Of a stretch of DNA of 64,000 bases, positions 1 to 64,000 are shown in pieces. The number at the start of each line of letters is the position of its first letter. The first letter of the stretch is position 1. The notes below the pieces were generated by a model, which saw nothing but the letters and a program-made list of their open reading frames with translations, ran no database searches and was not told the DNA's origin. Both the position numbers and the translations under genes were made by a program. Source of the stretch: Candidatus Omnitrophota bacterium (GTDB taxonomy: Bacteria; Omnitrophota; Gorgyraeia; Aquiviventales; Aquiviventaceae). The stretch is from the NCBI GenBank assembly GCA_016209275.1, contig JACQWM010000007.1, forward strand, positions 6,865 through 70,864, in the 5' to 3' direction.

Positions 1-2
1 TT

Positions 3-1388
3 GTGGGCGCGCTCCTCGCCATCACCCGTTACAACACGACGATTGGCGGCTATCAGCACGAGACCATGATCCCCTGGATCCGAGCGCTTGGCATCGGCTT
101 CCACTTGGGGGTTGATGGCATCAGCGTCGTCCTCGTGCTGTTGCATGCGATCTGCGCATTCACCGGTGTCTTGATTTCCTATGCGATCAAGCAACGCGTC
201 AAAGAGTACTACATGTTTTACCTGCTGCTGATCACCGGCGTCTTCGGCGTGTTCCTCTCGCTCGACCTGTTCTTCTTCTACTTCTTCTACGAGATGGCGG
301 TCATTCCGATGTATCCGCTGATCGGCATGTGGGGCAGCGATGTGAAGGAACAGGGTGCCGTGCGATTTTCCAAAGAGTACGCCGCGATGAAGCTGACGAT
401 TTACCTCACCCTGGGCGCAGTCGTGGCCCTGACCGGCTTGCTGTGGCTGTATGTCACCTCGGGCGCGAAGACGTTTGACCTGGTGGAATTGCAGCGCCAT
501 TTTTCGAGCGCGCCGCTGGCCCCCGCGCTCCAGCGCAGCATCTTCCCCTTGTTGGCGATCGGCTTCGGCGTCATCGCCCCGATGTGGCCGCTGCATAGCT
601 GGTCGCCGATCGGCCATGCCGCGGCACCCTCCGCGGTGAGCATGCTGCACGCCGGGGTGCTCATGAAGCTCGGGTCCTACGCGATCATCCGCCTGGCGAT
701 CGGCCTACTGCCGCTGGGTGCGACGACCTGGCTGCCGTGGATCGCGGCGATTTGCGTGATGAACATCATCTACGGCGGCTTCGTGGCCATGGCCCAAAAA
801 GATTTGAAACTGATCATTGGATATTCGTCGTCGAGCCATATGGGGTATGTGCTGTTAGGGATTGCCTGCCTTACCCCGCTCGCACTCAATGGCGCTGTCC
901 TGCTCATGTTTGCGCACGGCCTCATGACCGCGCTCGCCTTCGCGCTCGTCGGCCACATCTATGACCAAACGCACACGCGATGGCTGCCCGACTTAGGCGG
1001 CCTCGGCCATCAGGTACCATTCATCGCGGTCTGCGGGGTGATGGCCGCGATGGCCTCAAGCGGGCTGCCGGGGTTTGCCAATTTCGTGGCGGAATTGCTA
1101 GTGTTTCTCGGAGGGTGGGACGAGTACCGCATCCCGGTGATCTTCGGCGTCTTCGGCGTGGTCATCACGGCGGTGTATATGCTGCGCTTTGTGCGGGGAA
1201 CGTTTTTTGGGCCGCCGAAGCCAGTGTTTGCCGGACATGTCCGCGATGCGACGACGGCCTTTGCGCGCTTGCCGTATGTCGTCCTCATCGCCACTTTGCT
1301 CGTGGTCGGCTGTTGGCCTCAACCAATCCTTCGGATTATCGATACGAGCAGCCGAGCCTTGATTGAACAGGTCCTGCGCACCCCATGA
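3..1388 (+). CDS. nuoM: NADH-quinone oxidoreductase subunit M (5' end outside window)
   Basis: ORF-track protein has the multi-TM NuoM/ND4 antiporter-like profile and is followed by nuoN with a 4-nt overlap. The ORF is open to the window edge. Confidence 0.88.
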   Translation: MGALLAITRYNTTIGGYQHETMIPWIRALGIGFHLGVDGISVVLVLLHAICAFTGVLISYAIKQRVKEYYMFYLLLITGVFGVFLSLDLFFFYFFYEMAVIPMYPLIGMWGSDVKEQGAVRFSKEYAAMKLTIYLTLGAVVALTGLLWLYVTSGAKTFDLVELQRHFSSAPLAPALQRSIFPLLAIGFGVIAPMWPLHSWSPIGHAAAPSAVSMLHAGVLMKLGSYAIIRLAIGLLPLGATTWLPWIAAICVMNIIYGGFVAMAQKDLKLIIGYSSSSHMGYVLLGIACLTPLALNGAVLLMFAHGLMTALAFALVGHIYDQTHTRWLPDLGGLGHQVPFIAVCGVMAAMASSGLPGFANFVAELLVFLGGWDEYRIPVIFGVFGVVITAVYMLRFVRGTFFGPPKPVFAGHVRDATTAFARLPYVVLIATLLVVGCWPQPILRIIDTSSRALIEQVLRTP

Positions 1389-2860
1389 TGTCCTTCAGTC
1401 TTCTGGGCGTTGAACTCATTATCTGCCTCTGGATCGGCGTCATGCTGATCGCCGATCTCCTCCTGCCGCCTGCTAAAAAATCTTCGCTCTGGCTCCTCGC
1501 CCTCGCCGGTGTGGCCATCGCCGGTGGCGCGCTTTGGACGCAGTCGCAGCATGCCTTGTGGCGCGGCCTGCCTGCCGCGCTGGGCGCGGCGCAGGCAGGC
1601 GAAATCTTCCAAGACATGTTCATCGTCGATCCCTTTTCGTCGTATTTCAAAGCCTTGTTTTTGATCACGGCGGCGATCGTCATCCTCATGACCCGAGAAT
1701 TCCAAGCGCATGTGCCGGCTCATCTGGGGGCGTTCTTCATGCTGCTCTTCACCGCCCTGCTCGGGACCTTAGTGCTCGCCTCGATCAATGACTTGCTGAT
1801 ACTCTTCCTCGGCTTGGAGCTCCTGACGTTTTCGCTCTACATCATGGCGGCGTATCTGAAAACTGATTCACGGTCTGTCGAAGCCGGAATGAAATACCTC
1901 ATTCTCGGCTCTGTCTCCTCAGGGTTTCTTATTTACGGCATCGCCTTGCTCTACGGTTTTGCCGGCGGGACCAGTTTCACCGCGCTGCGAGCGGCGCTTG
2001 CTAACACCGCAGGGCCAGTGCCGCTGACGGCTCAAGCAGGGCTTGTGCTGCTGCTTGCCGGGCTCGGATTTAAGATCGCCGCGGTGCCGTTTCACTTGTG
2101 GGTGCCGGATGTCTACGAGGGAGCGCCCACTCCGGTCGTGGCGTTTTTGTCGGTGGGATCAAAGATGGCGGGGGTCATCGCGATGCTGCGCGTCCTCTAC
2201 GGCGTGTGGCTCCCGCTGCACAGCCTGTGGGGGCCGATGGTCGCCCTCGTATCCGCGGCCACGATGCTCTACGGGAATCTGTGCGCCATTCCCCAAACGA
2301 ACATCAAACGGCTGCTGGGCTATTCCTCCATCGGGCATGCCGGATATCTCCTCATGGGGTTATCCACCGGTTCCGTATTTGGCGTCAGCGCCGTCGCCTA
2401 TTATCTCCTCGCGTTCTTGGTGAGCAATCTCACCGTCTTCTTCGTGGTTATTATCGTCTCAGAAGCCGTCGGGGGAGATCTGATTGAGCACTACCAGGGA
2501 TTATCGACACGCTCGCCGGGACTCGCCGCCGCGATGTTCATTGGCCTGCTGTCGCTCGCCGGAGTCCCCCCGCTGGCAGGATTTGTCGGGAAGCTGTTCG
2601 TGCTCTTGGGGACGATGGAAACCGGCCGCTTGTGGCTCGTGGCTCTGGGTGCTGTGAATGTGGCGATTTCGCTGTATTACTATTTGATGATTGTGAAGCG
2701 GATGTACCTCGATGCGCCACGCTCAACCGCGCCGATCCGGGTGCATCCGCTGGCGATGGCAACGATCGGGGTACTCGTGGTGGGTATCGCGGCGATCGGC
2801 ATCGTTCAAGAACCCTTCCTCACCCGCATTACCCACATTCCGTTCGCTGTCTTGCGGTAA
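1385..2860 (+). CDS. nuoN: NADH-quinone oxidoreductase subunit N
   Basis: 491-aa polytopic membrane protein with NuoN/ND2-type motifs (HLWVPDVYEGAPTPV). ATGA overlap with nuoM. Confidence 0.88.
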   Translation: MMSFSLLGVELIICLWIGVMLIADLLLPPAKKSSLWLLALAGVAIAGGALWTQSQHALWRGLPAALGAAQAGEIFQDMFIVDPFSSYFKALFLITAAIVILMTREFQAHVPAHLGAFFMLLFTALLGTLVLASINDLLILFLGLELLTFSLYIMAAYLKTDSRSVEAGMKYLILGSVSSGFLIYGIALLYGFAGGTSFTALRAALANTAGPVPLTAQAGLVLLLAGLGFKIAAVPFHLWVPDVYEGAPTPVVAFLSVGSKMAGVIAMLRVLYGVWLPLHSLWGPMVALVSAATMLYGNLCAIPQTNIKRLLGYSSIGHAGYLLMGLSTGSVFGVSAVAYYLLAFLVSNLTVFFVVIIVSEAVGGDLIEHYQGLSTRSPGLAAAMFIGLLSLAGVPPLAGFVGKLFVLLGTMETGRLWLVALGAVNVAISLYYYLMIVKRMYLDAPRSTAPIRVHPLAMATIGVLVVGIAAIGIVQEPFLTRITHIPFAVLR

Positions 2861-2881
2861 TTCAGCGCGCATCAGCGGCGC

Positions 2882-3772
2882 CTAGCCGACGTTTCTTCCT
2901 GCAGGTTCCTTAAAGATCTCCTTGAAGAAGGCTTTCATTTCTTCCCAGGATTGCTGATCAGCCTCAGCGTTATACGCCATGCCGGCAGAGGGATCATTGC
3001 CGGCTTCTCGAACCGTAAAACTATGCACCGCGCCTGGATATTGAATCACGCGATAATCCACTCCGGCTTGCTTCATCTCCTCTTCAAGGGCCGCCACGTT
3101 ATCCTGCGTCACAAATGTATCATCCGCCCCGTGGAGCACGAGCACTTTGCCTTTGATCTGTTTCGCATCGGCAAGGTTCGGGGTATCCAGCGCTCCGTGA
3201 AAGCTGACCACGCCAAGAACATCTGCTCCGCTTCGGGCCAATTCCAACACGGTGGTCCCGCCGAAGCAGTAGCCGATGGCCGCGACTCGCGTTGGGTCAA
3301 TGAATGGATGCTGCTTGAAAAAATCGAAGGCGGCGGTGATCCGTCGCCGCATCAGCTGCCGGTCGCTGCGATAGAGGCCGGAGAGCTTCGCCGCCTCTTC
3401 GTGATCCTTCGCCTGAACACCCTTGCCATACATATCGGCGGCAAACGCGATATAGCCCAGCTCCGCCAGTTGCTCGGCCCGGCGCTTGGCGTAGTCGCCG
3501 AGCCCCTTCCACTCATGCACGACCAGCACGCCGGGCCGCTGGCCCTTGAGGGCATCATCGTACGCGATGTAACCTTCCAACACGGCATCACCATCGTGAT
3601 ATTCCACCGTCTCCGTTTTCACCGCCGCCTGCGCATGAGGAGCAAGAGCCATGCTGAGGAAGATCACAGCCATCAAACGTTTCATGGTGCACATGCTCCT
3701 GTTGTGATTACGACGAAATTTTTCCGAAGAGATGGCGCAGCGCTGGTTCAAGAGTAGGATACCGAAACACAT
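2882..3772 (-). CDS. dienelactone hydrolase family protein (secreted)
   Basis: DLH-family motifs (HEWKGL, GYCFGG, catalytic His near the C-terminus). The probable real start is the internal MKRLMAVIFLSMALAPHAQA signal peptide about 29 codons downstream of the ORF-track start, which also removes the overlap with the next gene. Confidence 0.72.
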   Translation of the reverse strand: MCFGILLLNQRCAISSEKFRRNHNRSMCTMKRLMAVIFLSMALAPHAQAAVKTETVEYHDGDAVLEGYIAYDDALKGQRPGVLVVHEWKGLGDYAKRRAEQLAELGYIAFAADMYGKGVQAKDHEEAAKLSGLYRSDRQLMRRRITAAFDFFKQHPFIDPTRVAAIGYCFGGTTVLELARSGADVLGVVSFHGALDTPNLADAKQIKGKVLVLHGADDTFVTQDNVAALEEEMKQAGVDYRVIQYPGAVHSFTVREAGNDPSAGMAYNAEADQQSWEEMKAFFKEIFKEPAGRNVG

Positions 3773-4586
3773 AGCCGGTGTCTAGGAGTCGGGCGGGCCG
3801 CACGCGAGCGCTGGAGAGCAGGACCTCCTCAGCCATCTGGCCCATCAATACGCGCAGGGCAAATGACGGCACAGGAACGATGGTTGGACGCGACAGCACG
3901 CGTCCAAGCGTTTTCGTAAATTCTCGATTGGTCACGGGATTCGGCGCGACAAGATTCACCGGTCCCTGCAGGGTTTCACGCGTGAGCGCGTGGAGCATCC
4001 CTCCAAGGATGTCATCGAGAGCAATCCAGCTCATGTATTGGCGCCCTGAGCCGAGTACCCCGCCAAGACCACACTGAAAAGGCGGCAGCATCAGCTTGAG
4101 CGCTCCACCGACCGGGCTCAGCACCACACCGATTCGCACATGCACCACGCGGATCCCCCGGCGTCTCGCAGGATCGGCTGCGGCCTCCCACTGGCGGCAG
4201 ACTTCAGCCAAAAACCCCGAGCCCTGCGTGCTGTGCTCTTCCAATATCTCTTCACCACGATCACCATAAAAACCAATAGCTGAGGCCGTCACCAGAACCT
4301 TGGGAGGTTGAGACAGATGAGCCAACGCTTCACTCAGCCTGCGCGTTCCATGGGCTCGGCTGTCACGAATGCGCTGTTTCTTCTGCTCGGACCATCGGCC
4401 GATGATCGGCTCTCCGGCTAAATGGATGGCGCCTTCGACCCCTTCAAACCCCGAAACCTCAGGCGATCGGGGCACACGAACGACGGTATGCCCTTCAGCC
4501 GCCAGAGACGGGATGAGGGCAGATCCGATAAACCCTGTGGACCCTGAGACGGCGATTTTCATGTTGCAATATGGCAACGATACCAC
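3708..4586 (-). CDS. TIGR01777/YfcH-family NAD-dependent epimerase (DUF1731)
   Basis: GSTGFIGSALIP Rossmann motif and strong collinear similarity to E. coli YfcH (HLAGEPI...RW, LPPF..GLGG..GSGRQY.SWI). The likely start is MKIAVSG, 8 codons in. Confidence 0.82.
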   Translation of the reverse strand: MVSLPYCNMKIAVSGSTGFIGSALIPSLAAEGHTVVRVPRSPEVSGFEGVEGAIHLAGEPIIGRWSEQKKQRIRDSRAHGTRRLSEALAHLSQPPKVLVTASAIGFYGDRGEEILEEHSTQGSGFLAEVCRQWEAAADPARRRGIRVVHVRIGVVLSPVGGALKLMLPPFQCGLGGVLGSGRQYMSWIALDDILGGMLHALTRETLQGPVNLVAPNPVTNREFTKTLGRVLSRPTIVPVPSFALRVLMGQMAEEVLLSSARVRPARLLDTGYVFRYPTLEPALRHLFGKISS

Positions 4587-4618
4587 GGCAATGGATGGTT
4601 CGCAACAGCCGGAGGATA

Positions 4619-5281
4619 TTAGATTGACGGAGCAATGTTGGTGCCGGGGGGAGGAGGCGGAGGCGTTGCGGGAAGCTGCGTAAACTCTTGAGGCGTGAGC
4701 TGGACGAATTTTTCAGGGGCGTCCCCGAATTTGCGAGTGCCGGGGTTGAGGAGCTCTTTGATGTCAATCCACATGCCATCGCGGGAGTAGGCGGCGATGT
4801 CATGGCGCTGCGTATCCATCCGGATCGCATCCTCCGGGCAGGCCTCAACGCAGTAGCCGCAATAGACGCACTTGCCCAGGTCGATGTCAAAACTCTTCGG
4901 CACTTTTTCCACGTTCGGGTCTGGGTGCTCGCCAGCCACGATGTAGATGCAGCGGGCCGGGCAGACCGTCTCGCACATCATGCAGGCCACACAGCGAGGC
5001 GTGCCGTCAGCGCGCTTTGTCAGACGATGGCGCGTGCGCAGCCGAGGCGAGGTCACCCGACGCTGATCCGGGTACTGGATCGTCACCGACGCTGGGATAT
5101 TGCGGAAGAGCCCGACGCGATGCGCGATGTGCAGGCCGAGGTTTTGCCAAAAGTGACGGTTGGTGATCAGTAACCCTTGGGCGATGGCCGGCAAATAGGT
5201 GCGCTCCCACCAACTGAGCTTGCGGCGCTTGTGCGCATCGCGCAGCCGATGCAGTAATTGATGACTTAACGTCTCAGCCAT
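4619..5281 (-). CDS. nuoI: NADH-quinone oxidoreductase subunit I (2x[4Fe-4S])
   Basis: Two CxxCxxCxxxCP ferredoxin motifs (CVACMMCETVCP and CVYCGYCVEACP) and NuoI-type N-terminal region. Pro-rich C-terminal tail. Lies between nuoH and the epimerase gene. Confidence 0.85.
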   Translation of the reverse strand: MAETLSHQLLHRLRDAHKRRKLSWWERTYLPAIAQGLLITNRHFWQNLGLHIAHRVGLFRNIPASVTIQYPDQRRVTSPRLRTRHRLTKRADGTPRCVACMMCETVCPARCIYIVAGEHPDPNVEKVPKSFDIDLGKCVYCGYCVEACPEDAIRMDTQRHDIAAYSRDGMWIDIKELLNPGTRKFGDAPEKFVQLTPQEFTQLPATPPPPPPGTNIAPSI

Positions 5282-5283
5282 TT

Positions 5284-6402
5284 TTACCTTAATACGATGA
5301 TTACGCTCGTAACTGCGATATTGACTAACGAGAGGGGAAACAGAACCTTCCAGCCTAAGTGCATCAGCTGGTCATACCGAAATCGCGGCAGAGTCCATCG
5401 AATCAACATGAAGAACCAGATGAAACCTGAGACTTTGAGCGTCAACGACACGAGTCCGACGGCCACAAAGGCGAGATGCGGCACCGCCACGACCGCGCCC
5501 CACGGGAAATGGAACCCATCGGCGGCGAGCCACGGCGTTTGCCATCCGCCGAAAAACAGCACGGCGGTCAGCGCAGACACCAGCACGATTTCGACGAAGT
5601 CGGTCAAGAAAAACGCGCCGAACTTCATGCCGCTGTATTCGGTGAAGTAACCGATGATTTCCGGTTCGCCTTCCGGCAGATCAAACGGCACGCGCTTGGT
5701 TTCTGCTAAGGCGGCGGTGACAAAAATAATGAACGCCAACGGCTGCGTGATGATCCCCCATAAGGGAATCCATCCGCCGGCGACATGGCTGCCCTGCTTC
5801 AGGATGATCTGGTTCAGATCCAGCGTGCCATAGCAGATCACAACCCCGATGAGCGAAACGCCTAAGGCGATTTCATAGGCCAGCATTTGGGACGCCGCGC
5901 GCAACCCGCCGATCGTGGAGAAGTTGTTGCCCGACACCATGCCGGCGAGGATTACCCCGTAGATGCCGATGGAGGCGAGGGCCAGGACCACGAGCAGCCC
6001 GGCGTTGATGTTGGCGACTTGCAGCGGAATTTCTCGGCCCCACAGTTGCAGCGTCGGCCCGAGAGGAATCGCCGCAAAGGCTACGATGGCGAAAAAGACC
6101 GAGAGAAACGGGGCCAGCGTGTGGAGAAACTTATCTCCCCTCGCTGGAATGATATCTTCCTTGGAGATCATCTTCAGCACATCGGCCAGCGCGTTGATGA
6201 TTCCTAAGCTGCCAAGCTTGCGGATGACCCAGTTGAGCGGCCCAAGCCACCGCCAGGTGAAGTAGGCCCGGTTCGCGCCCACGCGGTCTTGCATCAGCGC
6301 GCTTTGCTTGCGCTCCAGCCAGGTCTGCGCGCCGGCAAGATTCAGCACGCCGCCGAGCACGAGCAGACTGACAATCACTTTAATCCAAAAATCAATCCAC
6401 AT
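5284..6402 (-). CDS. nuoH: NADH-quinone oxidoreductase subunit H
   Basis: 372-aa polytopic protein with the NuoH/ND1 signature (EYSGMKFGAFFLTDF...). Position matches operon order. Confidence 0.88.
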   Translation of the reverse strand: MWIDFWIKVIVSLLVLGGVLNLAGAQTWLERKQSALMQDRVGANRAYFTWRWLGPLNWVIRKLGSLGIINALADVLKMISKEDIIPARGDKFLHTLAPFLSVFFAIVAFAAIPLGPTLQLWGREIPLQVANINAGLLVVLALASIGIYGVILAGMVSGNNFSTIGGLRAASQMLAYEIALGVSLIGVVICYGTLDLNQIILKQGSHVAGGWIPLWGIITQPLAFIIFVTAALAETKRVPFDLPEGEPEIIGYFTEYSGMKFGAFFLTDFVEIVLVSALTAVLFFGGWQTPWLAADGFHFPWGAVVAVPHLAFVAVGLVSLTLKVSGFIWFFMLIRWTLPRFRYDQLMHLGWKVLFPLSLVNIAVTSVIIVLR

Positions 6403-6422
6403 CGTTGGTCACAAGTCACAAG

Positions 6423-8003
6423 TTACTGCTCCAAGAACGCCCCCTGATCACCGATCGCTTGATAGGACAATCCTTGGAACGATTGTTCGATCTTGGCAAG
6501 TTCATCAAATGTGGTCTTGGCATCAACGAACCGTGTTTTCAAGCCAAGGCGCTGAGCCAACTCGTTGAAAATCTCAAGTTCGGAACGGGCCTCAGCCCAT
6601 GGCAGCAGGGCGGCATGGATGCGCTGCACCCGACCTTCGAAATTCGTCAGCGTGCCTTCCTTCTCAGCGCAGACCGCGCTGGGAAGCACCACATCCGCAT
6701 GATCTGCAGCCGGAGTAGCATTCGCGCCAACGAAAACGACGAACTCCAGATTGGCTGGCACCGTCACATCCGGCGAAAACACGAAGAGGGCTGTGATCTG
6801 CTTCTTCGTCACTTTTTCCAAAAGGCCCCCAGCTCCTTCAGGAATGCCAAGCGCCTGGGCGCCTTTGGTGTTCGGCGATCGATCGGCTTGCAGCAACAGA
6901 TCGTCACTCGATCCACTCTTGGGTCGTTGAAACACGATCTGCGCAATACCGAGTTCCGTGAAGAACCGCTTGGCCGCAAACAGATCTTCGTTGGTCATGT
7001 GACTTGAAAGCACGACACCCACGCGATCGAGCTGTTTCGCGCCGCGAAGCTGCGTGAGCCGCTCAACAATCCGCGCGACTCCCTCCTCCCATGTCGCCTG
7101 CCGCACATGGCCATGGTCTTTGACGCCGACATGCGTGAGCCGATTTTCATCGATATAGTTGTAGCCGTAGCGGCCGACATCGCACATCCACCATTTGTTG
7201 ACATCGGCGTTGTAGCGGGGTTTGAGGCGCATGACGCGCTCGCCATTGGCGATATGCGGGCGCCATTCGCGCTCGCGATTATAGTGAATCTCGATGTTGC
7301 AGCCGCGGGAGCAGCCGGTGCACACCGATTTCGCCGAGCCCAGGTACCACACGCGGCATTTGAATCGAAAGTCGCGGTCGGTGAGAGCGCCGACTGGGCA
7401 GATATCGACGACATTGCCTGAATAATTGTTGTCCAACGTCTTCCCCGGATGCACGCCGATTTCCGAATGATCGCCCCGATTGAAAATGCCGAACTCGCCG
7501 GTCTTCGTGACTTCATCGGTAAACCGCACGCAGCGCGAGCAGAGGATGCACCGCTCCGCGTCCAGCATTACTGTCGGGCCGATGGGCACCGCCTTGGGCT
7601 TCTTATGCTTGGTCTCGTTGAACTTCGGATCGTAGAGGCCATGCTGCATGTAGTAGTCCTGCAGCCAACATTCGCCAGCCTGATCGCAGACCGGGCAGTC
7701 CAGCGGATGGTTGATCAGCAGAAACTCCAGCACATCGCGGCGCCCGGCCAGTGTTTTATCGCTGGTCGTGTTGACCGCCATGCCCTCGGCTACGCGCGTG
7801 TGGCAGCCGATTTGCAGCTTCGGGGCCCCGGCGATTTCCACCAGGCAGATGCGACAGTTGCCGGCGATGGAGAGGCCTGGGTGGTAGCAGTAGAACGGAA
7901 TCGGGCTGCCGGCTTTTTCGCAGGCCTGCAGCACCGTCGTCCCCTCCGCCACCGTCACCGATTTTCCGTCGATCGTCAATGTGATTTGCTTTGGCTCAGG
8001 CAT
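6423..8003 (-). CDS. nuoG: NADH-quinone oxidoreductase subunit G, short form (~527 aa)
   Basis: N-terminal 2Fe-2S and 4Fe-4S cysteine clusters (CYHPGLSIAGNCRICLVEI, HPLDCPVCDQAGEC) and a molybdopterin-like domain without the long C-terminal extension. ATG at 8003 (MPEPKQITLTIDG) verified in sequence. The ORF-track start at 8039 is a GTG. Confidence 0.85.
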   Translation of the reverse strand: MPEPKQITLTIDGKSVTVAEGTTVLQACEKAGSPIPFYCYHPGLSIAGNCRICLVEIAGAPKLQIGCHTRVAEGMAVNTTSDKTLAGRRDVLEFLLINHPLDCPVCDQAGECWLQDYYMQHGLYDPKFNETKHKKPKAVPIGPTVMLDAERCILCSRCVRFTDEVTKTGEFGIFNRGDHSEIGVHPGKTLDNNYSGNVVDICPVGALTDRDFRFKCRVWYLGSAKSVCTGCSRGCNIEIHYNREREWRPHIANGERVMRLKPRYNADVNKWWMCDVGRYGYNYIDENRLTHVGVKDHGHVRQATWEEGVARIVERLTQLRGAKQLDRVGVVLSSHMTNEDLFAAKRFFTELGIAQIVFQRPKSGSSDDLLLQADRSPNTKGAQALGIPEGAGGLLEKVTKKQITALFVFSPDVTVPANLEFVVFVGANATPAADHADVVLPSAVCAEKEGTLTNFEGRVQRIHAALLPWAEARSELEIFNELAQRLGLKTRFVDAKTTFDELAKIEQSFQGLSYQAIGDQGAFLEQ

Positions 8004-8016
8004 TTTCTTTCCAAAT

Positions 8017-8091
8017 GCGACACATGACCCATGACTCACGACTCATGACTATTCTGGTTGAAGTCCAGGGTCATGTGTCGTGGGTCGCGAC
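8017..8091. repeat. CATGAC-heptamer imperfect inverted repeat between nuoG and nuoEF, copy 1
   Basis: gcgacacatgacccatgactcacgactcatgact ... gtcatgtgtcg. An 11-bp stem cgacacatgac/gtcatgtgtcg was verified. It shares the core gacacatgacccatgac with the element at 21035-21120. Confidence 0.55.
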
Positions 8092-9882
8092 AGCAACAAC
8101 TGGCGTCGTTTGTGATCCAAGATTGCAACGCTTTTCTCGAACGTGGTATTCAAACTCGTCACGAAATTTTCTGATGTAGCTCTGCACCGGCCAGGCCGCG
8201 GCATCGGCGAAGACGCAGATCGTGCGGCCTTCCATGTTGCCGGCGATATTGAGCAGAATGTCGAGGTCTTGCTGCCGGCCCTGCCCTTTCATGATCCGAT
8301 CCACAATCTTGAACACCCATCCGGTGCCTTCGCGGCACGGCGAGCATTGGCCGCACGATTCATGCGCAAAGAACTTCGAGGCGAACCAGAGCGCGCGGAC
8401 CATGCAGGTGGTGTTGTCCATCGTGATCACACCGGCCGAACCTGCCATCGTGCCGGTGGCGAGCAGCGAGTCAAAATCCATGCGGACATCAATCTCGTCT
8501 GCGCGTAAAATCTTCGCTGAGATACCTCCAGGGATGACGGCTTTAAGTTCGCGCCCTTCGGCCACGCCGCCGGCTGCCGCAATCAGTTCGCGCAGTGTCA
8601 CCCCATGAGAAGCTTCATACAGGCCAGGCTTCTGGACATGACCGCTCATGGAAAACAAGCGCGTGCCACCGGTCTTACCGAACCCGAACTTGGCAAACCA
8701 CTCCCCGCCTTTGCCAATGATCGGCGGCACACAGGCCAGGGTCTCCACATTGTTGATCACCGTCGGCGACGCAAAGAGCCCGGCGATGGCAGGAAAGGGC
8801 GGTTTCAACCGCGGAAAACCTTTCTTGCCTTCAAGGGACTCCAGCAGCGCTGTTTCTTCGCCACAGATATAGGCCCCGGCTCCTCGATGCACGACAATAT
8901 CCAGCGAATAGTCCGTGTTAAAGATACGGTTGCCAATAAAGCCGTACCTTCTCGCATCATCGATGGCCTGCTGCACAATCTGTGCCGGGCGTACATATTC
9001 GCCGCGGATGTAGATGTAGGCTTTGCGGCAGCCGGTGGCGAAGGCGGCGATGATCATGCCCTCAATCAATCGATGAGGATCCCGCTCGATGATGTACCGA
9101 TCCTTCATCGTGCCTGGCTCGCCTTCATCCGCATTGACGACGAGAAACTTCGGTTTCGTCGAGCCCTTGGGAATAAAGCTCCACTTCTTTCCCGCCGGAA
9201 AGCCGGCACCCCCAAGACCGCGTAAATTGGATTTAGTCACTTCGGCAATCACCTGATCCGGCGACAGCTCGGTGAGCGCCTTACGCGCGCTCTGATAGCC
9301 GTCATCACGGACATACGTCTCGATCTTCTCTGAATCTTTAACGCTGAATCGTCTCGAGAGAATCGGTTCGACCAGTCCCACGGTGCCGCGAAACGCATTC
9401 GGGATCTCCGGCAACGACTCTGGTGATTGCACCAACGTGCTGATGATCTCGCGGGTGATGGGCCCCACATACTGATCATTGACCTGCATCATCGGCCCAT
9501 GCTCGCAGGCACAGAGGCACTCGACGGTTGAGAGGGTGAACTTGCCATCCGGGGTCGTTTGGCCTGGTGCGATCCCTAAGCGCTCGGAAATCCCCGCGAC
9601 ACAGCCATCCGCGCCCTTGAGCGCGCAGGCGATGTTGTGGCAGACCTGGACGTGATATTTCCCAACCGGAGTTTGGTGGAACAAGGTGTAAAAGGTGACG
9701 GCTTCGTGGACGTGCGCCGGGGCCACGTCCAGCAGCTGGCCGACCCAGTTTTCGGCGTCGGTTGTAATGTGGCCGAAGCGCTCCTGTATTAAGCGCAACA
9801 CCGGCAGCATCGCCGCCCGCTTCTGCTCGTAGCGAGCGACAATCGCCTCGGTTTCTTGTCGTATTGAGTCCAAAGACTTCAT
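8071..9882 (-). CDS. nuoF: fused NADH-quinone oxidoreductase subunits E (24 kDa, 2Fe-2S) and F (51 kDa, FMN/NADH/4Fe-4S)
   Basis: N-terminal NuoE-type thioredoxin-like domain with CxxxxC...CxxxC cysteines (CHNIACALKG...CLCACEHGP). It runs directly into the NuoF GxGGAGFP...NADEGEPGT...CGQCSPCREG motifs in one 603-aa ORF. Confidence 0.85.
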   Translation of the reverse strand: MKSLDSIRQETEAIVARYEQKRAAMLPVLRLIQERFGHITTDAENWVGQLLDVAPAHVHEAVTFYTLFHQTPVGKYHVQVCHNIACALKGADGCVAGISERLGIAPGQTTPDGKFTLSTVECLCACEHGPMMQVNDQYVGPITREIISTLVQSPESLPEIPNAFRGTVGLVEPILSRRFSVKDSEKIETYVRDDGYQSARKALTELSPDQVIAEVTKSNLRGLGGAGFPAGKKWSFIPKGSTKPKFLVVNADEGEPGTMKDRYIIERDPHRLIEGMIIAAFATGCRKAYIYIRGEYVRPAQIVQQAIDDARRYGFIGNRIFNTDYSLDIVVHRGAGAYICGEETALLESLEGKKGFPRLKPPFPAIAGLFASPTVINNVETLACVPPIIGKGGEWFAKFGFGKTGGTRLFSMSGHVQKPGLYEASHGVTLRELIAAAGGVAEGRELKAVIPGGISAKILRADEIDVRMDFDSLLATGTMAGSAGVITMDNTTCMVRALWFASKFFAHESCGQCSPCREGTGWVFKIVDRIMKGQGRQQDLDILLNIAGNMEGRTICVFADAAAWPVQSYIRKFRDEFEYHVREKRCNLGSQTTPVVAVATHDT

Positions 9883-9891
9883 CTCTCAAGG

Positions 9892-9931
9892 CGATATCAG
9901 ATATGAAATGGCCATTTCATATCTGATATCG
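9892..9931. repeat. perfect 40-nt palindrome CGATATCAGATATGAAATGGCCATTTCATATCTGATATCG (GATATCAGATAT family), copy 1
   Basis: Read directly. It lies between the nuoD stop (9935) and the nuoEF start codon (9882), 9 nt upstream of the ATG. It is AT-rich in a GC-rich genome and identical to the copy at 52899-52938. Confidence 0.9.
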
Positions 9932-9934
9932 TAG

Positions 9935-11284
9935 TTAGCGGTCGAGTTCGCCGCCGATCATGTTGACGGAGCCGAACGTCGGGATGATGTCGGCCAGCAT
10001 ATCGCCGACGATGAGCTCGGGGAGTGCTGCCATAATCGCAAAGCATGGCGGGTGCACGCGCACCCGATACGGCCGATCCCCACCGTCGCTGACCACGTAG
10101 AAGCCGACTTCGCCATTCGCCCCCTCGACCGCGCTGTAGTACTCGCCAGCTGGGGGGCGCAGCCCATGGCCGAGCATGATCAGCTTAAAGTGGTTCATCA
10201 GCCCTTCGATGTTGCCATACGTGTCTTCTTTGGCCGGCAACGCCACCCGGCGCTCGCTGGAATAGACCGCCTCATGCGGCCCGCGCGTTGAGCCCTGCAG
10301 CGTTGGATCCAGCGTCACGCGCACCTGTTTGAATCCGGCCACCTGGCCCATCTTCGCCTCATCCACCATCACATTCGCCGGCAGCACGCGGCCTTCAGAG
10401 TCAATATTGATCGGACCGGCTGGGATGCTCGCCAAGGCCTGCTCGATGATGCGCATGCTCTGCTCCATTTCCTCCATGCGCACCAGATACCGGTCATAGT
10501 TATCGCCATGCTCACCCGTCGGGATATCGAATGACATGCGGTCGTAGACGAAATACGGCTGGCTCTTGCGCGTATCGAGTACGATTCCGCTGCCGCGCAG
10601 AAACGGCCCGGTGATCCCGTAGCTGATGGCGCGCTCTTTCGAGATGATCCCGGTCCCCTGCATCCGATCCGCAAAGATGCGGTTGCGCGTCAACAGCGTG
10701 TCGCACTCTAAAACCACCTTGCGAACCTCTTCAAGGACGCGGCGAGTCCATTCGGCGAATCCCTCGGGTAAATCGGCCTTGACCCCGCCGATGCGGCCAT
10801 AGGAGATCGTCAGGCGGGCTCCGGTGACCGCCTCAACCAGCTCCCACAGCCATTCGCGAGCCTTGATCATGTAGAGAAACACGGTAAAGGCGCCAATTTC
10901 CATCGCTGAAGCGCCAATGCAGGTCAGATGGTCGGTGATGCGGGAGATTTCGCTCATGATGACGCGGATGTATTGGCAGCGCTCGGTCACCTCGATGCCT
11001 AAGAGTCGCTCGACCGCAAGGCAAAACCCGAAATTATTGATCAGCGGCGAGACGTAGTTGAGCCGATCGGTGTACGGCATGACGTTGTTGTACGGCCCGC
11101 GCTCGCTTTCCTTTTCGAACGCGCGATGGAGATACCCGATCTCGACATCGCAGCCCATCACGCGCTCGCCGTCGAGCTCGACGATGAGCTGGACGATCCC
11201 GTGCATGGCCGGATGCGACGGGCCCATATTCAGAAACATGTGTCGAGTCTCAGTGGCCGAGTGGCCAAGTGGCTGGGCGGCCAT
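9935..11284 (-). CDS. nuoD: NADH-quinone oxidoreductase subunit D
   Basis: 449-aa protein with the NuoD/49-kDa signature (NMGPSHPAMHGI... C-terminal HPPCFA..). Fits operon order. Confidence 0.88.
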   Translation of the reverse strand: MAAQPLGHSATETRHMFLNMGPSHPAMHGIVQLIVELDGERVMGCDVEIGYLHRAFEKESERGPYNNVMPYTDRLNYVSPLINNFGFCLAVERLLGIEVTERCQYIRVIMSEISRITDHLTCIGASAMEIGAFTVFLYMIKAREWLWELVEAVTGARLTISYGRIGGVKADLPEGFAEWTRRVLEEVRKVVLECDTLLTRNRIFADRMQGTGIISKERAISYGITGPFLRGSGIVLDTRKSQPYFVYDRMSFDIPTGEHGDNYDRYLVRMEEMEQSMRIIEQALASIPAGPINIDSEGRVLPANVMVDEAKMGQVAGFKQVRVTLDPTLQGSTRGPHEAVYSSERRVALPAKEDTYGNIEGLMNHFKLIMLGHGLRPPAGEYYSAVEGANGEVGFYVVSDGGDRPYRVRVHPPCFAIMAALPELIVGDMLADIIPTFGSVNMIGGELDR

Positions 11285-11877
11285 TAGTTCATTGGACCAA
11301 TCAGTGGTTGGCGTCTGCGGACGGGATAGTCTTTGCGCAGCGGATGGCCTGTGAACTCTTCGTACATCAGGATGCGGCGCAGGTTTGGATGGCCGGTAAA
11401 GCGGATGCCGAACATGTCCCAGACCTCGCGCTCATACCAATCCGCCGAGGCCCACACACCGGTCAGCGACGGCACGGTCGTATGAGCCATCGCCACCGGC
11501 ACGCGCACGCGCAGCCGATGGTTGTGAGCCGTGGAATAGAAATGATAGACGAGATCGAACCGATAATCATCATTGGAAACTCCCCGCTCCCACGTTTCGG
11601 TCACCGGACGCGGTGTCATGTAGTACGGCAAGGGTGACGGGGTCACGAGGGTGGGGGCGCTGTGTTGTGCAGTGCCGAATTTGAGGTAGTCCACGCAGGA
11701 AAGGTCCATGAGCATATCGAAGTACTGCGCAGCATCATCACGCAGATACCGTGCCACGTCAAGCAACCCTTCGCGTTTGAGCACGACGGTCTGCTGCCCG
11801 CGAAAGATCCGCGCAGCGATCACGTGCTGCGGAAACCGTTGTCGAATTGCCTCTGCCAAATTCATTTGGCGCTCCAC
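11284..11877 (-). CDS. nuoC: NADH-quinone oxidoreductase subunit C
   Basis: 197-aa 30-kDa subunit family. Sits between nuoB and nuoD with overlapping stop/start. Confidence 0.8.
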   Translation of the reverse strand: MERQMNLAEAIRQRFPQHVIAARIFRGQQTVVLKREGLLDVARYLRDDAAQYFDMLMDLSCVDYLKFGTAQHSAPTLVTPSPLPYYMTPRPVTETWERGVSNDDYRFDLVYHFYSTAHNHRLRVRVPVAMAHTTVPSLTGVWASADWYEREVWDMFGIRFTGHPNLRRILMYEEFTGHPLRKDYPVRRRQPLIGPMN

Positions 11878-12410
11878 AGGTGGGCTTCGGGACGATGCGG
11901 AACCTGCAATTCACGTGGGCGGCCGGCAGGACCCAGCGGATCCTTCGCAGAAGCACCCTGGGCGATCTTTTCCTGAAGTTTCATCAGTCCGTCCAGCACG
12001 TTCTCCGGACGCGGCGGGCAGCCCGGGATGTAGATATCAACGGGCACCACCGTGTCGATGCCCATGACGGTGGCGTAGTTGTCGTAAAATCCTCCAGTGC
12101 ACGTGCACACGCCGAAGGCCACGACCCATTTCGGATCCGCCATCTGGTCATAGATGCGGCGCAGCACCGGCGCCAGCTTATGGCTGATCGTGCCGACGAC
12201 AAAGAGCACATCCGCCTGCCGAGGCGAGAACCGCGGAAAGCCTGCGCCGAAGCGATCCATGTCGTAGTGGGAGGTCGCCGTCGCCATGTATTCCATCCCG
12301 CAGCAGGCAGTGACAAAGGGATATTGGAAAATAGAAAACTTGCGCGCCCAACCCAGGGCCGCATCCAACTTGGTCGTCATCCAGCTGAGTTTTGAGGTAT
12401 CCGCAACCAT
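11862..12410 (-). CDS. nuoB: NADH-quinone oxidoreductase subunit B (N2 cluster)
   Basis: CCGMEYMA...GTC..GG...IPGCPP motifs typical of NuoB/PSST. Confidence 0.88.
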   Translation of the reverse strand: MVADTSKLSWMTTKLDAALGWARKFSIFQYPFVTACCGMEYMATATSHYDMDRFGAGFPRFSPRQADVLFVVGTISHKLAPVLRRIYDQMADPKWVVAFGVCTCTGGFYDNYATVMGIDTVVPVDIYIPGCPPRPENVLDGLMKLQEKIAQGASAKDPLGPAGRPRELQVPHRPEAHLWSAK

Positions 12411-12763
12411 TATTTAAACTCCAACGCGCCCTGCTTCCAGGCATAGATGAACCCCGCGACCACGATCAGCAAAAAGAACCCCATTTCCAGGATGCCAAAC
12501 CACCCCAGCTCTCTCACTAAGACCGCCCAGGGGAACAAAAACACCAGCTCGACGTCGAAGACCACAAACAGCATCGCCACGACGTAGAAATGCACCGGCA
12601 GCCGGCCGGCCGGCAGCGCGATGGGGTCTTTGCCACACTCAAACGGCTGGGCCTTGACCGGATTCGGCTGTTTCGGCCCCAGGAAGGCATTGAAGGACAA
12701 CAGGAGCGCCGCAACCCCGGCGGCAAGGGCAGCCAAAATCAGTATGGCGGCATATTCGATCAT
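12410..12763 (-). CDS. nuoA: NADH-quinone oxidoreductase subunit A
   Basis: 117-aa three-TM protein with the NuoA/ND3 motif (FECG.DP, YFYVVAMLFVVFDVE). First gene of the minus-strand nuo block. Confidence 0.85.
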   Translation of the reverse strand: MIEYAAILILAALAAGVAALLLSFNAFLGPKQPNPVKAQPFECGKDPIALPAGRLPVHFYVVAMLFVVFDVELVFLFPWAVLVRELGWFGILEMGFFLLIVVAGFIYAWKQGALEFK

Positions 12764-12845
12764 CGGCGAAATGTTTCACAGCTTGGGGTTTGAACAGCGG
12801 CCTCGGCGTGGTCGGCCGAGGCTGTCCGGGGGATTATAGCAGGTT

Positions 12846-13349
12846 TTATTTATTGTAGTCGAGGCCGCGCTCGAGGAATTGTTCGTCCATCTTCTTGGGC
12901 GCGAAATAGCTGCGGACGAACGCTTTGAGCGGCTCGATCTCAAACTGGCGGCAGCTATAGACGTCGATCGAAATGAAATCTTTCGGGGTGAGCGTGTGCA
13001 GCTGGATGCCGCTTTCGACCAGGGGAATCCAGCCGGAGAGGCCGGCTTTATCGGGAAATCGCTTGCCGTCGGTGCGGAAGATGAAGGGCGGCGACTGCGG
13101 CTCCACCTTCAAGACGCGCACAATTTCTTCAAGGAAATTGTAGCAGAGGGTCAGATCGTCACAGGCCCCCCGCTTGCAGTCATAGAGATCGAGAAGCAGT
13201 TGATAGCCAAATGGGGCGACGAGCCGCCGTTTGGGTTTGCTCGCTTCGGCGGTTTCGGGCAGATCACACACCTGGGGCATACACCCTCCTCCTACAAGAA
13301 AAATGCAACACCCCGGCGGTTTTCCCGTCGGGGCGATCAGTCGTGACAC
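12846..13349 (-). CDS. S-adenosylmethionine decarboxylase (pyruvoyl-dependent, SpeH-like) family protein
   Basis: Collinear with small bacterial AdoMetDC: G.....DLYDC near the N-terminus, then GLSGWIPLVESGIQLHTLTPKDFISIDVYSC (the ES pair being the self-cleavage/pyruvoyl site, by analogy). Confidence 0.55.
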   Translation of the reverse strand: MSRLIAPTGKPPGCCIFLVGGGCMPQVCDLPETAEASKPKRRLVAPFGYQLLLDLYDCKRGACDDLTLCYNFLEEIVRVLKVEPQSPPFIFRTDGKRFPDKAGLSGWIPLVESGIQLHTLTPKDFISIDVYSCRQFEIEPLKAFVRSYFAPKKMDEQFLERGLDYNK

Positions 13350-13422
13350 GCGAATTGTGTGTTGGTCGTTCGTTCAGTACGGCACCGTCCTGAGTGTCAT
13401 CATATAACAAGCCGCTCGATTG

Positions 13423-14022
13423 TCAATATGATTTCATTGCCGCAAGCTCGCGGCGCAAAAGCTCCAGCGGCAGGCCGATGACGTTGCTGCGGGAACCCGC
13501 GATGCGGGCGATCAGCTCCCCGCGATCCGCCTGCCTGCGCCGCGCCCGGCGCGGCAGGCAGGCCTGCAGCGCATACCCTCCCGCCTTATCGAGCGGCGAG
13601 CTTCGCGCGAACAGCCGCTGAATCGCCCCACGGGTCATCGGCTGAAACGTGACCTGGGTCTTTTCATAGGCCGCGCGCATCCGTCCGGTCCCGGGATCAA
13701 GCAGGCACAGGCCGGTATACACCCAATGGCTATTGCCGCTCAGCTTCTTCAAGAGGCGGAATGCCGCGCGCATCGTGCTGGGTTTGCCAATAACGCGCCC
13801 TTGGAAATAGAGGAAGGTGTCAGCGCCAATGACGATCCCGGAAGCGCGCAGCGGGAGTTTCGCGCAGCGCGCCTTGCCGACCGCGTTGCGCATCGCGTTC
13901 GCGGAGGGCGATTCGTTGCGGCGGATCGTCTCGCGATGGGCCGAACGGACGACGCGAAACGGCCGGCCGAGTTGACGGAGCAGCGCGCGGCGGCGGGGAG
14001 ACCGGGAGGCGAGATACAACAT
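13423..14022 (-). CDS. maf: Maf-like nucleoside triphosphate pyrophosphatase
   Basis: N-terminal LASRSPRRRALL and central Maf motifs. Confidence 0.8.
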   Translation of the reverse strand: MLYLASRSPRRRALLRQLGRPFRVVRSAHRETIRRNESPSANAMRNAVGKARCAKLPLRASGIVIGADTFLYFQGRVIGKPSTMRAAFRLLKKLSGNSHWVYTGLCLLDPGTGRMRAAYEKTQVTFQPMTRGAIQRLFARSSPLDKAGGYALQACLPRRARRRQADRGELIARIAGSRSNVIGLPLELLRRELAAMKSY

Positions 14023-14030
14023 CGACTAAG

Positions 14031-14981
14031 TTAAAACTCTTGAACGAGGGCTCGCATCTCGTTGACGGTCTGGGCGCGGTGGACACGATCACGGAAGGCC
14101 GCCGCTCCCGGATAAGTTCTGAAGTACCAGGCCACGATGCGGCGCAACGGCCCAACTGGATCATGGTCGTATTGCTCTTGCAGATCCATGTGCCGCAACA
14201 CCACGGTTTTGAGTTGCGCCATGTCAGGAAGCGGCGGGGCGGCTTCGTGCTGCAGCGCGGCTTCGATCTGCCGATAGATCCAGGGATTGCCCAGCGCCCC
14301 GCGCCCGATCATGACGCCATCGCAGCCTGAAACATCCAAGAGCCGCCGCGCGCTGGCCGCATCCACCACGTCGCCGTTGCCGATGACGGGAATCGACACC
14401 GCCTCCTTGACACGACGGATTGCCTCATAATTCGCAGCACCCGCGTAGCCTTGCTCGCGCGTGCGGCCGTGCACCGCCACGGCGTCGACCCCGCACTCCT
14501 GAGCAATCCGCGCAATCTGCGCGGCTTCGGCTCCCGTGCCATCCCTGAATCCTAGCCGCATTTTCACCGTGACGGGAACCCGCTGCACGGCGCGGACCAC
14601 GCGCCGAAAGATCTTCTCCGCCGCGCCCGGCTCGCGCAGGAGCATCGAGCCGCCCCCGTGGCTGACGATTTTTGGCACCGGGCAGCCCAGATTCAGATCG
14701 ACCAGGTCAAATCCCATGGCCTCGAGTGTGGCGGCGGCCTCGCCCATCACCTCGGGATGGCAGCCGACGAGCTGCGCGCCCACGGGGCGGTCCTCCGGCA
14801 GCGTTCGCATCATCTCATAGGTATGCTGGACGTTGCGCACCAGCGCCTCAGAAGAAATCATCTCCAGAAACGCAAAGCGCATGCCGGCGGCCCGGGCAAT
14901 GAGGCGAAACGGCAGGTCGGTGCAATTCGCCATCGGCGACTGCACCACCGTCGGTAACTCAAGCGTCTTGAGTCGAATCAT
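14031..14981 (-). CDS. dus: tRNA-dihydrouridine synthase
   Basis: Dus family TIM-barrel motifs (SPMANCTDLPFR, NLGCP, catalytic Cys region). Confidence 0.85.
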   Translation of the reverse strand: MIRLKTLELPTVVQSPMANCTDLPFRLIARAAGMRFAFLEMISSEALVRNVQHTYEMMRTLPEDRPVGAQLVGCHPEVMGEAAATLEAMGFDLVDLNLGCPVPKIVSHGGGSMLLREPGAAEKIFRRVVRAVQRVPVTVKMRLGFRDGTGAEAAQIARIAQECGVDAVAVHGRTREQGYAGAANYEAIRRVKEAVSIPVIGNGDVVDAASARRLLDVSGCDGVMIGRGALGNPWIYRQIEAALQHEAAPPLPDMAQLKTVVLRHMDLQEQYDHDPVGPLRRIVAWYFRTYPGAAAFRDRVHRAQTVNEMRALVQEF

Positions 14982-15013
14982 CGTCCACCTATTATGCTAT
15001 ACTAAGGATCTTC

Positions 15014-16780
15014 ATGGTAGCCCCATCGACGAAAAAAAGCAGCTTGCCGCGTTTCTTACGCTACGTTCGCCCGTATCGGCTGGTACTCGTAGGTGCCGTC
15101 GGCTTCGGGGTCATCCGCTATCTGATCCCCCTGTCCCTCCCCTGGACGATCAAGATTCTCGTGGATGACGTTCTCAAGCCCTCCGCGGCCATCTCCCACG
15201 GCCGGCTCCATTTGATCATGTGGGGGCTGTGCGCGCTCTTCGCGCTCTATGCCGTGGCCAGCTATTGGCGCTCCTACTTCGCCGGTCTCGCCGGCCACCG
15301 TGTCATCTTCGATCTGCGGCAAGCGCTGTATCTGCACGTGCAGCGCATGAGCCTGAGCTTCTTCGAGCGGCAGAAAATCGGCGCGGTCGTCTCGCGGATG
15401 ACGACAGACATCGCCTCCGCCCAGAACTTCGTCGGGGCGGCCTTCGTCAACACCATCATGGACCTGTCGTGCGTGGTGGTGATTATCGGCTTGCTCTTCT
15501 GGGCGCATCCGAGGCTCGCACTGGTCTCGCTGGCCGTGCTGCCCTTGTACGTCGTGATCACCTACGTGTTGCAAAAGGACATCCGCAAGCAAAGCCGCGT
15601 CATGCATTACCAACTGCAGGAAATGTCCGGGGACTTGCATGAGCAATTCGCAGGCATCTCAACGATCCAGGCGTTCACGCAGGAAGAACACGAAGCGCAA
15701 GGATTTCGCGCGCAAAGCGAAGAATATTTTCAGACCGTGATGAGCAGCGTGAAGCTGCAATCCATCGCGCTGGGCGCCACGGGTTTTCTGACCTCGATCG
15801 GCCCCATCCTCGTGCTGTGGTTCGGCGCCACCGAAGTGTGGGCCAGCCGGCTCACCGTCGGCACCCTGATGGCGTTTTACGGCTACCTCGGGTTGCTCTA
15901 CGCGCCCATCCAACGGCTCACTGAGTTGAATTTGATCCTCGCCAACAGTTTAGCCGCGATGGACCGCATCTTCGAGGTCTTTGACACGTTCTCTGACGTG
16001 CAGGAACGGCCCGGGGCCGTCGCGCTGACACGGGGGCGCGGCGAAATCCGGTTTGAACATCTCAGTTTCAAATACGCCGAGCGGGGCTTCGTCCTCAACA
16101 ACCTCACGCTGACCATCCCAGCCGGCACTACGGCGGCCTTGATCGGTCCCAGCGGGGCCGGAAAATCCACGCTGGTCAAACTCTTGCCCCGCTATTATGA
16201 CGTCACGGAAGGGCGCATTGTGATCGATGGCATCGACATCCGGCAGGCCACGCTGAAATCGCTGCGCGAGCACATTGCCATCGTTTCGCAAGAGCCGATT
16301 TTGTTCAGCGGAACGATCGAGGAAAACTTACGGTACGGGAAACCGCAGGCCGGCGCGGACGCCTTGCGCGCCGCGGCCCGCGCGGCGTTCGCGCACAGCT
16401 TCATCGAACAGTTGCCGAAAGGGTATGACACCGAAATCGGCGAACGCGGTGTGAGGCTCTCCGGCGGGCAGAAACAGCGGCTGGCGATTGCGCGGGCCTT
16501 CCTCAAGGATGCCCCGATCCTCATCCTTGATGAGCCGACGTCAGCGCTCGATGCGGAATCCGAGGCATTGGTCAAACAGGCCCTCACACGCTTGCTGGAA
16601 GGGCGCACCGCGCTGATCATCGCGCATCGGCTCTCGACGATCCAGCACGCGGATGTGGTCGTGGTCCTTGATCAGGGCCGGATTATTGAAGAGGGGCCTC
16701 ACGAGGAATTGTTGCGACGCGCTGGCAGTCTCTACCGGCGCTATGCCGAGCAGCAATTATCGCTGTCGCTGACGTCATAG
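15014..16780 (+). CDS. ABC exporter, fused permease/ATP-binding protein (MsbA-like)
   Basis: Six-TM N-terminal domain followed by Walker A (GPSGAGKST), signature LSGGQKQR and Walker B ILILDEPTSALD. Confidence 0.85.
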   Translation: MVAPSTKKSSLPRFLRYVRPYRLVLVGAVGFGVIRYLIPLSLPWTIKILVDDVLKPSAAISHGRLHLIMWGLCALFALYAVASYWRSYFAGLAGHRVIFDLRQALYLHVQRMSLSFFERQKIGAVVSRMTTDIASAQNFVGAAFVNTIMDLSCVVVIIGLLFWAHPRLALVSLAVLPLYVVITYVLQKDIRKQSRVMHYQLQEMSGDLHEQFAGISTIQAFTQEEHEAQGFRAQSEEYFQTVMSSVKLQSIALGATGFLTSIGPILVLWFGATEVWASRLTVGTLMAFYGYLGLLYAPIQRLTELNLILANSLAAMDRIFEVFDTFSDVQERPGAVALTRGRGEIRFEHLSFKYAERGFVLNNLTLTIPAGTTAALIGPSGAGKSTLVKLLPRYYDVTEGRIVIDGIDIRQATLKSLREHIAIVSQEPILFSGTIEENLRYGKPQAGADALRAAARAAFAHSFIEQLPKGYDTEIGERGVRLSGGQKQRLAIARAFLKDAPILILDEPTSALDAESEALVKQALTRLLEGRTALIIAHRLSTIQHADVVVVLDQGRIIEEGPHEELLRRAGSLYRRYAEQQLSLSLTS

Positions 16781-16784
16781 ATCA

Positions 16785-16814
16785 ATATCAGATATCGAAT
16801 TCGATATCTGATAT
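16785..16814. repeat. 30-nt perfect palindrome ATATCAGATATCGAATTCGATATCTGATAT (GATATCAGATAT family, GAATTC-centre variant)
   Basis: Read directly. It lies between convergent stops of the ABC exporter (16780) and the aquaporin (16818), a position consistent with a bidirectional terminator hairpin. Confidence 0.85.
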
Positions 16815-16817
16815 CGC

Positions 16818-17498
16818 CTAGCGTTTGACGAAAAAGACGTTCGCGGACAACCAAGACGCAGCCAGGCCGCCGAGGATCGGGCCGAGCCAGTAGACCACAT
16901 GCCGATGGTCAAGCGCGCCGCCGAGGAGCGCTGGGCCGAAGGCCCGCGCAGGATTCATGGCCGCCCCGGTGACCGGGCCGCCGAGGAGCATACCACACGC
17001 CAGCACGGCGCCGATCCCCCACCCGGCCGCCGCGGACCCGCCGCCTTGGGAGTTGCCCGCCGCGCCGAAAACGGCGAGCACGAGGAAAAACGTCAAGACC
17101 GCCTCAATCACCAGCGCTTGGCCCACCGTCACCGCGGTGATCGATGGCGCGCCGAGGCGCGCGGCGCGCCACACCTCGCTCGGCAGCAACAGCCGAAGCA
17201 CGAGCGCGGCACTCGCCGCCCCCGCGAGCTGGGAACACACGTACGCCGTCGCCGTCTGACGATCGGTGCGATTGACGCTGAGCATCGCCACGGTCACGGC
17301 GGGGTTGAAATGCCCGCCTGAGACGCGCCCGAGGGCTGCGATCATGGCTCCGAAGACGGCGCCATGCGCGACCGCAATCCCTAACACCCCCAGCGCCCCG
17401 CCGCTCCAATGATTCATGCACACGGCCCCCGCCCCGATGAACACCAGCGCAAATGTTCCGACCCCTTCCGCGATGACCGCAGCGCTCGCGCTCATCAC
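16818..17498 (-). CDS. aquaporin/MIP-family channel
   Basis: Two NPA boxes (GGHFNPAVT, NPARAFGP) and six TM helices. Confidence 0.85.
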   Translation of the reverse strand: MMSASAAVIAEGVGTFALVFIGAGAVCMNHWSGGALGVLGIAVAHGAVFGAMIAALGRVSGGHFNPAVTVAMLSVNRTDRQTATAYVCSQLAGAASAALVLRLLLPSEVWRAARLGAPSITAVTVGQALVIEAVLTFFLVLAVFGAAGNSQGGGSAAAGWGIGAVLACGMLLGGPVTGAAMNPARAFGPALLGGALDHRHVVYWLGPILGGLAASWLSANVFFVKR

Positions 17499-19831
17499 AT
17501 CTCCTGCTGCGTCATCAAGGCGCGCAGGCCCGAAGCGGTAAAGGGCTTTTGTAGCACGGTCATCGGCGCGCGGGTCGCCGCCAGGCGCGTCTGCAGCTGA
17601 TCGCTGAGCGACCCTGACATGACGGCAATCCGCAGCGACGGCCAGCGCCGGGTGGCCTGGGCGATCAATTCGACGCCATCCATCTGCGGCATGATGAGAT
17701 CCGTCAGCAGCACATCATAGGGGGCGCGCTCAAGGGCGACGATCGCCTCAGGGGAGGAGGAGGCCACGGTCACGCGGCACAGGCCGGCCAGCATCCGCTC
17801 GCACATCCGACGGATCGCCGGATCATCATCCACCACCAGCACTCGCAACCCATCCGGCTTGGGCTCCGAGGGCTGCAGCAGTTCACGCAATTCCCCGAGC
17901 AGCTGGGCCGGCAGATACGGTTTTTGCAGCACGCGAACGCCTTCCACCGCGCCTGTCAGGGTGCGCAGCTTCTGATCCATCAAGCCGCTGATCAACAAGA
18001 CCCGCGCCGCGGGAGCGACCGCTCGGATGCGCATCATCAGCGCTTCGCCATGCTCCTGGCCGATCGAGAGATCGACAATGATCGCATCGGCGTCCTGCGC
18101 ATGGCGCTTCACCATGTCCAGCGGCGGCACCGTCGCGGCCTCCGTGAGCACGCGGTAGCCGCCTTCGCGGAGAATCTCTTCGGCAAATCGTCGGTCCTGC
18201 TCCTCCGGCTCAATGACGAGGATGGCCCGAACGCGGGCAGCGACGGCGGGAGCCACGCCATTGGCCGCCTGGCCCAGCGCGTGTTGGCGCGGAAAATACA
18301 GATGGAAGGTCGTGCCGCGGCCTAGTGCTGTTTCAATATCGATGAACCCCTCATGCTGCTTCACCAATCCATAGACCACCGCCATGCCGAGGCCGGCCCC
18401 CTTGCCCTGCTGCTTCGTGGTGAAAAACGGCTCAAAGATGTGGGGGACGATCGTCGGATCCATGCCCGTGCCGGTGTCTTGCACCGAGAGCCGGATGTAG
18501 TCGCCCGGCTTGGCGCCAGACCGCCCCGCGGCAAATGCGGCATCCACCCGGAGAGGGCCGCTGCTGATCGTGAGCCGACCGGCGTCCGGCATGGAGTCCC
18601 GCGCGTTGGAGGCGAGATTGATGAGAATCTGCTCCAGCGCCGTCGGATCGAGCTTGACCAAGAGCGACTCCTTGGGGAGCGACAGGCCGACGTCGATGCG
18701 GTCGCCGACAAATTGCTGCAGCACGCGCTCAAGATTGCGCAGCGTCTGATTCAGCTCCAGCACGGTGGGCTTGAGCGCCTGGCGCCGGCTGAACGCCAAC
18801 AGCTGCCGGATCATGCCTGAGGCGCTCTCCGCCGCATGCACGATTTCGTTCAAATCATTCTGCAGCTCGGGCTGCTCCTGGCAGCGGCCGCGCATCAGCC
18901 ACGCAAATCCCAAAATGACCTGCAGGAAATTCTGGAAGTCATGCGCAATCCCCCAGGCGAAGCGGCCGATGGTTTCGAGTTTCTGCGCCTCGCTGAGCTC
19001 GGTTTGCAGCCGCAGGCGTTCCGCTTCCGTCTTGCGCCGCTCGGTGACATCGGTGCCGAAGAGCAGAAACCCGGAGAGCCGGGCGGCGGCGTCATGAATC
19101 GGAACGATCGTCAACTGGAGGATGCGCTCTTGGCCATTCGGCCGCGCGAGCGCGACGTGCTCGAGGGATGCGGGGCGATCCGCGAGTTGGCATGCGGAGA
19201 GGCCGCCGAGAACTTGGCCGGCGTCCCACGCGATGCCGGCATCCGCGAGCAATCGGCCGCTCACCGTCACTTCGGCGATGCCGAACACCTCCTCAGCCAC
19301 GGCATTCCAATGCGTCACGCGGCCATCCAAACTGAGGCGGATCAGGATGGAGGGAACGGCGGACAGGAGCTGTTCGGTTTGGGTGTGCGCCGCCAGCAGA
19401 TCCGCTTCGGCGCGTTTGCGCTCAATGGCATAGCGCATCGCGCGGCCCAGCAGGTACGGGTAGACCTCAAGATGGCCTTTCACCAAATAATCGTCGGCGC
19501 CGGCCTGCAGCGCTGCGGAAGCTAGCCCTTCGTCATCTGACGCGGTGAGAATCACCACGGGGACGCGATCGCTCAACTGCAGAATGGCCGTCAGCGCGTC
19601 CAACCCCTTGGTATCCGGCAGCATGAGATCGAGGAGAATGACGTCGATGCCGCCCCGGCTCAGCCGCTGCAGGCCCGGAGAGAGCCGGTCAACGTGAATG
19701 AGATCAAACGTCGCGGAGGTATCTTTTGCGAGGGCTTGTTTCACAACGTCAACATCGGCAGGGCGATCTTCGATCAGTAGGGCGGTGACAATTGGAGCCT
19801 TCATGCCACGTTTTCTTCCTCCTACATTCAT
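17495..19831 (-). CDS. hybrid sensor histidine kinase: REC-PAS-HisKA-HATPase-REC-REC
   Basis: N-terminal receiver (LIEDRPADVDVV..D..LPD), PAS-like region, H-box (AHDFQNFLQVILG), N/G1/G2 ATPase boxes, then two C-terminal receiver domains. 4-nt overlap with the aquaporin gene. Confidence 0.8.
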   Translation of the reverse strand: MNVGGRKRGMKAPIVTALLIEDRPADVDVVKQALAKDTSATFDLIHVDRLSPGLQRLSRGGIDVILLDLMLPDTKGLDALTAILQLSDRVPVVILTASDDEGLASAALQAGADDYLVKGHLEVYPYLLGRAMRYAIERKRAEADLLAAHTQTEQLLSAVPSILIRLSLDGRVTHWNAVAEEVFGIAEVTVSGRLLADAGIAWDAGQVLGGLSACQLADRPASLEHVALARPNGQERILQLTIVPIHDAAARLSGFLLFGTDVTERRKTEAERLRLQTELSEAQKLETIGRFAWGIAHDFQNFLQVILGFAWLMRGRCQEQPELQNDLNEIVHAAESASGMIRQLLAFSRRQALKPTVLELNQTLRNLERVLQQFVGDRIDVGLSLPKESLLVKLDPTALEQILINLASNARDSMPDAGRLTISSGPLRVDAAFAAGRSGAKPGDYIRLSVQDTGTGMDPTIVPHIFEPFFTTKQQGKGAGLGMAVVYGLVKQHEGFIDIETALGRGTTFHLYFPRQHALGQAANGVAPAVAARVRAILVIEPEEQDRRFAEEILREGGYRVLTEAATVPPLDMVKRHAQDADAIIVDLSIGQEHGEALMMRIRAVAPAARVLLISGLMDQKLRTLTGAVEGVRVLQKPYLPAQLLGELRELLQPSEPKPDGLRVLVVDDDPAIRRMCERMLAGLCRVTVASSSPEAIVALERAPYDVLLTDLIMPQMDGVELIAQATRRWPSLRIAVMSGSLSDQLQTRLAATRAPMTVLQKPFTASGLRALMTQQEM

Positions 19832-19872
19832 AGCATTTTTCTTAACTCCTTGTCAAATAAGGGGTCAGACCC

Positions 19873-21021
19873 TTAATACCTCGCCATCTCCGTGTCGACT
19901 TCGCAGGCCCAGGCGTCGATGCCCCCGCGCATATGCTTGAGTTTCTTGAAGCCGAAACGCTGCAGCGTCTTGATCGCCTGCAGGCTGCGCTGCCCGTGAT
20001 GGCAGTAGGTGATGATCGTATCCGCCGTGTCGAGCTCGTTGGCGCGCAGGGGCAATTCAGACAGCGGAATCAGCTGCGCGCCCTCCACCTTGACGATCTC
20101 AAATTCATGCGGCTCGCGCACATCAAGCAGCACTGTTTCGGGATGCTCCTTGAGATACTGCTGCACCTCACCCGGCCCTAAATCGTACTCGCTCTGCCTG
20201 ACCTCAACCTCAGCTCCCCGGCCGATCCCGCAAAATGCCTCGTAGTCGATGAGGGCTTTCACCGTTGGATGCTCGCCGCAGACCGGGCACTGCGGATCGC
20301 GCTTGAGCTTCACCTCGCGGAACTCCATCTTCAGCGCATTGTAGAGCAGCAGCCGCCCGATCAGCGGGTCGCCTTTGCCGATGATGAGCTTGATGGCCTC
20401 GGTGGCTTGAATGATGCCGATGATGCCGGGAAGCACGCCCAGCACCCCGCCTTCAGCGCAGCTTGGCACCATCCCTGGCGGCGGCGGTTCCGGATACACA
20501 CAGCGATAGCACGGGCCGCTGAACGGAGCGAACACGGTGGCCTGGCCGTCAAACCGAAAGATCGAGCCGTAGATGTTGGGTTTCTTCTGGAAGATGCACG
20601 CGTCATTAACCAAATAGCGCGTGGGGAAATTATCCGTGCCGTCGATGACCACGTCATACGGCGCGATCAGCTCCATGATGTTGTCGCGCGAGAGCTTGGC
20701 GTTGTATGCCGTGACGTCAACATCCGGGTTGATCGCGTTGATCCGCTCCTTCGCCGACTCCACTTTCAACCGGCCCACGTCCTCGGTGCGGTGAATGATC
20801 TGCCGCTGCAGGTTGGTGAAATCCACGACGTCAAAATCCACGATGCCCAGCCGCCCGACGCCGGCCGCCGCCAAATAGAGGCCGAGCGGGGAGCCTAAAC
20901 CCCCGGCGCCAATGAGCAGCATCCCGGCATCCTTGAGCTGTTGCTGCCCCTCAATGCCGACCTCCGGCATGATCAAATGCCGGCTGTACCTCAAGATCTG
21001 ATCTCGCGTCAACTGCGCCAT
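19873..21021 (-). CDS. moeZ: MoeB/ThiF-type E1-like adenylyltransferase fused to a C-terminal rhodanese domain (MoeZ-type)
   Basis: RYSRH, GAGGLGSP nucleotide-binding loop, CxxC pairs and a C-terminal rhodanese domain with CHHGQRS active-site loop. ATG at 21021 (MAQLTRDQILRYSRH) verified. Confidence 0.8.
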   Translation of the reverse strand: MAQLTRDQILRYSRHLIMPEVGIEGQQQLKDAGMLLIGAGGLGSPLGLYLAAAGVGRLGIVDFDVVDFTNLQRQIIHRTEDVGRLKVESAKERINAINPDVDVTAYNAKLSRDNIMELIAPYDVVIDGTDNFPTRYLVNDACIFQKKPNIYGSIFRFDGQATVFAPFSGPCYRCVYPEPPPPGMVPSCAEGGVLGVLPGIIGIIQATEAIKLIIGKGDPLIGRLLLYNALKMEFREVKLKRDPQCPVCGEHPTVKALIDYEAFCGIGRGAEVEVRQSEYDLGPGEVQQYLKEHPETVLLDVREPHEFEIVKVEGAQLIPLSELPLRANELDTADTIITYCHHGQRSLQAIKTLQRFGFKKLKHMRGGIDAWACEVDTEMARY

Positions 21022-21034
21022 CGTACGCAACAAC

Positions 21035-21120
21035 GACCCATGACACATGACCCATGACACATGACCAAACGAAACATCTGTTGTCGTGTGTCGTGAGTCA
21101 TAGGTCGTGTGTTATGTGTC
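21035..21120. repeat. CATGAC-heptamer imperfect inverted repeat, copy 2 (moeZ 5' region)
   Basis: Left arm gacccatgacacatgacccatgacacatgacc and right arm gtcgtgtgtcgtgagtcataggtcgtgtgttatgtgtc are about 75% reverse-complementary. Same core as the 8017-8091 element. Confidence 0.55.
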
Positions 21121-21136
21121 AAGGGTCGTCCTTTCG

Positions 21137-21550
21137 TCAAAAAGTGAGGACGCGGTCCGCGGTGGCGACGTCTTCGAGCAAAAACGCCGGAAGGCCGCGC
21201 ACCGCGTCGATCTCAGGAATCAAATCCTCTTTCTTCAACCCGCACATTTCCAGCGATGAACTGCACACGTAATATTGTACATCCCCCGAGGCCTTGATGT
21301 CGCGGCAGAGCTTGTGCACATCGAGGACGTCCAGCTTCTTCAGCCGCTGGATCACGCCGCCGGCTTCCCCCATAAACGCCGCCGAGAGCTCAATCTGATT
21401 GATGGCCTCTGGTGTCAGCCGAAACACCGATTCGTCGCGGAACAACACCCGGACTTTCATCTCCGAATGCACCGCCGCCATCAGCAGCGTGAGCACTTGG
21501 ATGAAGTTATTCGTCGTCACGCCAGAAACAATCACTGCAAGAGATTTCAT
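21137..21550 (-). CDS. DsrE/DsrF/TusD-like sulfur-relay family protein
   Basis: 137-aa protein with the DsrE-fold profile (N-terminal AVIVSG... and a conserved Cys region CSSSLEMCG). Confidence 0.6.
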   Translation of the reverse strand: MKSLAVIVSGVTTNNFIQVLTLLMAAVHSEMKVRVLFRDESVFRLTPEAINQIELSAAFMGEAGGVIQRLKKLDVLDVHKLCRDIKASGDVQYYVCSSSLEMCGLKKEDLIPEIDAVRGLPAFLLEDVATADRVLTF

Positions 21551-21582
21551 GGTTAGCTATCTGCTAATTGCTAGATGCTCCG

Positions 21583-23235
21583 TTAATACACGGGTCCATC
21601 GGATTCAGGCACTTGCGGTGTTGGCACATCGTCCATGTTGGACAGCGGATGCGGCTGTCCACCCGTGAGCAGTTTGGCCAGCTCGGCATCGCCGACGCGC
21701 GCGCACCAGTCATGAAACGATTCCCGCGCCTTGCGCTGTTGCGTGAAGGCGACCAGCACGCGTTCCAAGCGTTTGGCGCATTCGGCGGCGGGAATTTTTC
21801 GCACGATCGGATGATTAAATCCTGCCCCCTTCCCTAACCGGCCGCCGACAAACACGTCATACGCATCAACGATTTGACCATCGACTTTCGTTTTGGATCC
21901 CATCAGCCCAATGTTCGCAATCTGGTATTGCGCGCACGAGTTCGGACAGCCGGTGATATGCAGCCGCAGCGGCTCAGCCAGCGGCACATGCTGCTCCAGA
22001 TACTCCACGATCTGCCGCGAGCGCGCCTTCGTTTCGGTGATGGCCAGCTTGCAAAACTCAGTGCCGGTGCAGGTCACGACGCTGCGCCGAATCGGATGCG
22101 CATTGATGGAGAGTCCGACATCGGCCAGACCTGACAACACTGACTCGACATTCCGCTCTGGAATATTCAACAGAAGAATATTCTGCCGGACGGTCAACCG
22201 AATGGTGTTCCCGTCGCCATATCGTCGGCACAGATCCGCGACTCGTTTCATCTGGGGACTCGTGATCCGACCGACGAGCACCGGCGAACCAACGTAGTAC
22301 AACCCATCCTGCTTTTGCGCGTGCACCCCAACATGATCACGATAACTGTCTGAAGGCTCCTCATAGTCAGCCGGCGCATCATCAAGCTTCCGACCCAATC
22401 GCGCTTCCACCGTTTCACGAAATTTGGCCACGCCCCAGTCATGGATTAAATATTTAAACCGCGCATGATGGCGTTTCTCGCGATACTCGGGCGTTTCGCT
22501 CCAGAGATCCGTGATCTGCTGAATGACCGGCACGGCGTCTTCCGGCCGGATGAAGGCCTTCATCCGCTGGCTGATGAAGGGCTGCGTTGAGAGCCCGCCA
22601 CCCACACGCAGATCAAACCCTAGCTCTTGCCGTCCGTCCACGGCACGTGAGGCTGCCACCAGCGAGACGCATTGAATTTCGGGCAATGAGCACCACGTCC
22701 GGCAACCCGAAACGCCGATTTTGTATTTGCGGGGCAGATTGGCGTATTTCACGTTGCCGTAGAAAAAGTCGCTGACCGCTTTCGCGATCGGGCTGGCATC
22801 GAAAAGCTCTTCGCGATCGACACCGGCCACCGGACAGCCGACGACGTTGCGCAGAATATCGCCGCAGGCCCCCAAGGAGCCGATGCCGACGCGCTTGAGC
22901 CGCTCCAGGGTCGGGAGAATCTTCGAATAGTGGACCCAGTGCAGCTGGAAATCTTGCCGGGTGGTGATGTCGGCATATCCCTTCTGCCATTGCTCGGCGA
23001 TGGCGGCGATCTCCGCGAGCTGCTCGGGGGTCACAAACCCGTTGGGCTGCTTCGTGCGCAGCATGAAATACTCCGGCTCATGCCGATGCGTATAGAGGCC
23101 CAGCCACTTGCACATGAACAGATCATCTTCGGTCAGCGTTTCAACGCCTGCCGTGGCGGCGCGCTCAATGGCCTTCAGCACGTCAAAGGGATTCCCGTAT
23201 CGCTGTTTGATGGTTTCGGAGGTATTCGGCATCAC
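21583..23235 (-). CDS. sir: ferredoxin-dependent sulfite/nitrite reductase (siroheme-[4Fe-4S], NirA/Sir family)
   Basis: Two nitrite/sulfite-reductase ferredoxin-like half-domains and the siroheme/Fe-S cysteine cluster (CTGTEFCK..., TGCPNSCAQ). 550 aa. Confidence 0.8.
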   Translation of the reverse strand: MMPNTSETIKQRYGNPFDVLKAIERAATAGVETLTEDDLFMCKWLGLYTHRHEPEYFMLRTKQPNGFVTPEQLAEIAAIAEQWQKGYADITTRQDFQLHWVHYSKILPTLERLKRVGIGSLGACGDILRNVVGCPVAGVDREELFDASPIAKAVSDFFYGNVKYANLPRKYKIGVSGCRTWCSLPEIQCVSLVAASRAVDGRQELGFDLRVGGGLSTQPFISQRMKAFIRPEDAVPVIQQITDLWSETPEYREKRHHARFKYLIHDWGVAKFRETVEARLGRKLDDAPADYEEPSDSYRDHVGVHAQKQDGLYYVGSPVLVGRITSPQMKRVADLCRRYGDGNTIRLTVRQNILLLNIPERNVESVLSGLADVGLSINAHPIRRSVVTCTGTEFCKLAITETKARSRQIVEYLEQHVPLAEPLRLHITGCPNSCAQYQIANIGLMGSKTKVDGQIVDAYDVFVGGRLGKGAGFNHPIVRKIPAAECAKRLERVLVAFTQQRKARESFHDWCARVGDAELAKLLTGGQPHPLSNMDDVPTPQVPESDGPVY

Positions 23236-23248
23236 GGGCCTGACGATG

Positions 23249-24433
23249 TTACTTGGCTAACTCGACTTTGCTACCGACATCGTGCCACCAGCGGTCGAGC
23301 TCTGGCGTGAAGTATTTGACGCGGATTTTCTTGTACTCTTTTGTGCTGAAGAGATTCTTGTGGGGAAACGGCCCGGTCCGCTCCTCGATGCGCTTGGCGA
23401 CGTCCATGCACGCCGAATACGTCGCGGCATGGATCATGGTAAAGAGCGGATAGGGCCAATGCGGATAGATCGGGCGGCGGTAGCAGTGGCTGACTTCTCG
23501 GAACAGGGCCATCTGCTCGCCGACGACATCGGCCTGCTCCTGGGGCACTTGCCAGACGACCATCGCGTTGGCCAGAAATCCGGCGTTGCGATGGTGGAGA
23601 ATCGCAGCAAAGCGGCGCATGTAGCCTAAGCGTTCCATCTGTGTCGCCCAGGCGAATACGTCTTCTTCGCTCATGTCGGCCTGCTCGGCCCAGACGGCAT
23701 ACGGCATCTCGAGCAGCGGCAGATCCTCTTGCAGCACGCGGATGAGGCGGATGTCGGTGTCGCTCAGCGGGGGCTTCTGCGCCCATCGTTTTTTCTCATC
23801 GTAAATGTCTTCCGGGCTTTCGAGCGCAGACTCCTGCCCGGTCAGATCGAGCTTGACCCCGATCTTATACAGCCGCAAGGTCGGCAGGATGATGGTCTCC
23901 TCGGCCCGGGCGAGCGTGTGCAAAATCTGGATGACCTGCTCGAGCGAATCCCCGGGCGGCACCGCGATGGTAAACCAGATGTTAAAGGGGTCATTGCGCT
24001 TGTAGTTGTGCGACACGCCGGGGTGCTGATTGACCACCTCAGCCGCCTCATCCACGCGCTCCGGATCGACTTTCATCGCCGCCAGCGTGCTTTGGTAGCC
24101 GAGCGTGCGGGTATCGAAAATGGCGGAGAGCTGCCGAATCACGTGCTCACTTTTCAGCCGGCCGACGCGCGCGAGGCATTCCTGCTCGGAGAGGCCGAGT
24201 TTTTCTCCAAGCTGCTCAAAGGGCCGGTGGACCACGGGAAATTGCTTTTGCACCTCGGTGAGGAGCGCTCGGTCAATCGGATCAAGCACTGGCAGTTGGG
24301 GCATGGAGGTCGGCTGCTGCGGCGGCGTTGAGGCCGAAATCGGCCGCATACAATTGGGCAATCCGCGCGACGGCCTCCGCCGACAGCGGCGGGGCTGCGG
24401 CGGCGGCGACAAACTCCTGCAGCAGCGCTTCAT
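23249..24433 (-). CDS. siroheme decarboxylase, fused AhbA/AhbB (NirD/L-like) tandem Lrp/AsnC-fold protein
   Basis: Two tandem Lrp/AsnC-like modules. The second aligns closely with AhbA/NirD (GF.ANAMVVW.VP......VG...A...EVSHCY.R....WPY.LF.M.HA ... LFS.KE.KK.RV.YF). The likely true start is MPQLPVLDPIDRALL (about 24304) rather than the Arg/Pro-rich ORF-track extension. Confidence 0.75.
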   Translation of the reverse strand: MKRCCRSLSPPPQPRRCRRRPSRGLPNCMRPISASTPPQQPTSMPQLPVLDPIDRALLTEVQKQFPVVHRPFEQLGEKLGLSEQECLARVGRLKSEHVIRQLSAIFDTRTLGYQSTLAAMKVDPERVDEAAEVVNQHPGVSHNYKRNDPFNIWFTIAVPPGDSLEQVIQILHTLARAEETIILPTLRLYKIGVKLDLTGQESALESPEDIYDEKKRWAQKPPLSDTDIRLIRVLQEDLPLLEMPYAVWAEQADMSEEDVFAWATQMERLGYMRRFAAILHHRNAGFLANAMVVWQVPQEQADVVGEQMALFREVSHCYRRPIYPHWPYPLFTMIHAATYSACMDVAKRIEERTGPFPHKNLFSTKEYKKIRVKYFTPELDRWWHDVGSKVELAK

Positions 24434-25322
24434 TATAGATGTTCGGCAGCACGGATGCCACGGCCGGCTCTGACAAGATAAAGTGTATCGCCGCCTGCCC
24501 CAGGCTCCGTCCGGCGCGCTCGGTGAGAAACCCGAGCTGCTGAACTTTCTTCAAGCCGTTGACTTGCCATTGTCGTTTGCGCTCATCGGTGGAGACGCGA
24601 TGAAATCGGTGATCGTGCTCGGCAAACACCGTCTCAGGCTTGACGGTGCCATCCAGCAATCCTGAGGCATGCGGCACGCGCACGAGGAAGCTGGCGTGAT
24701 GCTGCCGGCCGAGAGGAAAGAGCCGCAGGCCCAGCATCTGCTCAAGCAAATTATAGATGATGTACACCATGTCGACGCTACGGCGCTCAATCGCATACGC
24801 CCCCTCATCCATCTGGCGCTCGGCGATGGCCGGGCCAAGCGATGGCCCATACGCGCGGATCTTCCCCTCGCTTTTGAGCGCCTCCAGTGTGGCGAAGAGA
24901 TCATCACGCTGTAACGCCTCGAGGCGGGGGTTGTGCAATTGATAGATGTCGATGTGGTCCGTCTGCAAGCGCGTGAGGCTTTCTTCGAGTGCTACGCGCA
25001 CGTACTCCGGACGCCAATCGTGGGGGAGCTCCTCCTGGCCGCTGCGCGCGGTGTGATGATAAAAATCGTAGCCGAACTTCGTGCCAATGGTGATGTCCTT
25101 GCGATGCTGGCCAAGGGCTTCAGCCAGGATCGTCTCGCCGCGGCCGCGGCCGTAGGTGTCGGCCGTATCAAAAAACGTGATGCCAAGGTCAAAGGCCCGG
25201 CGCAACAACTCGATGCCGACGGCCTCGTCTGTGATCCCCCACCAGGTTGTCGACACGGTCCAGACGCCGAACCCCACCTCGGATACCTTCACATCCGTCG
25301 CGCCAATGCGTCGAGTCTTCAT
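24282..25322 (-). CDS. aldo/keto reductase family oxidoreductase
   Basis: AKR motifs (FFDTADTYG, catalytic region). ATG at 25322 (MKTRRIG) verified. Its start codon overlaps the stop of the upstream radical-SAM gene (ATGA). Confidence 0.8.
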   Translation of the reverse strand: MKTRRIGATDVKVSEVGFGVWTVSTTWWGITDEAVGIELLRRAFDLGITFFDTADTYGRGRGETILAEALGQHRKDITIGTKFGYDFYHHTARSGQEELPHDWRPEYVRVALEESLTRLQTDHIDIYQLHNPRLEALQRDDLFATLEALKSEGKIRAYGPSLGPAIAERQMDEGAYAIERRSVDMVYIIYNLLEQMLGLRLFPLGRQHHASFLVRVPHASGLLDGTVKPETVFAEHDHRFHRVSTDERKRQWQVNGLKKVQQLGFLTERAGRSLGQAAIHFILSEPAVASVLPNIYNEALLQEFVAAAAAPPLSAEAVARIAQLYAADFGLNAAAAADLHAPTASA

Positions 25323-26086
25323 GCAAAGACCTCCGTGGGGATGCCGGTTGTCGATGTCAAGCGATCGGCAATCTGCTGTAGCTGCGACCGCGGCACCTTG
25401 TGAATCCCGTCGGCGGCGGTCGGCCGATCGATCGTATAGACCTGCACCGCGCGCGGCGAGAGCCAGCCGACTTTCTCGACCCATAATTGCAGATGGCCCT
25501 CCTGAGTGTTATCGCAAACCCCGTGGATAAACATGCTCTGGAGGATGATGTCGGGGACGCGCTTGAGCCCCTCGAGCATCGCCTGAAAATCAATCGAAAC
25601 CAGCGGTTGATTGATGCGCTGCCAGGTCGCGGCATCCGCCGCGTCGAATTTCATGCACCGCACATCCAGCAGCGCCAGGGCCTCGCGCACGCGCGGACGC
25701 ATTACCTGGGTCGCATCGGAGAGCATCCCGACGGCCGCGCGAGGAAAATAGGCATCGCGCAGCTGCTTGACTCCATCCACCAGCGCGGCGAGGTCCGGAT
25801 GCAGGGTGGGCTCGCCGTTGCCGGCAAATGTCAGGCAGTCCACCGGCGTCTTCGCCTCGGCATAGCGCTGCAGACTCCGCCGGATCTCGGCCAGCAGCTC
25901 TGGGGCCCGCCGCATCCGCTCGGGGGAGCCCTTCGCCGTCGTCCACCCATATTGGCAGTAGACGCAATTCGACGAACAGACCTTTCGGCTCACCGGCAGG
26001 AGATTGATCCCCAGGGAGTGGCCGAATCGCCGAGAATGGATCGGGCCGTAGACCGCAGCATCTTGGAGGGGAATTGGTGTCGGCAT
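25319..26086 (-). CDS. small radical SAM protein (CxxxCxxC: CSSNCVYC), function unknown
   Basis: Single N-terminal CX3CX2C motif with a downstream Gly-rich SAM-binding stretch (FAGNGEPTL). At 255 aa it is too short for AhbC/AhbD. Confidence 0.6.
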   Translation of the reverse strand: MPTPIPLQDAAVYGPIHSRRFGHSLGINLLPVSRKVCSSNCVYCQYGWTTAKGSPERMRRAPELLAEIRRSLQRYAEAKTPVDCLTFAGNGEPTLHPDLAALVDGVKQLRDAYFPRAAVGMLSDATQVMRPRVREALALLDVRCMKFDAADAATWQRINQPLVSIDFQAMLEGLKRVPDIILQSMFIHGVCDNTQEGHLQLWVEKVGWLSPRAVQVYTIDRPTAADGIHKVPRSQLQQIADRLTSTTGIPTEVFA

Positions 26087-26143
26087 CGTCGAGAAAACCT
26101 ATTGTAGGGCAGGATCTTGACGACGTCAATGTGGCGGCCACTC

Positions 26144-26536
26144 TTAGGTTGGTGCGGCGGCGCGGCGCTTGAAGACCCGGTCGATCCGCAACAGCAGGTC
26201 TTCGTGGTCAAACGGTTTGATGATGTAGTCCTCGACGCCTTCAAGCTCAAACAAATCTTTCATCCGGTCGCGCGCCGTCAAGATGATGACCGGGGTTTTG
26301 CTGCGGCCGAACCGGTGGTTGAGCTCCCGCAAGCACGAATAGCCGTCCATGACCGGCATCAACACATCAAGAATGATCAGATCCGGATGCTCCTGCTCCA
26401 CCAACGCGAGGGCTTGCTGGCCGTCGTTGGCGACAAACGCCTGATAGCCTTTCGACTGCAATCGGATTTTAATGGCGAGTGCCAACTGCTGCTCATCATC
26501 CACGATAAGGATTTTCTTTCCCCCCGGCGGTGCCAT
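26144..26536 (-). CDS. stand-alone response-regulator receiver (CheY-like)
   Basis: KILIVDDE...DLIILDVLMP...K motif set, 130 aa, no output domain. Confidence 0.85.
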   Translation of the reverse strand: MAPPGGKKILIVDDEQQLALAIKIRLQSKGYQAFVANDGQQALALVEQEHPDLIILDVLMPVMDGYSCLRELNHRFGRSKTPVIILTARDRMKDLFELEGVEDYIIKPFDHEDLLLRIDRVFKRRAAAPT

Positions 26537-26540
26537 GGCA

Positions 26541-26927
26541 TCACCCTCCTTGTGCCGCGTCTAACAGCGATTGGACTGCTGAAACCACCTGCTCCGAGTG
26601 AAACGGCTTCTGCATGACGATCACGGAATCGAGTTTGGCCAATTGCCGCTCCCGCGCCCGCTCCGGCAGCGCGGTGAGGACCATCGCGGGAATCTTCGCG
26701 GTCGCTGGGTCGGCCTTGAGGCGCTGGAGCATTTCATAGCCATTCATCTTCGGCATGAGCAAATCGACGATGAGCAGATCCGGCGGCGGCGCCTGCCGGG
26801 CCTTCGCCAGCCCCTCTTCGCCGTTCTCGGCTGTCTCGCACAGGAAGCCGGCGGCCCGCAGGCGGATCGCCAGCGCGTAGCGCAGATCCGACTCATCATC
26901 CACGATCAGCACACGCTTGCCCATCAC
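26541..26927 (-). CDS. stand-alone response-regulator receiver (CheY-like)
   Basis: RVLIVDDE...DLLIVDLLMP...K motifs, 128 aa. 4-nt overlap with the upstream hybrid kinase. Confidence 0.85.
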   Translation of the reverse strand: MMGKRVLIVDDESDLRYALAIRLRAAGFLCETAENGEEGLAKARQAPPPDLLIVDLLMPKMNGYEMLQRLKADPATAKIPAMVLTALPERARERQLAKLDSVIVMQKPFHSEQVVSAVQSLLDAAQGG

Positions 26928-28927
26928 CCGGCCCCCTTGGGGTCCTGCTGCAGCACGTCGCGCACTTTCGCCAACAAGTCTTCGAGCTGAAACGGCTTGG
27001 CAATGTGGTTGTAGGTCGGATGATCCAGCCCCAGCCGTTCATCGGTGCGCTCGCCTTTGCCGGTCACGATGATGACCGGGATGTCTCTCGTGTTGGGGTT
27101 TTCCTTCAGGAGATGATAGACCTCGTACCCTTCCATCACCGGCATCATCAGATCCAGCAGAATCACGTCAGCGTGGTGGAGCTTCAGCAGCTCAAGGGCT
27201 TGGAGCCCCCCCTCGGCGGCCAGGACGTCATAGCCGCGGTGCTCCAGCGCCTCGGCAATGAATTGCCGCACTTTCGGCTCATCGTCCACGACCAAGACGC
27301 ACGGCTTGACTTCCTGGGCATGCTGGACTTGGCGATCGGCGGCGCGCAAGAGCTCCTCATCATTCAGGGCGTCATCGGGGTAGGTCGCCGTGGCAACTGT
27401 CACAGAGACCTTGATCGCGCGGCCGTCCACGGTCAGCCGCCAGGCGTTGATGGTGCGCAGCAGCCGCGCCATGATCGTCTGGGCCGTGGCTTTATCGACC
27501 TCTGAGAGCATCACGACCATCTCGCCGCGGTGCCACCGAATGACGACATCGCCGGCCCGGCGGCGGATGGTATCCCGAATGAGCAGCTCCATCTCCTTCA
27601 GCATCCGGCTCATTTCCTCCAGCCCGTACAACGCCATCAGCTCCTGGAACTTGACCACCGCCACGACCGCAATCGAAAAGGGGGCCTGCCGGCGTTTCGC
27701 CGATTCAACCCCCGCGCGGAGGTATTCGCGGAAGACGTCATCCAAATGCTGCTTGGGCAGGGTGAAGGAAAACACGCTGCCCTTGCCCGGCTCGCTCGAG
27801 GCTCGAATGGACCCCCCGTGCAGCTCAACCAGCCGCCGGCTGATCGCCAGCCCAAGCCCGGTGCCTTTGGAGCCGCTGCCGCCGATGCTGCGGCGGAACT
27901 GCTGGAATTTCTCGAAGAGCTTCGGCAGATCATCCGGGGCGATCCCCACCCCGGTATCGGAGACGCTGAATTCGAGCTCCGTGGACTGCTCAAAGACCGC
28001 CAGGCGCACTTTCCCGCCAGGATCGGTGAATTTGATGGCGTTGCTCACGAGATTCACGAGCACTTGCGTCATTTTATCGGCATCCACGAAGAGGCTCGGC
28101 AGCCCCGGAGGAAGGTCCGTCTCAAGGCTGACGCGCTTGCTCTCCGCCAGGGGCCGCATCGACTGTATCACGGCATCGACCAGCGCCTGAGGCTCCACCA
28201 ACCGCTTATTCAGCAGCACCCGGCCGGCCTCGATTTTCGCCATGTCGAGGAGGTCGTCGATGATCCGAGAGAGCCGATCGACATTGGCGGTGATGATGGA
28301 GAGATATTCCGTCTGATCCGGCGTGACGTCGCCCGCGATCCCATCGGCGATGATGGCGGTGAACTCTTTGATGGTCGACATGGGCGTGCGCAATTCGTGG
28401 CTGACCATGGAGACGAAGTCGGTTTTGAGCTCATCCAAGCGCTTGAGCTCATCATTAGCGCGCCGCAGCTCGACATTGCGCTCCTCCAGCAGCCGGGCGT
28501 GCTCCCACAACTCATTCTGCAGCTGCTCGCGCTCATCCTTCAAGTGCTTGCGCTCCAAGACCTCGCGGATCACCACCGGCAGCGCCGTCAGATGGCCCAT
28601 GTGGGGGGATTTGATGATGTAATCGTAGGCGCCGAGCTTCATCGCCTCAACCGCCAGCACCTCATCGCCGTGGCCGCTTAAGATGATGCACACCGCTCCG
28701 GGTTTCATGGTGGTAATCCGCCGCAGGATTTCCGTGCCGTGCAGATCGGGCAGCTTCATGTCCAGCAGGTACACATCGAAGGAGGCCGCCACGATCCGCT
28801 CCAGGCCTTGGCGGCCGGTCCGGCAGACGTCGACGACGAAGCCTTCATGCTCGAGGGCTTCCTTGGTCAGGAGGGCTTGCCCTTCGTCGTCCTCAATCAG
28901 GAGAATGGAGCGTGGGGTCTGGTCCAT
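26924..28927 (-). CDS. hybrid signalling protein: REC - coiled coil - HisKA - HATPase - degenerate GGDEF-like domain - REC
   Basis: N-terminal receiver, H-box (SHELRTPMSTI), N/G boxes, then a GGDEF-fold-like segment lacking the GG[DE]EF motif (RWHRGEMVVMLSE...), then a C-terminal receiver. Confidence 0.75.
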   Translation of the reverse strand: MDQTPRSILLIEDDEGQALLTKEALEHEGFVVDVCRTGRQGLERIVAASFDVYLLDMKLPDLHGTEILRRITTMKPGAVCIILSGHGDEVLAVEAMKLGAYDYIIKSPHMGHLTALPVVIREVLERKHLKDEREQLQNELWEHARLLEERNVELRRANDELKRLDELKTDFVSMVSHELRTPMSTIKEFTAIIADGIAGDVTPDQTEYLSIITANVDRLSRIIDDLLDMAKIEAGRVLLNKRLVEPQALVDAVIQSMRPLAESKRVSLETDLPPGLPSLFVDADKMTQVLVNLVSNAIKFTDPGGKVRLAVFEQSTELEFSVSDTGVGIAPDDLPKLFEKFQQFRRSIGGSGSKGTGLGLAISRRLVELHGGSIRASSEPGKGSVFSFTLPKQHLDDVFREYLRAGVESAKRRQAPFSIAVVAVVKFQELMALYGLEEMSRMLKEMELLIRDTIRRRAGDVVIRWHRGEMVVMLSEVDKATAQTIMARLLRTINAWRLTVDGRAIKVSVTVATATYPDDALNDEELLRAADRQVQHAQEVKPCVLVVDDEPKVRQFIAEALEHRGYDVLAAEGGLQALELLKLHHADVILLDLMMPVMEGYEVYHLLKENPNTRDIPVIIVTGKGERTDERLGLDHPTYNHIAKPFQLEDLLAKVRDVLQQDPKGAG

Positions 28928-28935
28928 GCCGCGTG

Positions 28936-29379
28936 TCAGTCGGGAAAGCGCACCACATCGAGAAACAGCCCCAGGGCCCGGACGCGCTCTTGAAAGTTTT
29001 CATACTGGATCGGCTTGACGATGTAGCTGTTCGCCCCCAGCTTATAGCACCGATTCACTTCGGCCTGGTCGTCGGTCGAGGTGAGCATCAGCACCGGAAT
29101 CAGCTTCAAACGCGGATCCGTCTTCACCCTTTCCAACACTGAAAAGCCGTCCAGCTTCGGCATTTTGATGTCCAGGAGAATCAGGCCGGGTTTCGGCGAT
29201 TTGCCCGCGTCCTGGTATTCGCCGCGCCGCAGCAGATAGTCCAGCGCTTGCTGGCCATCGGTCAGCTCGATGATATCATTGATAATGCCTCCCGCCCGAA
29301 GATTTTCCCGGATCAGCAGGCGATGACCCTCATCATCCTCCACCAGCAGAATCACAATGGATTGCTTTTCGTCAGTCAT
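28936..29379 (-). CDS. stand-alone response-regulator receiver
   Basis: ATG at 29379 (MTDEKQSIVILLVEDDEGH) verified. D-D-K receiver motifs. The ORF-track N-terminal extension (to 29712) overlaps the upstream kinase and is rejected. Confidence 0.8.
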   Translation of the reverse strand: MTDEKQSIVILLVEDDEGHRLLIRENLRAGGIINDIIELTDGQQALDYLLRRGEYQDAGKSPKPGLILLDIKMPKLDGFSVLERVKTDPRLKLIPVLMLTSTDDQAEVNRCYKLGANSYIVKPIQYENFQERVRALGLFLDVVRFPD

Positions 29380-29383
29380 CGCT

Positions 29384-31525
29384 TCAGCCCTCCGCTGTTC
29401 GCTGCTGATGGCGAGGCAGCGTGAAATAAAACGTGCTGCCCTGCCCCCGCTGCGAGACGACCCAGATTCTGCCGCCGTGGGCGCGCAGAATCTTGCGCAC
29501 ATAGGACAGCCCGACGCCTTCGCCGGGCACATCCACCGCCTGCAGGCGCGTGAACATCTGAAAGACCCGCTCTTGATCCTCCAGGGCGATGCCAATACCG
29601 GTATCGCGCACAAAACACTCGACACCGCCCTCCGTGTCCCGGCCGCCGATTTCAATGAAGCGGATGCCGGTGGCCCCCATATAGTTAACCGCATTGGACA
29701 CCAGATTGGCAAACACTTGGTTGATTTCGTTGCGCCGGCAGGGGACCTGGGCGGGCAGCGGGTGGCGGATCACCTGGATCGCCGCCTCCTTGAGCTGATG
29801 CTGCACGGTGGCGAGCGCGTCATCCACAATGGCATCCAGATCGTGCGGCTGCGGCGGATCGGCTCGCCGTCCCACGCGGGAGACGGCCAGGAGCGAGGCG
29901 AGCAGCGCGTCCATCTTCTCCACGCTTTTGGAAATAAACCGCAAGGATTCCGCGCACCGCGACTGCAGCTCCTGGCGCAAGGCGGTGATGTGCTCGGACA
30001 GAGCCTGATCGGCGCAGCGGCTCTGGGCGCGCTGCAGCGTGTCCACAGCATCTTGAATGACCGGGGCCAGCCGCGTGGAGAAGCCCTGGATATTGATGAG
30101 GGGTGCCCGCAGGTCGTGGGAGACGACCCGCAGCACATCTTCCATTTCTTGATTCACGGCCGAGAGCTCCTGGGTCGAGCGCTCCAAGCGTTTGGTGTAT
30201 TCTTCCAGTTCCGTTTTGGACGCCTGCAGCTCTTCGACCATGTGGTTGAACGACCGCGCCACATCGCTCAGCTCATCGTTGGTCGCCACCGGCACGTGCT
30301 GAGAGAGATCGCCGTACTCAGCGATCTTCCGCGCCGCGTCGGTCAGCTCGGCGAGCGGACTGGTGACCCCGCGCGTATAGTAGCGCCCCAGCAAAATCAC
30401 GATCCCCAGCACCTCAAACGCCACGACCCACGAAAACCGCACAAACTGCTGCAGGGGGAGCGCGAAATCCGACGGAAACGCCACGGACGTGAAGAGGTGC
30501 GGCGGGTTCATCGACCGCACAAACGCCACCACCCGGTGCTGGCCGACGCGATCGACCCACACGCCTTCGCGATCCCACCGGCTGAGGTCCGATTCGCGAA
30601 AGCGTTCTTCCGCGACATGGCGATACCCGCGCGGATGCGCGGAGATAATGCTCCCATCGGCCACGTTCGACTCAAACACATAGCCCTGGCTTCCCAGAGC
30701 CGCGTCCTGCAGCACCATCAGCCGTTCAGCCGGACGGGTCACAAAGCTCAGGCGCACCGCCGCCGCCCGCAATTGGGTCAGCGCTCGATCGCCCATGTAC
30801 CGCTCAGTAATGATTTGGCCCAGCTTGTAGGCCGCCGGCTGCAAGAGGCAGACGGCCGCAATCGCCAAGACGCACACCGTCCCAAGGAATTTGGCTTCCA
30901 GCGAGGCGCGAAACAGCGGCCTCGGGTGCCGCAGCTGGATGCTGCACCAACTGAGCACGGGCTGCAGCGCGCGCGCCGTCCCGAAATAGCAGAACGCTCC
31001 CTGCATGCCGCCCACCAGCGGGATCGCCGGCAGCGTCTTGACGATTTCGATGAAGGGCAGATGGGCCCCGACGTAGACCACGGCGATGCCAACCGCATAG
31101 GCGATGGCGGCCGCGACAAACGCGGAGCGCGCCACGTCCCATGGCAGCCGCAGGGCGCGCTCATACACCATCAAACATTCGGAACGATCCACCGGGCCGC
31201 CGGCGGTCCACCGGCTGAGCGCGTCGTGGATGGGACGATACCAGCGCCGGGGCAGGGCCACCACGCACACGCCGCCGACGAAGGGCAGGGCCACCACATG
31301 CATCCAGAGCATCCAGCGCTTCTGCTCCTCGTTCAGCAGCCAAGAAAACCAGGCATAGGTCAGCGCTAAGCCGAATCCGAAGACGACAACAGCCAGGCTC
31401 CAGACCCGCAGCAGCCGCAGCAGCGTTCTCCGCGGCGTTGGCAGCCCACCGGTGCTGGTCCTGGTTGTTGCCGCGGCTGATGGCTTCTGATGTCTGGCGC
31501 TTGTTTGATGATCGTTCATCATCAT
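29384..31525 (-). CDS. sensor histidine kinase with 6-TM N-terminal module, intra-membrane-loop sensor domain, HAMP, HisKA, HATPase
   Basis: Five N-terminal TM helices, a ~120-aa predicted extracytoplasmic domain, a sixth TM, a HAMP-like linker, H-box (SHDLRAPLINIQGF) and N/G1/G2 boxes. Paralog of the next gene. Confidence 0.8.
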   Translation of the reverse strand: MMMNDHQTSARHQKPSAAATTRTSTGGLPTPRRTLLRLLRVWSLAVVVFGFGLALTYAWFSWLLNEEQKRWMLWMHVVALPFVGGVCVVALPRRWYRPIHDALSRWTAGGPVDRSECLMVYERALRLPWDVARSAFVAAAIAYAVGIAVVYVGAHLPFIEIVKTLPAIPLVGGMQGAFCYFGTARALQPVLSWCSIQLRHPRPLFRASLEAKFLGTVCVLAIAAVCLLQPAAYKLGQIITERYMGDRALTQLRAAAVRLSFVTRPAERLMVLQDAALGSQGYVFESNVADGSIISAHPRGYRHVAEERFRESDLSRWDREGVWVDRVGQHRVVAFVRSMNPPHLFTSVAFPSDFALPLQQFVRFSWVVAFEVLGIVILLGRYYTRGVTSPLAELTDAARKIAEYGDLSQHVPVATNDELSDVARSFNHMVEELQASKTELEEYTKRLERSTQELSAVNQEMEDVLRVVSHDLRAPLINIQGFSTRLAPVIQDAVDTLQRAQSRCADQALSEHITALRQELQSRCAESLRFISKSVEKMDALLASLLAVSRVGRRADPPQPHDLDAIVDDALATVQHQLKEAAIQVIRHPLPAQVPCRRNEINQVFANLVSNAVNYMGATGIRFIEIGGRDTEGGVECFVRDTGIGIALEDQERVFQMFTRLQAVDVPGEGVGLSYVRKILRAHGGRIWVVSQRGQGSTFYFTLPRHQQRTAEG

Positions 31526-31538
31526 CTGTGACGTGAAA

Positions 31539-33560
31539 TTACTGACGGCTCAGCTCAGTATACCGCATGGCCATCGGCAACGTGAATATGAAGGTGCTCC
31601 CCTGCCCTGGCTCCGAAACCACCCGGATCGTGCCCCCGTGCGCATGGAGGATCTTGCGCACGTAGGCCAACCCGATGCCTTCGCCGGGGACGTCGATCGT
31701 CTGCAACCGAGTGAAGAGCTGGAAGATCCGCTCCTGATCAGCCGGGGTGATGCCAATGCCGGTATCCCGGACGTAGCACTCCGCGAACTCCCCGTGCGCA
31801 GCGCCGCCGATCTCAATCTGGCGTGTGGAACATGCTCCCATGTACTTGATGGCATTGCTCAACAGGTTGGAGAAGACCTGGTTGATTTCGTTGCGCCGGC
31901 AGGGGATCTGGGCGGGCAGCGGGTGGCGCACCAGCTCAATCTGTTGCTCCTTGAGCTGATGGGTGAGGGTCGCCAGGACATCATCGAGGATCTGGTCGAG
32001 ATCATGGGGCGCGATGGGATCCGCCCGGCGGCCGACGCGGGAGATGGCCAGCAGCGAGCCGAGCAGCGTGTCCATCTTCTCGACGCTCTTGAAGATGAAT
32101 TGCATGGATTCCTGGATCCGCTCCGGCGCGCCTGGCGTAGGAGTCTTCAGGAGCTGGTCGAGGCGCTTGGCGAAGCCTTGGATGTTAATCAGGGGGGCGC
32201 GCAGGTCGTGGGAGACGACCCGGAGCAGATCTTCCATTTCTTGGTTGAGCGCGGAGAGGTTTTGCGTGGACTGCTCGAGCCGCTCGACCATCTGATTAAA
32301 GGAGTGGGCCAAGTCGCTGAGCTCATCGTCCGTGGCCACGGGGACGTGCTGAGACAAGTTTCCTGAGCCGGCGATGGCCCGGACGGCGTCGGTTAATTCG
32401 CCGAGCGGCGTGGTCAAGCCGCGGGTGTAGTAGCGCGCAAAGAGAAACACGAGGCAGAGAATCTCGGCGGTCACGAACAACGAGAAGAAGACAAAGCGGC
32501 GCAGCGGAGCGGAGAAATCATCCGGAAACGACACCGAGACCAGGGTCCACGGCGGATCGCTGATCCGGAGGAACGTGATAATCCGATGCTCTCCGACGCG
32601 ATCAATAAGCGTGCCTTCGTCGCCGGCCCAAAACTCGCGATGGCGTTGAAAGAGCCGCTCTTGCGACAGGGATGTATACCTTAGCGCATGGGGAGTCTCG
32701 ATGCGGCCCTCGGCGGTGCCGGCCACAAAGACATACCCATGAGCCCCCATCACGGCTTCATGAAGAATCTTCATTCGCTCGCTCGGTGGCGTCACAATGG
32801 AAATTCGCGCCGCGGCCGCGCGCAATTGGGTCAGCGCCCGATCGCGCAGATACTGCTCTGTGATCGTCTGGCCCAGGGTGTACGCCGCCGGCGGCAGAAA
32901 GCAGACCGCCGCAATCGCCGAGACCCAGGTGACGGCGAAAAACTTCACCCCAAGCGAGACGCCGCGGAGGGGGCGCGGAACCTTCAGCTGCGCGCTGCAC
33001 CAGACCGCCACCGGATACCATCCCCGGATCGTTCCAAAGTAGCCGAAGCTTCCGCACATGCCGCACACCAACGGGATGATGGGCAGCGCTTTCAGCACCT
33101 CCACCCACGGCATCTCAACAGCGACGCGCATGATGACGATGCCGATGGCGGTACCAATGGTGATCATCGTCGAGGCAAGGATGGCCACTCGCCACGGCAT
33201 CCGTAGGGCATCCTCGTAGAGCTTCGTGCATTCTACCCGGCTGATGGGCGCACCCGCAACCCATGACATGAGCTTTCGATACATTGGGCCATAGTACAAC
33301 AGCCACAGATACACCCAGCACGCGACCCCCCCGACCGGCGCGATGACAAATACGATCGAGATCAGCCACCGCCACTGAATGGGATCCAGGAGCCAGGCGG
33401 AGCGGAGATACGTGAGGATGACGCCAAACCCGAACACCACCAAGGTGGCCAGCCACACACGAAAGAGGTACAAAATCACTTGGAGGGGTGCCAAGGGAGG
33501 TGCGTGCTCATTGCGCGTGAGAACATCCGCTGGCGCTGCCGCGTCGCTGAGGTTTTTCAT
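31539..33560 (-). CDS. sensor histidine kinase, tandem paralog of 29384..31525
   Basis: Same architecture and collinear similarity of roughly 45-50% (e.g. YYTRG(V/L)T(S/T)PL(A/G)ELTDA.R.IA..G(D/N)LSQHVPVAT(N/D)DELSD). Confidence 0.8.
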   Translation of the reverse strand: MKNLSDAAAPADVLTRNEHAPPLAPLQVILYLFRVWLATLVVFGFGVILTYLRSAWLLDPIQWRWLISIVFVIAPVGGVACWVYLWLLYYGPMYRKLMSWVAGAPISRVECTKLYEDALRMPWRVAILASTMITIGTAIGIVIMRVAVEMPWVEVLKALPIIPLVCGMCGSFGYFGTIRGWYPVAVWCSAQLKVPRPLRGVSLGVKFFAVTWVSAIAAVCFLPPAAYTLGQTITEQYLRDRALTQLRAAAARISIVTPPSERMKILHEAVMGAHGYVFVAGTAEGRIETPHALRYTSLSQERLFQRHREFWAGDEGTLIDRVGEHRIITFLRISDPPWTLVSVSFPDDFSAPLRRFVFFSLFVTAEILCLVFLFARYYTRGLTTPLGELTDAVRAIAGSGNLSQHVPVATDDELSDLAHSFNQMVERLEQSTQNLSALNQEMEDLLRVVSHDLRAPLINIQGFAKRLDQLLKTPTPGAPERIQESMQFIFKSVEKMDTLLGSLLAISRVGRRADPIAPHDLDQILDDVLATLTHQLKEQQIELVRHPLPAQIPCRRNEINQVFSNLLSNAIKYMGACSTRQIEIGGAAHGEFAECYVRDTGIGITPADQERIFQLFTRLQTIDVPGEGIGLAYVRKILHAHGGTIRVVSEPGQGSTFIFTLPMAMRYTELSRQ

Positions 33561-33890
33561 GGAGTTTTAAGCCCTGTTAAGGGGCATTACGTGAAGTATA
33601 CCTGACGGAGGCAGCGCGAAACAATGCAACAGCAAGATGGGCCAACGGTTAGAACGGTTAGAGCGTCGCGGCCCAGCGGAGAAACCGCAGGAGGATCGTG
33701 GGGTGGCGGATCACAAACGCGGCGAAGCGGGCGGCGGTGATGTCCTCGGCATGGAGCAGCCGGCCCTGCTCATCCAGCACGCCATACGTCTCCAGGCGCC
33801 AGCGCAGCAGCGGGGAGCGCCAGGGAGTGAGGACGTACGGCCAGCTCAGGCGAATGGCGACAAGAAGCATACGAAACCACAGCATAAAAA

Positions 33891-34020
33891 TTACCAATTA
33901 CCAAGCACCAATGACCAAACAATCACCAATTTTCCAATGACCAAATCACCAAACGTTTGGTTATTGGTCATTCAGTCATTGGTCATGGTTTGGTAATTGG
34001 AATTTGGTTATTGGTTATTT
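33891..34020. repeat. CCAA-heptamer inverted-array element (~130 bp imperfect palindrome), copy A
   Basis: Left arm ttaCCAAttaCCAAgcaCCAAtgaCCAAacaatcaCCAAttttCCAAtgaCCAAatcaCCAAacg is mirrored by tTTGGttaTTGGtcattcagtcaTTGGtcatggtTTGGtaaTTGGaatTTGGttaTTGGtta, centred on aaacg|tttgg. About 80% identical to copy B. Confidence 0.75.
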
Positions 34021-34557
34021 TGTTAACAATTTGGTGGCAGCCAAAGCAGCGTCGTAGTTCGGATGGGACGTCACTTCCGGCACGTACTCGACGTAACGCA
34101 CGGTCCCGCTGGCGTCGACCAAGAAGATCGCCCGGCTCAACAGGCGCAGTTCTTTGATGAGCGCGCCATAGGCGGCGCCGAATGACGCATCGCGGTGGTC
34201 CGACGCCGTCATGACGCGACTGATGCCGGCCGCCCCGCACCACCGCTTTTGGGCAAAGGGCAGATCCATGCTGATGGTCACAATCGCCACGTTCGGCAGC
34301 TTGGCCGCTTCTTCGTTGAACCGCCGCGTCTGCGCATCGCACACCGGCGTATCCAGCGAGGGCACCACGCTAATCAAGAGGGGCTTGCCTCTGAACTGCC
34401 CCAGGGTGATGGGCGAGAGATCCTGCCCAAGGAGTTGAAACTCCGGCGCCTTGCCGCCAACGGTGATTTCTGGCCCAAGCAGGGTGAGAGGACCTCCTTT
34501 AAAGGTCACAACACCTCGGCGTTCCTTCCCTAATGCGGTTGCAGTAGCAGTGGCCAT
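34015..34557 (-). CDS. tpx: thiol peroxidase (atypical 2-Cys peroxiredoxin, Tpx)
   Basis: VTFKGGPLTLLG N-terminus and the peroxidatic Cys in SLDTPVCD. Confidence 0.8.
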   Translation of the reverse strand: MATATATALGKERRGVVTFKGGPLTLLGPEITVGGKAPEFQLLGQDLSPITLGQFRGKPLLISVVPSLDTPVCDAQTRRFNEEAAKLPNVAIVTISMDLPFAQKRWCGAAGISRVMTASDHRDASFGAAYGALIKELRLLSRAIFLVDASGTVRYVEYVPEVTSHPNYDAALAATKLLTK

Positions 34558-34668
34558 CAGCGCCTCCCTCAGGTTTCACGCGATGAGACTTTTATCCTAC
34601 GGGAAAGCTCTTGCTGCGTCAATACATCACACCTTGACGAGCCTCGCACTCGCCGATAGAGTGAACCT

Positions 34669-35805
34669 ATGAGCCTGACCCTGCTCTTGCATGGCCGGCT
34701 TGGCCCGACCGTCAACTATGCACCGCTTGGCTCCTGGCTGCTGCCCTGGCGCATCGGCGATGGGCAAGCGGAATATGCCGCATTGCAGCAGGCGGCAGCG
34801 CTCATCGACTATTCGACCCTCGCCGCCATTGAGGTGCGCGGGGCGGATCGCGTGAGTTTCCTACAACGGCTCGTCACGAACGACGTGGCGCGATTGGCCC
34901 CCGGCCAGGGGTCTCCGGCAGCCCTCCTAGATGCGAATGGAAAAATGCTCGCGGTCTTTCTCATCCTCATGGATCAGGAGGGGCTGTGGCTGCTGTGTGA
35001 TGTGGAGCGCGCAGCGCTCATCACGCCGCTGCTGGATCGCTACCTCTTCACCGAGGAGGTGAAGGTCCTCAACCATGAGCGCCGATGGGCCGCGCTGGCC
35101 GTGCAGGGACCGAAGGCTCTTCCCTTCCTTCGCGAGCTGACCGAAGCCGCTCCGAAGCCCCCTGTAAACAGCGGGGCGAAGGAGGGTGAAGCCGCTCTCT
35201 CGCTCATGGCGAGCGGCGATCATCTCCTCGCGACTCTTGAGGGAAACCCCGTGCGGCTGATCCGTCATGGAATCACCGGAGGCGATGGCGTAGTACTCCT
35301 CGTGGAGGCTAACACCGCCGAGCACACCTGGCAGTTCTTGAGAGATCGCGGCCAAAACTTCGGGCTGCGCGTCAGCGGCTGGGAGGCGCTCAACATCGCG
35401 AGGATCGAGGCTGGCATTCCGTGGTACGGCATCGACATGGATGCCTCAAACCTGCTGCCGGAAACCGGACTGGAGGCCACCCATGCCAGCGGCACCAAGG
35501 GCTGCTACATCGGCCAGGAAATTGTGGCGCGGCTGAGCACGTATGGCTCGCCGAATAAAAAACTGATGGGCTTGGTGTTGGGCGAAGGAGCCAGCGTGCC
35601 TGCCTCAGGCGATGAGATCCTGCATGAGCAAGAGTCGATTGGACGGATTACGAGCGGCTGCTACTCATGGCGTTTGAAGCGGCCGATTGCCATGGGGTAT
35701 GTGAAACGGGGCCGCGACGAACCGAACACGCCGGTGCAGATTCTTCACGGTCAGACGCGATGCCACGCCACTGTGGTGAGGCGTCCTATTGCTGCCAGTA
35801 CCTGA
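34669..35805 (+). CDS. GcvT-fold folate-binding protein (YgfZ/aminomethyltransferase family)
   Basis: GcvT-like N- and C-terminal domains (…YGSPNKKLMGL…), 378 aa. Not next to other glycine-cleavage genes, so YgfZ-like is more likely than GcvT. Confidence 0.55.
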   Translation: MSLTLLLHGRLGPTVNYAPLGSWLLPWRIGDGQAEYAALQQAAALIDYSTLAAIEVRGADRVSFLQRLVTNDVARLAPGQGSPAALLDANGKMLAVFLILMDQEGLWLLCDVERAALITPLLDRYLFTEEVKVLNHERRWAALAVQGPKALPFLRELTEAAPKPPVNSGAKEGEAALSLMASGDHLLATLEGNPVRLIRHGITGGDGVVLLVEANTAEHTWQFLRDRGQNFGLRVSGWEALNIARIEAGIPWYGIDMDASNLLPETGLEATHASGTKGCYIGQEIVARLSTYGSPNKKLMGLVLGEGASVPASGDEILHEQESIGRITSGCYSWRLKRPIAMGYVKRGRDEPNTPVQILHGQTRCHATVVRRPIAAST

Positions 35806-36337
35806 CGAGCTCCTGCATGTGGGTGAGGGTGGCGAGGTTCGGCATCCGATCGAGGAACACCTTGCCGGCCAAGTGATCGCATTCATGCTGGATGACGCGC
35901 GCAAAAAAGCCGTGCGTGGAAAACCGCGCTCTTTCCCCTTTGCGGTTGTAGGCTTCGACCTCCAGCGACTCGGCTCGCGGCACCTGCCCTCGCAACTCAT
36001 GCACGCTCAAACAGCCCTCCCAATCGACCAGCTGTTTTCTTGAGGCGTTGAGGATCTTCGGATTGATCAGCACCGTCAGGGGGATCTTGCCTTCCCCAGG
36101 ATAGCGGCGGTTATCCGCCACTTCGATGACGGCAATCTGCCGGTTGACATAGACCTGAGGCGCGGCTAAGCCGACCCCGTCATAGTCGCGCATCGTCTCG
36201 ATCATGTCGTCGATCAACCGCTGGGTCTGTGCGGACGTGATGCTCTCCTTCGGCACCGCCTCCGACGGCATGCGAATCACCGGATGTCCCAGCCGAGCGA
36301 CCTTGAGAATGGACATCTGTGAATTATCCAGAAACAA
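35786..36337 (-). CDS. def: peptide deformylase
   Basis: GVGLAAPQ, EGCLS and HE.DHL (QHECDHLAG) motifs. Confidence 0.88.
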   Translation of the reverse strand: MFLDNSQMSILKVARLGHPVIRMPSEAVPKESITSAQTQRLIDDMIETMRDYDGVGLAAPQVYVNRQIAVIEVADNRRYPGEGKIPLTVLINPKILNASRKQLVDWEGCLSVHELRGQVPRAESLEVEAYNRKGERARFSTHGFFARVIQHECDHLAGKVFLDRMPNLATLTHMQELVRYWQQ

Positions 36338-36644
36338 CCGGGTTGGAGGTGGGGCCGGACTTCGTCAGCGGCAGATATTCAGGATGGCGTTTCAGATAGG
36401 CGCCTGAGATATACGAACACGAAGGAATCACCCTGAGTGCGCCGGTTTTCGCATACTCAAAGGCGGCTTTGCACAGCTTCTCAGCGATGCCCTGGCCCCG
36501 AAACACCTCGGGCACGTAGGTGTGATAGAGGTCAAGGTCGTTGCCGGTGCGTCGGTACATCACGCAGGCTTCGTAGCCTTCCATGGTGACACAGAAACGG
36601 CTTCCCCCGTGATCGTGTCGCACCTCGACGGATGGCTCGCTCAT
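36324..36644 (-). CDS. small GNAT-fold N-acetyltransferase (YjdJ-like)
   Basis: 106-aa minimal acetyltransferase domain (…RGQGIAEKLCKAAFEYA…). Confidence 0.55.
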   Translation of the reverse strand: MSEPSVEVRHDHGGSRFCVTMEGYEACVMYRRTGNDLDLYHTYVPEVFRGQGIAEKLCKAAFEYAKTGALRVIPSCSYISGAYLKRHPEYLPLTKSGPTSNPVVSG

Positions 36645-38265
36645 GCTCGTGATCCATTATAATAGAAGGATGGACGCTGTGGAATACCTTCTCGAGGAAA
36701 TTGCGCGCACGCTGCCGGAGAATCGCACCGCCCTTCGGAAGCTCAAAACCGCTGTGGCCTCACAAACGCGCAGGGCGGCCCTCATCCGGAATGACGCGCT
36801 GCTCAGACTCTACCGCCGGCAAGTCGAGCATGGCCAGCGCGCGTCCAATGAGCGGCTCGAGCAGATCTTAACACTCAACGGCATCCGCTCGCAGTCCGGG
36901 ATTGCCACCGTGACCGTGATCACCGAGCCGTACGCCTGCCCTGGCCGCTGCGTGTACTGCCCCACCGAGGCGCGAGCGCCCAAAAGCTACCTCACCAATG
37001 AGCCGGCCGTCATGCGCGCCCTGCGCCATGACTATGATCCGTACCGGCAAGTCACGAGCCGCTTGGAAGCGCTTGAGGAAACCGGCCATGCCACCGAGAA
37101 GATCGAACTCATCATCAAAGGCGGCACGTGGTCGTTTTATCCTCAGGCGTATCAACAGGAATTCATCAAGCGGTGCTTTGATGCCGCCAACACCCTATCG
37201 TCCCCGACACTTGAAGAAGCCCAGCGCGTGAATGAGACCGCGCAGCATCGAATGATTGGCGTGACGATTGAGACGCGGCCGGATTACATCGACGACGCAG
37301 AACTCCGACGATTGCGAAGACTTGGAGTGACGCGGGTGGAATTAGGCGTGCAGAGTCTTGAGGATTCCGTGCTGCGACTCATCGTGCGCGACCACGGAAC
37401 CATCGAAATCCGCCACGCCACGCGACGACTGAAAGATGCCGGGTTTAAAGTGGCGTATCACCTCATGCCGAATCTTCCGGGAGCGACACCAGAGAGCGAT
37501 CTTCAGACGGCGCGTCGGCTCGTTGATGATCCAGCCTACCGGCCGGATGCGATGAAAATCTACCCCTGCGTCGTCATCGACACGGCCGAGCTGTATCAGT
37601 GGTGGCGGCAGGGGCGCTATGCGCCGTATGACGATGAGACGCTCATTGAGCTGCTCATCGCGATCAAACAGCTTGTTCCGCCGTATCTGCGGATTGAACG
37701 AGTGATCCGCGACATTCCCTCCACGTCCATTCGCGCCGGGTGCCTGATCACGAATCTTCGGGAAACAACGCAGCGTCGGATGCGCGCGCAAGAACTGCGC
37801 TGCCGCTGCATCCGCTGCCGGCAAGTGCGCGGAGATACGGAAGGACCGTTTACGCTCATCCGCCGCGATTATGAGGCATCCGATGGAACGGAAATGTTCT
37901 TGAGTTTCGAGGACGTCGCGCGCGATCAGCTCGCTTCACTGCTGCGCCTGCGCATCCCGGGACGGTTGATAGCAGATATCCCGCGACGCGGGATATCTGC
38001 TATCGCCTTGTTTCCGGCACTCGAGGATGCCGCGCTGATCCGAGAGTTGCATTCCTACGGCCACCATGTGCCCCTGCATCGGCGCCGCCAAGGGGCGGTG
38101 CAGCACCGAGGGCTCGGCCAGCAGTTGCTTGAGGAGGCGGAACGCATTGCGCGGGAGGAATTCGGGAAACGCCGGATGGCCGTGATTGCCGGTGTCGGGG
38201 TGCGCGACTACTACCGGCGCTTCGGTTACGAGCTCGAAGACACCTATATGGTCAAAACGCTGTAA
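36643..38265 (+). CDS. elp3: Elp3-like radical SAM / GNAT tRNA-modification acetyltransferase
   Basis: Radical-SAM motif CPGRCVYCP, a central ELP3 domain and a C-terminal GNAT domain. 540 aa. Confidence 0.8.
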   Translation: MLVIHYNRRMDAVEYLLEEIARTLPENRTALRKLKTAVASQTRRAALIRNDALLRLYRRQVEHGQRASNERLEQILTLNGIRSQSGIATVTVITEPYACPGRCVYCPTEARAPKSYLTNEPAVMRALRHDYDPYRQVTSRLEALEETGHATEKIELIIKGGTWSFYPQAYQQEFIKRCFDAANTLSSPTLEEAQRVNETAQHRMIGVTIETRPDYIDDAELRRLRRLGVTRVELGVQSLEDSVLRLIVRDHGTIEIRHATRRLKDAGFKVAYHLMPNLPGATPESDLQTARRLVDDPAYRPDAMKIYPCVVIDTAELYQWWRQGRYAPYDDETLIELLIAIKQLVPPYLRIERVIRDIPSTSIRAGCLITNLRETTQRRMRAQELRCRCIRCRQVRGDTEGPFTLIRRDYEASDGTEMFLSFEDVARDQLASLLRLRIPGRLIADIPRRGISAIALFPALEDAALIRELHSYGHHVPLHRRRQGAVQHRGLGQQLLEEAERIAREEFGKRRMAVIAGVGVRDYYRRFGYELEDTYMVKTL

Positions 38266-38267
38266 GA

Positions 38268-38301
38268 CGATATCAGATATCGAATTCGATATCTGATATC
38301 G
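38268..38301. repeat. 34-nt perfect palindrome CGATATCAGATATCGAATTCGATATCTGATATCG (GATATCAGATAT family)
   Basis: Read directly. It lies between convergent stops of elp3 (38265) and the ferredoxin gene (38305). Confidence 0.88.
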
Positions 38302-38304
38302 CTT

Positions 38305-38619
38305 TTAGTTGACGAGTTTGTTGCCGGCTCGCTTGGGGGGATCGTTCTTGGGCCGTTCGGGCGCAGGGGGATTGTTCTTAAACTGCGGCGTCAGCTCTTT
38401 ATTGATGGCGGCATAGGCTTTGTCTTCATCTTCAGAGGCCACAATCGCCCCCACCGGACATTCCGGCAAGCAGAGGCCGCAGTTGATGCAGACTTCCGGG
38501 TCGATGATCATGAACTCCTGACCCTTGTAGTCGCCGGGATGAATGCATTCGACCGGACAGACTGTGGCACAAACTGCGTATCGATCGCCCAAGCATTTTT
38601 CCGTGATCACATACGCCAT
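38305..38619 (-). CDS. 2x[4Fe-4S]/7Fe-type ferredoxin
   Basis: CxxxxxxCxxxCP and CxxCxxCxxxCP motifs (CLGDRYAVCATVCP, CINCGLCLPECP). Confidence 0.8.
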   Translation of the reverse strand: MAYVITEKCLGDRYAVCATVCPVECIHPGDYKGQEFMIIDPEVCINCGLCLPECPVGAIVASEDEDKAYAAINKELTPQFKNNPPAPERPKNDPPKRAGNKLVN

Positions 38620-38649
38620 GACGACTCCTCCTTGCGTTTTACTGAGTTG

Positions 38650-38874
38650 TTAGAGCACCAGGTGGGAATCGGTGTCGCGCACACCGCTGAGCTGGCGGAT
38701 GGTGGAGAGAATTCCGGCGAACTCCTCGTACGGCTCGGCATCGACAAACGCGATCATGTCATGCTCGCCGGTCACCTGATAGACCATCTTGATGCCGGCG
38801 AGCTTGGCGACGGCATGCTCGACTTCCTTTTCGTGGCCGGGCACCACATCGATCATGATGAAGGCTTTCGGCAT
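38650..38874 (-). CDS. stand-alone Lrp/AsnC ligand-binding (RAM) domain protein
   Basis: 74 aa with the βαββαβ RAM-domain sequence pattern (IMIDVVPGHEKEV..., VTGEHDMIAFVDA) and no HTH. Confidence 0.5.
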   Translation of the reverse strand: MPKAFIMIDVVPGHEKEVEHAVAKLAGIKMVYQVTGEHDMIAFVDAEPYEEFAGILSTIRQLSGVRDTDSHLVL

Positions 38875-38935
38875 CGTTTCCTCTATACTAGGATATTGTA
38901 GCCTGAGTCGTCCGCCGACTCAAGCAAATCCGCTG

Positions 38936-39919
38936 ATGGCGCTCCACGCTGAAATGATACGCCGCGCGGCGCGCGGCGCGCTCCTCGCACTCATGACGGG
39001 GTGCGCCATGGCGCGCCCGATGCTTGTTGGTGTTCCGTTGACTGACTTGCGCGCGCACCCGCGCACCGTCGCACAGCCGTCGGTCCACGACCCCGAGGAA
39101 GAAACGCAATTGTTCTACGGCGAACCGGTCCGCGTGCTTGAGGAACACAACGGATGGGTGCGCGTCGAAGCGATGGAGCAAGCGGAATTTAGCCATGCCA
39201 CACGGTGGCAAGGGTACCCCGGGTGGCTGCCGAAGAGCGATCTGATGGCGGCCCATGACCAGCAGCCGCCGTCGATCGTCGTGGCTGACCCGTGGGTCGC
39301 GGCATGGACCAATGCCTATCTCACGGATGCGGCTTCCCTGCAATTCCCCATGGGCACGCTGCTCTCCGCCATCGAGATCGGCCATCAGGTGTGGCGCATT
39401 GAATTGCCCGATGGCGAGTTTGTCTGGATCCCGCATGGCGCGGCTCGCCCTCTGGAGCAGGTGGCCGCGCTGCCCCATGCCGAGAAACGGCGCATGATCC
39501 TGCACAGCGCCCAGCGGCTCATCGGCGAACCGTACTACTGGGGCGGCCGCGCAGCGCGCAGCAACGCCCGGGCGAATCGCGCCGCCGGCTTCGATTGCTC
39601 CGGGGTGGTGAACGTGGCGTATCGGACGGTCGGCCTCGCGATTCCGCGCGATGCGCACGAGCAGTTCCTGCGGGCAAAAAAGATCTCCACACTCCAGCCG
39701 GCTGACCTCATTTTTCTTTCGGCGCCGAATGATCCTTCACGCATCGTGCATGTGATGCTCTACGCGGGTGATGGCGACCTCATTGAAGCGCCCCAGACCG
39801 GGAACACGGTCCGTCGCATCAGCCTGCGTGAACGTCTTGGCCGAACGATCGATCAACTGACACCCGGCACCGTCATCGATGGACAAACGGTGTTCTTTGG
39901 GTCGTACCTACCTGCATGA
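38936..39919 (+). CDS. NlpC/P60 (C40) cell-wall peptidase lipoprotein with N-terminal SH3-like region
   Basis: ATG at 38936 verified. Lipobox LMTGC. C-terminal C40 catalytic motifs (GFDCSGVVN...H). Confidence 0.75.
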   Translation: MALHAEMIRRAARGALLALMTGCAMARPMLVGVPLTDLRAHPRTVAQPSVHDPEEETQLFYGEPVRVLEEHNGWVRVEAMEQAEFSHATRWQGYPGWLPKSDLMAAHDQQPPSIVVADPWVAAWTNAYLTDAASLQFPMGTLLSAIEIGHQVWRIELPDGEFVWIPHGAARPLEQVAALPHAEKRRMILHSAQRLIGEPYYWGGRAARSNARANRAAGFDCSGVVNVAYRTVGLAIPRDAHEQFLRAKKISTLQPADLIFLSAPNDPSRIVHVMLYAGDGDLIEAPQTGNTVRRISLRERLGRTIDQLTPGTVIDGQTVFFGSYLPA

Positions 39920-39941
39920 TCGCCAACCAAAACGAATTTTC

Positions 39942-39987
39942 GATTGACGATTTATGATTGACGATTAATTATCGACAATCGTCAATC
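39942..39987. promoter_or_regulatory. three copies of an 11-mer GATTGACGATT (two direct, one inverted) in the 5' region of the DUF819 gene
   Basis: cGATTGACGATTtatGATTGACGATTaattatcgacAATCGTCAATCgaa, 17-62 nt upstream of the ATG at 40004. Candidate operator array, read from sequence only. Confidence 0.4.
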
Positions 39988-40003
39988 GAACATCGTAAAT
40001 CCC

Positions 40004-41137
40004 ATGGCAATAGTGACCCTCCTTGGTTTGGTGGGAATAGTCCTCATCCTTCAGCGCCATCCCGCCACACATCGCCTCTTCAAGTGGCTGCCGACTCCGC
40101 TGTGGTGCTATGCCCTGCCGATGATGGCGACGACGCTCGGATGGCTGCCACGGCACCATCCTTCCTATCCGCTCTTGACCACGCTCGTGTTGCCGTTTGC
40201 GCTGGGATTGCTGCTGCTAGGCGTTGATGTCCCGGCGATCGCGCGCGTGGGCTGGCGGGCGGTCGCGGCGACGCTCCTCGGCAGTGTGAGTATCGTCCTG
40301 GGTGCGCCGCTGATGGGATGGCTCCTGCGCGCGCATCTGCCGGCTGGCGCATGGACTGGGGTGGGGACGCTCGCGGCGACGTGGACCGGCGGCAGCATGA
40401 ACCTCTTGGCGGTGCGCACGATTGTCGGCACGCCTGAGGCGATCTTCACGGTCCTCATCATCGTCGATGCGCTCATCGCCTACAGCTGGATGATCGTGCT
40501 GATGGCCGCCAGCGGTCTTCAGCAGCCGCTGGATCGTTGGTTGCGGGCCGCGCAGGCCACGTCCTCGGAGTCCCTCCCTCTCGCCGGGCCTCCCTCTCGG
40601 ATGTGGCCTGCACCTCCCGCGGCAATCATCGTCGCAATCGGGCTGACAACATCCGCGATTCTGGTTGGACGGATGCTCCCCACGACTCAGATGATTAGCT
40701 CCGCCAGCGGCTGGGTGGTATTGCTGGTGACGACGTTTGCGCTGGGCGCCTCATTCATTGCACCGATTCGACGGTTAGGCCCCGCAGCGACCTCGGTGGG
40801 CATGCCGTGTTTGTATCTAGTACTCGCCGGCATGGGAGCGCAAGCCAGCCTCTTGGCGCTGTGGGCGGCGCCGATCTGGGTCGCGTTTGGCGTCGGTGTC
40901 GCGATGTTTCACGGGGTGGTCATGCTGCTGGGCGGATGGCTGCTGCGGATTCCGCTGGGCGTGCTGGCAACGGCCAGCCAAGCGAACTTAGGGGGAGTGG
41001 CGTCCACCCCGATCGTGGGCGCGGTGTATCGTCAGGAATTGGCCGCCGTGGGGTTGTTGCTGGCGGTGGGGCTCAATGGGATCGGCACGTATCTCGGCCT
41101 CTGCTCCGCCTGGCTCGCCCGCCTTCTTCTAAGGTAG
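40004..41137 (+). CDS. polytopic membrane protein (DUF819-like)
   Basis: About 10 TM helices. The N-terminus (LFKWLPTPLWCYALPMM) resembles the DUF819 family. Low certainty on the family. Confidence 0.45.
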   Translation: MAIVTLLGLVGIVLILQRHPATHRLFKWLPTPLWCYALPMMATTLGWLPRHHPSYPLLTTLVLPFALGLLLLGVDVPAIARVGWRAVAATLLGSVSIVLGAPLMGWLLRAHLPAGAWTGVGTLAATWTGGSMNLLAVRTIVGTPEAIFTVLIIVDALIAYSWMIVLMAASGLQQPLDRWLRAAQATSSESLPLAGPPSRMWPAPPAAIIVAIGLTTSAILVGRMLPTTQMISSASGWVVLLVTTFALGASFIAPIRRLGPAATSVGMPCLYLVLAGMGAQASLLALWAAPIWVAFGVGVAMFHGVVMLLGGWLLRIPLGVLATASQANLGGVASTPIVGAVYRQELAAVGLLLAVGLNGIGTYLGLCSAWLARLLLR

Positions 41138-41767
41138 ATGCCGGAAGACGCCGACGACTTTGCCGAGGATCGAGAGCGGCTGCTGCTTCGTCACGAGGAT
41201 CGGCTCCATGCTGGGATGCTCCGGCTGCAGCCGAATCTGATCGTCTTCTTTAAAGAACCGCTTGACCGTCGCCTCATCGCCTAAGAGGGCGACGGCGATT
41301 TCGCCATTGTCCACCGTCGGCTGCTGGCGCACGATCACAAAATCTCCCTCCAAAATCCCGGCGTTAATCATGCTGTCGCCCTTGACCTTCAGGGCAAAAT
41401 GCGCCGGCGCTTCAGCAGCCGCGGTCGTCGTCTTCCCGATCCAGCTGCCGTCGACCACCAGATGGCCTTCCACGTTCTGCTGGGCTAAGACGGGTTCACC
41501 CGCCCGCACGCGCCCGACGATCGGCACCCAGAGGGCTTGTTCAAAGGGTGCCACGATATCCAGCAAGCTGATGCTGCGCGCGCGCGGTTCGCGTTTCAAA
41601 AATCCTTTTTTCGCAATGGCATCAAGGTGCGTGGTCACGCCGCGCAGGCTCTTAATCCCCATCGACTTGCCGATCTCACGGATCGTCGGCGGATAGCCCC
41701 GCTGCCTGATCCAGCCGCGGATCGTCTCCAGCACCGTATGTTGTCGCTTGGTGAGTTGCTTTGCCAT
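41129..41767 (-). CDS. lexA: LexA repressor
   Basis: N-terminal winged HTH and C-terminal S24 peptidase with the Ala-Gly cleavage region and Ser/Lys dyad (GDSMINAGI...VKRF). Confidence 0.88.
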   Translation of the reverse strand: MAKQLTKRQHTVLETIRGWIRQRGYPPTIREIGKSMGIKSLRGVTTHLDAIAKKGFLKREPRARSISLLDIVAPFEQALWVPIVGRVRAGEPVLAQQNVEGHLVVDGSWIGKTTTAAAEAPAHFALKVKGDSMINAGILEGDFVIVRQQPTVDNGEIAVALLGDEATVKRFFKEDDQIRLQPEHPSMEPILVTKQQPLSILGKVVGVFRHLP

Positions 41768-41776
41768 CTCAACACT

Positions 41777-41868
41777 CGATATCAGATATGATTGAGGCTT
41801 TTGATATCTGATATGGCCTCATCACGAGCGATATCAGATATGAAAAGGGCATTTCATATCTGATATCG
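41777..41868. repeat. two adjacent GATATCAGATAT-family hairpins in the lexA 5' region
   Basis: 41777-41816 is cgatatcagatatga(ttgaggcttt)tgatatctgatatgg (imperfect). 41829-41868 is cgatatcagatatgaaaagggcatttcatatctgatatcg (one central mismatch). The first starts 9 nt upstream of the lexA ATG (41767). Confidence 0.85.
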
Positions 41869-41892
41869 TACTTAAGGATACTAGACGGGCGT

Positions 41893-42636
41893 CTAGATTT
41901 CAAGACCCTTGAGCGTGCCGACGACAGAGCGGAGTTGATCGCGCATGGCGGCCAACTGCTCATCGGACAAGGCGGCTTCAAATAATTTTTGCATGAGGGT
42001 GACTGCGTTCCGCAGCGATCCGGTCGCTTCCCGCAGGCGGCGCCGCTGAAACTGCCGCTCGCTGACCTGGCAGAATAATTGGCTCATGCGGATGGCCGTC
42101 GCCGTATCCGTTGGCACATTGTGCAGCGCGTTGCCGTACGCGAAGAGGGCTTTCTCTGCGTCGCCGGCGACCTCAAAACCGTTGCCGAGCCGCTGCCAAT
42201 ACTCAAACCCCACGCGCGGCTCGGCAAACCGGATGTCATGATCCGGAAGCACGTCAATCCCCCAGGCGTTGAGGATCGGATAACTGAACAGGTGGAGGCT
42301 CAGCATCACCGGCTGGCCGTTGCGAAACACCAGCACCGCGGCCTTGGTCGTCCGGCCCTTCATCCGAGTTGACACAGCCGCGAAGTCGTCAATCGAATGC
42401 AGCTCCTGGTCGTCGACGCGCACGATGATGTCATCGGGCCGCACGTCGGCGAGCGCGGCTTGCGAGTTCTCATCGACGCTGACCACGCGAACACCAACGG
42501 GGCTGTCGGCCACCACCACCCCGCGGAAGACTGACGGCAACTGGCCGGCTTCGCTAGTGAGACAGTGAGAGAGTGAGAGAGTGAGTAAGGGAATGCTGAC
42601 GGTAGCCCGCATGAATCTCCACCAGATCTGTTCCAT
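41893..42636 (-). CDS. secreted PDZ-domain protein with a C-terminal helical (TPR-like) region
   Basis: Signal peptide, PDZ-like segment (GVVVADSPVGVRVVSVDENSQAALADVRPDDIIVRVD) and a helical C-terminus. Last gene of the Bat-like block. Confidence 0.55.
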   Translation of the reverse strand: MEQIWWRFMRATVSIPLLTLSLSHCLTSEAGQLPSVFRGVVVADSPVGVRVVSVDENSQAALADVRPDDIIVRVDDQELHSIDDFAAVSTRMKGRTTKAAVLVFRNGQPVMLSLHLFSYPILNAWGIDVLPDHDIRFAEPRVGFEYWQRLGNGFEVAGDAEKALFAYGNALHNVPTDTATAIRMSQLFCQVSERQFQRRRLREATGSLRNAVTLMQKLFEAALSDEQLAAMRDQLRSVVGTLKGLEI

Positions 42637-42680
42637 CTTTTCCCTATCTCACTGCCTCCCTATCTCGCTTTCTCACTCAG

Positions 42681-45281
42681 TCACAGCATTGTTCCGCCGC
42701 GAAGGGCGATGTCAACGAGCAGCGCGACAATCGCCAGCGGCAGCCACCAGTGGAACATCGGCGCCGTCGTGGTCACCGGAGCGGTCAGCGGGACAAAGGC
42801 GCGATCCGGCGCATTGTAGACGCCGTGGGTTCCGCCGGAAAGCGAGCGCAGCAAGCGTTCTTCGGGTGGCTGGCCGGTGATTTCGCCCTCGGCCGTCGGC
42901 GCCCCGACGCGGATCCAGCGCTTTGTTTCCACCGAAATCTGCCGCTGCTCCGCCGCCGCCTCAGGGGAGGCGATGGTCGAATCAAGCCGCAGCTGATGCC
43001 AGCCTCCAGGCACCTGCTCCAAGGAGGCCTGCCAGCGCCAAGCCCCATGTTGAACGAGGGGGAGAGGGATTTCGCCCGAGCCGTCGCCGGCAAGCAACCG
43101 CGCCTTAGGATCGGTCAGCGCGCCTTCAATGACCAGGTGAGGCGCCGATCCGGTATCATCAACCCACGTGAAGAGTTCCTCGCTCATCCGCGGCCGCATC
43201 GCCCACCGCGCGATGTGCGCCCATGTCGCCTCATAGCCGGGCCAGCGGACCCACTCGGGCGACCAGCGACTGTGCGCATCCGACAGAAACGACACCACCC
43301 GCCCTTTGCCTCGCATCCATCGCGCCAGCAGCGGATCGTCCCCCTTCGCCAAGGCTTCGGGGGACAGGTCCCCCTCGCCGCCGTTGATCGTCAGATCCAC
43401 GCGGGCCTCGGGCTTGGCCGTCGCGGTCAGATAGCCGCGCAGCGCCGGCCACTCCGGAACCTCGGCGAACCAATCCGAGGAGGGCGCGCGCTGCGGACGG
43501 AAATTCCCCTCGGCAAACGGCAGGCGGTCGAGCATCTGCTGGGTATCCCGCGCGAGCAGATGCGGCAGCTCCTCCAGCGAATTCATCTGATAAAACCTGC
43601 CACCGGTGCTGCGGGAGAGGTACTGCAAGTAGTCGGTGTTGATGAACGCCGAGCCGATGCCGATGGTGCTGATCGTGATGCGCTCCTTCTGAAACGCCTG
43701 CAGCATCGTGGCGTAGGACTGCCGCAACTCCGCAAACGGCGTGTTGCCGTCGGAGAGAAGAATGATGTGCTTGATGGTCGCCCCGGTCGCCTCCAGGCGA
43801 GTGGCCGCCGCAGCCAACGCCGGGTACACATCGGTGCCGCCGGTCGCGCGCAGCTTCACCAAGGTGTCCACGAGCGACGCGGTCACCCCTCCGGCCGGCT
43901 GCACCTCGGCCACCACATACGGTTTCGTATCGAACGCCAGCATCCCCACGAGGTCCTCCGGGGAGAGCTGCTTGATGAGGGCCACCGCCGCGCGCTTCGT
44001 GGCGGCGATGCGCGGGCCGAACATGGATTGCGATCGGTCGATCAAGAGGATGACGCAGATGCGCCGCTTGGCTTCACGCAGGCCTTTGGGATCAAAGCGC
44101 ACCGGCAGCAGCTCATCGAGGGGCGAGGCGGTGGCGATTTCATGCGCGAGATCGCCGCCTAAGCCCACCATCAGCAGCCCGCCGCCGAGCTCCACAGAGC
44201 GCCGCAGCTCATCGACTTGGGCCGGGCTCAGTGCGCTCTTGGGCAGATTGTCCAGGAGGACCGCATCGGCGTTGCGCAGCCGATCGGCCGAAAGATCCGC
44301 GGGGCGCATAACGCTGACATCCATCTGCCGTTGCTTCAAGACGGCGGCCAGCGGCGATGGCGCCGAGGGATGCTCGGTGACTAGGATGAGCTGCGGCGGC
44401 CCCTCGATTTCCGTATAGGCCTGCCGCTGCTCGTCCACCCCATCGGATGGAATCCGCAGATGCACGGTCAGCGCCATGGTGCCGCGCTGAATCGCCGGAA
44501 CGGTCACCGTCGCCACCTGCCAGCCGCTCCGCAGGCGCATCGCCTGCTGTTTCACGGTGATACCCTGCAGGGCGATCGCCGCCTGGCCGTCTTTCATCGT
44601 CTGCGCCGCATTGAAGATGACCAGCCGCACCGGGATCGCCCCCCCGCGCTGAACGCTCGGCGGCACGAGCAGATCATCCCACACCGTCTTCGTCTCATTG
44701 AACACCGGAACCGTCACGGGAAACACGCTCAGGCCGCGCCCACGGAGTGCCGCCACGACCATCGCAGTGCTCCCCATCGTTTCGTGCCCATCGCTGAAGA
44801 GCACGAGGCTCGTCCGCCCGGGCGTGCTAGATGCTGCCAGCGCAGACAGCAAGGCCCCCTCAAGATCGGTGCGATCATCCCCCACCGAGGCCTGGCGGAG
44901 CAGCCGCTCAATGACTGAGGGATCGGTCAGCGCCTCGGTGCCCCAGTCCGCGACGGAGGCGGTATCCCGGCCGAACGCCATGACGGCGCGGGAGAGCCGC
45001 GAGGGACGGATCGCTTCCAGCGACGCCAGCCGCCGGGCGATCCACGCGCGTTGGCGCGGATCGATGCTGGCGGATTGGTCCACCAGGTACAGGATCTGGC
45101 GGGGGGCCTCATGGCTCCACCGGCGAGGAAACGCCCACAGCGCTGCGCACACCATGGCGATGGCGAGCAGCCGAGCGCCCACGGCGATGGCTTTGCGGGC
45201 ACCCGCCAGCGGAATCTTCTGACTGAGCCACAGCACCAATCCCATGAGTGCGAGCGAGATCGCCAGATGAGAAAAGTTCAT
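42681..45281 (-). CDS. membrane-anchored double-VWA-domain protein (BatB-like)
   Basis: N-terminal two-TM BatA-type anchor and two MIDAS motifs (DQSAS and DRSQS). 866 aa. ATGA overlap with the upstream BatA-like gene. Confidence 0.75.
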   Translation of the reverse strand: MNFSHLAISLALMGLVLWLSQKIPLAGARKAIAVGARLLAIAMVCAALWAFPRRWSHEAPRQILYLVDQSASIDPRQRAWIARRLASLEAIRPSRLSRAVMAFGRDTASVADWGTEALTDPSVIERLLRQASVGDDRTDLEGALLSALAASSTPGRTSLVLFSDGHETMGSTAMVVAALRGRGLSVFPVTVPVFNETKTVWDDLLVPPSVQRGGAIPVRLVIFNAAQTMKDGQAAIALQGITVKQQAMRLRSGWQVATVTVPAIQRGTMALTVHLRIPSDGVDEQRQAYTEIEGPPQLILVTEHPSAPSPLAAVLKQRQMDVSVMRPADLSADRLRNADAVLLDNLPKSALSPAQVDELRRSVELGGGLLMVGLGGDLAHEIATASPLDELLPVRFDPKGLREAKRRICVILLIDRSQSMFGPRIAATKRAAVALIKQLSPEDLVGMLAFDTKPYVVAEVQPAGGVTASLVDTLVKLRATGGTDVYPALAAAATRLEATGATIKHIILLSDGNTPFAELRQSYATMLQAFQKERITISTIGIGSAFINTDYLQYLSRSTGGRFYQMNSLEELPHLLARDTQQMLDRLPFAEGNFRPQRAPSSDWFAEVPEWPALRGYLTATAKPEARVDLTINGGEGDLSPEALAKGDDPLLARWMRGKGRVVSFLSDAHSRWSPEWVRWPGYEATWAHIARWAMRPRMSEELFTWVDDTGSAPHLVIEGALTDPKARLLAGDGSGEIPLPLVQHGAWRWQASLEQVPGGWHQLRLDSTIASPEAAAEQRQISVETKRWIRVGAPTAEGEITGQPPEERLLRSLSGGTHGVYNAPDRAFVPLTAPVTTTAPMFHWWLPLAIVALLVDIALRGGTML

Positions 45282-46975
45282 GTGCTGTGTATTTCGGATG
45301 GTGGATGGTGGATGGTGGATTGCGCTTTACTGGAATCCGCAATCGAAAATCGAAAATCCAAAATTCGTTGTGATGTTCGCCTCGCATACAGCCACCATTC
45401 GATCACGAGCAGCGCTAAGACGGCCAGCAAGAGCCATGGGGCCAGCGGAAGCATCGTCGGCTGCGCCGCCGCCGACGGCGGACGCTCTTCAGCCAGCGGC
45501 CGCCATGTCGAGGTCCGGTCCATCAGATTCGACTCGAGCGCGTTGAAGAGCCCTGTGGCGTGCGCGGCGTCTCCCATCAGCCACCGCAGGCTGTTGAACA
45601 CGACGACAATGGCCGTCGTGGTGTCGTGGCTGATCGAGGGATCAAAGCGCAGGGTCACGCGGCGAACCCCCTGGGGCGCATCGGCCAATACCACGGGAAT
45701 TTTCCGGCCGTTGCGCACCGCGGAGATGACGGCAACAGCGCTGGTGTCGGCCGTGGCTGCCGGATTCAACGCCACTGACACGACATCGACCGGCGCCACA
45801 TACGCGCCCAGGGGATGGTCATTGGCCACCAGCCAATGCACAGGAGTGGACTGACGTGGCGCGTTGGCTGAGAGGTCGAATCGCAGCACGGCGGACGGTT
45901 GCCAACCGCTCATCACCTCGCGGTCGGTGATCAGGACGAATGGCGCATCGGCCGCAGGCGGTTCGGTGCTCCATTGGAGCGCTGCGCATGCGGTGAGCCA
46001 CTCCCTGAGGCCGCGCTGCAGTTCCGGGGAGGCCACGCGCAAGACCACGGGCAAGGTCGCGTGCTGCGGGATGGTCAGATGCGCCGCATTATCGAGGCTG
46101 AGCGCATCGGGCTGGGCTTGCAGTTGCACCTCAATGTCCCCGGCGGCGTTCGCGGGCAGGCTCAGCGCTTCCACGCGGCGCGCCCCGGCCTCCAGCCGAA
46201 GGCTGGATTGCGCCAATGGCGCGCCGCCCTGCAGGACGCGCACCGTCACCGTTGAGGGTTCGGAAGAAAAATTGTGGATCGTCGCCGCCAGGTGCGCCCC
46301 GTCCGCCGCGCACAGCGGCCCCCGCGCTTCGACACCTGCCAGCGCGACATTGGCCAGTGTTTCTCCCACGCCGAGCCATTGCACGCGGGCCGGCAAACCT
46401 TCAGGCCGCGGCTCATCGGTTGCGACGATGATCTCATCAGGCGGCTTCGGCAGCATCGCGCTTCCCAGGCGCACCGCGGAGGCCAAATTGCCGCCCAGGG
46501 CCGCTGTGCGCTGCTCATCGAGGGCGCGATGGATCGTGGCCGCATCGCTTCTCGGATGCGCCACGGCCGGCTGCAGCGGCGCTGTCGCCACCAGCATCAC
46601 CTCATCAGCCGCAGACCGCTCCATTAATCGCCGCCGAAGCGCGGTGCGAGCGCGATCGAATGCAGCGCTGCCGCTGCGCCGCGCGGCCATGCTGGCCGAT
46701 GTATCGAGAATCGCCAGGACGGTGCGTCCGCCTGGATGGCGAAGGGCTGGCCGAGCCAGGGCGAGGGCTAAGAGGATCGCGCCGGCGAGCTGCATCCAGA
46801 AAAGCGGGTTGACCACCAGATGCGTCCGTCGACGGGCAGCGCGGCGCAGCAGGTGCTCAAACGGGATCAGGCTGGGAATCTGAAGGCGCCGCCGGCTGGC
46901 CGCCAGCCGCCACAACCAGAGCACCACCGGCACGCTGAGCAATCCGAGAAAACCTAGAGGAGAAAGAAATGACAT
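45278..46975 (-). CDS. BatA-like VWA-domain protein (aerotolerance-regulator N-terminal domain)
   Basis: N-terminus MSFLSPLGFLGLLSVPVVLWLW...LVVNPLFWMQL fits the BatA N-terminal TM motif. MIDAS DTSAS. 565 aa. Confidence 0.75.
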   Translation of the reverse strand: MSFLSPLGFLGLLSVPVVLWLWRLAASRRRLQIPSLIPFEHLLRRAARRRTHLVVNPLFWMQLAGAILLALALARPALRHPGGRTVLAILDTSASMAARRSGSAAFDRARTALRRRLMERSAADEVMLVATAPLQPAVAHPRSDAATIHRALDEQRTAALGGNLASAVRLGSAMLPKPPDEIIVATDEPRPEGLPARVQWLGVGETLANVALAGVEARGPLCAADGAHLAATIHNFSSEPSTVTVRVLQGGAPLAQSSLRLEAGARRVEALSLPANAAGDIEVQLQAQPDALSLDNAAHLTIPQHATLPVVLRVASPELQRGLREWLTACAALQWSTEPPAADAPFVLITDREVMSGWQPSAVLRFDLSANAPRQSTPVHWLVANDHPLGAYVAPVDVVSVALNPAATADTSAVAVISAVRNGRKIPVVLADAPQGVRRVTLRFDPSISHDTTTAIVVVFNSLRWLMGDAAHATGLFNALESNLMDRTSTWRPLAEERPPSAAAQPTMLPLAPWLLLAVLALLVIEWWLYARRTSQRILDFRFSIADSSKAQSTIHHPPSEIHST

Positions 46976-46985
46976 CTATGGAAAT

Positions 46986-47116
46986 TATCAATAACCAAGC
47001 ACCAATAACCAAACAATGACCAATGTTCCAATGACCGAATTACCAAACGATGTGGTCATTGGTGATTCAGTCATTGGGAATTGTTTGGTGATTGGAATTT
47101 GGTAATTGGTTATTGG
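46986..47116. repeat. CCAA-heptamer inverted-array element, copy B (inside the Bat-like operon)
   Basis: ataaCCAAgcaCCAAtaaCCAAacaatgaCCAAtgttCCAAtgaccgaattaCCAAacg | atgtggtcaTTGGtgattcagtcaTTGGgaattgtTTGGtgaTTGGaatTTGGtaaTTGGttaTTGG. It lies between the GT2/ligase stop (47067) and the batA-like start (46975). Confidence 0.75.
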
Positions 47117-48959
47117 CAGCTAATCCGTGAATTGAACCGAGCCACAGCCAGAAGCCCAGATTGGTGTGCGACGAATAGAGCGCTGATTCAAACACGCCGA
47201 CCACCAGAAACGCCACCACCCCGCAGCCTAAGGCGGCGGCCAGCAGCGCCGTCTCTCGATCGCTCGAACGGAGCAGCCGCCGAAACGCCCGGCCTGTCTG
47301 CGCGATGATGCCGGCAAACGCGATCAACCCGATCGCTCCTAATTCGGCAGCCAGATGCAGATAATGGTTATGCGCGTACGCCGAATGGATGGGATCCCAG
47401 GACAACTTATACCGGTCATAATTCTTAATGAACGTGTTGACGCCCACACCGATGACCGGATGCGCGGCGAACATCCGCCAGGCGGCGGCCCAGATTTGCG
47501 GCCGCTCCGGCTGAATCAGCGCATCCCACCACGACGGTTGGCTCGCGGCCCAGGCGCGCACAGGAGCCGGCAACAACAGCAGCAGAAGGACTCCGGCCGC
47601 CGCCAGTCCGGCTAACAGAGGCCAGGCTCGCCGCACGACACAGAACACCAGCAGGCTCGCGGCCACCGCCGTGACCCCGGGACGCGAGTAGCTCAACACC
47701 AGCGCGCACGATAGCAGAGCCACGACCAACCACCGCCACCATCGACGCACCGCATCCCCCGCCGTGATGGCCGCCACCACGCAGAGGGGAAAGACGCTGG
47801 CCGCAAAGATGCCGAAATCATTCGCGTGGCCGAACGTCGCGGTCAGCCGCGGCAGGCCCCCCGGGGCATGGCCGGCCGCGCGGCCCCGCAGCGGATCAAC
47901 ACCGAAGGCGAGTTGCAGCAGCCCATCGATGGAGACGATCGCCGCGGACAGCACGACGGCGGATAACACGGCGCGCAGGCGGGACGGCCGGTTGAGCGTC
48001 TCGGCCGCCACCCAACAGATCAGGACCGCTTGCGCGATTTTGAAGAGTCCTTGCACGCTCGCGCGAAGCGCCACCGAATGCCACATCGACACCACCCCGG
48101 CCGCGAACCACACGCAGAACCATACGTTGACCGCGAGCTGCGGAGGCCGCAGGCTGCGCGTTCGCAGCTTGCCCAGCACCCAGGAGGTGACGGCGATTCC
48201 CACCGCAAGGTTCTTCAGCGCAGGGGCGAGCGGCCAAAACAGCACGGCCAGCCAGATCGAGGCAAACGTCACCTCATCAGCGGTGAGGCGCAGCCAGCGC
48301 TTGCGCAGCAACAGCCGCACGCAGCCCCACCCATCGCGCAGAGGTGCGAGCTTGCTGCGCCCGATGCGGGAGGCATAGCCGATGGGGATTTCCTCCGCGC
48401 GCAGGTTCGCCACGGCGAACGCTTCGACTTTGATCTCGTGCGAAAACGGAATGCCGGAATCTGCGAGATGCAATTGCTTGAGCGCCGAGGCGCGGATCGC
48501 CCACATGCCGGAGAGCGAATCGCGCAGCGACAAGCCGAAGCACCAATTCGCCAGCAGGGTGAGGACCCCATTGCCCACGCGGCTGACCCACGACATGGCC
48601 CGCGGCTGCTGCAGCGGGAAGCGCGAGCCGTTGACGAAATCCAGCTGCCGCCGGGCCAGCGTCTGCACCAGCGGCTCGATGGCGGAGAGCGGATACGTGC
48701 CGTCGCCGTCAAGCTTCACGATGACGTCGCCCGTCGCTTCCCGCAACCCGCGGCGGCAGGCCTCCCCGTAGCCGGGCCGCGTCTCGGCCGCCACCCGAAC
48801 GCCCGCAGCGCTGGCGACGGCGGCGGTCTCATCGGTGGAGCCGTTATCGACAACCACCACCTCATCGACGCTGCGGGGCATCTTCGGCAGCATCTGCCGC
48901 AAGCCATCGGCCTCATTCAGGCACGGAATAATCACGCTCACCCGCAGGCCATCAATCAT
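47067..48959 (-). CDS. fusion of a family-2 glycosyltransferase (DPM1-like) and an O-antigen-ligase/Wzy-like polytopic domain
   Basis: N-terminal GT2 motifs (VSVIIPCLNE, VVVDNGSTD, DGDG). C-terminal ~400 aa with ≥10 TM helices typical of O-antigen ligase-type proteins. 4-nt overlap with DUF58. Confidence 0.65.
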   Translation of the reverse strand: MIDGLRVSVIIPCLNEADGLRQMLPKMPRSVDEVVVVDNGSTDETAAVASAAGVRVAAETRPGYGEACRRGLREATGDVIVKLDGDGTYPLSAIEPLVQTLARRQLDFVNGSRFPLQQPRAMSWVSRVGNGVLTLLANWCFGLSLRDSLSGMWAIRASALKQLHLADSGIPFSHEIKVEAFAVANLRAEEIPIGYASRIGRSKLAPLRDGWGCVRLLLRKRWLRLTADEVTFASIWLAVLFWPLAPALKNLAVGIAVTSWVLGKLRTRSLRPPQLAVNVWFCVWFAAGVVSMWHSVALRASVQGLFKIAQAVLICWVAAETLNRPSRLRAVLSAVVLSAAIVSIDGLLQLAFGVDPLRGRAAGHAPGGLPRLTATFGHANDFGIFAASVFPLCVVAAITAGDAVRRWWRWLVVALLSCALVLSYSRPGVTAVAASLLVFCVVRRAWPLLAGLAAAGVLLLLLLPAPVRAWAASQPSWWDALIQPERPQIWAAAWRMFAAHPVIGVGVNTFIKNYDRYKLSWDPIHSAYAHNHYLHLAAELGAIGLIAFAGIIAQTGRAFRRLLRSSDRETALLAAALGCGVVAFLVVGVFESALYSSHTNLGFWLWLGSIHGLAANNQLPNSNHQTIPND

Positions 48960-49861
48960 TCAAGAAAGCCTCGGTGTGGCAGCACGTTCGTCACAAACGA
49001 GGCGAGAGATTCATCCAGCCGGTGCTGCGCAAAGGCGATGCCGTGCCGCTTGCAAAATCGCGCGAGCAATTCGTTGTGGCCAGTGACCGCCTGCTCAAGC
49101 TCGGCTGTGCTGTACGCGAGCTGATGCGTGTCGCCGGTTTCGGCGTCGACGACCATGCCCGCGCGCGAGAGCTGTGCGGGATGCAATTCTTGCGGGCTGA
49201 TGACCTGGATCACTTTCACCTCGAGATTGCGGATGGCCAGCAGGTGCAGCGCTTGGAAAAATTCCGCCGGGCGCACCATGCCGTCGGTGACCACGATGGC
49301 CTGCCCGCCGTGCATGCGCAGACTGATCGCCGCCCGGCGCACCCACTCGGCCAGCGCCACCGGCCCTCCCAGGACGGCCGCATCGGCGGCTCCCGCCATG
49401 CGCGAGAGCTCCGCCCGCTGATGGAACCAGGGGCTCGAGGCGATTGGCCCAGGCTTGATCCAACTGAAGCGCACGTAATGGCCGTCGCTGATCCCGATGT
49501 AGCCGAGGCTCACCGCTAGGTGGCGCGCGCGGATGAATTTCTCGGCGGTCGGCAACCCCATGGACGGGGTGGCATCCACCAAAATCTCCACCGAGAGGGC
49601 AATTTCCTCTTTATACGTTTTGACGAACAGTTTTTCCAAGCGGGCGTAGAGGCTCCAGTCGATGGCGCGGATGTCATCGCCGGCGTAATACGGCGCATAG
49701 TCGGCAAATTCGATCGAGGAGCCGCGCCGGCTGACGGTGAAGCGCCCCCCGAGCCGGTGCCCTGCCCGCACGGACTTGATGGAGAGCTCCAATGTGTCGA
49801 GCCGATTGATATAGGCTGGCGTGAGCCAATCTATCGTCATGGAGACGCAGCGGTTCCGCAC
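48956..49861 (-). CDS. DUF58-family protein (MoxR partner)
   Basis: DUF58 core (GSSIEFADYAPYYAGDDIRAIDW) and its characteristic position downstream of moxR. Confidence 0.75.
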   Translation of the reverse strand: MRNRCVSMTIDWLTPAYINRLDTLELSIKSVRAGHRLGGRFTVSRRGSSIEFADYAPYYAGDDIRAIDWSLYARLEKLFVKTYKEEIALSVEILVDATPSMGLPTAEKFIRARHLAVSLGYIGISDGHYVRFSWIKPGPIASSPWFHQRAELSRMAGAADAAVLGGPVALAEWVRRAAISLRMHGGQAIVVTDGMVRPAEFFQALHLLAIRNLEVKVIQVISPQELHPAQLSRAGMVVDAETGDTHQLAYSTAELEQAVTGHNELLARFCKRHGIAFAQHRLDESLASFVTNVLPHRGFLE

Positions 49862-49906
49862 ACCAGGTAGCGCAGGTTTAAACCTGCGCTACCTGGTGTG
49901 CGCTAC

Positions 49907-50920
49907 TCACTTTCTCACTAACTCTCGTTTGGTAGGCGACAGGAGTTCTGTCAAGATGTCCAGCGCTGAACGCTTCTCGGCTTCGGCCTCGAAGGAGAGG
50001 ATGACGCGGTGGGAGAGCGCTGGCAGGGCGACCGCGTCCGCATCCTCGAAGCTCACGTTGACGCGGCCGGCCATGAGTGCTGAGACTTTGGCCCCCATGA
50101 GGATGGCCTGCGCGCCGCGCGGGGAAGCCCCATACCGCAACCAGCGATTCGCCGCGTGGGCGGCATCCTCGTCATTCGGCCGCGTGGCGGTGACCAGCTT
50201 CACGATGTACGCTTCCACTTCGCGCGCCACCAGGACCTCGCGCACCAGCCGGCGGGCGTTCATGATCCACTCCTGCGCCTTCGCCTGCGGCAGCACCGGT
50301 TTGGCCGAGACGATCTCGGCCGTGGTCGTCTGCTGCAGGATGCGCGAAAGATCCTCTGACGACGGGTAGCCGATGAACAGTTTAAAGAGAAAACGGTCGA
50401 GCTGTGCTTCGGGCAGCGGAAATGTCCCTTCCATTTCAATGGGATTCTGTGTGGCCATGACGAAAAACGGCTCCTCCAGCTTCATCGTGGCACCGGCGAT
50501 GGACACTTGCCGCTCTTCCATGGCCTCGAGGAGTGCCGACTGCGTCTTGGGTGTGGCCCGGTTGATTTCATCGGCGAGCAGGATGTGCGTGAACACCGGG
50601 CCTTTCGTAAACTCAAACGCCTTATGCCCGTCGCGTTCAACGACCAATTGCGTGCCGAGGATATCTGAGGGCATCAAATCCGGCGTGCACTGGATGCGCT
50701 TAAACGACAGGCCGAGCACGCCGGCCACCGACTTGGCCAGCAGCGTTTTGCCTAACCCTGGCACCCCTTCCAGCAGAATGTGGCCGCCGGCAAACAGCGC
50801 AATCAGCAACCGCTCGACCGCCTCCTGCTGGCCGACGACGACGCGGGAGAGCTCCTCGCGCAACGCGGCAAACGTCTCCCGAAACTCCTCCGGCTGCACC
50901 GCTAATTTCTGCGTGGTCAT
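49907..50920 (-). CDS. moxR: MoxR-family AAA+ ATPase
   Basis: ATG at 50920 (MTTQKLAV) verified. Walker A GVPGLGKT, Walker B ILLADEINRA, sensor motifs. The 119-aa ORF-track N-terminal extension is rejected as unrelated low-complexity sequence. Confidence 0.85.
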   Translation of the reverse strand: MTTQKLAVQPEEFRETFAALREELSRVVVGQQEAVERLLIALFAGGHILLEGVPGLGKTLLAKSVAGVLGLSFKRIQCTPDLMPSDILGTQLVVERDGHKAFEFTKGPVFTHILLADEINRATPKTQSALLEAMEERQVSIAGATMKLEEPFFVMATQNPIEMEGTFPLPEAQLDRFLFKLFIGYPSSEDLSRILQQTTTAEIVSAKPVLPQAKAQEWIMNARRLVREVLVAREVEAYIVKLVTATRPNDEDAAHAANRWLRYGASPRGAQAILMGAKVSALMAGRVNVSFEDADAVALPALSHRVILSFEAEAEKRSALDILTELLSPTKRELVRK

Positions 50921-50936
50921 GGCTTCCTTTCCTAAA

Positions 50937-52439
50937 TTATGGGTTGCTCCGACGGTGGAGCTGGTCGAAGATCGGTTGATATTCCGGCGGGACGGATTGG
51001 CGCGTGGTCGCACGCTCCTCCAGAGGCTGATCAGAGAGCTGGGCGTCTTCCGGCTGCGCTTTTGGCGCGTCTTTCGCAACCGCGCCGGAGGGCGTGCCCG
51101 TACCGCCGCTGGCTCGTCCCTGCTTTGTCGGCGCCGTATCCGTCTGCAACTGGATCGGCACCGGTTTGCCGGTTGAAGGATCAATCGGTGTGGCTGCGCC
51201 GTAGAGATTTGGGTCGGTGCCCTGGCCGGCGTTTGGCATCTGTTGCTCTTGGTCAAGTTTGGCTTGCAATTGTTCAAGCTGCCCGGAAACTTGCTGCAGC
51301 AAGGCGTGGATGTCCGCTTTCATGTCGGCGGCGCCGGCCTGCTCAGAGGTCGTGCCTGGCTGCTGTCCTGCTTCGCCCGAGCCTTGGTGGGGCTTCGCAG
51401 CAGCGAGCCCTTGAGAGGGTTGCTTGCCCTGCTGGCCTGGCTTGGTCTTGCTGCCGGCAGCCTGTTGCGCGGCTTGCCGCTGCCCCTGTTGCTGACCCTG
51501 TTGTTGACCCTGCTGCTGAGCTGACTGCTGCCCTTGCTGTTGGCCTTGTGTTTGCTGCTGGCCGGCTTGTTGTTGAGCGCCTTTTCCCTGCTGCTGGGTG
51601 CTTTGTTGTGATGAGTTTCCGGAATCCTTTTTGTTGTTGGACTGATTTTGATTTTGGTTTTGGTTTTGGTTTTGGTTTTGATTCTGGCTCTGATTTTGGT
51701 TTTGGTTCTGATTCTGCGCCCCCTGGTTTCCTGCGCAGTCACACGATGATTGTTGTTGCCCGCCACCCGACATGCTCATGCCGGCCCGCCCCGGCTCACT
51801 GTTCTGGTGTTGGCGGGCCGGGGGCGGCGCCCCCCCCTGCTGCATGTCGGAAGCACTCTTCGAGGATGACGGCGCTTCCGGCGCCTTCGGCTTCTGCTCG
51901 TCGGGCTGTGGTTGCTGAGGTGAAGCTCCGGGTGGTACGGCAGGAGGTTTCGATGCTTGGGTGAATTGACGCAACACCGTTTTCGGCGCCGGCCAGATGA
52001 GGAGCAGAATCAGCAGCGCTGAAAGCGCGGTGGCCCATCCATCAACAGGACGCGGAAGGCGGATTCGATCGGTGCGCACGCGCTGCGCGAGGTCTTCGAG
52101 CAGCATCGGGTAGAGGGCGGGCGGCTCAGGGGCGGCGGAGAATTGTTCGGCGGTTAGCAAGCGCTGCTGCAATCCGAGGGTGGCGTCAAGCCACTGCGCG
52201 CCGGCCCGCGAGGCGCGCCATCGCCGCCGGCTCCGCCACGCCAGCCCGAGGGCGAGGAGGACCAGCAGCAGCGCCGCCGCGGCGACGCTGACCGAGAGCC
52301 GAACACCGGCAAGCCGCAGCCGCCAGGCGAGGGCCATTGCCATCGCCCCGCCCAACCCGGCCAGCACGCCGGTGTTGGCGAACAGCGCTTGGCGATACCG
52401 GGCAGCGAAGCGGCGCGTCTGCCTGAGGGGATCACTCAT
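50937..52439 (-). CDS. two-TM membrane protein with a long Q/N/G-rich low-complexity domain (QNQNQN, QQQGQQQ)
   Basis: Two N-terminal hydrophobic helices, a third TM around 150, then >200 aa of Gln/Asn/Gly/Ser/Pro low complexity including (QN)n encoded by hexanucleotide repeats. It is the first gene of the Bat-like block, 17 nt upstream of moxR. Confidence 0.5.
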   Translation of the reverse strand: MSDPLRQTRRFAARYRQALFANTGVLAGLGGAMAMALAWRLRLAGVRLSVSVAAAALLLVLLALGLAWRSRRRWRASRAGAQWLDATLGLQQRLLTAEQFSAAPEPPALYPMLLEDLAQRVRTDRIRLPRPVDGWATALSALLILLLIWPAPKTVLRQFTQASKPPAVPPGASPQQPQPDEQKPKAPEAPSSSKSASDMQQGGAPPPARQHQNSEPGRAGMSMSGGGQQQSSCDCAGNQGAQNQNQNQNQSQNQNQNQNQNQNQNQSNNKKDSGNSSQQSTQQQGKGAQQQAGQQQTQGQQQGQQSAQQQGQQQGQQQGQRQAAQQAAGSKTKPGQQGKQPSQGLAAAKPHQGSGEAGQQPGTTSEQAGAADMKADIHALLQQVSGQLEQLQAKLDQEQQMPNAGQGTDPNLYGAATPIDPSTGKPVPIQLQTDTAPTKQGRASGGTGTPSGAVAKDAPKAQPEDAQLSDQPLEERATTRQSVPPEYQPIFDQLHRRSNP

Positions 52440-52471
52440 CTGGTGGTGTGCGTTGAATGCTGGAAGATCGC

Positions 52472-52837
52472 TTACGATGCCGAGAGGGCGCGCGCGTCAA
52501 AATGGCCGTCGATCTGGCGGCCGTCGCGCACCGTCTCATCCACCCACACGCGCGTCAACTGACCGGACCACCCAGCACCAACGGTGCTCGGGCCATGACC
52601 CAGCTGATCGGCCAGGGTCTTGCGCTCATGCCGCTCATTGATTTTGTCCATCTGTTTCTCAACGACGAAGCCGGCGAGCAAGCCAACGAGCCCGCCGAGG
52701 GGTGCCCCGATGCCTGGGGCGATGGCGGAGCCGGCAATGGCGCCGGCCGTATAGCCTGCCTGTGATGGCGGAAGGCTGGCGCACCCGGCGACCAAGACTC
52801 CGGCCGTCGCCATCGCAAATAATCGACGCCTGCGCAT
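52472..52837 (-). CDS. glycine-zipper lipoprotein
   Basis: Lipobox LVAGC, then a Gly-zipper (GAIAGSAIAPGIGAPLGGLVGLLAG). Confidence 0.5.
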   Translation of the reverse strand: MRRRRLFAMATAGVLVAGCASLPPSQAGYTAGAIAGSAIAPGIGAPLGGLVGLLAGFVVEKQMDKINERHERKTLADQLGHGPSTVGAGWSGQLTRVWVDETVRDGRQIDGHFDARALSAS

Positions 52838-52898
52838 AAAACCATGCTACTCTAACTCGTGCCTCTTGACAAGCGACGAGCTGGTTGAAAGAATAGAG

Positions 52899-52938
52899 CG
52901 ATATCAGATATGAAATGGCCATTTCATATCTGATATCG
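52899..52938. repeat. 40-nt perfect palindrome identical to 9892-9931 (GATATCAGATAT family)
   Basis: Read directly. It ends 4 nt before the ATG (52943) of the gldA-like ABC gene, in a divergent intergenic region. Confidence 0.9.
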
Positions 52939-52942
52939 CCTT

Positions 52943-53926
52943 ATGACGCTTCCCATTGAAGTCGCCAACCTCACGAAGCGCTACGACAACGTCACTGCGC
53001 TCTCCGGCATCTCCTTTAGCGTCCACCCCGGCGAGATCATGGGGTTCTTAGGACCTAACGGTGCGGGCAAAACCACCACACTGCGCATCCTGACCGGCAT
53101 CATCGCGCCGACCGCCGGCACGGTCCGCATCGATGGGCTTGATGTGACGGCCCATCCGCTGGAGGTCCGCCGGCTCATCGGCTACCTGCCGGAAAACGTG
53201 GCCCTCTACCATGAGCTGCGGGTTGAAGAGTACCTTTCGTATCGCGCCGCCATCAAAGGCGTGCCGAAGACCGCGCGGCGATCGCGGCTTGAGGCCGCGA
53301 TGGCGCAATGCGATATCGTGGATATGCGTCGGCGGCTCATCGGCCGGCTCTCCAAAGGCTACCGCCAACGGGTTGCCTTAGCGGATTGCCTCTTAGCGCA
53401 ACCGAAAATCTTGATTCTGGATGAGCCCACCGTTGGGCTGGACCCCCACCAAATCCGCCAAACTCGAGAACTCATTACGACCCTCGGACGCTCCGCCACC
53501 GTCTTGCTCTCCACGCATATCCTGCCGGAGGTGGAGATGACCTGCCAGCGGGTCGCGATCATCCATCAGGGACGCATCATCGCCGTTGATACCCCGGCGT
53601 CGCTTCGCCAGCGCCTGCAGGGCAACCCCATGATCCGCGTCCAACTGCGCGGCAACGCCGGCGATATCGAAACCGCCTTGAAGCAGCTGCCCGGCGTGGC
53701 ACGGGTCATGCCCAAAGGCCCGGCGAACGGATCCGCCGCCTTCGAAGTGGAACCCTCACCCGGCGTTGACGTCCGTGAGGCCATCTTTCACCTCGCGGTG
53801 GCGCGCCAGTGGACGCTGCAAGAACTCGCGCAAACGCAGATCTCGCTCGAAGATGTCTTCATCCACCTCACCACCAAGGAAGCGGAACCCTCAGACTCCC
53901 CCCTGACTTACTCACTCACTCGCTAA
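52943..53926 (+). CDS. ABC transporter ATP-binding protein (GldA-like, ABC-2 type)
   Basis: Walker A GPNGAGKTT, signature LSKGYRQR, Walker B ILILDEPTVGLD. Confidence 0.85.
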   Translation: MTLPIEVANLTKRYDNVTALSGISFSVHPGEIMGFLGPNGAGKTTTLRILTGIIAPTAGTVRIDGLDVTAHPLEVRRLIGYLPENVALYHELRVEEYLSYRAAIKGVPKTARRSRLEAAMAQCDIVDMRRRLIGRLSKGYRQRVALADCLLAQPKILILDEPTVGLDPHQIRQTRELITTLGRSATVLLSTHILPEVEMTCQRVAIIHQGRIIAVDTPASLRQRLQGNPMIRVQLRGNAGDIETALKQLPGVARVMPKGPANGSAAFEVEPSPGVDVREAIFHLAVARQWTLQELAQTQISLEDVFIHLTTKEAEPSDSPLTYSLTR

Positions 53927-53930
53927 AAAC

Positions 53931-54680
53931 ATGACCACGCTCTGGACCTTGACCCTTCGCGAACTGAAAGCCTTTTGGTATTCGCCGATCGCCTACGCGG
54001 TCAGCGGACTGTTTCTACTCTTGCAAGGTGTCGTGTTCACGATTCTGTTGGCCGTCCTTGTCGACCCGCGATTTGATCCGACGGTCACGACGATCACGCA
54101 GCTGTTCTTCGGCGGCACGGTGTACTTCTGGTTCATGGGGCTCATCATTCCCTCGCTGCTGACCATGCGCGCGTTCAGCGAAGAAACGCGCAGCGGCACC
54201 ATCGAAGCGCTGCTGACCGCTCCGGTGACGGAAACCCAGGTCGTGCTGGCCAAGTTCCTGGGGGCGTGGCTGAACTACATCGCGCTCTGGGCATCCACCG
54301 CGGTGTTCTTCCTGGTCTTGCGGCGATTTCTGCCGTTTGACTGGGGCCCGGTGCTCACGGGGTACCTTGGCACGTGGCTGATGGGCGGCGTGCTCATTGC
54401 CGTCGGCGTTCTGGCCTCGAGCTTGACGCGCAATCAGGTCATTGCCGCCGTGCTATCGTTCGTCGCGATCCTGCTGCTCTTCTCCATCGGCATCTTGGAT
54501 GTGTTTGTGCAGGATCCCGAAGGCAGCAAGATGATCCAATACTTCTCGCTGCTGGAGCAGCTGCATGGCTTTTCGAAGGGCCTCATCGACACGCGGCCGA
54601 TCGTGCTCTACGCCAGCATCGCCTCGATCGCGCTGTTTCTGACGGGCCGCGTCATCAGCAACCCGAGATGGCGATCATGA
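53931..54680 (+). CDS. ABC-2 family permease (GldF-like)
   Basis: Six-TM 249-aa protein immediately after the ATPase. Confidence 0.7.
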   Translation: MTTLWTLTLRELKAFWYSPIAYAVSGLFLLLQGVVFTILLAVLVDPRFDPTVTTITQLFFGGTVYFWFMGLIIPSLLTMRAFSEETRSGTIEALLTAPVTETQVVLAKFLGAWLNYIALWASTAVFFLVLRRFLPFDWGPVLTGYLGTWLMGGVLIAVGVLASSLTRNQVIAAVLSFVAILLLFSIGILDVFVQDPEGSKMIQYFSLLEQLHGFSKGLIDTRPIVLYASIASIALFLTGRVISNPRWRS

Positions 54681-54715
54681 ACAGACAGCACATAGCAGAT
54701 AGCAGATAGCCATAC

Positions 54716-56110
54716 ATGCAAAAACTGTGGCGTAGGATTCTTGTGTCGGCGAATTTCGCGGTCGTGCTCATCCTCCTCGCCTTCCTCTTTATCCTGGTCA
54801 ACTCGCTCGCGAGCCGCCGGTACGCCCGGTGGGACCTCACCCGGGCCAAAATCACCCAGCTCTCCGATAAGACGCGGCAAACGCTCAAGGCGCTTGCGGC
54901 TCCGGTGCGGGTCACGGTCTTTTTCGAACCCAGCCACCCGCTGTATGAGCTCATCCGCGATCTCCTGAAGGCCTACGAGGCGGCGAGCCCAAATATCACC
55001 GCGGTCTTCGTGGATCAGGAGCAGGACGTGGCCAAAGCCACCCAATTGGTTGAGAAATTCCACATTGAAAAAGCCAACGTCGTCGTCTTCGAATACGGCT
55101 CGCGCCATAAGCACCTTGCGGACACGGACCTGGCTGACCTTCATCACGAGGCCAAAATCTTCAACGCGGAGGACGCCTTCACCTCAGCCATCATCTCGCT
55201 GGCCCACGAGAGCGCTCCGACGGCGTGGATCATCACCGGCCACGGCGAGAAATCCATTGAGGCGGCCGACCGCGGCGGGCTCTCCGACGCCAAACAGACG
55301 CTGGAGCAGCAGAACATCGCCGTGGAGGCCGTGACCCTGCTTGAGCGCACGGCGATTCCGGACGATGTGCGGTTGATCATCATCGCCGGCCCGACGCATC
55401 GGTTCGCGGACGCTGAACTCGCCCTCCTGCGCACGTATCTCGATGGCGGCGGCCGGCTGCTGGCCCTGCTTGATCCTCAGCACGAGACGGGGATGGCGGC
55501 ACTGCTGGCCTCGTGGGGGATCACCGAGGACGACACCATCGTCGTCGATCCCTCCTTGAAATTGCCGTTTGTGTCCGCGGCGAATCTCTTCGTCACCCAT
55601 TACACCGAGCACCCCATCGTGGATCGGATGCAAACGGTGATGACCATCTTTCCCCTGGCCCGCTCGATCCGCCCGGCCGCGGATCCTCCCAAGGAGCTGA
55701 CCGTCACCCCGCTGGCGTCCACCTCCGAAGCCGGATGGGGAGAAACCGACCTGACCAGCGACACCTTCGTCTTCAATGAGAACACAGACCTCAAAGGCCC
55801 GGTGTCGATTGCCGTCGCCAGCGAGCGCGCGGTCGGCCAGTCCCGCACGCGCCTCGTCGCCGTCGGCGACTCGGATTTCATCATGAATGCGCAGCTGGGC
55901 AACGTGGGCAACAAAGACTTCTTCATGGGCGCGATCTTCTGGCTCATGCAGCAGGAACAGTTCATCGGCATCGGGCCGAAGCCGCTGGAAGCCCTGAAAT
56001 TGCATCTGACCGAACCGCAATTGCTCGGCCTCTCATGGGCCAGCGTGCTGACCATGCCTCTCCTCTGCGGGCTGCTCGGCGTTGGGGTGTGGTTCCAAAG
56101 ACGTCAGTAA
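54716..56110 (+). CDS. GldG-like ABC-transporter auxiliary protein
   Basis: N- and C-terminal TM anchors with a large GldG-type extracytoplasmic domain. Conserved order after the gldA/gldF-like genes. Confidence 0.65.
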   Translation: MQKLWRRILVSANFAVVLILLAFLFILVNSLASRRYARWDLTRAKITQLSDKTRQTLKALAAPVRVTVFFEPSHPLYELIRDLLKAYEAASPNITAVFVDQEQDVAKATQLVEKFHIEKANVVVFEYGSRHKHLADTDLADLHHEAKIFNAEDAFTSAIISLAHESAPTAWIITGHGEKSIEAADRGGLSDAKQTLEQQNIAVEAVTLLERTAIPDDVRLIIIAGPTHRFADAELALLRTYLDGGGRLLALLDPQHETGMAALLASWGITEDDTIVVDPSLKLPFVSAANLFVTHYTEHPIVDRMQTVMTIFPLARSIRPAADPPKELTVTPLASTSEAGWGETDLTSDTFVFNENTDLKGPVSIAVASERAVGQSRTRLVAVGDSDFIMNAQLGNVGNKDFFMGAIFWLMQQEQFIGIGPKPLEALKLHLTEPQLLGLSWASVLTMPLLCGLLGVGVWFQRRQ

Positions 56111-56118
56111 CGAGTCAC

Positions 56119-56796
56119 ATGCGGTGGAAGACAACGCTTGCGCTCTTGGTGGCAACGGTCGTGGTGGGGGCGTATGTCGCTTACGATATCCGCCAGCCGT
56201 CCAAGGAATGGCAGGAAGAGCGTCCTCGGCAGATCCTGGATCTGCCCGCTGAAACCATCACGCAGCTGGCGATTGAAACACCCCAGGTCAAGATCGCCCT
56301 CATCAAAGACGGCGGCTCATGGGTCATCGCGCCGCAGCATCTGCGCGCCAACGCGAATCTCATCACGCGCATCGTCTATCTCTTCGGGCCGCTGATGGCC
56401 TCTCGCGTCCTGGCCCCAACGCCTGAGCATCCGCTGGATTTGGCCGCGATGGGATTGGCTCCTGCGGTCGGCCGGATCACCGTCTCGGCCAACGGCCTCG
56501 CGAGCACCCTGCAGTTCGGCAATCCGACTCCGCTCCCATCGAAACGGTACGCGAAGGTCGCCGGCCGCCCTGAGGTGTTTGTGATTCCCGCACGCCTCTT
56601 TGACCTGGTCAATCAGCCGCTGGAGCGCTACCGCGACTCGCCATCAGCCGCGCCGGCGAATGAGGCCCCGGGCGCGGAGGATGCGTTGCAGGACGGTCAG
56701 ATGCGTCAGCCCCGCCAAGAGTACCAGGGCCCACCAGAGCCCATCGTGACCGAACGGACGCCACGGCAAGAGCTCCCACGCCAACAGCCCAAGTAA
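56119..56796 (+). CDS. DUF4340-like protein (usual 4th gene of gldAFG-like clusters)
   Basis: ATG at 56119 (MRWKTTLALLVATVVVGAY) verified. Single N-terminal TM. The C-terminal ~50 aa are low-complexity and overlap the convergent gene. Confidence 0.5.
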   Translation: MRWKTTLALLVATVVVGAYVAYDIRQPSKEWQEERPRQILDLPAETITQLAIETPQVKIALIKDGGSWVIAPQHLRANANLITRIVYLFGPLMASRVLAPTPEHPLDLAAMGLAPAVGRITVSANGLASTLQFGNPTPLPSKRYAKVAGRPEVFVIPARLFDLVNQPLERYRDSPSAAPANEAPGAEDALQDGQMRQPRQEYQGPPEPIVTERTPRQELPRQQPK

Positions 56797-57255
56797 GAGC
56801 ACGATCCCCCGCTCGCTGCGCTCCATCAGATCCGGCCATTCCAGGTTGCTCATCGGCGCTTCCATCGCGGCTCGGGCTTTTGAATAGCTGACCAGCAGCG
56901 ATCCGGATACGCTGAGCATCGACCACAGCCAATAGCCGCTGGCGATGGCAATGGTGACGCTGATGATCACGTCCACGTAGCGATCCACCATGGCGTCGAG
57001 GTAGCCGCCGAAGCGGCTGGCCCGCCCGCTGAGGCGCGCCACCGCCCCATCCACCCAGTCGAGGCAGGCGACGGCCGTGATCATCACGCAAAACGGGAGA
57101 ATCGCCCGCGTGCGGAGAAACCACCAGCACACGATCAGGCTCAGCAGTGGTGTCGCAAGGGTGAGGGCATTGGGCGAAATGCCGGTGGCAGCGAGCGCGC
57201 GCGCCAGCGGCTCAATGGCGCGATTGAAGAACGATTTATACCGGCTCGTCAACAC
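56644..57255 (-). CDS. CDP-alcohol phosphatidyltransferase family protein
   Basis: DG..AR..G..S..G...D...D motif (DWVDGAVARLSGRASRFGGYLDAMVDR) and multiple TM helices. Confidence 0.75.
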   Translation of the reverse strand: MLTSRYKSFFNRAIEPLARALAATGISPNALTLATPLLSLIVCWWFLRTRAILPFCVMITAVACLDWVDGAVARLSGRASRFGGYLDAMVDRYVDVIISVTIAIASGYWLWSMLSVSGSLLVSYSKARAAMEAPMSNLEWPDLMERSERGIVLLLGLLAWELLPWRPFGHDGLWWALVLLAGLTHLTVLQRILRARGLIRRRG

Positions 57256-57258
57256 GGG

Positions 57259-57801
57259 TCAGGCAGCGGGTGGGGGTGCGGGCTCGATACCGACGATCTT
57301 GATCTTAAAATTCAACGTCTTGCCTGACAGCGGATGATTCCCATCCAAGATGACGGTGGTTTTCTTGATCTGTTTGACGGTGGCTCGGATGCTGCGGCCC
57401 TGCTCATCAGCATAGCGGAAGACGAGCCCGGGTTTCGGTTGGAGTCCAACCGGAAGATCGCGCTTCTCCACTTCCATCACCAGCGACGGATTATATTGGC
57501 CGTAGCCCTGCTCCGGCGAAATGGTCACCTCTTTCTCATCGCCGGCATGCAAACCGGCCAGCGCTCGCTCAAGCGCTGCGATGATCTGGCCGCGGCCGTG
57601 GACGTATTGCAGCGGCCCTTGGCCGCTCGTGGACTCCACGGTTTTCCCATCCGCCGTCAGCGTGTAGTCCAGGGTCACACTCATCCCGTCTTCAACGCTG
57701 AAGGAAGACGGCGCGTCTTGCTCCGCGGCCATTGCGCCGGCGGCCAGCAGCCCGGCCAGCCCGATGGCGGTAACACTCGCGAAACCTCGGCGGGGCATCA
57801 T
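57259..57801 (-). CDS. secreted FKBP-type peptidyl-prolyl cis-trans isomerase
   Basis: Signal peptide and FKBP domain (VTLDYTLTADGKTVESTSGQGPLQYVHGRGQIIAALE..., …GKTLNFKIKIVGI). Confidence 0.8.
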   Translation of the reverse strand: MMPRRGFASVTAIGLAGLLAAGAMAAEQDAPSSFSVEDGMSVTLDYTLTADGKTVESTSGQGPLQYVHGRGQIIAALERALAGLHAGDEKEVTISPEQGYGQYNPSLVMEVEKRDLPVGLQPKPGLVFRYADEQGRSIRATVKQIKKTTVILDGNHPLSGKTLNFKIKIVGIEPAPPPAA

Positions 57802-57804
57802 GGG

Positions 57805-58227
57805 TTAGGAGCTCGCCGCAAAGTCCGAATCGTCCAGCAATTCCAAGTCGTCGATCCACTCCTCGCCCGAAGCGCTGTCGGATGACTCATCAATCTGCTC
57901 ATCGAGCTCATTCAGTAATTGCATGGTTTGCTCAAGCCACGTCGCGTCATCATCTTGGCGCTCGGCCAGCACCATGGGTGTGGCCGCCGGCCCAGCCGCA
58001 TGATGCCGGAGCGCGCCGAAGGCGAGGACGAGGCTTGCCGCCGCGGCCGCGAACGCCACCGCCACCCTCGGCCAGGGCCAGGCCGCCCGCGCCGGGACCG
58101 GCACGGGATGGGCAAGGCGTCGAACGCGCGCCATCACCTCATCGGTGTAGCGGATCCGCTCATATCCGTCGGGCTCCTTCAGCGGATGGCGCTTGAGCCA
58201 CGCCGCCAGCCACGAAGCGAACTCCAT
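57805..58227 (-). CDS. putative membrane-anchored anti-sigma factor
   Basis: Immediately downstream of, and abutting, the ECF sigma gene. Short cytoplasmic N-terminus, one TM (VAVAFAAAAASLVLAFGAL) and an acidic C-terminus. No detectable family motif, so the call rests on position. Confidence 0.4.
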   Translation of the reverse strand: MEFASWLAAWLKRHPLKEPDGYERIRYTDEVMARVRRLAHPVPVPARAAWPWPRVAVAFAAAAASLVLAFGALRHHAAGPAATPMVLAERQDDDATWLEQTMQLLNELDEQIDESSDSASGEEWIDDLELLDDSDFAASS

Positions 58228-58821
58228 TTACAGTCCCTCCTCATTCAGCCACGGGGTCAGCTGCTTGCGCAGCGACGCGGCAGCCCGAAAGATGTGCGCC
58301 TTGACCGTTCCGACGCGACAATCCATCACGCCGGCAACCTCCATCAGTGGTAACCCCTGCAGATGATGCAGCGCAAACGCGGTTTTCTGTTTCATGGGCA
58401 GCCTCCCAATCGCCTGGGCGAGCCGGCGCCCCAATTCGCGATTCGCGGCGCGGTCGCTGGGATCGGCTGCAGGATCCCCCACGTCGATGAACCACGAGCT
58501 GTCAGGATCATCAGGATCAGCTTCACCCACGACGGCGGCCGCCGCCGGAGCGCGCATGCGCCGGCGAACCTCATCCTTGCACTCGTTAACCACGATGCGG
58601 TAGAGCCATGTGGAGAACTTGGCGTTCCCGCGGAATCGGCGAAGCGAACGGTAGGCGTTGACAAAGGCTTCTTGCGAGGCGTCTTTCGCATCCTCATGAT
58701 GGCCGAGCAGGCTAAGTGCCAAGCGAAACGCGGGGCCCTGGTAGCGATCCACCAGCTCGGCATACCGATCCACCTCTCCGCGCAGGACAGCGGTGATAAT
58801 CTCCGCATCGGATTGGCCCAT
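58228..58821 (-). CDS. ECF-type RNA polymerase sigma-70 family factor
   Basis: Region 2 (…YRLALSLLGHHEDAKDASQEAFVNAYRSLRRF…) and region 4 HTH (…LPMKQKTAFALHHLQGLPLMEVAGVMDCRVGTVKAHIFRA…). Confidence 0.85.
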   Translation of the reverse strand: MGQSDAEIITAVLRGEVDRYAELVDRYQGPAFRLALSLLGHHEDAKDASQEAFVNAYRSLRRFRGNAKFSTWLYRIVVNECKDEVRRRMRAPAAAAVVGEADPDDPDSSWFIDVGDPAADPSDRAANRELGRRLAQAIGRLPMKQKTAFALHHLQGLPLMEVAGVMDCRVGTVKAHIFRAAASLRKQLTPWLNEEGL

Positions 58822-58848
58822 CGCTCGCAGTAGTATAACATAGTTTTT

Positions 58849-60111
58849 TCACCGACGCCGTCCGCCGCCACCGCCGCCACCTTTAGCCCCGCCACCGGCA
58901 CCGCCACGGGGCCCACTACCGCCGGCCTTCGAGCCGCCACCCATGGCTCCCCCGCGAGACCCACCGCCTGCTGGACCGCCACCCATGCGCTGTCCAGGCC
59001 CGCCGCCTGGTCCGCCCTGCGGGCGATTCGCCCCGCCATGCTCTCCAGGACCAAATCGGCGATGCTCGCCGCCCTGGCCGACACCACCGCGTCCCTCTCC
59101 TTGGCCATGATCGCGCACACCCCGATCATGTCCCGGGCCTGGCCCGCCCTGTTCACGCTTGCGCTCTCGGTGATCTTCACGCCGGTCACGGACATCCTCC
59201 CGATGGTCGCGGACATCCTCCCGTCGGTCATGCCGATCTTCGCGGCGATCCTTCACGTCTTCTCGATGATCGCGCACGTCCTCCCGGCGGTCGCGAATAT
59301 CCTCACGCCGATCCTTGATATCCTCGAGCCGATCCCGCGGTCCGCCGTCATGCCTGGCATCCCACCGATCTTCGCGGCGATCGCGGATGTCCTCTCGATG
59401 ATCCTTGACGTCTTCTCGGCGATCCCGCACATCCTCGCGGCGATCGCGGATATCTTCGCGCCAATCCTGGCGATCCTCTCGCCGATCCTGGCGATCCTCT
59501 CGGCGGTCTTGACGGGCTTCCATGCGATCGGCGAAGTGCTCCTGGATGCGCGGATGATTCTGCATAAACTGCTCGAATCGCCCCGGGTTATGCTCCTTCA
59601 TGTATTGCAGCCGGTGCTGCATCACTTCGCGGAATTTCTCAGGGTTGGCCTCCTTCAGATGCTGGAGGCGCTCGCGGCGCTGCGCTTGGAGCTTGTCCTT
59701 GACGCGCTCAAACGCCTCAGGATTCTTCTGCTTTAACTGCTCCAGACGTTCCTTCAGTTGTCCGCGATGCTGCTGGATAGCTTCTTTGTAGGCTTCAGGA
59801 TTCTTTTCCTTGAGTTCGCGCAAGTGTTGGAGCTTGGCAGGATCAGGACCCGGACGATCTTTGATATCTTCGCGCCGATCCCGCACGTCTTCTCGGTGGT
59901 CACGGACATCTTCCCGGCGATCGCGGATATCCTCGCGCCGATCCTTCACATCTTCTCGCCGGTCCTTCACATCTTCTCGGCGATCCTGGCGGTTCTCCCG
60001 ACGATCGGCGCGGTTTTCAACGCGATCTTTGCTAGGCGGTTCGGCGAATGCCTGCGCGGAGCAACCCAAGAGTCCTGCCACGACAATGCCCAGCAGCCGT
60101 CTCTTCATCAT
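58849..60111 (-). CDS. secreted (probable lipo)protein of tandem DRRED(V/I)(K/R) heptad repeats, helical NPE-motif repeats and a Gly-rich tail
   Basis: Signal peptide MMKRRLLGIVVAGLLGCSAQAFA. About 6 + 19 heptads of D-R-R-E-D-(V/I/R)-(K/R/Q) with His substitutions (DHREDV). A central triplicated KNPEAF.E...L.E motif. A 100-aa Gly/Pro/Arg-rich C-terminus. Encoded by 21-bp tandem DNA repeats. Confidence 0.65.
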   Translation of the reverse strand: MMKRRLLGIVVAGLLGCSAQAFAEPPSKDRVENRADRRENRQDRREDVKDRREDVKDRREDIRDRREDVRDHREDVRDRREDIKDRPGPDPAKLQHLRELKEKNPEAYKEAIQQHRGQLKERLEQLKQKNPEAFERVKDKLQAQRRERLQHLKEANPEKFREVMQHRLQYMKEHNPGRFEQFMQNHPRIQEHFADRMEARQDRREDRQDRREDRQDWREDIRDRREDVRDRREDVKDHREDIRDRREDRWDARHDGGPRDRLEDIKDRREDIRDRREDVRDHREDVKDRREDRHDRREDVRDHREDVRDRREDHRERKREQGGPGPGHDRGVRDHGQGEGRGGVGQGGEHRRFGPGEHGGANRPQGGPGGGPGQRMGGGPAGGGSRGGAMGGGSKAGGSGPRGGAGGGAKGGGGGGGRRR

Positions 60112-60163
60112 GGTGCCCTCCTTGTTCTATTGAGTAAGACGCCGGACGGGCGAAAAGGTTTAC

Positions 60164-60200
60164 CCCGCCCCACGGTTATTATTGTGGGCGGGGTTTACTG
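60164..60200 (-). terminator. GC-rich hairpin (CCCCGCCCC-loop-GGGCGGGG) followed on the minus strand by TTTTC; candidate intrinsic terminator downstream of the sir2/ccsA unit
   Basis: The sequence ccccgccccacggttattattgtgggcgggg forms a ~10-bp G/C stem. On the minus strand it is followed by cctTTTCg. Confidence 0.35.
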
Positions 60201-60208
60201 AGGAAGGA

Positions 60209-61957
60209 TTACTCCGCGCACTCCCCTTTGCCGGCGGCGGGGGCAAAGGGTTCGGTCTCACCCAGATCGACGAACAGCTCAGGCGTCTGCGCAGCACCAT
60301 TGAGCTCGGCGAGATCCTGCAGAAGGAATTTCAGGGGGTCAAGGCCGATCCTGGCGATGAACGAGGCGAATGGTTCATCAGGCTGCTTCTGCTCGCCATA
60401 GAACATGACGATCCGTTTGACGGCCTCCGGCACTCGTTGAGCCGGAACCCGCAGCAGCCGACGGCCAAATTGCGTCGATTCCTCTGCGGTGCCGCCGCCG
60501 ACGAGCAGCTGGTAGCACGGGACATGCCGCTCGCCCACCTTGACCGCGACCCCAAAGCCTCCGATGTCCGCGATATGATGCTGGCCGCAGGCGTTGGGGC
60601 AGCCGGAGATCTTGATCGAGATCGGCGCATCCGCCCAGGCTGAGAGCCCGTTGCGGCACAGCGCGTCCACCGCTTCGGCGAATCCGCGCGGATGGGTGAT
60701 AGCGGATAAGCAGCTATCCGCCCCTGGGCAGCGGGTGACATCCGCCAGCCGGTCTGCCCCGGCTTCGGCAAGACCCAAGCGCTCCAACTCTTCATACACG
60801 GCCGGCAACGCGGCATACGGCACGAACCGCAGCAGCACGTTCTGGGTGTTCATGAGCCTCGCCCCGCCGGCATACCTGCGCGCCACGTCCGCCAGCCCGC
60901 GAAGCTGTGCTGAGGAGAGATCGCCGCACGGCGCGCGCACGATGACGCTCACCAAACGCGGCTGTTTCTGGGGAACAATGTTCGTGGTGCTCCATCGAGC
61001 AAAGCCTTCCGGAGCCGGATGCGTGCTTGAGAGGCATGCTCGCACTGGCGGCGAGGCGTCGTCGCGAAGATGCAGCGCGCTGAGCGCGTAGCCGGACTGG
61101 GTAGCCCACACGGCGGGACGCTCCGCCATGACGCGCTGCCGGAACTCTTCCCATCCGAGTTGCTCGATGAGGAATTTGAGGCGGGCGCGGGCGCGGTTGC
61201 GCCGCTCCCCGTGCCGCTCAAAGACGCGCAGGACCGCCTCGATCGTCGGCAGCAGCAACTCGGCCTCGGTCCATGGCTCCAGCAGCTTCGCCGCTGCGGG
61301 TGCCGGGCCGAGCCCCCCGCCGGCGTAGATGCGAAACCCTCGGCGGCCGTCCTGCACCGCCGCCACAATGCCCAGATCGTGGATTTGTGTGCGGGCATGA
61401 TCCGTCGGGCAGCCTTCAAACGCGATTTTCACCTTGCGCGGCAGGATCTGCGTGAGCGGATTGCGCAGCAGATAGTCGCTGATCGCCTGGGCATACGGAG
61501 TCACGTCAAACGGCTCCTCGCGCGAGACCCCGGCCCACGGGCAGAGCGTGATATTTCGCACGACGTTGCCGCTGGCCTCGCGCGTCGTCAACCCCGCGGC
61601 GGATAGCCCGCGCAGGAAGGCCGGCACGGCGCCGCGTTCAACCCCGTAGAGCTGCGCATCCTGGCGCGTAGTCACATGGACCTGGCGGGCCGGGGTGAAC
61701 TGCTCGCACGCGGTGGCAAGGGCCTCAAGCTGCTCCGGGGTGATGATACCCAGCGGCACGCGCACCCGAATCATGTAGCTGTCGGGCGCGCGCCGCATGC
61801 TGTAGACGCCGTATTGCAGGCGCAGCTTCTTGAACAGCTCAGGATCCAGCGCGCCCTGGGCCAGGCGGGCTAGCTGCGACTCAAGATGCTGGATTTCAGC
61901 GTCGACGACCGTGGTTTCGCGCATGGGGGTAACCCAAAAGTATAGCCGGAACGCCAC
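60209..61957 (-). CDS. second ferredoxin-type sulfite/nitrite reductase paralog (NirA/Sir family)
   Basis: Duplicated NiR/SiR ferredoxin-like domains and a siroheme-[4Fe-4S] cysteine cluster (…TRCPGADSCLSA…, SGCPNACGQHHIADIG). The likely start is MRETTVV, 11 codons in. Confidence 0.75.
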   Translation of the reverse strand: MAFRLYFWVTPMRETTVVDAEIQHLESQLARLAQGALDPELFKKLRLQYGVYSMRRAPDSYMIRVRVPLGIITPEQLEALATACEQFTPARQVHVTTRQDAQLYGVERGAVPAFLRGLSAAGLTTREASGNVVRNITLCPWAGVSREEPFDVTPYAQAISDYLLRNPLTQILPRKVKIAFEGCPTDHARTQIHDLGIVAAVQDGRRGFRIYAGGGLGPAPAAAKLLEPWTEAELLLPTIEAVLRVFERHGERRNRARARLKFLIEQLGWEEFRQRVMAERPAVWATQSGYALSALHLRDDASPPVRACLSSTHPAPEGFARWSTTNIVPQKQPRLVSVIVRAPCGDLSSAQLRGLADVARRYAGGARLMNTQNVLLRFVPYAALPAVYEELERLGLAEAGADRLADVTRCPGADSCLSAITHPRGFAEAVDALCRNGLSAWADAPISIKISGCPNACGQHHIADIGGFGVAVKVGERHVPCYQLLVGGGTAEESTQFGRRLLRVPAQRVPEAVKRIVMFYGEQKQPDEPFASFIARIGLDPLKFLLQDLAELNGAAQTPELFVDLGETEPFAPAAGKGECAE

Positions 61958-61975
61958 AGGCTTCTATGATGAAGA

Positions 61976-63631
61976 TCAGGAAGTGCGGCGGCGCGTGGCC
62001 GCAGCGCCTACCAGTGCCAGAAAGGCGACTTCAGCGGCCATATAGATGATCAACAGCAGCGGCAGGGGTTTGGCATGACCGCCGGCGTAGCTGTGCAGGC
62101 CGACGAGGTAGAAGCTCACACCGTAATACGTCATCAGGAGGAGAAAAAATCCCGTGATGGTGGCCAGGGCCACCCAAATGCCGTGCAGCCAGCCGGCCAT
62201 GCGGCCATGCAGCACCGCGACATACCACAACAGCGTAATCAGCGCCCAGGTTTCCTTGGGATCCCAGCCCCAGTACCGGCCCCAGGAGGCGTTCGCCCAG
62301 ACCGCGCCCAGCATGATGCCGGCCGCCAGCGTCACCACGCCGACTTGCAGCGACCGATACAAAAACAGATCCAGCTTGGCAAAGATCTCGCTGCGCGCGC
62401 GTTTTCGGCTGAGCGACAACCACGCATAGATGTGAGCTAGGCCTACGGCCAGGGCAAGGGCGCCGTAGCTGCCGACAATCGTCAAGACATGAATCGTGAG
62501 CCACAAGTTGCTGTGCAGCACCGCCACCACCGGCGAGATGCTGGAGTCCAGCGGCACGAAGTCGGCGAGCATCAGTGTCGCCGCCGCCAGGATCGATGCG
62601 GCCAACGCAAACAGATTCGCCCGGTAGATGCGTTCAAAGATGAAGGCGGTCACCACGAGGACGAAGGGCAGCCACAGCATCGTCTCATAGAAGTTGGAGA
62701 CCGGCGGCCGCCCGCCCAGGATCACGCGCATCGCAATGCCAGCGCCATGCAGCAGCATGGCCGCCGCATACATGATCAAGCCGATCCGCGCCGAGCGCTT
62801 CCGACGCTCCGAGGCGATGACGCGCGCAAGCAGCACGAACGCCATCAGGTACAACAGCTGGGCGAGATGAAACGGCTGGGCGTGATTGTAGAATACCTCA
62901 AGCGTCAGCCGCCACGCCGCCGGGTAGGCCGCAGGATTGGCTTGCTGCAGCGCCGCGGCCGCCTGCTGGGCTGCGGTGATGATCGTCTCCTGCCGCCCGG
63001 CGCGGATCGCCCCCAACACAGTGGTCCATGATGCGCGAATGGCCTCCGCCTGCGGCTCGGGATAGCCTTCGAGCTGCTGGGGGGCGCGCCACTCCACATC
63101 AAGCGATGCCGCCGGCGGAGGTGCAAGATGCAGCTTCTGCTCGAACACGCCGCTGACGGCGACGAACCGCCCGAAGACGTCCATCGTCTCTTCCTCTTGG
63201 ATCGTCAATTTCTCGCTGCGCTGCTGCTTCTGCGAGATGGCCGGCAGCATCCGCATCAGTTTGCGCGACGCCACCAGATCGTTATACGAGATCGCCTTGG
63301 CGTGGCGGTCCATCCCCAGCGGCTCCCGCAGAGGACCGAACGGAACCGACACCAGCGCCTTGGCCTGCCATGGCTCGGAATCGGCCATCATCAACAGGAT
63401 GGTCTCGACCGGATCCTGCTGTTGGAAGCGCGGATTGCCTGTGATCTGCTGCAGGGTTTCGCGCGCGAAGCTATCCAGCGGCTTGACCCGACCGTTATGC
63501 TGAACCGCGATGCGCCGCAGCGCGTTCAGGGCCGTCTTCGGCACGCCGGATGTCTGCGCCCAGCCCTGCCCGAACGCGGCCAGGCCGGCGAATCCCGCGG
63601 CGCAGAGCATGATCTTGACAACTCGTCTCAT
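61976..63631 (-). CDS. ccsA: cytochrome c biogenesis protein CcsA (system II) with a large N-terminal periplasmic extension
   Basis: WWD-domain signature WGRYWGWDPKETWAL and C-terminal heme-handling TM helices. N-terminal signal peptide and ~250-aa soluble region. Confidence 0.8.
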   Translation of the reverse strand: MRRVVKIMLCAAGFAGLAAFGQGWAQTSGVPKTALNALRRIAVQHNGRVKPLDSFARETLQQITGNPRFQQQDPVETILLMMADSEPWQAKALVSVPFGPLREPLGMDRHAKAISYNDLVASRKLMRMLPAISQKQQRSEKLTIQEEETMDVFGRFVAVSGVFEQKLHLAPPPAASLDVEWRAPQQLEGYPEPQAEAIRASWTTVLGAIRAGRQETIITAAQQAAAALQQANPAAYPAAWRLTLEVFYNHAQPFHLAQLLYLMAFVLLARVIASERRKRSARIGLIMYAAAMLLHGAGIAMRVILGGRPPVSNFYETMLWLPFVLVVTAFIFERIYRANLFALAASILAAATLMLADFVPLDSSISPVVAVLHSNLWLTIHVLTIVGSYGALALAVGLAHIYAWLSLSRKRARSEIFAKLDLFLYRSLQVGVVTLAAGIMLGAVWANASWGRYWGWDPKETWALITLLWYVAVLHGRMAGWLHGIWVALATITGFFLLLMTYYGVSFYLVGLHSYAGGHAKPLPLLLIIYMAAEVAFLALVGAAATRRRTS

Positions 63632-63641
63632 GGAAAACTCC

Positions 63642-64000
63642 TTATGCTCGACGACGGCGACCGGCCTTGCCGCTGATCACCGGGGCCTTCCGACGGAGAA
63701 TAAACATGCTCACCATGCCGGCAACGACCACGAGGAATCCGGCGTAGACCAGCGGCGTGCCGGGATCGTTGCGCACCGACAGCACGGTGGTCTGCGTGGG
63801 GCCGTCAATGTAGCTGGATTGATAAAAATGGTAGCCGCGGTAGCGCAGCGGGTTATTCATGCTGATTTTTTTCATGAGGATCACGCCGCGCTCAGGATCA
63901 GAGAGCTGCACATCCGCCTCGAATCCGGAGGCCATTGAGGTGCCAGGATAGGTGATCTTGCGAAAATCCAACAGCTTGATCGTCACCGGCAGTTTGCGCT
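63642..64000 (-). CDS. resB: cytochrome c biogenesis protein ResB/Ccs1, C-terminal part (continues beyond window)
   Basis: C-terminal ResB-type segment (…NNPLRYRGYHFYQSSY…) then the final TM. The ORF is open at the window edge, directly upstream of ccsA. Confidence 0.7.
   Translation of the reverse strand, partial: RKLPVTIKLLDFRKITYPGTSMASGFEADVQLSDPERGVILMKKISMNNPLRYRGYHFYQSSYIDGPTQTTVLSVRNDPGTPLVYAGFLVVVAGMVSMFILRRKAPVISGKAGRRRRA

What the first reader, a model, noticed from the sequence alone, without database searches (positions are those of the whole stretch)
58849..60111. Secreted protein of about 25 charged DRRED(V/I)(K/R) heptads, a ZraP/Spy-like helical repeat core and a Gly-rich tail, wired to an ECF sigma/anti-sigma pair
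The gene directly upstream of an ECF sigma (58228..58821) and its putative anti-sigma (57805..58227) encodes a signal-peptide/lipobox protein (LLGC). Its mature part is almost entirely repeats.
- Six N-terminal and about nineteen central heptads D-R-R-E-D-(V/I)-(K/R), with recurrent His (DHREDV).
- Between them, three copies of a ~25-aa helical unit (KNPEAYKEAI..., KNPEAFERVK..., ANPEKFREVM..., HNPGRFEQFM).
- A ~100-aa Gly/Pro/Arg-rich C-terminus.
A periplasmic helical-repeat protein with a Gly-rich tail under an envelope-stress-type sigma recalls the CpxP/Spy/ZraP chaperones (ZraP ends in a Gly/His-rich tail). That parallel is my inference. The alternating Asp/Arg/Glu heptads could also form a single-alpha-helix (ER/K-like) spacer or a metal/polyanion-binding array. 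I know of no described family with this DRREDVK heptad.
The coding DNA is a 21-bp tandem array (59130-59530 and 59860-60010), so copy number is probably unstable.
Upstream of the ATG (60111), the minus strand reads GTAAACC-N16-CGTCT (plus-strand 60157-60163 / 60136-60140), an ECF-like -35 AAC / -10 CGT arrangement. This suggests autoregulation by the adjacent sigma.
Basis: partly seen in the sequence, partly recalled or inferred. Interest (0 to 1): 0.78.

Follow-up and report, generated by a model that had tools for sequence, protein, structure and literature searches.

The report
Secreted charged-repeat protein in sigma-factor operon
This is a real gene for a secreted, all-helical, highly charged protein made of three previously undescribed modules; it is the first gene of a self-regulated stress-response (ECF sigma factor) operon in a Candidatus Omnitrophota bacterium, and it is not a member of the Spy/CpxP/ZraP chaperone family.

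Summary
It combines three modules that recur independently in hundreds of unnamed secreted proteins.

- **NPExF core:** a basic helical-repeat core.
- **DRRED hairpin:** D-R-R-E-D-V/I-R heptads on both sides of a conserved W-D-A-x-H-D-G-G turn. Arm lengths are equal in 72% of 109 relatives, against 17% by permutation, so this is an antiparallel helical hairpin, not a single helix.
- **Gly-rich tail:** it carries the motif GVRDHGxGxGxGxGQGGxHR.

TAAACCTTT-N11-13-CGTCTAAT lies upstream of family genes in about 13 loci. Core-bearing relatives, even those without heptads, are usually followed by an ECF sigma and a single-pass protein with an acidic outer tail.

Several readings fail:
- Spy/CpxP/ZraP membership (HMM, profile-profile and fold searches all negative).
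- Lipoprotein status (the Cys is not conserved; the signal peptidase I site is).
- Unstable copy number (DNA units are only 68% identical).

The function is inferred: a periplasmic partner or feedback regulator of the anti-sigma, and/or a stress effector. The families are undescribed, so this is moderately interesting.

The parts
60162..60194 (-). G+C-rich hairpin (11-bp stem, 10-nt loop) after the upstream NIR_SIR gene. It is terminator-like; its 3' end abuts the -35 element.
   Evidence: RNA fold gives -23 kcal/mol, z = -2.7. The consensus terminator scan did not call it, because the loop exceeds 8 nt and the T-run is short.
60137..60163 (-). ECF-type promoter GTAAACCTTTT-N11-CGTCT (AAC-N16-CGT)
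   Evidence: It is the single match in the window, with 0.01 expected. The same motif, TAAACCTTT-N11-13-(G)CGTCTAAT, lies upstream of family genes in L002, L006, L007, L027, L033, L050, L052, L059, L084 and L090, with variants in L012, L088 and L091.
60117..60123 (-). Ribosome-binding site AAGGAGG, 5 nt before the ATG
   Evidence: Read directly from the sequence.
58849..60111 (-). CDS of the 420-aa secreted repeat protein
   Evidence: There are 97 homologues and 503 clusters at 50% identity.
60043..60111 (-). Signal peptide, aa 1-23, with a signal peptidase I site AFA|EPP
   Evidence: The cleavage-site pattern is conserved across homologues, while the Cys17 of LLGC is not.
59857..60027 (-). 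N-terminal heptad array, aa 29-85 (8 units). It is a single arm with no turn.
   Evidence: AF2 predicts a helix at aa 52-82 with pLDDT 55-60.
59512..59853 (-). NPExF helical-repeat core, aa 87-200 (4 units, net charge +6). This is the module linked to the ECF operon.
   Evidence: AF2 pLDDT is 83-92. The profile search hits centre on this region. Core-only relatives are also followed by an ECF sigma. Cores are net basic in 98% of 115 relatives.
59167..59508 (-). DRRED heptad hairpin, aa 202-315, with 7 + 8 units
   Evidence: AF2 predicts helices 186-252 and 258-319 with pLDDT above 90. Arm symmetry holds in 78 of 109 relatives.
59335..59364 (-). Hairpin turn W-D-A-R-H-D-G-G-P-R, aa 250-259
   Evidence: Turn logo: D 100%, H 87%, GG 100%.
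58852..59151 (-). Disordered Gly/Arg/Pro-rich tail, aa 321-420, ending in RRR
   Evidence: Composition; pLDDT below 45.
59059..59121 (-). Conserved linear motif GVRDHGQGEGRGGVGQGGEHR, aa 331-351
   Evidence: The motif is present in 32 of about 235 collected relatives, combined with the core, the hairpin or both.
58228..58821 (-). ECF sigma factor (197 aa), 27 nt downstream of the repeat gene
   Evidence: Pfam Sigma70_r2 and Sigma70_r4_2; NCBIfam sigma70-ECF at 93 bits.
57805..58227 (-). Putative anti-sigma: N-in, a single TM segment (aa 55-73) and an acidic periplasmic tail (2 K/R against 19 D/E)
   Evidence: It follows the sigma with zero gap. Topology and the conserved tail motifs recur in 14 loci. 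A clear homologue is present in L090. There is no Pfam hit.
57259..57801 (-). FKBP-type peptidyl-prolyl isomerase with an N-terminal signal-like segment; probably in the same operon
   Evidence: Pfam FKBP_C at 5e-13. It is separated from the anti-sigma gene by a 3-nt gap.
56644..57255 (-). CDP-alcohol phosphatidyltransferase, on the same strand after a 3-nt gap; possibly the last gene of the operon
   Evidence: Pfam CDP-OH_P_transf at 5e-12.

Best explanation
The gene is the first cistron of an autoregulated ECF sigma operon in a Candidatus Omnitrophota genome. The order is: ECF-type promoter, repeat protein, ECF sigma, single-pass anti-sigma, periplasmic FKBP isomerase, and possibly a CDP-alcohol phosphatidyltransferase.

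The product is exported by a Sec / signal peptidase I signal and is a soluble periplasmic, all-helical protein built from three independently mobile, undescribed modules:
1. A net-basic NPExF helical-repeat core. This is the module that travels with ECF sigma/anti-sigma pairs.
2. A DRRED heptad array that folds as an antiparallel helical hairpin around a conserved W-D-A-x-H-D-G-G turn.
3. A disordered Gly-rich tail carrying the motif GVRDHGxGxGxGxGQGGxHR and ending in a basic C-terminus.

Inferred mechanism: the sigma transcribes the operon from TAAACCTTT-N-CGTCTAA. The secreted protein accumulates in the periplasm. There its basic core binds the short, strongly acidic, amphipathic periplasmic tail of the anti-sigma. 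That would stabilise or shield the tail, giving negative feedback in the manner of CpxP on CpxA or RseB on RseA, until an envelope signal titrates the protein away. The hairpin and tail would act as accessory ligand-binding or effector parts.

What is shown by sequence and comparison: the gene, export signal, helical architecture, hairpin, operon and conserved promoter. What is inferred: sigma dependence, the core-tail interaction and the feedback.
For: - **Real gene and family.** There are 97 homologues and 503 clusters at 50% identity, all unnamed or 'hypothetical'.
- **Organism.** Candidatus Omnitrophota MAG.
- **Operon.** The gaps are 27, 0, 3 and 3 nt.
- **Synteny.** Family gene, then ECF sigma, then a small TM protein, in WIN, L002, L007, L012, L027, L033, L050, L052 and L059. 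The same order holds for the heptad-less core proteins in L090 and L091.
- **Promoter.** The strict pattern AAACCTT-N11-15-CGTCT has 11 hits in 738 kb searched on both strands. All are on the family-gene strand, 12-230 nt upstream of a family gene. There is one hit in the window, with 0.01 expected. No sigma-70-like promoter was found upstream on that strand.
- **Hairpin.** AF2 predicts two helices of 62-67 aa with pLDDT above 90, broken at HDGGP. Arms are equal in 71.6% of 109 hairpins, against a permutation mean of 17% and a maximum of 31% in 5000 permutations, with arms ranging from 2 to 10 heptads.
- **Charge complementarity.** Cores are net positive in 98% of 115 relatives, mean +11. The periplasmic tails of the anti-sigma candidates carry 0-6 K/R against 10-32 D/E and share the motifs LxxLxELxE and E-h-x-L-L-D-x-h-E-h. 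This holds across three different cytoplasmic domain types.
- **Envelope-folding theme.** A periplasmic FKBP lies in the same operon.
Against: - There are no expression, localisation or binding data.
- The sigma's ECF group could not be assigned.
- The 140-aa protein matches no anti-sigma domain model above threshold.
- About a quarter to a third of core-bearing relatives examined are not next to a sigma (L004, L030, L087, L088, L089), although L088 keeps a variant of the promoter.
- The hairpin module is mostly found without any ECF gene, for example in small Bacteroidota proteins, so it must have a function independent of sigma signalling.
- The hairpin region is nearly charge-neutral, so a charge-based interaction applies only to the core and tail.
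- The AF2 model's inter-helix contacts could not be inspected, and pTM is only 0.33.
Confidence: 0.45

Rival explanations
1. The protein is only an output (effector) of the regulon, not a regulator. It would be a hyper-hydrophilic periplasmic protectant or ion buffer. The acidic D1/E4/D5 stripe of the hairpin and the His/Asp/Glu motif in the tail would bind Ca2+, Mg2+ or metal cations (or the Arg faces would bind polyanions). This would work like LEA-type shield proteins or cation-buffering proteins.
For: - The hairpin occurs without any ECF gene in at least 181 species-level genomes from many phyla, often as 100-150-aa secreted proteins that are little more than one hairpin.
- About 13 of 97 homologues carry EF-hand Ca2+-binding domains. 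L008 fuses EF-hands to the hairpin, and L024 encodes an EF-hand protein next to it.
- His is conserved in the turn (87%) and in the GVRDHG...GGEHR motif.
- One relative lies next to groES-groEL.
Against: - This does not explain why the NPExF core is so consistently the first gene of sigma/anti-sigma operons even when heptads are absent.
- It does not explain why the anti-sigma tails are uniformly acidic.
- No metal-binding family or motif was detected.
- Being an effector and being a feedback regulator are not mutually exclusive; CpxP is both.
Confidence: 0.3
2. The protein is a structural periplasmic spacer, tentacle or scaffold. The length-tunable hairpin, about 9-10 nm in this protein, would set a distance or form oligomeric bundles by pairing the basic face of one helix with the acidic face of the next.
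For: - Arm length varies from 2 to 10 heptads yet stays symmetric.
- Only one hydrophobic position per heptad, with segregated basic (R2, R3, R7) and acidic (D1, E4, D5) faces (helical-wheel inference).
- Tandem double hairpins exist in L012, L061, L073, L077 and L085.
Against: - There is no membrane or cell-wall anchor: the lipobox Cys is not conserved and no peptidoglycan- or outer-membrane-binding domain was found.
- Oligomerisation was not tested.
- A structural ruler is not expected under an inducible ECF promoter.
Confidence: 0.12
3. The protein is a highly divergent member of the Spy/CpxP/ZraP (LTXXQ / Metal_resist) chaperone superfamily.
For: It is periplasmic and helical, has a Gly/His-containing tail reminiscent of ZraP, and appears to be induced by its own envelope pathway.
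Against: - There is no LTXXQ or Metal_resist hit at E <= 0.1-1 for the whole protein or for the core alone, while the Spy and ZraP controls hit at 2e-23 and 5e-23.
- hhalign gives probability 0.6%.
- The PDB profile search finds no Spy, CpxP, ZraP or CnrX.
- The protein has no Thr, hence no LTxxQ motif.
Confidence: 0.04
4. The ORF is an assembly artefact or a non-coding repeat, with a spurious ORF created by a GC-rich 21-bp array.
For: Long ORFs also appear on the opposite strand across the repeats.
Against: - The identical protein is encoded on a separate Logan assembly contig.
- The repeat units are distinguishable at DNA level: 68% identity, longest exact repeat 18 nt.
- There are hundreds of homologues with the same module order, signal peptides, ribosome-binding sites and promoters.
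Confidence: 0.01

Closest known systems
CpxP / Spy / ZraP (Pfam LTXXQ PF07813, Metal_resist PF13801)
   Same: They are small secreted all-helical periplasmic proteins built from helical hairpins and are strongly induced by the envelope-stress pathway they belong to. CpxP feeds back on its sensor through a basic surface that faces an acidic sensor domain (established knowledge). ZraP has a Gly/His-rich C-terminus.
   Different: No sequence, profile or fold similarity was found, and there is no LTxxQ motif. The partner here is an ECF anti-sigma rather than a histidine kinase. The architecture is also different: NPExF repeats, a DRRED hairpin and a GVRDHG motif.
CnrX of CnrYXH, and RseB of RpoE-RseABC (periplasmic accessory proteins of ECF sigma/anti-sigma pairs)
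   Same: They are periplasmic proteins co-transcribed with an ECF sigma and its membrane anti-sigma. They act on the periplasmic part of the anti-sigma (established knowledge). cnrYXH, like this operon, places accessory genes before the sigma.
   Different: There is no homology. The anti-sigma here has only a short acidic tail of 40-100 aa instead of a folded sensor-binding domain. The interaction is inferred, not shown.
DUF3106 (PF11304)
   Same: It is a secreted helical-repeat protein of unknown function encoded next to ECF sigma/anti-sigma pairs. In the gammaproteobacterial loci L008, L024 and L064 a DUF3106 protein sits in the same cluster as a DRRED-hairpin protein. One homologue (P0094) fuses DUF3106 to heptads.
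   Different: The NPExF core does not match the DUF3106 model at E <= 1, and the repeat motif is different (W..LsPEER against LKExNPExF).
Single alpha-helix (ER/K) domains and canonical coiled coils
   Same: They are highly charged 7-residue-periodic helices with many i/i+3 and i/i+4 salt-bridge options.
   Different: Here a conserved Gly-Gly turn splits the array into two arms of equal length, and V/I is conserved at one heptad position. The structure is therefore neither a lone SAH nor an a/d-type coiled coil. The acidic residues are mainly Asp, not Glu.
Skp / prefoldin helical-hairpin 'tentacles'; Neisseria Ag473 heptad-repeat lipoprotein
   Same: They are, respectively, long antiparallel helical hairpins in periplasmic chaperones and tandem heptad repeats of variable number in a secreted bacterial protein. 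There is a weak sub-threshold NCBIfam hit to lipo_Ag473.
   Different: There is no body domain and no homology. The Ag473 hit is 16 bits against a cutoff of 100.

Membership tests
Spy/CpxP/ZraP superfamily | Match to the Pfam LTXXQ (PF07813) or Metal_resist (PF13801) model | tested here: not met
   There is no hit at E <= 0.1 for the whole protein or at E <= 1 for the core alone. The positive controls Spy and ZraP hit at 2e-23 and 5e-23. hhalign of A1 against Spy/CpxP/ZraP gives probability 0.6%.
Spy/CpxP/ZraP superfamily | Two LTxxQ motifs | tested here: not met
   The protein contains no threonine at all (composition).
Spy/CpxP/ZraP superfamily | Bent four-helix hairpin (cradle) fold | tested here: not met
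Spy/CpxP/ZraP superfamily | Periplasmic location and induction by its own envelope-stress pathway | tested here: inconclusive
   The signal peptide with a conserved signal peptidase I site and the conserved ECF-type promoter are consistent with this. No expression or localisation data exist.
Spy/CpxP/ZraP superfamily | ATP-independent chaperone activity, or Zn binding for ZraP | not testable with these tools
   This needs biochemistry.
Autoregulated ECF sigma / anti-sigma operon | Sigma factor with only sigma-2 and sigma-4 regions | tested here: met
   Sigma70_r2 at 3e-19 and Sigma70_r4_2 at 6e-12, 197 aa. TIGR02937 sigma70-ECF scores 93 bits against a cutoff of 43.
Autoregulated ECF sigma / anti-sigma operon | Co-transcribed membrane anti-sigma directly downstream | tested here: inconclusive
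   The gap is zero, and the topology is N-in, one TM segment and an outer tail. The equivalent genes in L052, L072 and L091 carry zf-HC2. The window protein itself matches no anti-sigma model above cutoff.
Autoregulated ECF sigma / anti-sigma operon | Promoter of the AAC (-35) / CGT (-10) type upstream of the operon | tested here: met
   The site is at 60137-60163 (-) and is unique in the window. It is conserved as TAAACCTTT-N11-13-CGTCTAAT in about 13 loci.
Autoregulated ECF sigma / anti-sigma operon | Transcription from that promoter depends on the cognate sigma | not testable with these tools
   This needs a reporter assay, in-vitro transcription or RNA-seq.
Autoregulated ECF sigma / anti-sigma operon | Assignment to a defined ECF group (ECF Hub classification) | not tested
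   The group HMMs are not available here. The main text of PMC7826278 holds no matching context.
Single alpha-helix (ER/K) domain | One uninterrupted charged helix with no hydrophobic seam and no turn | tested here: not met
   An invariant GG turn with symmetric arms; AF2 shows a break at aa 253-257; V/I occupies heptad position 6 in 55-66% of units.
Bacterial lipoprotein | A lipobox with an invariant Cys conserved among orthologues | tested here: not met
   LLGC is present in the window, but the aligned residue is A, V, M, I or S in homologues. The downstream xFA|(E/Q)PP site is conserved. SignalP and LipoP are not available.
Slippage-prone tandem repeat (contingency locus) | Near-identical DNA units | tested here: not met
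   The 21 units average 68% identity, the maximum is 90%, none are identical, and the longest exact repeat is 18 nt. TRF reports 69-84% matches.

The most novel reading that the evidence does not exclude
Two undescribed protein modules are defined here.

1. The DRRED hairpin is a widespread bacterial secreted domain: a length-tunable antiparallel helical hairpin held together mainly by charge pairing, with only one hydrophobic residue per heptad. Its two arms are kept equal through expansion and contraction.

2. The NPExF core is a new class of periplasmic co-regulator. It would control a family of ECF sigma factors by binding the short acidic tail of their anti-sigma factors, which would amount to a previously unrecognised ECF signalling architecture in Omnitrophota, Planctomycetota and related phyla.
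Probability: 0.3. Interest if true: 0.7.

Novelty: new variant of a known kind. Interest (0 to 1): 0.56.

Why it matters
ECF sigma factors are the largest group of alternative sigma factors, and for most groups the input mechanism is unknown. This locus defines a coherent, testable unit:
- a sharply conserved promoter (TAAACCTTT-N-CGTCTAAT);
- a sigma factor;
- an anti-sigma whose only periplasmic part is a short acidic tail;
- a co-transcribed, net-basic secreted partner.

It occurs in poorly studied, mostly uncultured phyla (Omnitrophota, Planctomycetota). The same analysis uncovers a compact, highly regular charged hairpin domain. That domain is present in at least 181 species-level genomes across many phyla and is absent from Pfam, NCBIfam, the PDB and the searchable literature. 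Its strict arm symmetry makes it an attractive model for charge-driven helix pairing and for protein design. The promoter and sigma pair could also serve as an orthogonal expression switch.

Tried and rejected
- **Family libraries.** Pfam and NCBIfam scans of the whole protein, the core alone and four relatives gave only sub-threshold coiled-coil-type noise: Rad50, SMC, ApoLp-III, XPC-binding, S15, YtxH, Ag473.
- **Solved structures, by sequence.** A PDB profile search gave as best hit a designed helical protein at E = 0.003 and ribosomal protein S15. Both are judged compositional.
- **Spy/CpxP/ZraP.** hhalign against these three was negative.
- **Genome scan.** The search for related loci with the full-length alignment A1 failed for lack of a conserved 7-10-column stretch. 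It was redone with the hairpin alignment A2.
- **Literature.** Searches for DRREDV, DUF3106 + ECF, Omnitrophota + ECF sigma, DUF3619, and 'extracytoplasmic function' + Omnitrophica returned nothing relevant. The ECF reclassification paper has no matching context in its main text.
- **Database look-ups.** Exact look-ups of Emticicia hairpin proteins, and of the window protein starting at Met2, were not in the collection.
- **Lipoprotein reading.** Rejected, because the Cys is not conserved.
- **Contingency-locus reading.** Rejected, because the DNA units are diverged.
- **Arginine-rich hairpin binding the acidic tail.** I considered this and dropped it, because the hairpin is nearly charge-neutral (net -4). 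The net-basic parts are the core (+6) and the tail (+9).
Full report
**1. The observation**

The minus-strand ORF 58849..60111 encodes 420 aa. A Shine-Dalgarno sequence, AAGGAGG, lies 5 nt before the ATG. Parsing the protein gives these segments:
- A signal peptide, aa 1-23 (MMKRRLLGIVVAGLLGCSAQAFA|EPP).
- An N-terminal run of 8 heptads, aa 29-85 (6 strict, 2 degenerate).
- A helical segment, aa 87-200, with four NP-x-x-[FY] units at aa 104, 130, 156 and 175.
- A second heptad region of 7 units (aa 202-250) and 8 units (aa 260-315), separated by W-D-A-R-H-D-G-G-P-R.
- A 100-aa tail that is 49% Gly, 12% Arg and 8% Pro and ends in RRR.

Fourteen units match D[RH]RED[VI][KR] strictly and 21-22 match loosely. 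TRF finds period-21 arrays at 59183-59295, 59359-59505 and 59863-59986.

- An ECF sigma (58228..58821; Sigma70_r2 and r4_2).
- A 140-aa protein (57805..58227) that starts immediately after the sigma stop codon.

Two further genes follow at 3-nt gaps:
- An FKBP isomerase with an N-terminal signal-like segment (57259..57801).
- A CDP-alcohol phosphatidyltransferase (56644..57255).

Exact-sequence look-ups of the neighbouring proteins identify the source as a Candidatus Omnitrophota MAG (MBI4597094-102, contig 78.5 kb).

**2. It is a real gene and a real family, made of three modules**

A homologue search returned 97 proteins, all unnamed or 'hypothetical'. A full HMMER scan with a family profile found 503 clusters at 50% identity (250 at E <= 1e-10). 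Reading the sequences shows three modules that combine freely:
- (a) The NPExF core: 3-5 repeats of roughly L-K-E-x-N-P-E-x-F-x-x-h-x-x-R-+-x-x-h-x-E-R-L-x-x. This is what most profile hits match. Of about 235 collected proteins, 102 have the core and no heptads.
- (b) The heptad array (73 proteins have heptads and no core).
- (c) A 21-aa motif, G-V-R-D-[HY]-G-x-G-x-G-x-G-x-G-Q-G-G-x-[HN]-R, set in a Gly-rich tail with a basic C-terminus. It occurs in 32 proteins, together with the core, the heptads or both, and occasionally also at the N-terminus (P0001, P0106).

The window protein is one of only three proteins in this set (counting itself) that carry all three modules, and it has one of the highest heptad counts seen, 21 by the loose pattern.

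No module matches any Pfam, NCBIfam or PDB entry above threshold. Full-text searches for the motif or the context found nothing.

**3. The heptads form a symmetric helical hairpin**

AlphaFold2 with a 10-sequence alignment predicts:
- helices 186-252 and 258-319 at pLDDT above 90, broken at H-D-G-G-P;
- a helical core (pLDDT 85-92);
- a weaker N-terminal helix (aa 52-82);
- a disordered tail.

A scan of one genome per species, using the mid-array region as query, found at least 181 genomes. They include Omnitrophota, Planctomycetota, Chitinophagaceae and Emticicia (cultured), Gammaproteobacteria, Bdellovibrio-like bacteria, Gemmatimonadota, Elusimicrobia, Nitrospirae, Micavibrio and Vampirovibrionales.

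I examined 109 hairpins from these loci and from the protein hits. The turn is nearly invariant: [RW]-D-A-x-H(87%)-[DNE]-G(100%)-G(100%)-x-x-D-[KR]-h-E-D. The heptad logo is D1 (99%), R/K2, R/K3, E4 (99%), D/N5, V/I/R6, R7.

The decisive observation is arm symmetry. The number of heptads before and after the turn is identical in 78 of 109 cases (71.6%), with arms ranging from 2 to 10 units. Permuting the arms gives 17% on average and never more than 31% in 5000 trials. Two arms that must stay equal are what an antiparallel hairpin requires. This argues against the single-alpha-helix reading.

On a helical wheel (my inference from the logo), R2, V6, R3 and R7 form one face and E4, D1 and D5 the other. 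Each helix is therefore a transverse charge dipole with a single hydrophobic seam, which is not an a/d coiled coil.

The N-terminal 8-unit array of the window protein has no turn of its own. Its length matches the hairpin arms, so it could pack onto them. That is speculation.

**4. The DNA array is not slippage-prone and not an artefact**

The 21 DNA units average 68% pairwise identity. None are identical, and the longest exact repeat in the gene is 18 nt. The units are therefore old and maintained at the protein level. Heptad number varies widely between relatives but should be stable within a lineage.

A Logan assembly contig (SRR12113383) encodes the identical 420-aa protein. It may derive from the same sample, so I do not count it as fully independent.

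The long ORFs on the opposite strand are shadows of the repeat.

**5. Export: secreted, probably not a lipoprotein**

LLGC fits a loose lipobox. In the alignment, however, the Cys position is A, V, M, I or S in homologues, whereas the downstream x-F/W-A|(E/Q)-P-P signal peptidase I site is conserved. SignalP and LipoP were not available.

**6. The link to the ECF sigma is real and belongs to the NPExF core**

The order 'family gene, ECF sigma, small TM protein' occurs in the window and in L002, L007, L012, L027, L033, L050, L052 and L059. Two heptad-less core proteins picked at random, P0129 (L090) and P0120 (L091), show the same order.

The hairpin is a different matter:
- Hairpin-only proteins (Bacteroidota) are not sigma-linked in the loci examined.
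- The same holds for the Omnitrophota class with an N-terminal WKQE...SGDFE domain.
- Some hairpin proteins without the core are sigma-linked (L008, L024, L064, L072, L083).
- Five core-bearing relatives are not sigma-linked (L004, L030, L087, L088, L089).

**7. The promoter**

It is the only such site in 64 kb, where 0.01 is expected.

Aligning the upstream regions shows a striking conserved element, (T/G)TAAACCTTT-N11-13-(G)CGTCTAAT(A/T)GGGT:
- It is present in WIN, L002, L007, L027, L033, L050, L052, L059, L084 and L090.
- It is present in L006, a hairpin gene that is not next to a sigma.
- Variants occur in L012 (AGTCTAA), L088 (CAACTTT...CGTCTAA) and L091 (TGTCTAA).

The strict pattern AAACCTT-N11-15-CGTCT occurs 11 times in 738 kb of loci searched on both strands. 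Every occurrence is on the coding strand, 12-230 nt upstream of a family gene. From base probabilities, under one hit would be expected anywhere (my estimate).

The gammaproteobacterial loci carry a different pair, GTCAACC-N16-CGTTA. That fits their more distant sigma (E about 1e-10 to 1e-15, against 1e-32 to 1e-45).

No sigma-70-type promoter is found on that strand. A G+C-rich hairpin at 60162-60194 (-23 kcal/mol) directly upstream probably terminates the NIR_SIR gene. The operon is thus very likely driven by its own sigma. This is strong comparative evidence, not an expression measurement.

**8. The putative anti-sigma**

The proteins downstream of the sigma in 14 loci share one topology:
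- a cytoplasmic N-terminus that carries the protein's few K/R residues;
- one TM segment;
- a short periplasmic tail of 42-99 aa that is extremely acidic. The window protein has 2 K/R against 19 D/E; others range from 0-6 K/R against 10-32 D/E.

The tails share two amphipathic motifs: L-x-x-h-x-h-L-x-E-L-x-E and a C-terminal E-h-x-L-L-D-x-h-E-h.

Their cytoplasmic parts are of three kinds:
- a short W..WL.RHPL type (window, L090);
- a zf-HC2 type (L052, L072, L083, L091);
- a gammaproteobacterial type that sits next to DUF3106.

The acidic tail is therefore the feature that co-occurs with the family protein.

Conversely, the NPExF core is net positive in 98% of 115 relatives, with a mean of +11 over about 115 aa; the window core is +6. 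The hairpin itself is about neutral (net -4) and the Gly tail is +9.

**9. Mechanism**

Shown: the gene, the export signal, the helical modular architecture, the hairpin, the operon and the conserved ECF-type promoter.

Inferred, at roughly 0.3-0.45: the secreted protein binds the acidic tail of the anti-sigma through its basic core. This would provide feedback or signal sensing, in the logic of CpxP-CpxA, RseB-RseA or CnrX-CnrY. The hairpin and the tail would serve as ligand-binding or effector parts.

The co-transcribed periplasmic FKBP and a relative located beside groES-groEL fit an envelope or protein-folding stress theme.

The main rival, at about 0.3, is a pure effector role as a hydrophilic shield or a cation or polyanion buffer. 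Support for it comes from the ECF-independent distribution of the hairpin and its frequent fusion or adjacency to EF-hand Ca2+-binding domains. The two roles are not exclusive.

**10. Comparison with known families**

Spy/CpxP/ZraP membership was tested and failed at every level:
- HMM: no hit, while Spy and ZraP controls score 2e-23 and 5e-23 in the same library.
- Profile-profile: probability 0.6%.
- PDB sequence profile.
- Motif: the protein has no Thr, so it has no LTxxQ.

The resemblance is one of logic only. The locus does meet the testable criteria of an autoregulated ECF sigma/anti-sigma operon. The ECF group could not be assigned here.

**11. Verdict**

The locus is a new variant of a known kind of system, an ECF sigma/anti-sigma operon with a periplasmic accessory protein. 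Its accessory protein is made of three undescribed modules, one of which (the symmetric DRRED hairpin) is widespread and structurally unusual. Interest is moderate, about 0.56.

Noticed in passing
window 57808-58008 (-), aa 74-140 of the 140-aa protein; also L007, L012, L027, L050, L052, L059, L072, L083, L008, L024, L064, L090: The periplasmic tails of the putative anti-sigma factors are short and extremely acidic. They share the motifs LxxLxELxE and E-h-x-L-L-D-x-h-E-h, even though their cytoplasmic domains are of three different types.
   Followed up: partly
window 57259-57801 (-): An FKBP-type peptidyl-prolyl isomerase with an N-terminal signal-like hydrophobic segment lies 3 nt after the anti-sigma gene, apparently in the same operon. 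Only one other fetched locus (L037) has an FKBP nearby.
   Followed up: partly
window 60162-60194 (-): A G+C-rich hairpin (-23 kcal/mol) lies downstream of the NIR_SIR gene. Its last paired base is the T of the GTAAACC -35 element, and the short T-run after it is also the conserved TTT of the promoter motif. Terminator and promoter therefore overlap.
   Followed up: partly
P0027, P0040, P0048, P0051, P0053, P0061, P0062, P0071, P0073, P0077, P0079, P0080, P0089; L008 4761-5468; L045 4245-5333; L024 5495-6007: DRRED hairpins are often fused to, or encoded beside, EF-hand Ca2+-binding domains. This hints at a divalent-cation connection.
   Followed up: partly
L006 5896-5932 (upstream of P0004, start 6001): A hairpin protein of the non-core (WKQE...SGDFE) type, not adjacent to any sigma gene, still carries the exact TAAACCTTT-N-CGTCTAAT promoter. 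The regulon may therefore include unlinked hairpin genes.
   Followed up: partly
L052 4110-4340: In this locus the conserved promoter sits about 230 nt upstream of the family gene. The leader contains a perfect 15-bp inverted repeat (CCCAGCACTAATTTT...AAAATTAGTGCTGGG). L091 also has a leader of about 170 nt.
   Followed up: no
L008 4761-7257, L024 4824-7899, L064 4641-7743: Gammaproteobacterial clusters have the order: hairpin protein, (EF-hand protein), ECF sigma, small acidic-tail TM protein, small acidic protein, DUF3106 protein. Their promoter motif is different (GTCAACC-N16-CGTTA).
   Followed up: partly
L012, L046, L061, L073, L077, L085, P0015, P0019, P0033, P0055: Some proteins carry two complete hairpins in tandem. 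In most of them each hairpin has equal arms (not in L077, P0019 or the first hairpin of L085).
   Followed up: partly
P0001 aa 34-54 and 234-254; P0106 aa 34-54: The GVRDHGxGxGxGxGQGGxHR motif can occur right after the signal peptide as well as at the C-terminus. It therefore behaves as an independent short linear motif, and its function is unknown.
   Followed up: no
L087 1030-4742: One core + hairpin relative (P0031) is not sigma-linked. It lies just upstream of a pantothenate kinase gene and groES-groEL, and no AAACC/CGTC motif is seen upstream of it.
   Followed up: no
L061 about 4361 (-) and L076 about 1460 (-): In two Elusimicrobia loci the ECF sigma is transcribed divergently from the hairpin gene. 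An AAACCCCGGG-N-GCGTCT motif lies on the sigma side of the intergenic region.
   Followed up: no
window 58849-60111: Neither the 420-aa product nor its Met2 variant is in the protein collection under an NCBI accession, although all neighbouring gene products are (MBI4597094-102). The deposited annotation may use another start or may have missed the gene.
   Followed up: partly
window 59038-59736 (+), 59758-60201 (+), 59810-60133 (+): Long ORFs on the opposite strand across the repeat region are shadows of the GC-rich periodic coding sequence, not genes.
   Followed up: partly
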